Virus record (IMG/VR): IMGVR_UViG_3300027693_000024
Span: 1 to 25,220 of that record
Source of the DNA: a virus
Taxonomy: Duplodnaviria; Caudoviricetes
Length of the DNA stretch: 25,220 bases
Direction: 5' to 3' (one strand)
In this document: positions 1 through 25,220 of the stretch, piece by piece
How the letters are laid out: every line of letters begins with the position of its first letter
Position numbering within the stretch: position 1 is the first letter of the stretch
The notes under the pieces: model-generated
What the model was told of the DNA's origin: nothing
Database searches by the model: none
Seen by the model: only the letters and a program-made list of their open reading frames with translations
Translations under genes and position numbers: made by a program

Positions 1-12
1 TAACTTTAATGC

Positions 13-168
13 TTATTCTTTAGTTTCTTCTGGTTCTTCTAACTTATCTATCAGCATCTTATATGCTGAAATAGTAGCTTGAGCCTGAATCAAAAAGGTT
101 TGCGCCTTTTGTGATTCAGATTCTAAGTCAGAGATTTCAGATAACAAAAACTCTTTACTAATTTGCAC
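13..168 (-). CDS. Small acidic, probably coiled-coil hypothetical protein (51 aa, MQISKEFLLSEISDLESESQKAQTFLIQAQATISAYKMLIDKLEEPEETKE)
   Basis: Hand-translated, below the ORF-track cutoff. GTG at 168-166 directly abuts the TAA of 169..786. Stop TAA at 15-13. Confidence 0.7.
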   Translation of the reverse strand: MQISKEFLLSEISDLESESQKAQTFLIQAQATISAYKMLIDKLEEPEETKE

Positions 169-786
169 TTATGCGCCGCCAGTACGGTTAGCGGCGGATG
201 TTGTACACATAATGTAGCGAACCGATCCGTCAGCCATGATGATCCGAATTGAATCGGTCATTACTTGCGTAGTGTGTGGCGCCATCAACAAACCGCTACC
301 AGTTGTCGGTACATTAGCAAGATACGCTACAGTTCCAGTTCCGCTGTTTGTGAAACGGATAAATGAAGTGTTTGACCAAGTGCCACCGCTTGCAAAGTTT
401 GAGTCAGCTTGAATTGCTGCCAAAGTTCCGCCTGGATTCGTCGATGTACCGCCAATGGTTGCACGAAGTGCGTTACCCGCACCGCTGATTGTGCCTGAGC
501 CATTGACTGACATACTAACGTGTTCGCCGTTAATAGTGCCACCAGCCGCTGCGCCAACACCAGTTACTGTGGAAAACACACGGCTAGTTTCGCCAGAGCC
601 AGTTGATGTGAAAGCTAAACGGCTATAGTTAAGACGGGTATCACCAGAAGCGGCTGAAGTCGTTGCGTAAGAGCCGTTCAGAATACTTGCCGATGTAATG
701 GCAATCGGATCGTTAGAGCTACCAACTTGGTATGAATCTAGTTGTGGGTCAGAGTATGCGACACCAATTGCTTTACTGTTAGGCAT
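169..786 (-). CDS. Gly/Ser/Thr-rich putative virion protein (fibre/decoration-like)
   Basis: 205-aa ORF with SD AAAGGAA upstream and a beta-rich G/S/T composition typical of phage structural proteins. Confidence 0.6.
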   Translation of the reverse strand: MPNSKAIGVAYSDPQLDSYQVGSSNDPIAITSASILNGSYATTSAASGDTRLNYSRLAFTSTGSGETSRVFSTVTGVGAAAGGTINGEHVSMSVNGSGTISGAGNALRATIGGTSTNPGGTLAAIQADSNFASGGTWSNTSFIRFTNSGTGTVAYLANVPTTGSGLLMAPHTTQVMTDSIRIIMADGSVRYIMCTTSAANRTGGA

Positions 787-807
787 AATATTTCCTTTTA
801 AATTAAT

Positions 808-1188
808 TTATTCTTCACTAAATTGACGGAGTTTATACACCGTTGTATTCAGCAAATCCATAATTGAATCGACAGCATTTTGAATCTCTGAATCTTGGGC
901 GATAATCTTACGCTGACTGGTGACGTAATCCTGTATCTCAGTCATATACTGTAATGGATCATATTCCATCATAAAATGATCTTCAAAATCCGTAATCGTA
1001 GAATACTTGCCAAATAAACTTTCCGCAAGAGTATCAACTAAATCAGGGATTTGTGCGTAATACTTGCCAAGTGCCTTGTGGACTGAGTAGCTAGTCGTTT
1101 TCCAATGCAAAACATGAGCAATTGTTGCCGAGTGCAACAAAACCATCAACAATCGTGATGCGTTTTCTAGCTCTTTAGCTTTTTCCAT
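808..1188 (-). CDS. Ferritin-like/Dps-like four-helix protein (DUF5856-like)
   Basis: Motif AHVLHW...HKALGKYY...DTLAE parallels the Dps HW..H..D-x-x-AE ferroxidase ligand pattern. SD GAGG upstream. Confidence 0.65.
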   Translation of the reverse strand: MEKAKELENASRLLMVLLHSATIAHVLHWKTTSYSVHKALGKYYAQIPDLVDTLAESLFGKYSTITDFEDHFMMEYDPLQYMTEIQDYVTSQRKIIAQDSEIQNAVDSIMDLLNTTVYKLRQFSEE

Positions 1189-1549
1189 CTTGCGCCTCGT
1201 TAAGTGTACTAATTATTATATTACACCCACCACCGGATTTAATCACTCCCCGAACAATAGTAATTTCGTCAAATTGTCCGTCATCCTCAAAGACTCCCGC
1301 ATCTTGCAAAGCGTCTAAGACCGCCTTAATACGATTATCAAGGTCAATAGCTCGTTTGTCCCGTGGGTAAATCTTAATTATTGCCGCTAGTCTTTCTTTA
1401 CCAAGTTTCGGGATATTGTTTTCAGTAACGTATTCTTGCACCGCTATTTTGTAATCCCGTCCACCTTTTGATAGGATCGTGCGCCCCCTAAAATTGCGCC
1501 AGTAGGTGTTTATGCTCGGCGGGAGGGGTAATTGCATGGTAATTAGCAT
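1175..1549 (-). CDS. rusA: RusA-family Holliday junction resolvase
   Basis: LPLPPSINTYWR N-terminus and DLDNRIKAVLDAL...DD catalytic signature. Confidence 0.9.
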   Translation of the reverse strand: MLITMQLPLPPSINTYWRNFRGRTILSKGGRDYKIAVQEYVTENNIPKLGKERLAAIIKIYPRDKRAIDLDNRIKAVLDALQDAGVFEDDGQFDEITIVRGVIKSGGGCNIIISTLNEAQDGKS

Positions 1550-1827
1550 TTAACCAATCCTCGCTCAAATAACTCACCAATTGTCTTGCGGTGCGCCATT
1601 TCCCAAAAATCCCTGCGTTGCTCTTTTGTTAACTTATTGCCCTGGTCTAAATCCATGTGGCAACTGAAACATAATGCTGCAATGCGGTAATCCGACGCTT
1701 TTATGCCTTTCCCCTTCCCATCGAGCAACTGGTTGGAATGGGCTGCAACCACCGTACCGTCCTCAGTATTGCAAAGTTGGCACGGAAGTTCTCGACAAGC
1801 TACTAAGAGTTTGGGGTTTCTGTACAT
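1543..1827 (-). CDS. Zn-binding putative nuclease (YbcO/DUF1364-like)
   Basis: CQLC...VVAAHSN...GKGIKASD...LCFSCH pattern. Sits next to rusA as in lambdoid nin regions. Confidence 0.7.
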   Translation of the reverse strand: MYRNPKLLVACRELPCQLCNTEDGTVVAAHSNQLLDGKGKGIKASDYRIAALCFSCHMDLDQGNKLTKEQRRDFWEMAHRKTIGELFERGLVKC

Positions 1828-1979
1828 TGATCTTCACTCCATTGCTGTAGCTCATTGGTTAAAAGCTGCATTTCAACGGCAACGTCAGCGGCTTGGTCAA
1901 ATTCAGCTTTTAAGACTAGCTGACGGTAAACTTTGACTAACGCCATTAACTTGATTAACGATTCGCTGTAGTCAATCAT
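1803..1979 (-). CDS. Small hypothetical protein (58 aa, MIDYSESLIKLMALVKVYRQLVLK...)
   Basis: Hand-translated. ATG overlaps the stop of the upstream gene (ATGA) and fills the gap in the operon. Confidence 0.7.
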   Translation of the reverse strand: MIDYSESLIKLMALVKVYRQLVLKAEFDQAADVAVEMQLLTNELQQWSEDQCTETPNS

Positions 1980-2305
1980 TTTGTCAACCTTTCTATTTGT
2001 CGATTGCTTGCTTGCTCTGTACGGAACGCTTCAAACCTCATCTTTGCCGATTCTAGCCGCCATTTGAGCGTTTCAGCTGCTTCTGTGGCCTCGCCTATAG
2101 CTTTGCATAGGTTTTGGTATTCGTCGCTTGCATAGGCTTCACGCTCTTGTGCGCCAATGGCTAGTTCGCTTGATTTCTTCATCATAATTGACTTCAGACT
2201 AGACTTATACGCCTCAAGCTCTGCAACCTTACCTTTGGCTTGTCCGTATAACGGTGCTGTGGTGTAAATGTAATCAATCGCATCGTGAGGGTTAAAGTCA
2301 GCCAT
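1976..2305 (-). CDS. Helical hypothetical phage protein (start MADFNP preferred)
   Basis: ORF-track 1976..2320. The in-frame ATG at 2305 has a GAGA purine tract upstream and a short overlap with the previous gene. Confidence 0.7.
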   Translation of the reverse strand: MADFNPHDAIDYIYTTAPLYGQAKGKVAELEAYKSSLKSIMMKKSSELAIGAQEREAYASDEYQNLCKAIGEATEAAETLKWRLESAKMRFEAFRTEQASNRQIERLTK

Positions 2306-2492
2306 TGTTTTTCTCTGCAATGATAACTTTTGCTAACCTGTTCCAAGCATCGTCCCACTCTGCTACATCGTTAGCTGCGCCAAGTTCTTGCGCCAAAGTT
2401 ATTAACAATTGGTTTAAGTCTGTTAATCGTTTAATCTCGTTGTTTAGAGATTGCGCTTCAATTAGCGTAAATAAGTCTGGTTGGTTATCCAC
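2298..2492 (-). CDS. Small hypothetical protein
   Basis: 64-aa ORF overlapping both neighbours, same strand as the operon, AAGGA upstream. Confidence 0.65.
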   Translation of the reverse strand: MDNQPDLFTLIEAQSLNNEIKRLTDLNQLLITLAQELGAANDVAEWDDAWNRLAKVIIAEKNNG

Positions 2493-2700
2493 CGTTGCGT
2501 TCCTTTAATTTTGCTTCTATTTGTTTATAAAAATTCCATGCGTTGTAATCGTTTTGCTCGTTTACATCTCTAGTAATTAAAAGTGCTTTTTCATATTCTT
2601 TAAATATATTTTCTCTTATTTCATTAACTTCATTGTTTGTTAACCCGACCCACTGACGCTGTGCAACATACATCTGGGTGTCATCATCATCTCTGTTCAT
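2485..2700 (-). CDS. Small hypothetical phage protein (WVGLT motif)
   Basis: 71 aa, GAGGA SD, ATGA overlap. The 'WVGLTxxE' motif is recurrent in phage nin-like accessory genes. Confidence 0.7.
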   Translation of the reverse strand: MNRDDDDTQMYVAQRQWVGLTNNEVNEIRENIFKEYEKALLITRDVNEQNDYNAWNFYKQIEAKLKERNGG

Positions 2701-3326
2701 TTGCGTTCCTCAACGTTATAAAACCAATCATCCCCAACAGACCATTTGCGTGTTCCGTCTACTGTCCAAATTGTTTTTGCTGCTTGAAAATCAGGAAATC
2801 TTGTTTCAACAGGAATTAGCGACTGGTCATACCATAAGCAACGGTTATTTGGCTGTATCGCAAATTGCCCGTTTTCTAACTTAATAAAGTTGAAGCTCTT
2901 GTGTTCTTCAGCTTGTTCCGTGAATCCAGTATCTACGTCCATATTGTCAGCGCAAAAATCTACGGTGAACAGGTAATTGCCAAAATGCCATTGCTTGTCT
3001 TTGCCTAGAAACTTGACCCCAAGGTTACGCAGCCCAATCTTTTCAATGATTGTGAACTTATAGCCCATGCAATCCCAAAGCTGTAAAGTGTCAATTGGCA
3101 AATTGCCATGTTCTGTTTTCCAAACATAAGCATGGATAGGTAACTTGTCATATAAAGCACCGTAATCTGGTAATAACGATTCAATGCGAAATACTTGCCC
3201 ACGCAATGCTTTAATGCTTACCCAGATAGCAGCATCAAGCTCGCCGTGACCTCTTTGAAAGTTATACAAATATTCTCGGCGCACAAAGCATTTAATAGGT
3301 GGCAAAGACGCAACGATGTAACTCAA
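2697..3326 (-). CDS. Aromatic-rich hypothetical phage protein (209 aa)
   Basis: Long ORF with TTG start coupled to the upstream stop, AGGGG SD. No motif assignable. Confidence 0.8.
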   Translation of the reverse strand: MSYIVASLPPIKCFVRREYLYNFQRGHGELDAAIWVSIKALRGQVFRIESLLPDYGALYDKLPIHAYVWKTEHGNLPIDTLQLWDCMGYKFTIIEKIGLRNLGVKFLGKDKQWHFGNYLFTVDFCADNMDVDTGFTEQAEEHKSFNFIKLENGQFAIQPNNRCLWYDQSLIPVETRFPDFQAAKTIWTVDGTRKWSVGDDWFYNVEERK

Positions 3327-3526
3327 TTTTTACCCCTTGCTCTTATTGCTGCGGCAGTCTGTCTGCCAACTTCCTCACACAACTTCGCACACGCCTCACG
3401 CTCTTTTGCCACTGCAGCTTGTACAACCTTGTCTACTCGCTCAAGCTCCAGTATTTTTTTAGCTGCCGTTTCGTTTATTTCTTCAATAGCATTGTCGAAA
3501 TCTGTTTTTGTCATTGGCGTTGCCAT
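3323..3526 (-). CDS. Small phage protein (EREACAKLC...AAAIRARG family)
   Basis: Recurrent accessory-protein motif. GGAGG upstream and TAATG coupling. Confidence 0.75.
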   Translation of the reverse strand: MATPMTKTDFDNAIEEINETAAKKILELERVDKVVQAAVAKEREACAKLCEEVGRQTAAAIRARGKN

Positions 3527-3747
3527 TATTCCCGTCCTCCGTTCATGGCCCGATCAACTTGCTCGTTCAGCTTATGTTCTGTGACCATAAACAACTGGTG
3601 AGTAGCCTGGTTCAACCAGCGGTAGCGGTCTGCGTCTACCTTTAACGCTCGAACAATGTCAGCTACCTGTTTCATTTCCTCATGCGTCATTAGATAACCG
3701 TTGTCTAATACCCGCAAAAGCTGCGTGTAATCTCGTAAATCTCTCAT
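3526..3747 (-). CDS. Small phage protein (DAxRYRWL motif)
   Basis: 73 aa. DADRYRWL is a common motif in phage Ead/Ea22-like accessory proteins. Confidence 0.7.
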   Translation of the reverse strand: MRDLRDYTQLLRVLDNGYLMTHEEMKQVADIVRALKVDADRYRWLNQATHQLFMVTEHKLNEQVDRAMNGGRE

Positions 3748-3869
3748 TTGTGCGCCCTATAGAATTTGCTGCACCACTCGCATAGTCCATCAATTAGGTT
3801 TGTCGTAACTTGCCCACAACAATCACAAATCGGTTCTTTAACTTTCTTTTTTAATGCCAGCCAACTCAT
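3744..3869 (-). CDS. 41-aa zinc-finger micro-protein (MSWLALKKKVKEPICDCCGQVTTNLIDGLCEWCSKFYRAHK)
   Basis: Hand-translated. CxxC...CxxC, AAGG upstream, ATGA overlap with the next gene. Confidence 0.65.
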   Translation of the reverse strand: MSWLALKKKVKEPICDCCGQVTTNLIDGLCEWCSKFYRAHK

Positions 3870-4023
3870 TAACCTTTTCATGTGTCCCGTCCGTGTAAAA
3901 AAGAGTGTTTGCCATTCGTGTTGGGTACTTCATAAAGTTCATGCTGCCCTTCCGCATTGGGGGCGCAACAATCTTTAACGGTGGCCTGTCAAACTTGCTC
4001 AATTTTTCTATTTTGTTTTTCAT
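3838..4023 (-). CDS. Small basic hypothetical protein
   Basis: 61-aa ORF in the operon direction. Confidence 0.6.
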   Translation of the reverse strand: MKNKIEKLSKFDRPPLKIVAPPMRKGSMNFMKYPTRMANTLFYTDGTHEKVNELAGIKKES

Positions 4024-4035
4024 GTTGTTTTGCTC

Positions 4036-4053
4036 AATTAAGTTAGCTTAACA
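4036..4053. promoter_or_regulatory. Palindromic operator copy (minus strand TGTTAAG-CTAA-CTTAATT)
   Basis: Matches the TGTTAAG-N4-CTTAAYA motif at 5619, 5695 and 7930. Confidence 0.55.
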
Positions 4054-4501
4054 TATCTAGCGCAATTTTATAGCTTTTTATTTGGTATGGTGATATTTTT
4101 TCACCCCCAACATGGCGGTCACGAAGTTTTTTAGCCCATCTCTTATGGTCAATTTTGCCGTTTTCATCCTTTGGTGCTTTAAACGCTTTTGCAACGATTT
4201 CAGCCAACACACGGTCAACCAGTTCAATTGGTGCTTTTGAAGCGTCCAAAGCAATTGTGGTTGGCCTGGGTGCTTGTTTGCATAAACTCTTAAACTCAAT
4301 TAGGTTTGGGCAACGGTCTGGTAGATTTTTTAATGCCCAACCAATAACATTTAGGTTGTCAGAAAACATCCCAAGTTCATGCGCCCAGGCTGACTTCACT
4401 TCGTTTAACGGAATACCATTCCACTTATTTTTAAATTCAGAACCGTATGTCATAGACAAGCGATCAAACAAACGTTCAACAGCAGCAATTGATATTGTCA
4501 T
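4043..4501 (-). CDS. Replication-associated protein (position of helicase loader/P-like gene)
   Basis: 152 aa, ATGA-coupled to the initiator. The P-N-L-x-E-F-K-x-L-C motif is typical of genes following lambdoid initiators. Confidence 0.55.
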   Translation of the reverse strand: MTISIAAVERLFDRLSMTYGSEFKNKWNGIPLNEVKSAWAHELGMFSDNLNVIGWALKNLPDRCPNLIEFKSLCKQAPRPTTIALDASKAPIELVDRVLAEIVAKAFKAPKDENGKIDHKRWAKKLRDRHVGGEKISPYQIKSYKIALDMLS

Positions 4502-5247
4502 TTTTTTATCCTTAGTAAATTGTTTGTGGATTCCATTTCAAAAATATCTTTTTCAAATGTTGGCTTTCTACCAGTTGCGCTTTCAAACCACTCACGATTC
4601 TGCTTTACCCAAGGTTGTTCATTGTCTTTGCTTTCAGCTCGTTGCTTTCGTATCCAGTTGCGCCATGTGGCAAACCAATCAGCTTTGCGTTTGGCTTCAG
4701 AAATCCAATAATCTTTAAACCCGTCTGCAACTTGGTTGATATTAAGATCAGGTCTTTGCTCTTTTGCCCATATTGCCCATTCGTCAGGCAATTCCCAATC
4801 TTTCGATAATTGGCTAGTTTTTGTTTGGGCAGCTTTAGCTGCTAACTCTTTTAATGGTTCTTGTTTAGTGGTTAGTGGTTCTTGTTTAGGGTTATTTTGG
4901 GTTAGGCTTGGGTTAGGCTTGGGTATCCCATGGGTTTTTTTTGGCCTACCACCCTTGATTCCATTAAGTTTTTGCTTATCAAGAAAGCCATGATAATTAG
5001 CTATTTCAGCGTCTGCACGACGATTTATGTACCCGTTTTCGGTGTGTTCAAAGAACTCAACAAGTATCGCTTTTACAATTCCTGCTTCGATTCTTAATCT
5101 ACGGGAAACCCATGGGATATCAGTGGGTATTGGTGTTTCAGTGTCGTAATACATATCCAGAAGTCTGCGATATGTAATGTCCTCGATTGGGGACAAGTGC
5201 ATCGTGTGTTTGTTGTAATCACCGATGTTGAATTGATAATAGTGCAT
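4498..5247 (-). CDS. Phage replication initiator (DUF1376/YdaU-like N-terminus)
   Basis: MHYYQFNIGDY...T.HLS..E...YRRLLDMYY N-terminus, KGGRP followed by an iteron-encoded linker, and C-terminal F.DYW...K.DW.ATWRNW. Confidence 0.85.
   Translation of the reverse strand: MHYYQFNIGDYNKHTMHLSPIEDITYRRLLDMYYDTETPIPTDIPWVSRRLRIEAGIVKAILVEFFEHTENGYINRRADAEIANYHGFLDKQKLNGIKGGRPKKTHGIPKPNPSLTQNNPKQEPLTTKQEPLKELAAKAAQTKTSQLSKDWELPDEWAIWAKEQRPDLNINQVADGFKDYWISEAKRKADWFATWRNWIRKQRAESKDNEQPWVKQNREWFESATGRKPTFEKDIFEMESTNNLLRIKK
4855..4937. repeat. Iteron-like repeats, probable replication origin inside the initiator gene
   Basis: TGGTTCTTGTTTAG x2 and GGGTTAGGCTT x2, with GGGTT/GGGTA cores recurring at about 11-bp spacing. 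Confidence 0.7.
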
Positions 5248-5257
5248 CTCAAACCTT

Positions 5258-5348
5258 AAAAAAAAGGCTTCACCTGAACACGCAATTCCTTTTTTAAGGG
5301 AATCTGGCAGGACGAGCCAACACTCGCTGCGTATTCATGTGAAGCCTT
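5258..5348 (-). ncRNA. C4/P4-CI-like three-way-junction structured RNA with U8 tail
   Basis: Minus strand: 21-nt stalk AAGGCUUCACAUGAAUACGCA/UGCGUGUUCAGGUGAAGCCUU, hairpin GCGAG-UGUUGG-CUCGU, 8-nt linker CCUGCCAG, hairpin AUUCCCUU-AAAA-AAGGAAU, then U8. Most G-U pairs favour the minus strand. Confidence 0.7.
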
Positions 5349-5390
5349 GTTGGAATAATCACCCCCGCCAAAGGATGCACTAATTATCTA

Positions 5391-5621
5391 TTATTTCCTT
5401 TTTTTACGCAACTCAGGCCAAATAATTTTCCAGTTGTTGATGTTGTCTTGTCTAGTCCACTGGCCATCGGATAAACGTTCTAGCTCGCCAGCCATAAAAA
5501 CTAGCTTGTCTACAGGGATACCGTTAGCTTTCCATTGACTTACGGCTGGCACACTTACGCCGCACAGTCTGGCAACCTTTGTCGTACCGCCTAAAATTTG
5601 TATGATTTCTATGTTTTCCAT
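5391..5621 (-). CDS. Cro/YdaS-like HTH transcriptional regulator
   Basis: LGGTTKVARLCGVSVPAVSQW HTH and C-terminal IWPEL. First gene of the replication operon. Confidence 0.85.
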   Translation of the reverse strand: MENIEIIQILGGTTKVARLCGVSVPAVSQWKANGIPVDKLVFMAGELERLSDGQWTRQDNINNWKIIWPELRKKRK

Positions 5622-5657
5622 GTAGCCATCTTAACATTTATTGTCAAAGAAACTCAA
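5619..5657 (-). promoter_or_regulatory. Leftward sigma70 promoter (probably leaderless) with overlapping operator
   Basis: TTGAGT-18 bp-TAAGAT with extended -10 TG, ATG 6 nt downstream. Operator TGTTAAG-ATGG-CTACATG at 5636-5619. Confidence 0.55.
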
Positions 5658-5684
5658 CTATTTTTTTGTTATCGAGTTTTCCAC

Positions 5685-5713
5685 TTGCGTTATTTGTTTA
5701 GATAGCTTAATAT
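5685..5713 (+). promoter_or_regulatory. Rightward sigma70 promoter with operator in the spacer
   Basis: TTGCGT-17 bp-TAATAT. Operator TGTTTAG-ATAG-CTTAATA at 5695-5712. Confidence 0.7.
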
Positions 5714-5757
5714 TTAATCACTGACGAATTGCTCAGTAATTATATACAGGTGCAAAA

Positions 5758-6333
5758 ATGAATGAATTAGCAAAATCTCTAGTAAAAGCCCAGGCTGCTA
5801 TGAACCACGCAGCAAAAGACTCTAAAAATCCCCACTTTAAATCTGCGTACAGCTCACTAGCATCGGTTATCGACGCTGTGCGACCTGCGCTGTCTGGCAA
5901 CGGTCTTGCGTTTGTGCAAAAGCTGCATACCGCTGATGGTGGCGTAGCAGTTGAGACAGTATTGATCCACGAATCCGGTCAAGAAATGTCTTGCGGTACT
6001 TTGTTTATACCTGCGAGCAAACAAGACGCTCAGGGCTTTGGTTCTGCACTTTCGTATGCAAAACGCTATAGCTTGCAATCTGCGCTTGGCATCGCATCGG
6101 CTGATGATGACGGTGAAGCCGCTGTAAAAACGCCGCCTAAGCCTCCAGTTGCGGTCACGATAGACATGGACTACGCAGTGGACGAAATGGCGGAACAGAC
6201 CGATTTAGAGTCTTTAAAAAGCTGTTTCGCTAAATGGTACAAGTCTGCGCCTGATTCGCAGAAAGAAGTCTTGAAAGCTATGTACGATGGGATCAAAGTT
6301 CAATTAATTGCAATTTCAAACGGAGCAAAATAA
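5758..6333 (+). CDS. erf: ERF-family ssDNA annealing protein
   Basis: KDSKNPHFKS.Y, LIHESGQ and Q..GSALSYAKRYSL.S.LGI...DDDG ERF signature. Confidence 0.92.
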   Translation: MNELAKSLVKAQAAMNHAAKDSKNPHFKSAYSSLASVIDAVRPALSGNGLAFVQKLHTADGGVAVETVLIHESGQEMSCGTLFIPASKQDAQGFGSALSYAKRYSLQSALGIASADDDGEAAVKTPPKPPVAVTIDMDYAVDEMAEQTDLESLKSCFAKWYKSAPDSQKEVLKAMYDGIKVQLIAISNGAK

Positions 6334-6752
6334 TGGCAAATGACCTAAACCGTTGTGAATTCATTGGAAGATTAGGGCGTGATCCAGAAGTGCGCTTTGC
6401 CGCCTCTGGTGAGGCCATTGCAAACTTTTCAATTGCTTGTGGATGGAAGTCCAAAGAAAAAGAATCAGTTGAGTGGATTCGCATTGTTGCATTTGGCAAA
6501 CTTGCTGGCGTTTGTGGTGACTATCTTCGCAAGGGTTCGCAGGTGTACATCGCTGGGCGTATGGTTACACGAAAATGGCAAAACAAGGACGGTGTAGAGC
6601 AATTCTCTACCGAAGTCGTTGCTGATCAGATGCAAATGCTTGGTGGCAAGTCAGAGGAATCGCCAGCAACTAAGAAACCTGACGCATATCGGGCCATCAA
6701 AGAGGGCAATGTTATGCCGATTGAAGATGATTTGGACAGTGTGCCATTTTGA
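6333..6752 (+). CDS. ssb: Single-stranded DNA-binding protein
   Basis: IGRLGRDPEVR, EW.RIVAFGKLA, YLRKGSQVYI.G and acidic DDLDSVPF tail. Confidence 0.95.
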   Translation: MANDLNRCEFIGRLGRDPEVRFAASGEAIANFSIACGWKSKEKESVEWIRIVAFGKLAGVCGDYLRKGSQVYIAGRMVTRKWQNKDGVEQFSTEVVADQMQMLGGKSEESPATKKPDAYRAIKEGNVMPIEDDLDSVPF

Positions 6753-6895
6753 TGAACAAAACTGAGGAAGCAATTTTGATTTCTTGGCGGCTTCAACAGT
6801 GGTATGAAGGCATGGTCTTAGACGCTAGGGCCATGCAAGACCTACAGGATGCAATCGAGATGCTTAAAACATTAGCTAAACAGGTGCAAAAATGA
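6752..6895 (+). CDS. Small hypothetical protein (47 aa, MNKTEEAILISWRLQQWYEGMVLD...)
   Basis: Hand-translated. TGATG coupling to ssb and ATGA coupling to the next gene. Confidence 0.7.
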   Translation: MNKTEEAILISWRLQQWYEGMVLDARAMQDLQDAIEMLKTLAKQVQK

Positions 6896-7104
6896 AAATG
6901 AGTCCACCAGCGTTTCCGACATGGATTGTTGATGATTCAATGGCGCATGGTATGACATTGCGAGATTATTTTGCAAATCATGCAATGGTTGGTTTTTTGG
7001 CTTCCGACGATTTAACCGATCACCCATCAAATGTAGCTAAATGGTCTTATGAGATGGCTGACGCAATGATGAGAGCGAGGGAATATGATTATCAAAACAG
7101 TTGA
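6892..7104 (+). CDS. Small phage protein (PAFP...GMTLRDYFA...ADAM family)
   Basis: Recurrent phage accessory motif. AGGTG RBS. Confidence 0.8.
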   Translation: MKMSPPAFPTWIVDDSMAHGMTLRDYFANHAMVGFLASDDLTDHPSNVAKWSYEMADAMMRAREYDYQNS

Positions 7105-7819
7105 TTCAGAGTCTGGGCATTGGTATGCAGCAGACGGTAGCCCAGCTTACCGGATCATTGGTAAGAATGGCAAAGAACGCAATACAACGGTCAAGGATGC
7201 TAGAGAACTTGGGTTAAAACCAAGTGTGACCACAATCTTAGGGCTTATTGCAAAGCCTGGGCTTAACACTTGGTTGCAAACTCAAGTATTACTAGCCGCT
7301 TTGACATTGCCCAGGCGTGAGAACGAATCCGAGGAATCTTGGCTAGAACGGGTAATGACCGATTCCAAGTCTACCGGACGGGACGCTATGGATCGTGGCA
7401 CTCAGATGCACGGGGTGCTTGAGCAATTCTATAGCGGTCAAGATGCTGACTATCCAATTTATGTTGCCGAAGTAGACAAGGCCATCACAGAACACTTTGG
7501 AACGCAGGAATGGACAGCTGAAGCGTCTTTTGCACATCCGCAAGGGTTTGGTGGCAAAGTTGATTTAAGCGGCTCTAACATCGTTATAGACTTTAAAAGC
7601 AAAGACAATCTCGACAAGGTTGCGCCGTACTTTGAGCAGATCATGCAACTGGCAGCATACCGTGTCGGACTTGGCAAACCAACAGCTCGGTGCGCTAATG
7701 TCTTTTTTACGGCCAATGGTGATGTAAAAGTCATTGAGCATAGCGAGGATGATCTAGACAAAGCCTGGCTTTGTTTTGAATGTTTATTGTTGTTTTACAC
7801 AATTAAAAACAACCTATAA
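7085..7819 (+). CDS. PD-(D/E)XK-superfamily exonuclease
   Basis: PSVTTIL, RGT.MH..LE, E...GGKVDL...IDFKS and QLAAY motifs. Lies beside erf/ssb. Confidence 0.8.
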   Translation: MIIKTVDSESGHWYAADGSPAYRIIGKNGKERNTTVKDARELGLKPSVTTILGLIAKPGLNTWLQTQVLLAALTLPRRENESEESWLERVMTDSKSTGRDAMDRGTQMHGVLEQFYSGQDADYPIYVAEVDKAITEHFGTQEWTAEASFAHPQGFGGKVDLSGSNIVIDFKSKDNLDKVAPYFEQIMQLAAYRVGLGKPTARCANVFFTANGDVKVIEHSEDDLDKAWLCFECLLLFYTIKNNL

Positions 7820-7824
7820 TGAAT

Positions 7825-7873
7825 TGCGGGGAAAGCTAGTGTCCCTCCACTCCTTGTTCGGCGAGTACCCGCA
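7825..7873 (+). ncRNA. Candidate small RNA hairpin with loop-E (GAAA/GAGUA) motif and C/U-rich loop
   Basis: UGCGGG/CCCGCA stem, internal loop GAAA/GAGUA, GCU/GGC stem. Perfect TATAAT at 7815-7820 just upstream. Confidence 0.5.
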
Positions 7874-7919
7874 CCCCAACAAAAATACAACACTTAGGGA
7901 AAACACCTATCAATATTGC

Positions 7920-7948
7920 TTGATTGTATTGTTAAGACAACTTAATAT
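7920..7948 (+). promoter_or_regulatory. Second rightward sigma70 promoter with operator in the spacer
   Basis: TTGATT-17 bp-TAATAT. Operator TGTTAAG-ACAA-CTTAATA at 7930-7947. Confidence 0.7.
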
Positions 7949-7991
7949 CTAGTCATGGCAACAACGCCATTAATTACATACAGGTGCATAA

Positions 7992-8231
7992 ATGAGCGAA
8001 TACGATGATGAGCGTTTTAATCTAAACATTCAAGACGCTAATGACGTAATGAATGTGATCCAGTTCCACGGCATCGACAAAGACGGGCTTGATTGGTTGA
8101 GTTGGTACAAGCGCATCGCATCTGGTGACGCACTTCACAACATCGTTATGATTCTTGTGCGTAACAGACACGACCCAAAGTACAAAGAGCTTGTTTGTGA
8201 ACTTGAAGATGAAATCGAGGGGTGGCTATGA
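7992..8231 (+). CDS. Small acidic hypothetical protein
   Basis: 79 aa, first gene after the promoter, ACAGGTGC RBS motif. Confidence 0.75.
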   Translation: MSEYDDERFNLNIQDANDVMNVIQFHGIDKDGLDWLSWYKRIASGDALHNIVMILVRNRHDPKYKELVCELEDEIEGWL

Positions 8232-8350
8232 AATACCTAAAATACAAACCTGAAGATCAACGCATCCCGTTTGAGGGTTATGTGCTTGGCGCAATCGTGT
8301 TGTTTGCTGTATTCGGTTTTCTTCCACTTATGTACTGGATTACAAAATGA
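8228..8350 (+). CDS. 40-aa single-pass membrane peptide (MKYLKYKPEDQRIPFEGYVLGAIVLFAVFGFLPLMYWITK)
   Basis: Hand-translated. ATGA overlaps at both ends, GAGG SD, about 20-aa hydrophobic stretch. Confidence 0.7.
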   Translation: MKYLKYKPEDQRIPFEGYVLGAIVLFAVFGFLPLMYWITK

Positions 8351-8547
8351 GCAAAACAGATCAAGTGCTTATGCACCTTAAAAAGAAACCAATCACCAGT
8401 TGGGAAGCTATTAACCTTTACCGTGCGACACGGCTTGCCGACATTGTGTTTAAACTAAAGCAAAGAGGCCACAACATTGTGACCTGGATGATAGATGATG
8501 GTGAAGTGCGTTTTGCTCGATACTATTTAATAAAGGAAAAGAAATGA
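8347..8547 (+). CDS. Small winged-HTH DNA-binding protein
   Basis: ITSWEAI..Y..TRLA.IV..LK..GH.I...ARY.L pattern typical of phage HTH proteins. Confidence 0.8.
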   Translation: MSKTDQVLMHLKKKPITSWEAINLYRATRLADIVFKLKQRGHNIVTWMIDDGEVRFARYYLIKEKK

Positions 8548-8696
8548 GCTACGAACTGACAGAGCAACCTAAGTTGCCATGCCCGTTGATTGACAATCCT
8601 GAATGGAAGTATATCCCAGCAGCATCCACCAACATTGCTGAAACCTTTAAGCGTTTTGGCTTTGTCCCACCAAGCACACTAAAGGAAAACAAATGA
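8544..8696 (+). CDS. 50-aa hypothetical protein (…WKYIPAASTNIAETFKRFGFVPPS…)
   Basis: Hand-translated. AAGGA SD and ATGA overlaps. Confidence 0.75.
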   Translation: MSYELTEQPKLPCPLIDNPEWKYIPAASTNIAETFKRFGFVPPSTLKENK

Positions 8697-8845
8697 AAAA
8701 ATATGCCATTGCAGTCGTATTGGCCCTGTCAGCAACAGCAGCGTATGCAGCTTGCACAACCAATACAATTATGTCTGGGGGACGCATGGTGATTTGCACC
8801 ACCTGTTGTTATTCGCCTGGTAATTGCACAACTACTTGTTTATAA
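8693..8845 (+). CDS. Secreted Cys-rich micro-protein (signal peptide plus 31-aa mature part with 6 Cys)
   Basis: MKKYAIAVVLALSATAAYA|ACTTNTIMSGGRMVICTTCCYSPGNCTTTCL. AAGGA SD, AxA cleavage motif, followed by a terminator. Confidence 0.8.
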   Translation: MKKYAIAVVLALSATAAYAACTTNTIMSGGRMVICTTCCYSPGNCTTTCL

Positions 8846-8847
8846 AT

Positions 8848-8871
8848 TAAAGCCCCGTAACTGGGGCTTTA
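8848..8871. terminator. Bidirectional intrinsic terminator between convergent operons
   Basis: TAAAGCCCC-GTAACT-GGGGCTTTA with A/T-rich flanks. Confidence 0.8.
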
Positions 8872-9480
8872 TTTTGAATAGTATTCAATTAACCGTGAGT
8901 ATCTCATTTGGCGGTCATCTAACCCGTTAGTGCCGCCATTAATACGCTTAGTCATTCCAAGCACATCTTGAGCGTCTGCTAGGCTATTTATCTTTCTAGT
9001 AGACCAGTACCACCCAGCAGACATTGCAGCCAACTCAGGCTGCTCAAGCAAGTCAGGCTCGACTAGCGAGTTATTGTCAGAAGCCATCGAAAAAGCTGCG
9101 TAACTATCTTTGCCAGTAAGCTGGATGAGTCCTCGACCACGGTACTGCCAACCATCCCCACTGGCTTCATCTTCGTTGCCCATTCGGTTTGCGTAGACCC
9201 TGTTTGCAATCTTTTCTGGTTTGTACTCATAATTTTTAGCGGAATCCGCATTGAAGTAATGAGGAAAAACCATTAACAACCGAGCTGCGCTGTAGTTAAA
9301 GTTTTCAACGGTGTATCTAAAACCACCTGATTCGTGACCGCATTGGCTTAAAAACCCTGCAATTCTCAATGCGGTATTTATCTCGTATTTTTCGCAAACT
9401 TGATTTAATGCGTCAATCCATTTGTCAGCCATGTCCTCAGAACAGGTCTTTGAATCAACCAACAAACTTTTTGTAATCAT
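8869..9480 (-). CDS. Endolysin, glycoside hydrolase family 19
   Basis: FLSQCGHESGGF, ANRVYANRMGN, GDGWQYRGRGLIQLTGK and TKRINGGTNGLDDR motifs. Confidence 0.93.
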   Translation of the reverse strand: MITKSLLVDSKTCSEDMADKWIDALNQVCEKYEINTALRIAGFLSQCGHESGGFRYTVENFNYSAARLLMVFPHYFNADSAKNYEYKPEKIANRVYANRMGNEDEASGDGWQYRGRGLIQLTGKDSYAAFSMASDNNSLVEPDLLEQPELAAMSAGWYWSTRKINSLADAQDVLGMTKRINGGTNGLDDRQMRYSRLIEYYSK

Positions 9481-9842
9481 TTCTTTTGTGCGTAAAACAG
9501 AGTCCGATCACCGAATAAGTAGAATCCAACAGCCGACGCAAAGTTGTTAACTGCTGCGCTATCTTGACCTGTCATCATCATAAATGACCATGTGCCAAGC
9601 ACCACCGCCGCCACGCCTGGGCGCATTAACCGAACGATTGCCTCTACCCAAGGGTAAGTCGTACCTGCGCCCCCAACGCTATTCATTGCCTTAAACATTT
9701 CAAGATCAATGCCACGCATTTGAACGTACTCACCGATATTGACGGGTTTATATACGTCAGTCTGAATGAATCGACCAATCAGGCTTTTGCCAAGATCAAC
9801 GGCAAGAGGGCCAAGAGCTGCGAGGATGGTTAGCGGGTCTAT
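9477..9842 (-). CDS. Holin-like membrane protein, probably initiated at ATA (121 aa, [M]DPLTILAALGPLAVDLGKSLIGRF...)
   Basis: The frame of ORF 9477..9719 stays open 41 codons upstream to ATA at 9842-9840, which overlaps the TAG of the previous gene. C-terminal MRP...TM...GFYLFGDRT resembles phage holin tails. Confidence 0.7.
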   Translation of the reverse strand: MDPLTILAALGPLAVDLGKSLIGRFIQTDVYKPVNIGEYVQMRGIDLEMFKAMNSVGGAGTTYPWVEAIVRLMRPGVAAVVLGTWSFMMMTGQDSAAVNNFASAVGFYLFGDRTLFYAQKK

Positions 9843-10063
9843 GATTTGTCTACCTTGTTGTCAAGTTTGTCAAAAATCTTGCCAAGCATAATTTTAATGT
9901 CATCAATATCACGATGATATTCTTCTTTGCTAATGTAAATCATTGGCATTTTACGCACATCATTATCAAGACGATCAATTGCTTTAGTTATGTTGTTTAA
10001 CACCCAGCCGCCAAAAAATGAAGCTAAACCGATTGCAATATTAAAAAGCATTTGTGAATCCAT
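9839..10063 (-). CDS. Small single-TM lysis-cassette protein (holin/antiholin-like)
   Basis: N-terminal TM (LFNIAIGLASFFGGWVL) plus a charged coiled tail. First gene of the lysis cassette. Confidence 0.65.
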   Translation of the reverse strand: MDSQMLFNIAIGLASFFGGWVLNNITKAIDRLDNDVRKMPMIYISKEEYHRDIDDIKIMLGKIFDKLDNKVDKS

Positions 10064-12340
10064 TTACTTTCTCTCTAATCGTTTCAAAACGTCTTGAATC
10101 GGTTGCAAACTTTCTTGACCTTTCCGAGCTGCTCTTGCAGCTGATTTGCTTTGCATAAATCTTTGTGCGCCTACTTTACCTAAACCTGCGCCTGTCATTG
10201 CGCTTGCACCAGCAACAGTAGGGCCAAAAGCAGCACCAGCAACATACCCCAAACCACCGCCAACTGCACTACCAAGTGATTGTGCTGTGCCGCTAATCAA
10301 CGGACTGTCGTACATATTTTTAAACTGGATTGCAGCACCTTTATAACCGTTATCCATTCGCAAAAAGTGTCCACCGTCATTTAAAACGGTTAATGATCTA
10401 GCCATTTGCGGATCACCAGTTAAGATACGCAGGGATCGATTGTTATCTTTGAGATACTTACTTACCGCTGGTGCGTTCCAAAATTCACCCTTGCCACCAA
10501 TTTCAGCAATCCGATTTGCAAACTGTGACTTAATCTCAGCAATAGCCTTTTGAGCTTGTGGCTGTAATTCAAGTGGCATATCTTGCAATACTTTAATTAA
10601 ATGCTGTTGATGATCCGGTGTCATCTTTTCAACTGTAGTTGGAATATCAGGAAAAGCTGTTGTGCGATTTATTGGCATTCGTGGATCGTAGTCCATAATT
10701 TTAGAAACGCCAGATGGGTTTTCTAATAAATCTGCTAATTTAATACGAAGCGCACGAGATGATTTATATATATCCTCGCCTGCAACTTTAGAAACATCAT
10801 CGTCGATTGCATTTTTTATTTCTGCAATAATATTAGATTTATCAGGAGTCCAACCTTTATTTAAATATTCTTTAAACCTTTCTAATTCTTCAACAGTAGT
10901 TGGTTTAAAACTGCCATCTTTATTTCTTAAGCCTAATTCTTTAAAATATTCTCTAGCACCGTTACGCAACGCTTTAAAATCATCATCTCTAACAAATTTA
11001 GAATTAATTTTTAAAAGTTTTTGAAATGCGTTTGTTTCAACAATTGGTTTACCTTGAGCTATTTCGTTTGCTGCTTTATACGAATCGTTAATTTGTTGTT
11101 TTAACAAAGCCTTAAAATCATCAAACGGCTGTGCAATAGACTGACCACGGTTGTACAAAGCGTTTTCGTCTAGCCCAATGCTGCCACCCGTCTTTTCAAC
11201 AATGCCGTTTGCATAGTTTCGCAACGCTTGTTGTTCGGTAGCAATCTGTTGATTGAATAAGTCTTTATTCGGGCCGCTAGTCTTTGCCGTAACGTATTCG
11301 TTAGCAGTCTGAAACCCGTCACCAGTTCGAGTGCCTTCACGAATTGTTGGAATACCCAATTCTTCAATAGTTTTGGTTCGATATAGCTGTTCTTCAACAG
11401 GCAATTTGCCCGTTTTGGCATACATTGGCTCAACAAAAGGATTGTCAATTGTCGGACGGGGTGTTGTCGCTGAAGTCGGTGCAATATTATCTTGCAACGG
11501 GCTTGTGATAAACGGTGTGTTAGTAGGAACGTCTGGCGTAGGTTTTATATAGGAAACCTCAATGCCTGGTGCTTTCGACACTACTAATTGACTTTCAGGT
11601 GTAACAACAGGCGCAACTTCAGGAGTCACAGCCGCTACCGTTTCAGGTGTAATTGCCCCCGCCATTTCGGGAGTCATTGACGGTTCAACTCGACCTCTAG
11701 CAGTTTGGGCTTGTTTAAATTGCTCTTGAACTTGAGTCACAGCGGGACTTACGCCCATACGACCTGCCAATGCTCGACTTGCCGCCACACCACCGCCAGC
11801 CGATAAGGTTTGCATCATGTTTTCAATATCAGCCGCAGGGTATCCGGTTTGCTGCGAAATCCATGCAGCACCTTTGCCCATGTTCGCACCGACGAAATCC
11901 ATGATCTGACGGGTTGCTTCGCCTTTGTACTGTGGCAATTCAGACACGCCCAATGCCTTGCCAAACGGGTCTACAAATGGCGCAGCAGCCGCTTGAGATG
12001 ATGTCGTAGCTTGCTCAGGAGTCGCACCAAATGCCCGTGATCCTGCGTAAGTAACAGGTGCAATGATGCCAGGTGCAACACCGCCCAAGGTTACATCTAG
12101 GAATGACGCAACAGGTGCAATTGCTCGTTGTACAACATTACCTTGCGGTGCTTGAACTGGTGGCGCACTTCCCGCTTGATACGGGATTTGGGCAAATTGC
12201 GCTTGCGCTTGTTGTGGTGTTAATGGCGCAACAGGTGGCGCAGACAATCCTTCTAAAAACTGTAATGCGGAATCAAAGCCGCCTTCACTTTTTGGCTTTT
12301 TTGTTCCTGATAAAAAATCTATCGAGCTTTGAAAATCCAT
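10064..12340 (-). CDS. Large internal virion/DNA ejection protein (P22 gp16 position)
   Basis: 758 aa, Ala/Gly-rich hydrophobic segments at both ends, third of three consecutive ejection-type genes. Confidence 0.65.
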   Translation of the reverse strand: MDFQSSIDFLSGTKKPKSEGGFDSALQFLEGLSAPPVAPLTPQQAQAQFAQIPYQAGSAPPVQAPQGNVVQRAIAPVASFLDVTLGGVAPGIIAPVTYAGSRAFGATPEQATTSSQAAAAPFVDPFGKALGVSELPQYKGEATRQIMDFVGANMGKGAAWISQQTGYPAADIENMMQTLSAGGGVAASRALAGRMGVSPAVTQVQEQFKQAQTARGRVEPSMTPEMAGAITPETVAAVTPEVAPVVTPESQLVVSKAPGIEVSYIKPTPDVPTNTPFITSPLQDNIAPTSATTPRPTIDNPFVEPMYAKTGKLPVEEQLYRTKTIEELGIPTIREGTRTGDGFQTANEYVTAKTSGPNKDLFNQQIATEQQALRNYANGIVEKTGGSIGLDENALYNRGQSIAQPFDDFKALLKQQINDSYKAANEIAQGKPIVETNAFQKLLKINSKFVRDDDFKALRNGAREYFKELGLRNKDGSFKPTTVEELERFKEYLNKGWTPDKSNIIAEIKNAIDDDVSKVAGEDIYKSSRALRIKLADLLENPSGVSKIMDYDPRMPINRTTAFPDIPTTVEKMTPDHQQHLIKVLQDMPLELQPQAQKAIAEIKSQFANRIAEIGGKGEFWNAPAVSKYLKDNNRSLRILTGDPQMARSLTVLNDGGHFLRMDNGYKGAAIQFKNMYDSPLISGTAQSLGSAVGGGLGYVAGAAFGPTVAGASAMTGAGLGKVGAQRFMQSKSAARAARKGQESLQPIQDVLKRLERK

Positions 12341-14004
12341 TATAGTTGTCCGGTTGTGGATAACTTTTGCAAGTTACGCAGTTTCGCAGCCATTTCCGCT
12401 TTTTGCTTGTCGTTCATGTTCTGGAACAACTTTGACCGTGCTGCCTGACGTTGTTCTGCACTCATCGAACTGTTTTCAATATTAACCAATTCAAACAATC
12501 TTGAGTCAGCATTTTTAGCCCATTGCTGACGGTAATCGTTTAGGTTAGCAGTGCCGAACTTACGGGCAAATTCCTGTGCGCCACGGGCTTGCATATCTAA
12601 GTTAGTCATATCAGCCATTGCACGGCGAGCAATATCTTTCAAAATAACTGGTGGGTAAGTTTCGTCACCGTTTGCCATTCTGGTTAATTGCTGACCCGCC
12701 ACGGTGTCCATCGAACCACCAGCCGCCTGAATGTTAGAAATGGCAACGTTAGCTAAGTCTTTATTCAACTGTTTAAGCGTAATGCCTGTTTCAGTACCAA
12801 AGAATTCGTTAAGTTTTCTTGCCCCTGCGCCCAAAAATCCAGCATTATCAACTTTCATCCCTAAAATGCTGAGATTCTTTTCAACTTTGTCGGCTTCGGA
12901 AATAACTTCCTCAAGATTTCGGCGGTTAGTAACCAAGTTTCCTTGATTCTTAATCAACGAATTACGGTACATATTGCCAGCGTTTTCGTCTGCAATTTCA
13001 GCAGGTAAACGTTGTGCAGCTTCACCCGCTTTGCGAACTGGATACGACAACTTAAAGCCTGGTGATGCCCCCGCAGGTTGTGCCATTTGATCCGCAGTCA
13101 CGCCTGCTTGTGGTGCAATTGGTGCGCCTTGTTGCCCAACTGTAGGTTGCACAGGGAAAGGTTGCGCTACTGTGCCAACCGTTCTATCAACTGGTTTTAC
13201 ACCAGGCTCATATTCCGGTGGCATTGCCTTGAAGTCAACCACAGCACCGGACGAATCACGCACCGCAGCATCAAAAACAACATTGCCTCTTGCGTCAACA
13301 ATCTGACCGTTTTCACCGAAGAATGTGCCAGGCTTGCCTGTTGGCTGACCTTTAGCATACATATCGCCACCTGGTGCGGCTGGTGCAGCTTGTGGTGCAG
13401 TAGGTGCGCCTTGTGCTTCGCCTTGGGGCGGTGCGGTAGGTGCGGCTGGCATGATAGGCGTTGTGCGTAATGCGCCTGTGCCTCGTTGAAATGTTGCAGG
13501 TGCGCCGCCAGCTTCGGTAAGTTCTGGGGTTTGCAATTGTTGCTGACCTGATGCGCCAAGACCGCCTTGAATGACGTTTTTAAGCGTTTGCAAGAACCCG
13601 CCAGGGTTAGACACTAGACTTGTAATCAACGGTGCTGTGTTGGCTTCTACAACGTGCGCTGGCACACCCTGAGCAAGCATCCGTGTTTTAGCTTGCAGAA
13701 TTGTATCCATCGCTGCCCGAGGATTTTTCCCTGCGTTAATGATCGAATCATCGTTTGCAAGGCCGCCAGCAATGTTTAATGCTAATTGTGATTGCTCATT
13801 ATTTAGCTTAAATATAGAGCTTTCTGCGCCTGTTGTTGCTTGTGATGCAAGTCCCTTTGCCATTTCAATTTGAGATGGCAAAGTTTCGGTTTCACGCTGT
13901 AAACCAACAGCCGCACGACCCAAATTCATTACGTCAGTAATTGGGGTAAGAATATTGGTTTGCGGCATTGGTCTTGCTTGCAACGCAATGGTGTTATCAG
14001 CCAT
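12340..14004 (-). CDS. Internal virion/DNA ejection protein (P22 gp20 position)
   Basis: 554 aa, helical and Q/A-rich with a Pro-rich linker. AAAGGA SD and synteny. Confidence 0.65.
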   Translation of the reverse strand: MADNTIALQARPMPQTNILTPITDVMNLGRAAVGLQRETETLPSQIEMAKGLASQATTGAESSIFKLNNEQSQLALNIAGGLANDDSIINAGKNPRAAMDTILQAKTRMLAQGVPAHVVEANTAPLITSLVSNPGGFLQTLKNVIQGGLGASGQQQLQTPELTEAGGAPATFQRGTGALRTTPIMPAAPTAPPQGEAQGAPTAPQAAPAAPGGDMYAKGQPTGKPGTFFGENGQIVDARGNVVFDAAVRDSSGAVVDFKAMPPEYEPGVKPVDRTVGTVAQPFPVQPTVGQQGAPIAPQAGVTADQMAQPAGASPGFKLSYPVRKAGEAAQRLPAEIADENAGNMYRNSLIKNQGNLVTNRRNLEEVISEADKVEKNLSILGMKVDNAGFLGAGARKLNEFFGTETGITLKQLNKDLANVAISNIQAAGGSMDTVAGQQLTRMANGDETYPPVILKDIARRAMADMTNLDMQARGAQEFARKFGTANLNDYRQQWAKNADSRLFELVNIENSSMSAEQRQAARSKLFQNMNDKQKAEMAAKLRNLQKLSTTGQL

Positions 14005-14013
14005 GATTATCCT

Positions 14014-15327
14014 TTATGCAGGTCTGTAAGCAAAATCAATTCCAGACGTAAGGTCTGCGCCGCTTATACCGCCTGTTTGGGGTGCATACGCACCTAATCC
14101 TAATGCCTTTTGAATCGCAGGTGATTGCATATAAGCGTATTGCATACCAAGATTACCAAGGTTTCCAATAGCACCGCCGTAGATATTGGCTTGACCAACA
14201 TCACCCGCTGCACTTGCTTGGGCTGATCCTGTAATGCCTTGCGCTTGTGCCGTACCCATGCCAGTAGCCAAGTTAGCAATGTTTGCGCCTACGCCTTGGT
14301 TAAATTGAGCCATTGTTTGACCGTAGCCAAGTTGTTGATTACCTATCATTTGATCGTAACCAAGACCTGTATTCGCAATTGCTTGACCGTAACCTAAGCC
14401 TGTCTGCGCCCCAAGACCCTCGTACCCTAGACCAGTCTGTGCGCCGAGTTGACCATAGCCTAAACCTGTTTGTGCGCCAAGCTGACCGTAACCTAATCCT
14501 GTCTGTGCCGCAGTACCCGTGGCGGCTTGCCCAATTCCTGCAATCCCTGCCAATCGGTTGTAAATGTTTTGTTGTTGACCAGTAAACCGATTAAATGCGT
14601 TTTGATAGCCTGTATTAGCATAATCCTCTGCAAACTTTGTCGCAGCTCGATCAATGTTAGAACCCCCGCCCCCAACGTTCATGCCTTGACGAATTGCGCC
14701 AAGACCTTGTTGCTTCATAAACTCATAGCCTGGGTCAAGGTTTGCCTTGAATTGTTCAGGCCCAAATGTCTGTTGGAAGTACGGAAGCTGTTGACTAATT
14801 GCACCAACACCTTGTTGCCCAACCTGCATATAAGGCTGAAACGTTTGCAACGATTCGCCACGTTGCTGACCAATTGTCGATAAAGCATCTGAACGTTGAG
14901 CATTGATAACATTTAAAGCAGCGTCTTTTGAACCATAAATGCGAGCCAATGCGTCGGTGCGCTGATCAACAAGTTGTTGCAAAGCATTTGCTCGATCCTG
15001 TTGGCCACGTTGAAGTGCATCTGATTGAGCGTTTTGCAGCTCAATAATCTGCTGCGCTCGCATACGCTGCATTTCACCAATTTGCTGCGACGCAATACGC
15101 TGTTGTGCTTCAGCCGCTTGCAATGCTGCTTTGGATTGTTTGCCAGCCGCAGATTTTGATGCTTCGCCACCGATCACAGAGCCAAGCACGTTTGCACCCG
15201 CCGAGGCTGCAATTGCAGTTACTGGATCACGCATTTCACGGTATGCTGCGCCACCTGTCGGATCACCGATAGGATGTTCGCTAGACATTGCCCGTGTTTG
15301 TTTTCGGCTGAGATAAACTTTAAACAT
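14014..15327 (-). CDS. DNA transfer/ejection protein (P22 gp7-like)
   Basis: G/A/Q-rich with AA..Q..AA..A, PY.Q.G, DPGYEF and YNRLAGIAGIGQ.A motifs. ATG at 15327 follows a GGGAG SD. Confidence 0.75.
   Translation of the reverse strand: MFKVYLSRKQTRAMSSEHPIGDPTGGAAYREMRDPVTAIAASAGANVLGSVIGGEASKSAAGKQSKAALQAAEAQQRIASQQIGEMQRMRAQQIIELQNAQSDALQRGQQDRANALQQLVDQRTDALARIYGSKDAALNVINAQRSDALSTIGQQRGESLQTFQPYMQVGQQGVGAISQQLPYFQQTFGPEQFKANLDPGYEFMKQQGLGAIRQGMNVGGGGSNIDRAATKFAEDYANTGYQNAFNRFTGQQQNIYNRLAGIAGIGQAATGTAAQTGLGYGQLGAQTGLGYGQLGAQTGLGYEGLGAQTGLGYGQAIANTGLGYDQMIGNQQLGYGQTMAQFNQGVGANIANLATGMGTAQAQGITGSAQASAAGDVGQANIYGGAIGNLGNLGMQYAYMQSPAIQKALGLGAYAPQTGGISGADLTSGIDFAYRPA
14317..14508 (-). repeat. 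Tandem 33-bp / 11-aa repeat (AQTGLGYGQLG) in the gp7-like protein
   Basis: About 6 degenerate units visible in the translation. Confidence 0.85.
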
Positions 15328-15685
15328 AATGACTCCCGTCACACTTCAATAAGATTTTATCGCTATCTTGCCCAGATTCAACAAATCCAAGCCGTTTGCA
15401 AAAATTTAACCCGTTAATATTGTCTTTTTTTACCGCTGTAACCACAAAACCATGTTTTTCAAACAATGGCTTTAATACCGCCTTAATATTGCCCCGAATA
15501 CTTGCCGTAGGTTTTTCAGCAAATCCAACGTGGATTTCATTGCCTTTGACCATTACCCCGCCAAACAACTTTCCTCGCTGTATTACAGGGATTATTTCCC
15601 AATCTTCTACCGCTTCACTAAACTCATCAAATCCAAATGGCAATCTATTTTCTACAGATTTGTAGATCATAAATAGTGCGTTCAT
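15320..15685 (-). CDS. GNAT-fold virion assembly protein (P22 gp14 position)
   Basis: EIHV...[12 protein letters not shown]-terminal GNAT-like motif. Lies just before the ejection genes. Confidence 0.65.
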
Positions 15686-17121
15686 ACGCTGATATTGTTC
15701 GTTACAGTCATAATTAACGCAGGAATACTAGGCACAAAAGATGAAGCTGGGGTTGATGGCATGATGCAATCAACATCTTCAGCCGCCCACATCAACTCAA
15801 AATAACTATTTGCCGAAAGGTTGTAAACATAATTCCATGAAGTTATGGTTGCAGCGTTTGAACCGGATAAAGTTATTTTGCCTGCCGAGTCAGGTACATC
15901 AACATCATCAATTCTTGCCCAAATCCATACATCTTTTGCAGACGAACTTGTTTTATCAAGTTGTGCTGAAAACTGAAAGTTATATACACCGTCAGCAGCT
16001 ACAGTAATGCGAGTAGATTTGGTTGCGGATATTGTTGTACTTAATACCGTTTGTGACTTGTCAACGGTATACGTTCCCGCCCCCCCAGAGCCAGAAACAA
16101 ACGCAACAATGCGAGTACCCGCTGTAACACCAGTTCCGCTAATTACCTGTCCAATCGACAGTGTGCCACTTGTGACCGCTGTGACAGTCAATACAAATAG
16201 CGCAATGCTGCCCGTAACAACCGCAGTAGTAGTTGCAACCGTCACGCCATTGCTTAAATCTGTTGTATCTAAAGCTAATGGGTATGGAGTATTGATAATG
16301 CCAACAACTTCGTCAGTAGTATTGTAAAACGTGCCATATTTAGGATTCTTCCAACTAGGCACACCCGCTGAAGTCATCGCCAAATACGAATTAGACGATG
16401 GCTTTGCTAACTTGGACAAAGTGTTTGTAGCAGATGCATACAAAATATCGCCAGTTGCATACGTTGATTGATTAGTGCCGCCATTTACTTCAGGCAAAAC
16501 GCCCGAAACATGAGTGGTTAGCCCTATTTTGCCGTAACTTGGCGCAACACCAACACCACCTGAAATCAACGCATTACCCGTAGCAACGTCTGCTAATCTT
16601 GATAAGGCCGTTGTGCCACTAGCAAAAATAATATCGCCAATTGTGTATGACGATAATCCAGTGCCGCCACGGGCAACAGCCAATGTGCCGCTAGTAATCT
16701 GAGAAGCTGAAATTGCAATGGCAACGTTACCCGCAACCGTCAATTGACCTTGAGCGTTTACAGTCAAAGTCGTAACAGACGATGCAGAACCGTAAGAGCC
16801 AGCCGTGACACCAGTGTTTGCAATGCTTGGAGTGATTGATCCAGCAGCGTTAGTAATTGCTAAACCAGTACCTGCTGTAAGTGTGCTAAGTGTGTAACCC
16901 GTACCGTTACCGATCAATAATTGACCGTTTGTAGGTATTGCCGTTAAACCTGTGCCGCCGTAAATTACTTCTAACGGCAAAGTTAAAATAACGTTATCAA
17001 CGTCAAAAGTTACCGCCGTAATTGTATTAACGTCAGGGTTTTGTAACCATTGAATCCACTCACGGGCTGGCCTTCCATTTGGATCAAGAAATGGGCTTTG
17101 AGGGAAAATAAGGTTAGCCAT
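15682..17121 (-). CDS. Tail fibre/needle protein (P22 gp26 position)
   Basis: N-terminal P.SPFLD..GRPAREW..WL anchor and three L.V..GGT(G/N)...Gx(I/L)(I/L) fibre repeats. Follows the gp10-like gene. Confidence 0.7.
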
Positions 17122-18584
17122 TAGTTGTCACCAACCGAGGCTTTTAAGTTAGCACTGACAATCACAGCTTTAACTGGATCAGTCACTACAACCTCAAAAA
17201 TACGATCCCGTGCATAACCAAGTCTGCGCCAAATCGCTCGATTCTTATATACACCAATCTTTCCTATGCTTGTCCAATGCTCGCTCGAGTAAGTCGATCC
17301 ACCGTCATTTGACCAACGCAGCATAGCTTCTGGGTCTGAACCTTGACCATTGACTAAGCCCACACCAGGCTGAAATTGAATCTGTAGCTCATGGAAGTAA
17401 AACCGTTGCAAGTCAGAAACTAAGTGTGGACAACGACGAAGCCGACGGATCGTATTGCCGTTATCTGTATAAGTGTCTAAATCAACATCGTAAATTTTGC
17501 CGTTTTCATAATCGCCAACAATATTGTGGCCATTAAAGAAAGTGCCGCAATTTGCACGATGCCGATGGTATTCACCGTTTTCCCACGACAGCCACTTGTG
17601 CCATAACTTTGTTTGAAAATCATAAACCCAAGTTAAATCAGCGTCGGGAAAAGTTACAACATACATTTCATGCCCACGGATTTGCTGCGTGAACGCAATC
17701 GCATTGCCTACATAAACTTCTTGAATTGTATTTTCTACCGCATGAGTAGACAATCTAACGTATTCATAACCGTTAATCATGCCAATCGTAGCTGTGCCTC
17801 GATCATCACGACCAACAAACATCATGGATTCAGCAAAACGGGCTGCTGAAAACGGTGCAGCAATACCATGCTGAATCATCGTGCCGCTAATGCGTTGAAA
17901 CGGGAAAGTGGTAATGGATGGAATTGTTCCACCAACATCTACCCAGATTTCCGTTGTCTTTTCGCCTAATAGATAAACTTGCCGATGGTCACACAATAAA
18001 GAAACAATCGGATCAGGTGCGCCATTTTTTGTGCCGTACAAAGCCGTTGTGGACAATTGAGAATCTAAATCCGTGTTTGCCCAATTCTGTGTGCCTGGCT
18101 GGTTATAAACCACATACCCGTCAATCACATCGCAAACCGTAGCACCTTGCCATGCACCGTCTGTAGATGGCAATGTCGCAAAGGTATTAGTTGCCGCAAC
18201 CCATGTGTATCGGTTTACACCGTCCACAATGTAAGCCGTTAACCCATCTCCCGTCATAATGTTGTCGGTAATGGATACATAGCCAGTGCTTGTTGTGAGC
18301 GTACCAATTAGCGTAGCCGCCCAAGATGTATTGACCGAATAGACATTTGTACCAGCGACTGCAACTAAAATTTGCCCACCAGATAAAGCCCGCATCCCAC
18401 GCACTTCTGCTGGCAACAATTGCGTTTTCTCAATTAACCCAGGAGTCGGATACAGGGCAACCACGCCTCGCTCACCTGGAGGCTTTACTGGGTCAATTTC
18501 AGGGAAAAAGTTAATACATTCCTGAGCATCTTGATAGATACTAGGTGCTTCGTAGCTTGCCCCAACAAACCCAAAATCAGGCAT
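17121..18584 (-). CDS. Tail hub / DNA stabilisation protein (P22 gp10-like)
   Basis: [17 protein letters not shown]...[18 protein letters not shown] and WRRLG..RDR.FEV motifs. Confidence 0.88.
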
Positions 18585-18594
18585 TTACAACCCC

Positions 18595-19563
18595 TTATCT
18601 AAAGCCGCCGCTAAGTATCCAACCCGCATCTTTAGCCTTGCCTGTAAGCAATACATCATCATAGCGAGCTACTGGTGCTGGCTTCATGTTTGTGCGCTTG
18701 AGTGTGGCTTTAGATTGCGCTGATAATGCGTTAATCATTGCTATTTGTGTTGAATTGCTCTTGCCATACATCGGCATTAGTCTTTCAGCCAAACACCAAC
18801 GCAATGCCATGTTAAAGCCTGGTGGCAAATTGATCGTGTTGGTCAGCGTCATAAACTTGGCAAACTGTGTATCGCAAAACAAATGCAATTCACCCTGACT
18901 TGGGTTTGGCCAAACGAAAATGTTACCTAACAGTTCAGTCGGTTGATAATAAATCGCTTTTGGCCACGGGCCTGACAGCGTTTTCAACCCAATCATTTCA
19001 TATTGATCTAACCCTAAAACAGCTACAGGATAGTCCAAGCCGCCGTTAATAATCGGCACACCGTTAGAATTCGTGTTGATCCTGACAAAAGCTGAGTTAA
19101 TAGCTGTAGGACGCTGGTAATAGCCGTTTATAGTGGTGCTAGGCACTGTTTGCGATATGCTGACTGTATAAGTACCAACTTCGTTAACGTTGCCACCTGC
19201 GCCAGTTAAAAAGCCCGTAATTGTTGTGCCAGGTGTAATGCCTGTGCCGCTTAAAGTCTGCCCAACAGCAATTGCACCGGATGCAATCGCACTAATCGTC
19301 AAAGTCGTGCCTGAAATCGAACCTGTAAATATTGCGCCAATCTGACCGCCTGGGCCAATCGTGTACTGAGTCTGCCCAGAAACCACTGGAAACACAATTT
19401 CGGTCTGATAATAGACCATCATGCCTTCATTTGACCATTGATCTAATAGATCATTAAGCATCTCAAAAGCATCTTGCGTCGCATCTGCTGTTGGAGTTTC
19501 ACCGGACTCTAATGCGCCGATGTCTTTAAGCGACCTAGAAATAATATCTAGTGGTGTTGTCAT
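18595..19563 (-). CDS. Head-to-tail adaptor (P22 gp4-like) with inserted beta module
   Basis: [22 protein letters not shown]...LNDLLDQWS and LPPG..MALRW.LAERL.P.YG. Start at 19563 (ATGA overlap) preferred over 19629. Confidence 0.8.
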
Positions 19564-19847
19564 AGCGTCCAACCCATAAATGTAGCTAGAATTGCAACAG
19601 CAAATCCGGTAATTGTTGGCAAAATCCAATCAAGCATACTTTTCATGTTCCATGCTTTCGGATCAAATCCACCCCACCACGGCATATTTGCTCGCTTTCT
19701 TTCGTAATTGTGTTCAATATTACGATATTCTGCTTGTGCGTGTTCACGACCAATAAAGAAAAATGCACCCGCAATAGCTCCTGCATACCAACCAAAAAAC
19801 GGCATGATTGCAAGTTGAATCAAAAACGCCTGTGGAATATGTATCAT
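19560..19847 (-). CDS. Small membrane protein
   Basis: 95 aa, hydrophobic segments flanking [13 protein letters not shown]...MPWWGGF. Coupled to both neighbours. Confidence 0.7.
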
Positions 19848-20983
19848 TAGAAAAATCCCATCATGCCGCTACCAGCAGGAATAAAATTCCAACCATTTGT
19901 ATTTCCTGCATTAACGTTTTCAGCACTTAATACATTACCAGCACCAGTAAGTGCATTAAAAACAGCACCGCCAGTTGCGTTAACGTCTTGAATAGTTAAG
20001 TAAGAAGTGTTGATTGTTCCGCTAGCTTGTGACAATGTTGCCGATGAACTTGCAAGAGTAGACTGTAAAAACTTTTGAGTTGCGCCTGAAGTTACAAAAG
20101 AACCAACGGTAGAGGTAACACCGTTCTTTAATTGAACCGTACCATTAGTAACGGTAAACGCTCTTGTAGAGCCTTGGGTTAAAGCATCTTGAAATGCAAA
20201 TGTTCCGCCAACACCATCAAAAGTTAATGGAAAATCTAAAGTTTTACCGTTGGATGTGATTGTTTGCGTACCAGAAGTGCCAGCAAAAACTGTTGCTGCA
20301 GAACCGCTACTCAATGTCATTCCGCTAGAAATTGTCAAATTTCCTAATATGTACCTTACTTCATTAGTAAAGTTACCAGAAAACCCAGTAAAGTTTAAAT
20401 CCTTTACATAAGCACCACCATTCCCAACGCTTACGCCATCCGAACCATTTGTAATATATAAATTTACAGCGTTACTTTCAGAGCCACCGCCTGCTGCGCC
20501 AGGTCTAAATACTCTTGTTCCAGTTGATCCGGAATAATTAGCTTCTACAAATGAAGTACCACTAACGCTAAAATTTGTCGAATTGTTAAAATTCCAAATT
20601 GTTGCGCCATTACCAGTTAATATAATTTTTCCGGACGTACCAAAGTTTATTGATCTAACGCCTGCATTAGAAGAATTTACTGAAGCACAAGTCATAATAA
20701 AATCATTTAGACTTATAGAACCTAAAGTAAAACCTATTGCTCCTACACAAGTATGATTTGCGCCAAGAGCTAATGTAACAGTCGAACTTCCTGCGTTTAA
20801 AACGTTACAAGTAGAACCCGCTGCGGTGGTGCAAGTTCCTGTGCCAGAGTTTGCGTCAAAAAATACGTTGTCAACGGAAACAGGAGCAGAAGCACCCGAT
20901 GAACCGCCTGTAGACGTAGACCAATTTGCGGTGCTACTTGCGTCCCATGTGCCAGAGCCACCAACCCAATATCTATTTGCCAT
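19847..20983 (-). CDS. Gly/Ser/Thr-rich beta-solenoid tail fibre/adhesin-like protein
   Basis: MANRYWVGGSGTWDA..T.NWS...GG..GAS.P...DNVFFDANSG N-terminus and repeated L-T-I/G-T beta motifs. Confidence 0.65.
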   Translation of the reverse strand: MANRYWVGGSGTWDASSTANWSTSTGGSSGASAPVSVDNVFFDANSGTGTCTTAAGSTCNVLNAGSSTVTLALGANHTCVGAIGFTLGSISLNDFIMTCASVNSSNAGVRSINFGTSGKIILTGNGATIWNFNNSTNFSVSGTSFVEANYSGSTGTRVFRPGAAGGGSESNAVNLYITNGSDGVSVGNGGAYVKDLNFTGFSGNFTNEVRYILGNLTISSGMTLSSGSAATVFAGTSGTQTITSNGKTLDFPLTFDGVGGTFAFQDALTQGSTRAFTVTNGTVQLKNGVTSTVGSFVTSGATQKFLQSTLASSSATLSQASGTINTSYLTIQDVNATGGAVFNALTGAGNVLSAENVNAGNTNGWNFIPAGSGMMGFF

Positions 20984-20995
20984 TATTGTTTCCTG

Positions 20996-23845
20996 TTATG
21001 GGTAGCATACATATTTAACTGCAACTTCTTCAGAAGCAACAGGATTAGAAACAATAAAACCCTCTACTTGCCAAGCGAAAAATTCTAATCTAAAAGTAAC
21101 AACACCCGCGGAATCAAACAACACAGCAACATCTGTATCTTGGATACCTGCACGATTGTAAGGTGCTGCAATGTCAGTGCTAGTCGACAAACTAAAATCG
21201 TTTCTAACTGCCGCAGCGTTCCATGTAAAAGTGCTAAATGATGATCTACCCAAAAGATTGTTTGTAGGAGTCATATACACATCTATTTTAGATGGTCTAA
21301 ATCCAACAAAAATTGTTTTGGTAGACCCAACAGCAGGGTAAATGTCACTAATAATAACTGGAGCTTCTGACACATGGCCTAAGTTTCCACGAATAAACAA
21401 AGGAAAATTTGTTGTCCAAACGTTTCCAACAGCAGAATTTAAAAACGGCATTGCCGATGGAACGTCTAAAGCATTTCCTTCGATAACAGTATTAGTAGAT
21501 AGATTAGCCCCGCCTGTTCTAATTTGCCCAAAAAGACTTGGATATTGCGCTCTATTTTCTAAAAATGTATTTGATTTAATCAAACAGTTTCGCATACCCA
21601 CGCCAGCAGACGTTCCAACAACAATATAAGATAGATCCGTAACATCTTTTACATTGCCTGCAATCGGCGTTGAGTTTATGTTAAAGCTATATCGCTCAGA
21701 GAAAGGGCCGTATGGAATGGTATAAGTATCACTACAATTTTTAAATTGATTATTAAGGACACTTGTACCCCTGTTACCAGTCATAGTGATTGCGCTGGTT
21801 TCTGTATTGGCTACGTAGTTACCATATATATTAAGGTTTTTTGATTCACCTGTTTCAATTGCTTGACCAGAAATATCAGTAACAGTACCTGTATCGAAAA
21901 CGTTATTGCAAATCGTAGCTGTGCTACCGTCAAGACTGATGTTTTGTCCTTCAATAAACACACAGCTTTCACCCCAATTTTTTACAACGTTGTTTGATAA
22001 TATTCCGCCATAGCTGGGGGAAAAATCAATAAACGAACGCTCTAAATTGTTTGCGTTATTTTTATCAATAATTGGGTATTCTTCGGGAGTAAAAAACGCA
22101 TCGCCAGCGGAGAATATACCTACTGTGATAGCTGCGCCAGGTGCGCCGCTAGTAATAACACGGGTAACAGTTAAGAATATATTTGTGGTTTGATTTGTAG
22201 TTGCATTAGGGCCAAGAATGGTATTAGTTTGAAATACACCGCTTAAATTTGTTCCTTCAATCGTAACTGTAATATTCGTGGCGTTGCCAGCAGAGGTAAC
22301 TGAAATATATCTACCGCCAAAAGCTGATAAATCAACATACCCATCGTCATTTACTAAAGTGCCATTTAAAGTTAAATTACCTGATGTGCTGGTAGAGGTA
22401 ACAATTCCATCCGCATCTTCTAAAACTGGGCCATTCCCAAATTCATGTACATATATAACGTGAAAAGGGCCATCGTTTTTGCCGCAGTAAGAAAATTGAT
22501 TCTTTTCAATAATGAAGTTTTTATTTCCTCTAGCAAAAATAGCCCTACCATATATGTTTTTAAATACACAATTTGTAATTTTGGGGCTATCTGTTACATT
22601 TAAATATATAAACGCAGGGACGCCTACTCCATAATTTGGGTTTCTACGGTTGTCTGCTACTGCACTAAAAATGTCGTATTGTCTAACACCAATAGTTACC
22701 GCTGCGCCTGGTGCTGCATTAGATGTAACGCTTGTAATTGTCTTAAAAACTTGGGATGAAAAAACAGTAGTGTTATTTGGGCCAATAACGACTTGAGTTA
22801 GTGCCGTATTAGAAAAGCTAGTTCCAACAAAAGTATAGCGAGCATTTGATGCGTTGCCAGACGATGTAATAGAAACTTTCCTGCATCCAATGCTTGTTAA
22901 ATCAACCGAAGCACCTACCACAAGCGACCCATTTAAAACTAATGCACCATTAGTGCTGTTAGATGTGCAAACGCCAGCAGGTACAGCGGGATACGATGGG
23001 CTTTCAATTTTTCCTGTTGGATTTGTTATTGCGTCATAATAGTCTGCTTGAGGGTTAACAATTGGCTCACGATTGCTGTTTTGTAACCACCTGTTGACCG
23101 CTTGAAAATTACCGTCAAATGTAATGCCTTCAAAAATAACATTAGATATTGACCGTGTAGGCGGATTAGCTGAAGCACTTGCAAACATAGTAAAGCCAGC
23201 AGCATTAGCAAAACTTTGTTGAAAAATACTTTGTCCTGCTACGCCTCGGATAGTAATGCCAGCCGTAATATCAATTTGGCTTGTAATCTTATATGTGCCT
23301 GGATTAACAAACAATTCTTTGCCATACGATGCTGTAATTGCAGCTTGGATAATTGCTGTGTCATCAGCTACACCATCGCCAACCGCACCAAAGTCTTTAA
23401 GACTGATTGATTCTTGCAATTTTTGATGGACTGTTCTGCCGACTGACCCAGCCAAGTTGCCAGCATCGTTTGATTGACGAAATCCAATTAAAGCATCGCC
23501 TTTTGCTGGATCGCTAGTGTTAGCTAAATTTGCGTAAATATTTGCGTCACTAATCGCACCGATAATATTATCGTAAGACGCAATTAACACATTTGCAGAC
23601 GTATACAAAATAAACTTGTATTCAATGCCTTCTGTCAACCAAATCTCACCCGTAGCAACCCTTCCTGCCGAATTTAATACAATTGGATTAGCATGAGCCA
23701 CTAAGCCAGTATTTGATGTATAAGTAGCAGCAGGCGTTGTTGTTCCTGCAAGGTAAGAATAAACTAACCCACCCGCAAGAGGCACACCGTTATTATCAAA
23801 AAACTGTGCGCCTGCGCCAGCGAATAAAGATAAATTGACAGTCAT
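20996..23845 (-). CDS. Tailspike / depolymerase (virion-binding N-domain plus pectate-lyase-like beta-helix)
   Basis: QFFDNNGVPLAGG..Y.AGTTTP..TY...NPIVLNSAGR N-domain, SLKDFGAVGDGVADDTA.IQAAI and I..N.F beta-helix repeats. Confidence 0.85.
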   Translation of the reverse strand: MTVNLSLFAGAGAQFFDNNGVPLAGGLVYSYLAGTTTPAATYTSNTGLVAHANPIVLNSAGRVATGEIWLTEGIEYKFILYTSANVLIASYDNIIGAISDANIYANLANTSDPAKGDALIGFRQSNDAGNLAGSVGRTVHQKLQESISLKDFGAVGDGVADDTAIIQAAITASYGKELFVNPGTYKITSQIDITAGITIRGVAGQSIFQQSFANAAGFTMFASASANPPTRSISNVIFEGITFDGNFQAVNRWLQNSNREPIVNPQADYYDAITNPTGKIESPSYPAVPAGVCTSNSTNGALVLNGSLVVGASVDLTSIGCRKVSITSSGNASNARYTFVGTSFSNTALTQVVIGPNNTTVFSSQVFKTITSVTSNAAPGAAVTIGVRQYDIFSAVADNRRNPNYGVGVPAFIYLNVTDSPKITNCVFKNIYGRAIFARGNKNFIIEKNQFSYCGKNDGPFHVIYVHEFGNGPVLEDADGIVTSTSTSGNLTLNGTLVNDDGYVDLSAFGGRYISVTSAGNATNITVTIEGTNLSGVFQTNTILGPNATTNQTTNIFLTVTRVITSGAPGAAITVGIFSAGDAFFTPEEYPIIDKNNANNLERSFIDFSPSYGGILSNNVVKNWGESCVFIEGQNISLDGSTATICNNVFDTGTVTDISGQAIETGESKNLNIYGNYVANTETSAITMTGNRGTSVLNNQFKNCSDTYTIPYGPFSERYSFNINSTPIAGNVKDVTDLSYIVVGTSAGVGMRNCLIKSNTFLENRAQYPSLFGQIRTGGANLSTNTVIEGNALDVPSAMPFLNSAVGNVWTTNFPLFIRGNLGHVSEAPVIISDIYPAVGSTKTIFVGFRPSKIDVYMTPTNNLLGRSSFSTFTWNAAAVRNDFSLSTSTDIAAPYNRAGIQDTDVAVLFDSAGVVTFRLEFFAWQVEGFIVSNPVASEEVAVKYVCYP

Positions 23846-23854
23846 AGCAATCCT

Positions 23855-24217
23855 TTAAAAACCAAATACTTTACTTAACAATTGCCATTTAGATGCTGTT
23901 GCGTTCCAAATGAAACCAACATAATCATATTTACTTGCGCCAGACGATGTTGTAGGCAAATTCAAATCCGTAGAAGCTGCAAATACAGCGTTCCATGAAA
24001 AAGTCTGCACGTTTGTAGATTGCAGCCTAAAAATGAATTTTTGACCTTGAGCTGGTGATCCAGTAGGTGCGTTAATTGTTAATGTTCCAATTGCTTGCGT
24101 ATTTGTTTGAATAGCAAGATCAGTCGTATTAACGTTGATCGTAACCGATGCTGCGTCAGGGATTGTTGTAACCCGTGGCGCAACATCACTATCAGCTAAA
24201 GCAATTGCTCTTAACAT
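23855..24217 (-). CDS. Putative virion protein (fibre-tip-like beta sandwich)
   Basis: LTINAPTGSP..GQK.IFRL...TFSWNAVF...LPT....K.DYVGFIWN...KW pattern. Confidence 0.6.
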   Translation of the reverse strand: MLRAIALADSDVAPRVTTIPDAASVTINVNTTDLAIQTNTQAIGTLTINAPTGSPAQGQKFIFRLQSTNVQTFSWNAVFAASTDLNLPTTSSGASKYDYVGFIWNATASKWQLLSKVFGF

Positions 24218-24219
24218 AA

Positions 24220-24552
24220 TTACATCCCCTCGCCTGGAGTAATCTCAAACGCTCCAACTGCATCAGCTTCAAACCAAGCATTGCCTGGCAATCCACCAAA
24301 CACTTCAACGGACAATGGCAACATACCAATAGTATTAGCCGATGGATTTCCCGCTGTCGGTGCTGTCACAGTAATACTTTGAGTTGCATCGCCTGGCTGT
24401 GGTGCTTTCCATGAAAAATATTGAGTTGTACTCAACATATTTTTTATCCGATAGCTAGTAGGCTGATTGTTATTGGATGAAGAAACTTGCACCGATGATG
24501 TTCCAACTAAAACTGTTGGCCCAAATGGTGAAAATGGACTGTTGTAAGCCAT
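24220..24552 (-). CDS. Putative virion protein
   Basis: 110 aa, AAAGGA SD, ends ITPGEG. Lies in the structural module. Confidence 0.65.
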   Translation of the reverse strand: MAYNSPFSPFGPTVLVGTSSVQVSSSNNNQPTSYRIKNMLSTTQYFSWKAPQPGDATQSITVTAPTAGNPSANTIGMLPLSVEVFGGLPGNAWFEADAVGAFEITPGEGM

Positions 24553-24569
24553 GATAATCCTTTTTTAAG

Positions 24570-24601
24570 AAAAAAAGCCACCCAATTTACTGAGTGGCTT
24601 T
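24570..24601 (-). terminator. Intrinsic terminator after the head genes
   Basis: Minus strand AAAGCCACTCA-GTAAAT-TGGGTGGCTTT followed by further U residues. Confidence 0.8.
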
Positions 24602-24618
24602 CTTAACGTTTTGACTGT

Positions 24619-25038
24619 TTAATTAAACGTCAAATCGTAGCCATAAACAAACACATCGCAAGTTGCCGCAGCACCTTGGGCAACCGCTACATTGAAGTAG
24701 AGTTTTTGCCCTGCTTGAGCTGCTGTGCTTGCAACGCTGCGTTGTGACACAACCGATGCAGAGCTACAAGCCGACAATGCTGCGTTTGCAACAATTGCTG
24801 TACCGCCCGCAGCAGGGGCTGTAAACAGTCCTGCTTCAGCCGTTGACAGGCTGATGCTTGCATTGGTCACGATAACGTTAGAAACGCTGTAGCTAGTGGT
24901 GTTGATGATTTGCAAAACGGTATCGCCAAGAGCATTGACGTTCACGCTTTGAAACGATGCAAGCAAACGAATTGCTTGGTTAGTACCCGCAACCTGTGGG
25001 TGCGAACTAATGGTTACTGCTGGGCCTGGATTCGACAT
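24619..25038 (-). CDS. Putative capsid decoration/minor head protein
   Basis: 139 aa, Ala/Ser-rich, directly after the coat gene and before a terminator, AAAGGAA SD, ends DVFVYG. Confidence 0.6.
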   Translation of the reverse strand: MSNPGPAVTISSHPQVAGTNQAIRLLASFQSVNVNALGDTVLQIINTTSYSVSNVIVTNASISLSTAEAGLFTAPAAGGTAIVANAALSACSSASVVSQRSVASTAAQAGQKLYFNVAVAQGAAATCDVFVYGYDLTFN

Positions 25039-25064
25039 GATAATTTCCTTTGATTTTAATTAAC

Positions 25065-25082
25065 GGGGGGCTTTCACCCCCC
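25065..25082 (-). terminator. GC hairpin after the coat gene (weak terminator or mRNA stabiliser)
   Basis: GGGGGG-TGAAAG-CCCCCC with only a weak U tail (GTTAATT). Confidence 0.5.
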
Positions 25083-25088
25083 ACTAAA

Positions 25089-25220
25089 TTAGGCTGCGAC
25101 TCGGCAAGCCAGTTCGGGATACAGCGGGGCCCAGCCGTACAGCACATCTAGACGAGTCGGGATCGAATCGTTGTTGATGGTGTATTGACGAACCACACGG
25201 ATCGACAAACCAAGCTCTTT
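25089..25220 (-). CDS. Major capsid protein, C-terminal 43 aa (P22 gp5-like), truncated by the window edge
   Basis: KELGLSIRVVRQYTINNDSIPTRLDVLYGWAPLYPELACRVAA*. The R.DVLYG....PE.A signature is typical of P22-type coat proteins. Confidence 0.88.
   Translation of the reverse strand, partial: KELGLSIRVVRQYTINNDSIPTRLDVLYGWAPLYPELACRVAA

Follow-up and report, generated by a model that had tools for sequence, protein, structure and literature searches.

Antisense control of the coupling type is a feature of the rep leaders of IncFII and IncI plasmids. In other plasmids, as described in PMC5703833, rep leaders are controlled by counter-transcribed and fully complementary antisense RNAs, which act through attenuation in pT181 and pIP501, and through sequestration of the ribosome-binding site in pSK41. 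In bacteriophages, the CI RNA of P4 ends transcription of the replication genes by pairing with seqA and seqC (PMC4825925), and the C4 antisense RNA of P1 and P7 (RF01695) combines three stems with variable boxes a' and b' (PMC5320573, PMC2864571). A further candidate structured RNA, DNAVirus_187 (Fremin et al. 2023, PMC10690425), is 49 nt long, is represented by 122 sequences, mostly from freshwater, and precedes 54 DUF1376 and 36 DUF4373 genes at a distance of no more than 25 nt.

The window analysed here, meaning the whole 25,220-nt stretch of DNA, is a linear phage record estimated to be 75% complete, in which an RNA leader lies ahead of a replication initiator-like gene. Like P4 CI, this is a same-strand leader RNA of a replication operon, with a complementary upstream site on the nascent transcript and a premature termination that is here predicted. 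Unlike P4 CI, it has neither an Rfam match nor a downstream seqC-like target, its U-tract stands directly behind its own closing stem, and it is found between cro and a DUF1376 initiator; in MW202520, a complete relative, none of the 43 genes, of which many are hypothetical, is annotated as integrase or cI. It shares with C4 a multi-stem fold, and two boxes that covary with same-strand targets, but differs in carrying a' in a junction strand, in having a single target set, and in preceding a replication initiator rather than icd-ant. As in the plasmid rep leaders, a terminator-like stem and U-tract come just before a start codon, alternative folds are available, and a helix covers the start region, here as a prediction and solely in read-through RNA; unlike in those leaders, the boxes are short and on the same strand, and relatives do not share the start-codon helix. 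The sequence-only reading of this locus had called the enclosed RNA C4-like, which holds for its multi-stem fold with covarying boxes, but not for an Rfam match or a downstream target. It had also seen a likeness to antisense-controlled plasmid rep leaders, for which the one sign of a counter-transcribed RNA is a promoter-like match confined to the closest subfamily.

At the gathering threshold there were no Rfam matches in the window, RF01695 and RF02996 included, and at E values of up to 10 there were only chance miRNA and snoRNA matches; in scans of 20 and a further 10 relative loci, no family matched this leader. A downstream target of the C4 or CI type is absent from the window, which has one a...b site, and a hexamer resembling box a occurs near the start codon in only 9 of the 133 leaders compared, in 8 of these within IGD or LGD codons. 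The same slot before a DUF1376 gene is occupied by the int-alpA RNA (RF02996) in 2 of the 20 loci scanned (L017 598-665 and L071 1405-1481), although the window's leader is a different sequence family without an RF02996 match. By eye, many more of the 80 loci fetched by initiator similarity resemble these int-alpA carriers. Going by its description in the published table, DNAVirus_187 could correspond to a portion of this leader or to a different RNA. In the literature searched on C4, int-alpA, P4 CI, N15 CA RNA and phage structured RNAs, with the PMC5737381 c4-2 and PMC10690425 alignments outside the comparison, no description of the leader came up. Judged by analogy, it would work in the manner of CI and C4, but it is not a member of those families.

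The locus and its start-codon helix

Both genes flanking the leader are on the minus strand, 143 nt apart. The cro-like gene (5391..5621; 76 aa, Pfam P22_Cro, E 6.7e-10) ends in tandem stops, TAA at 5393-5391 and TAG at 5390-5388. The initiator-like gene (4498..5247; 249 aa), assigned to DUF1376 and to a PHROG of primosomal or replication-initiation proteins, starts at the AUG at 5247-5245, and its Shine-Dalgarno-like AAGG (5254..5257, minus) lies outside the start-codon helix. Upstream of cro, the minus-strand motif TTGAGT-18-TAAGAT at 5655-5621 stops 6 nt short of the cro ATG, and this position suggests that the cro mRNA is leaderless. The approximately 135 bp between cro and erf are without a cI gene.

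The helix joins two minus-strand arms. The 5' arm (5374..5388) reads GAUAAUUAGUGCAUC, and the 3' arm (5235..5248) reads GAUGCACUAUUAUC, extending from base -1 through the initiator codons M-H-Y-Y into the first base of Q. The sequence-only reading had described a 14-bp complementarity with one bulged base, between a segment right behind the cro stop and a target holding the initiator AUG and MHYY codons, and it was accurate in each of these particulars: the arms form 14/14 Watson-Crick pairs with one bulged U, the AUG lies inside the 3' arm, and the 5' arm begins at the final base of the tandem stops. The duplex, at -18.1 kcal/mol, was matched in strength by 3/5000 dinucleotide shuffles of the 30-nt segment containing the arm, and by 9/500 shuffles when the whole 192 nt upstream was searched. 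Ranked by best upstream duplex, it is second of the 39 gene starts in the window, and comparable helices, of which the real window has two, occurred at least once in 13/40 block-shuffled windows (mean 0.45). The helix is above chance at the initiator locus, but not exceptional window-wide.

Folding, which the sequence-only reading had proposed as a check, bore the helix out as a prediction. In RNAs containing 5388-5374 its pair probabilities were 0.73-1.0, the probability of the AUG being unpaired was 0.00 with the arm against 0.46 without it, and the predicted energy of opening the ribosome footprint was 8.6-13.0 kcal/mol with the arm against 3.4 without. The helix was predicted both with and without pairing between the leader's boxes a and a', and it was abolished by trimming the RNA to about 5376, which removes the bases under a ribosome terminating on cro. 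Read-through RNA that carries the arm is likely to exist, because no terminator was called by a scan between cro and the leader; the same scan is blank at the leader itself because it accepts only loops of 3-8 nt. The 5' arm has a second potential partner, as GATGCACT at 5203-5196 (minus) recurs at the initiator's Met16-His17, where pairing would be worth -13.8 kcal/mol.

The enclosed leader RNA

The helix encloses a leader of about 120 nt, consisting of a 5' hairpin, P0, two boxes, a and b, a three-way junction and a U-tract, all on the minus strand. P0 (5361..5376), the stem of which has at least 4 bp in 132/133 leaders, displays box a (5364..5372, UUUGGCGGG) in its loop, and is followed by box b (5348..5353, CCAACA). 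The junction (5264..5348) is built from P1 (5348-5328 with 5284-5264), P2 (5327-5312) and P3 (5303-5285). Box a is complementary to a' (5303..5311, CCUGCCAGA), the junction strand that links P2 and P3, and box b to b' (5317..5322, UGUUGG) in the P2 loop. P1 is a 20-bp closing stem that runs into the U8 tract (5258..5265), 10 nt upstream of the AUG, and together these are predicted to act as an intrinsic terminator whose loop is branched.

Relatives were assembled from 80 loci fetched by initiator similarity, and from 32, 18 and 120 loci fetched by two leader patterns. From 181 leader-pattern matches, 31 duplicates and 18 unparsed sequences (no start codon, no U-tract, or truncated) were set aside, with L102 restored by hand, leaving 133 distinct leaders, of which 31 belong to the window's own subfamily 1 and 102 to subfamily 2. 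The parser demanded a U-tract and the search patterns fixed some columns, so invariance in either is no evidence. In a 30-sequence alignment the leader's 37 pairs were 99.3% paired, with two-sided changes at 16/37, a result matched by 0/500 shuffles. Cognate a/a' and b/b' duplexes beat 5000/5000 permutations in both subfamilies, with cognate and permuted energies of -15.8 and -12.7 kcal/mol for a/a', and -7.1 and -4.6 kcal/mol for b/b', in subfamily 1; the corresponding values in subfamily 2 were -11.9 and -11.5 kcal/mol, and -7.5 and -4.0 kcal/mol. These comparisons of aligned sequences show that the conserved feature is the enclosed leader, in which the stems, a/a' and b/b' covary, and not the start-codon helix.

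With a covariance model of subfamily 1, the window yielded a single copy, and 11/32 other loci tested gave a match. There is no second leader copy within the window, the plus-strand match being the same inverted repeat, and none of the 13 checked by covariance model among 84 leader-pattern matches in bacterial genomes was a match. The genes downstream of the 133 leaders include several initiator types (MHYY, MxIKNW and MKVDIW) as well as others. Some leaders, among them L089, L101, L103, L104 and L114, are followed by non-initiator genes or non-coding DNA, and therefore the slot downstream of the U-tract also exchanges. The leader constitutes an RNA family absent from Rfam, one that has 133 or more distinct members ahead of several unrelated initiator types.

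For transcripts ending at 5300-5280, the predicted fold of lowest energy pairs a with a', at a stage when P1 is still unable to close. A leader RNA and the boxes a and b of another transcript have a predicted duplex energy of -21.5 kcal/mol. In the a/a'-paired fold, the P3 region at 5299-5290 could form a 10-bp pairing with the U-tract/Shine-Dalgarno segment at 5263-5254 (minus).

The 5' arm as a promoter region and the helix in relatives

The 5' arm is likely to be the leader's own promoter region. A putative sigma-70 promoter (5383..5411, minus; TTGCGT-17-GATAAT, an 8/12 match with a predicted +1 at A5376) would place within the arm a -10 box, GATAAT, at 5388-5383, a discriminator at 5382-5377 and the first transcribed bases at 5376-5374. 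This layout, with -35 and -10 boxes separated by 16-18 nt and a purine as the start site some 7 nt further on, is conserved in position among relatives. The end of the best -10 hexamer lies 11 nt upstream of box a in 26/30 subfamily-1 leaders, as it does for the window's GATAAT, and across the 133 leaders the -35 position is T in 80% and the predicted +1 is A in 76%. At least 4/6 bases of TTGACA are present at a spacing of 16-18 in 70/133 leaders, against 6, 8, 17 and 20 at shifted positions; this -35 test is not circular, whereas the -10 boxes were picked by score, and are hence partly so. The window's own copy of the promoter may be weak: a scan for consensus promoters did not call the 8/12 match, and for that reason most of the mRNA at this locus may come from read-through.

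Because the predicted start at A5376 lies downstream of them, 12/15 bases of the arm would be missing from the leader's own transcript. The proposal that the helix blocks the initiator AUG therefore stands, as a prediction, for RNAs that contain 5388-5374, but would not extend to RNA initiated at this promoter. In phages with 96-99% identical cro genes (L337-L339), GATAAT is kept and is followed by unrelated leaders, and hence these six bases persist without the helix. The leaders of L337/L338 and of L339 (at about 930-1070) are two unrelated structured types downstream of GATAAT that follow the same logic, each having a 5' hairpin whose loop can pair with a strand of the junction, together with a long closing stem and a U-tract. 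One RNA sequencing run, with 0.15 of the words shared, has no assembled contig spanning the leader; one of its contigs diverges from the window at 5382 into a leader of the L337 type.

Conservation in homologues had been set beforehand as a test of the helix, and this went against it. The helix was retained in 0/20 subfamily-1 relatives with an MH-starting gene, with 6-11 of its 14 pairs left and the breaks falling in its core. Locus L001 has an initiator N-terminus that is 100% identical, and the same cro-promoter layout, yet its duplex reaches only -5.3 kcal/mol. In the alignment, which takes in 30 of the 31 subfamily-1 leaders (L124 left out), the helix was 60.3% paired against 59.9% after shuffling, with 182/500 shuffles as high, and its covariation of 0.115 equalled the shuffled 0.115. 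Control positions slid along the alignment were 21-49% paired; the higher value at the helix would reflect the likeness of a -10 box to the complement of Tyr codons, and of a pyrimidine-A-U start site to that of AUG. Complementarity to MHY starts was not greater for the promoters of MHY genes than for other promoters (p 0.67), and in subfamily 1 (n=31) cognate promoter/start duplexes were not better than permuted ones (p 0.58; second test 0.85). Subfamily 2 had a small cognate excess (p 0.0007), with cluster-level median p of 0.06 and 0.10. The 5' end of the leader transcript had no cognate pairing excess with the Shine-Dalgarno/AUG region (p 0.57-0.90).

As an individual case, the window remains extreme, since its promoter-start duplex ranks first of the 133 leaders, and was rare under a null drawn from the relatives' promoter columns (0 and 39 of 20,000). 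Among relatives, however, 50/17,556 non-cognate promoter/start pairings were equally strong, such that about 0.4 comparable cases would be expected by chance among 133.

Control of the initiator

The explanation that we consider probable is that the helix is an incidental, lineage-specific complementarity between a promoter and MHYY codons, and that the initiator is gated instead by the enclosed RNA, as an antisense attenuator similar to P4 CI and P1 C4. The helix is likely incidental because close relatives lack it, and because one of its arms is likely the leader's promoter. In the attenuator mechanism that we infer, transcription of the leader would start near 5376, and in the nascent RNA the pairing of a with a' would precede synthesis of the 3' strand of P1, delaying the terminator and letting polymerase read into the initiator. 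Terminated leader RNA would accumulate and act in trans, occupying boxes a and b of newly made transcripts, which would free P1 and the U-tract to form, resulting in termination and negative feedback on initiator synthesis; a possible outcome is the exclusion of phages sharing the same boxes. Only cro read-through mRNA that gets past the U-tract could form the helix, which in such RNA may reduce translation as a by-product. The leader may instead be a switch that operates purely in cis.

The helix might alternatively be a selected, lineage-specific lock, silencing the initiator in cro read-through mRNA until the ribosome terminating on cro melts the arm. Such a lock is physically plausible, in that the helix is perfect, strong, predicted whether or not a pairs with a', and lost from the fold when the bases under that ribosome are removed, but it is without comparative support, and we regard it as unlikely; in this reading RNA from the internal promoter would stay unlocked. 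An upstream stop lies within 12 nt of the -10 box in 72/132 relatives, although this adjacency would be partly automatic because -10 boxes often contain stop triplets. Leaders with a stop at the -10 box (n=73) have a cognate excess (-5.23 against -4.48 kcal/mol, p 0.0004) that is not seen in the other 60, which have no upstream stop there. Yet this excess is below 1 kcal/mol, belongs to a post hoc subgroup, and fades with clustering, being -0.67 kcal/mol without the window, with median p of 0.04, 0.08 and 0.42 at three clustering levels; a control segment farther upstream has a similar one. Read-through raised the opening energy by at least 3 kcal/mol in 21/133 leaders against 53/600 swapped controls, and by at least 5 kcal/mol in 7/133 against 18/600, with the window ranking 5th. 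Other lineages have promoter-region/start-codon helices of their own in other registers (L102, L108/L109, L113 and L135/L213; -13 to -18 kcal/mol), but L104 and L121 bear the L102-type arm before genes unable to pair with it (-5.0 and -3.1 kcal/mol), and L001, the nearest relative, lacks the window's helix despite its matching layout and N-terminus. The inverted repeat could also be read as two convergent promoters, the plus-strand one (5213..5240, TTGTAA-16-GATAAT), of which the -10 box is the helix 3' arm on the other strand, driving an antisense RNA across the leader, for which lambda OOP is a precedent. The promoter scan called this site, matches of at least 9/12 were found in 7/31 subfamily-1 leaders against 0/31 in two downstream control windows, and codon 4 was TAT in 19/19. 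The match nevertheless follows from the MHYY...DYN codons of close relatives, 0/102 subfamily-2 leaders score at least 9, the scan gave 4 sites where 2.4 were expected by chance, and no plus-strand terminator was called, leaving this highly improbable.

Two further readings concern the leader itself. Translated leader frames masked by a target box are found in P1 icd and P4 kil, and a short open frame of 14 codons (5294..5338, minus) starts in the 5' arm of P1, where box b abuts an AAGG 6 nt upstream of the AUG at 5338. Control through this frame, with box b masking its ribosome-binding site, in place of mainly a/a' antitermination, appears unlikely: the AUG is present in 65/102 subfamily-2 leaders, but ACG, AAG, CTG or CCG stands at the site in 37/102, its presence in subfamily 1 was imposed by the search pattern, and the frame varies from 4 to about 31 codons. 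A conserved leader peptide was also considered, and was rejected as a family-wide feature on this absence of the AUG and variability of length. It is a more tentative suggestion, and a doubtful one, that apparently non-integrating phages swap RNA cassettes after a fixed -10 box, using an RNA-only identity code in place of cI; it is similarly conjectural that the box sequences would then set initiator feedback, and exclude only phages with matching boxes. That the -10 region should in addition double as an anti-AUG arm, separating cro read-through from leader-initiated mRNA, seems decidedly unlikely.

If the incidental-helix reading is correct, the helix alone matters little, as a property of one phage lineage that is explained largely by a chance complementarity of two unrelated consensus sequences. 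Should the leader act in trans, it would represent RNA control of replication in the style of CI and C4 in phages that have no obvious repressor or integrase, and would supply a compact collection of orthogonal RNA switches diversified by nature. The initiator gene downstream contains a perfect 14-bp inverted repeat (4924-4937 with 5106-5119), as well as direct repeats of 11 nt (4897-4918) and 18 nt (4851-4889), and these repeats are candidate origin iterons.

Follow-up and report, generated by a model that had tools for sequence, protein, structure and literature searches.

RNAs of the C4/CI type are processed immunity repressors of temperate phages. The C4 RNA of P1/P7 has a1/b1 and a2/b2 as its targets, the CI RNA of P4 has seqA/seqC, and processing of C4-type RNA by RNase P requires a tRNA-like 3' CCA. 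Plasmid antisense control also governs a replication initiator, as in the pT181 attenuator and in ColIb-P9/IncB. In ColIb-P9/IncB an intramolecular long-range pairing, the on state, competes with binding of the Inc RNA at a UUGGCG loop that has a U-turn role, and in plasmid antisense systems generally it is variable loops that give the incompatibility types. The regulator in the plasmid systems is an antisense RNA from the opposite strand, which has its own promoter and exerts negative feedback on copy number. Titles of references on ColIb-P9 antisense control name the rUUGGCG loop as a motif. For P4, CI is described as acting on seqA and as controlling the replication genes by premature termination (PMC4825925), while c4-2 has been described as probably a remote homolog of an RNA already known (PMC5737381).

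The locus analysed here lies in a 25.2-kb record of a tailed phage that is about 75% complete; the whole stretch of 25,220 nt is referred to as the window. On its minus strand a gap of 143 nt separates a Cro-like gene from a DUF1376 replication-initiator-type gene (Table 1). The genes for ERF, SSB and an exonuclease are divergently oriented, on the plus strand, with no CI gene in between, and the earlier observation that the phage has no visible CI protein holds for the window and for its complete relatives. One of these, MW202520 (33.6 kb, GenBank), has these genes in the same order and, after them, one annotated as replication protein P. Inside the initiator gene, near 4925-4855 (minus strand), we spotted by eye short tandem direct repeats, which resemble what would be expected for iterons of an in-gene origin. 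The window also encodes, at 808-1188, a DUF5856/Dps-like "starvation-inducible" protein that is likewise present in the three complete relatives scanned.

Table 1. Features of the leader locus in the window, followed by related loci and by RNAs that occupy the same slot (window coordinates unless a locus is named).
Feature	Position	Strand	Evidence or remark
Cro-like gene	5391..5621	-	P22_Cro, E 6.7e-10; 3' end holds -35 box of leader promoter
Predicted sigma-70-type promoter	5383..5411	-	TTGCGT 5411-5406, 17 nt, GATAAT 5388-5383; predicted start ~5377
5' hairpin P0, shows site a in loop	5360..5377	-	folding; 5/5 pairs compensatory, 90% of cells paired
Site a, core UUGGCG	5363..5372	-	complementary to linker a'
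Site b, CCAACA	5348..5353	-	complementary to loop b'; touches stalk without spacer
Stalk, 5' arm	5328..5348	-	folding and covariation
Hairpin P2 with loop b' UGUUGG (5322-5317)	5312..5327	-	folding and covariation
Single-stranded linker a' CCUGCCAGA	5303..5311	-	complementary to site a
Variable hairpin P3	5285..5303	-	folding and covariation
Stalk, 3' arm	5266..5284	-	folding and covariation
U8 tract directly 3' of stalk	5258..5265	-	predicted intrinsic terminator with branched loop
DUF1376 replication-initiator-type gene	4498..5247	-	PF07120, E 4e-21; PHROG primosomal protein; ATG (5247) ten bases past U8
Multi-copy record L493	1463-1577, 8640-8753, 9962-10076		different a site per copy
Multi-copy record L229	1766-1880, 3271-3382		different a site per copy
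Multi-copy record L522	9072-9186, 14059-14176		different a site per copy
int-alpA examples upstream of initiator, in L011-L080	L019:2247-2314, L023:598-665, L037:2909-2977, L072:2912-2978		
One-site sibling loci	L082:3240-3365, L083, L084:1875-1985; many of L527-L646		

An earlier note on this DNA had drawn, for the minus-strand transcript of the gap, a stalk, a hairpin with the loop UGUUGG, a linker, a second hairpin and a U8 tail, and all of its coordinates are correct. For the stalk with its two hairpins, the folding energy is -41.0 kcal/mol (z -6.0; 0/200 shuffles as good), and the whole leader, 5378-5258, gives z -4.8. Three features come in addition to those of the note: the loop of hairpin P0 holds site a, site b abuts the stalk, and a sigma-70-like promoter sits at the cro stop. 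This promoter, read from the sequence with 8/12 matches, falls under the threshold of our promoter scan, which did not list it, and its assignment was inferred from its position. As it overlaps the cro stop, sites a and b would be the first ~30 nt of the leader RNA. Across the family described below, a -10-like hexamer is found upstream in 109/125 members (17/125 control windows) and ends 10-12 nt ahead of site a in 94 of these 109, while TTG is present at -35 in 79/126 members versus 18/126 in the control. These family-wide signals just upstream of site a make it likely that the RNA starts at hairpin P0. At the other end, a GC-closed helix is followed at once by the U run, which predicts an intrinsic terminator; a simple terminator scan of the window did not list the site, since its loop is branched.

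We next asked how widespread the leader is. Eighty loci were chosen by their initiator protein, and 78 of them came with upstream DNA. By eye, 19 of the 78 carry this RNA (the 16 submitted were confirmed by the covariance model), 49 match a pattern like that of the int-alpA RNA motif (RF02996), and 10 match neither type. Six T are invariant at the 3' end of 17 initiator-selected sequences. Two pattern scans that fixed only the stalk ends, and that required 4-5 T after the stalk, then gave at least 220 matches including the window, at least 172 of them distinct. Among the matches listed, 126 fold into the stalk and are taken as family members, and 46 were dropped. Because a, b, a' and b' all lie outside the retrieval patterns, their pairing is an unbiased test.

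The outcome of this test is clear. In the window, CCAACA (5353-5348) is the exact complement of loop UGUUGG (5322-5317), and UUUGGCGGG (5372-5364) pairs with the linker (5311-5303) using G-U pairs, both as first pointed out in the earlier note. The covariation between loop or linker and the upstream sites, by which these pairings could be judged, is strong across the relatives for both a:a' and b:b'. With site a anchored by a fixed rule independent of complementarity, a:a' is paired at 7/7 positions in 123/126 members and b:b' at ≥5/6 in 125/126. When distinct sites are compared, cognate a:a' is perfect in 16/18 cases versus 17/306 non-cognate ones, and cognate b:b' is 6/6 Watson-Crick in 20/32 versus 6/992 at equal register freedom. 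The covariation alignment consists of 67 model matches and was fitted to the nested fold alone. In it, 98.5% of a:a' cells are paired, with both-side changes at 5/7 pairs, and 94.4% of b:b' cells, with both-side changes at 6/6 pairs. Together, 11/13 long-range pairs have changed on both sides and 96.6% of cells pair, compared to 16-47% in slid controls. Covariation is likewise seen in each of the nested helices (P0, stalk, P2, P3). Along a spanning tree of 76 types, changes on both sides preserve the pair in 74/75 cases for a and in 130/133 for b, while one-sided changes that break a pair number 5 for a and 32 for b, many of the latter at helix ends. One copy has even exchanged the near-invariant GG:CC core while keeping it paired. 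The 126 members comprise 58 a/b specificity types; within the a loop UUGG is invariant, and the commonest version of the loop is UUGGCG. The observed complementarities are not due to chance, and the covariation by itself defines a strongly covarying RNA family that is missing from Rfam 15.

The literature, searched mostly in open-access sources, yielded no description of the leader RNA. A survey lists the candidate DNAVirus_4653 (124 nt, 43 sequences, mostly freshwater, DUF1376 ≤25 bp downstream; Fremin 2023, PMC10690425), and its table rows for DNAVirus_4653 and DNAVirus_187 give no mechanism. By this table description, DNAVirus_4653 may be the leader RNA as an uncharacterised candidate, which could lower the novelty of the family. 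In GTDB genomes, searched with the pattern of subfamily 1 only, there were 65 pattern matches; the 4 loci confirmed by the model are all MAG contigs with mixed labels, and none lies in an isolate chromosome. Among RNA data sets, five runs came up, and the two inspected gave assembled contigs from relatives, which show neither transcript ends nor strand.

The anatomy of the leader is well kept, including its length of ~120 nt. The stalk measures 17-20 bp (~19 bp in the window) and has a central mismatch, site a begins 18-26 nt before it, and a run of ≥6 U is present in 113/126 members, although the pattern itself demanded only 4. What follows the leader is variable. The first gene, judged by its first residues, is of the DUF1376 type in 41/126 members. 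Among 39 first genes picked as different we found 12 initiator- or DnaD-like genes, 9 HNH or homing endonucleases, 1 helicase and 17 others or unknowns. HNH/homing endonuclease genes often stand directly 3' of the leader (L211, L217, L221, L227, L234, L248, L256, L271). Three records hold two or three leader copies in front of various early genes (Rha-like, helicase, HNH, unknown), and all 7 copies differ in site a within their record. The varied first genes and these multi-copy records show the unit to be a portable promoter-leader cassette that most often heads a replication operon. The idea that the RNA directly gates the initiator was right about the position, and too narrow about a cassette that is not initiator-specific. 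Two records, L001 and L002, carry an initiator 100% identical to that of the window, another a/b code, and a Cro of 86% identity, so that the leader appears to have been swapped as a module. More generally, where initiator N-termini are ≥90% identical, a or b differs in 28/31 pairs (which are not independent), including one 100% identical pair.

Other RNAs are found in the same slot between promoter and initiator. The int-alpA motif, which fills it by pattern in the 49 loci mentioned above, passed the Rfam gathering score in 4/8 submitted loci and is unrelated to the leader RNA in sequence and fold. It heads the DUF1376 initiator genes in most relatives, and a hairpin close to the ribosome-binding site often comes next. 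A third RNA, a one-site sibling of the leader, consists of a -10 box, a hairpin with site a, a long stalk with one or two hairpins, a bulge on the 3' side as in C4, and a U tract. The bulge is complementary to a, varies in step with it, and is sometimes identical to the P4 site. This sibling sits in the slot of the leader, after a Cro of 96-99% identity, is seen in most of 55 stalk-forming matches among 112 distinct ones, and has no Rfam match. With a bulge at the C4 position, it suggests a wider C4-like continuum. All three RNA types are interchangeable in the slot before the initiator. Just downstream of the sibling leader lies, in two loci (L084:2057-2182 and L573:543-668; 83 and 81 bits), the Betaproteobacteria-1 RNA (RF02932), and L242 has the same downstream sequence start after a two-site leader.

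How could such a leader work? We consider it somewhat more probable than an even chance that it is a self-generated antisense attenuator of the replication operon, which combines antitermination in cis with repression in trans. On the nascent RNA, a' and b' would emerge before the 3' arm of the stalk and pair back with a and b. This pairing would tether the 5' arm, keep the terminator helix at the U tract open and allow read-through into the initiator. In transcripts that miss the a:a'/b:b' fold, the stalk would close and synthesis would end at the U tract. The product would be an RNA of ~110-120 nt, or a trimmed stalk part, in which a' and b' would stay exposed. The terminated RNA would then capture a and b of emerging transcripts, leave their stalk free to close and so produce termination and more repressor. 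Initiator would be made in an early burst and then shut off, with a specificity for those phages or cassettes that share the a/b code. Unlike in the plasmid antisense systems, the regulator in this model is the aborted transcript itself, with only two short recognition helices.

Folding predictions are consistent with the cis part of this attenuator. For transcripts cut just after a', a:a' is predicted with P>0.5 in 116/126 members and b:b' in 69/126, while for transcripts that reach the U tract the lower stalk has a predicted P of ~1. By ViennaRNA, with pseudoknots and kinetics outside its model, the a:a' form lies a median of 15.6 kcal/mol above the terminator form, and hence would be a kinetic state. 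Geometry points in the same direction: with no spacer between b and a stalk of 17-20 bp (~50 angstrom), b:b' in cis and a closed lower stalk should be mutually exclusive, and a 5' arm that is tethered at both ends, with the 3' end held by the polymerase, would be hard to wind through a full turn. What the long-range pairs mark would thus be a fold that permits read-through or an interaction of two molecules, and most simply both.

The closest competitor, which we regard as unlikely, is a kinetic attenuator that works purely in cis. Here a:a' and b:b' within one nascent RNA would set a fixed or elongation-rate-dependent read-through, and the terminated RNA would be inert. Indeed, every complementary site lies within one transcript of ~120 nt, and the cis fold is predicted directly by folding. 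Second targets are also lacking, in agreement with the earlier note, which had found no downstream copy: none occurs within 300 nt downstream in 124 members, where the P4 control shows both copies; cognate a+b copies in the flanks (66 versus 25-71 non-cognate) and in 11 records (9 extra versus 6.1 expected, own opposite-strand matches removed) are not above chance; and L221 has one exact a+b copy, about chance level. Moreover, drift can bring about compensated sequence variety in a structure that acts in cis only. Once the RNA is complete, a' may remain within reach of site a on the same molecule; unless the 5' tail were cleaved off or bound, the repressor would then be muted, and we found no processing signal for removal of this tail. 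However, the cis-only reading leaves unexplained the rapid change of code between near-identical phages, the different codes among copies within one record, and the conserved hairpin display of a with its invariant UUGG start. Trans action is favoured by the 58 a/b types, by the type change in 28 of the 31 near-identical-initiator pairs and by the distinct types within records. By analogy, it is also supported by the invariant UUGG, which equals the start of the rUUGGCG loop named for ColIb-P9, and by P4 CI acting on seqA.

Control after transcription seems quite improbable to us. In that case the polymerase would mostly read through, and the folds would decide on RNase III-type cleavage of the stalk or on access to the ribosome-binding site. 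RNase III prefers a helix of about two turns, and the stalk is held at about this length, with its central mismatch. The first gene mostly starts 7-14 nt past the U run, and the 5' end of the window's leader can pair with its start region in folding. Pairing of the 5' end with the ribosome-binding site (anti-Shine-Dalgarno) is, however, not conserved in the family (11/125 versus 7.8% non-cognate), and the U run is preserved directly after the last stalk pair. An ATG occurs in the 5' part of the leader in only 14/126 members, which speaks against a leader peptide.

Slightly more improbable still is a classical C4/CI immunity RNA, which is processed by RNase P and maintains lysogeny via upstream and downstream copies of its targets. 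Two C4 features are present in the leader: a stalk that encloses two hairpins and a single-stranded segment, and a loop and a bulge-like segment that form the complements of, and covary with, two sites located upstream in the same transcript. As in P4 CI/C4 (RF01695, RF03163, RF01394), a hairpin loop displays the first site, and the core hexamers of the consensus are alike. There is a likeness between the a' linker and the bulge of the C4 consensus, UgCcAAC, and between site a and the loop of c4-a1b1, and the sibling in the same slot has its bulge at the C4 position. Hence the C4/CI topology that the earlier note had seen stands with respect to the two exposed segments and the nested order of the upstream sites, as in P4 CI/seqA, but the order of the hairpins is permuted. 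Aligned to P4, C4 runs stalk, minor hairpin, major hairpin, bulge, stalk, CCA, whereas the leader runs stalk, b' hairpin, a' linker, minor hairpin, stalk, U tract. Unlike in P4 CI/C4, the leader stalk is itself the predicted terminator, with a U tract and no CCA: CCA follows the stalk in 0/126 members, which leaves the proposed C4-like (RNase P-type) processing unsupported. Site b abuts the stalk, whereas the P4 sites lie ~150 nt upstream with a separate terminator-like hairpin in between, and P4 has second copies of both sites, which the leader family lacks.

The covariance models agree with this separation. The window gave no relevant Rfam match at gathering and no C4 match (RF01695, clan CL00128) at E≤10; 20 members gave none for C4 and c4-2 at E≤1; and neither the window nor the members matched C4, c4-a1b1, c4-2 or isrK. 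For c4-2 (RF02944) the missing match in the window and the 20 members is to be read beside a control search of 151 genomes of one phylum and 14 controls that had no c4-2 match either. In the P4 control, C4 scored 74.9 bits with isrK and c4-a1b1 upstream and both sites recurring downstream, and the covariance model of the leader had no match there. Membership in the C4/P4 CI group was rejected, as the leader lacks four of its defining features and neither model matches the other's RNA.

The carriers, too, differ from those of P4 CI and P1/P7 C4 in lacking lysogeny genes. Tyrosine integrase and S24 peptidase were found in 0/34 virus records searched, resolvase and AAA_31 (ParA) in 0/20, all with positive controls; the search set included 18 carriers that are ≥90% complete and MW202520, and divergent families could escape it. 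When 137 ORFs (50-320 aa) of three complete records were run against Pfam, Cro-like and HTH_39 helix-turn-helix proteins were all that turned up, although divergent repressors may escape. With no integrase, CI-type peptidase, resolvase or ParA in the carriers, the suggested immunity switch is doubtful in the lysogenic sense. The switch is more likely a timer or exclusion device, or one for a non-integrated carrier state.

Finally, an opposite-strand countertranscript as in plasmid copy control is the least probable regulator: a promoter-like site on the plus strand (5213-5240, 9/12) does point into the element, but opposite-strand -10-like hexamers in the stretch 8-26 nt past the U tract are as rare as in the control (20/125 versus 17/125), the downstream genes are non-homologous, the helices contain G-U pairs, which point to the mRNA strand, and the same-strand covariation of a:a' and b:b' would be left unexplained.

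Returning to the self-generated attenuator, we can tentatively, and at somewhat less than even chances, sketch a broader picture. The leaders would be portable, protein-free switches of early genes, each repressed by its own aborted transcript. Through positive feedback at the RNA level they would time or count genomes and shut off the initiator in phages without lysogeny genes, the dozens of orthogonal two-site codes would form incompatibility or exclusion groups between co-infecting phages, and the one-site siblings would provide the link to C4/CI. This would be the C4/CI logic compressed to ~120 nt, with promoter leader, antiterminator, terminator and repressor in one. In contrast to the temperate phages that carry C4/CI, the carriers are apparently non-integrating aquatic phages. 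If trans action holds, the family would provide, ready-made in nature, a library of 58 or more orthogonal transcription attenuators, and it would give these phages a way to time replication or to exclude relatives without a repressor protein.
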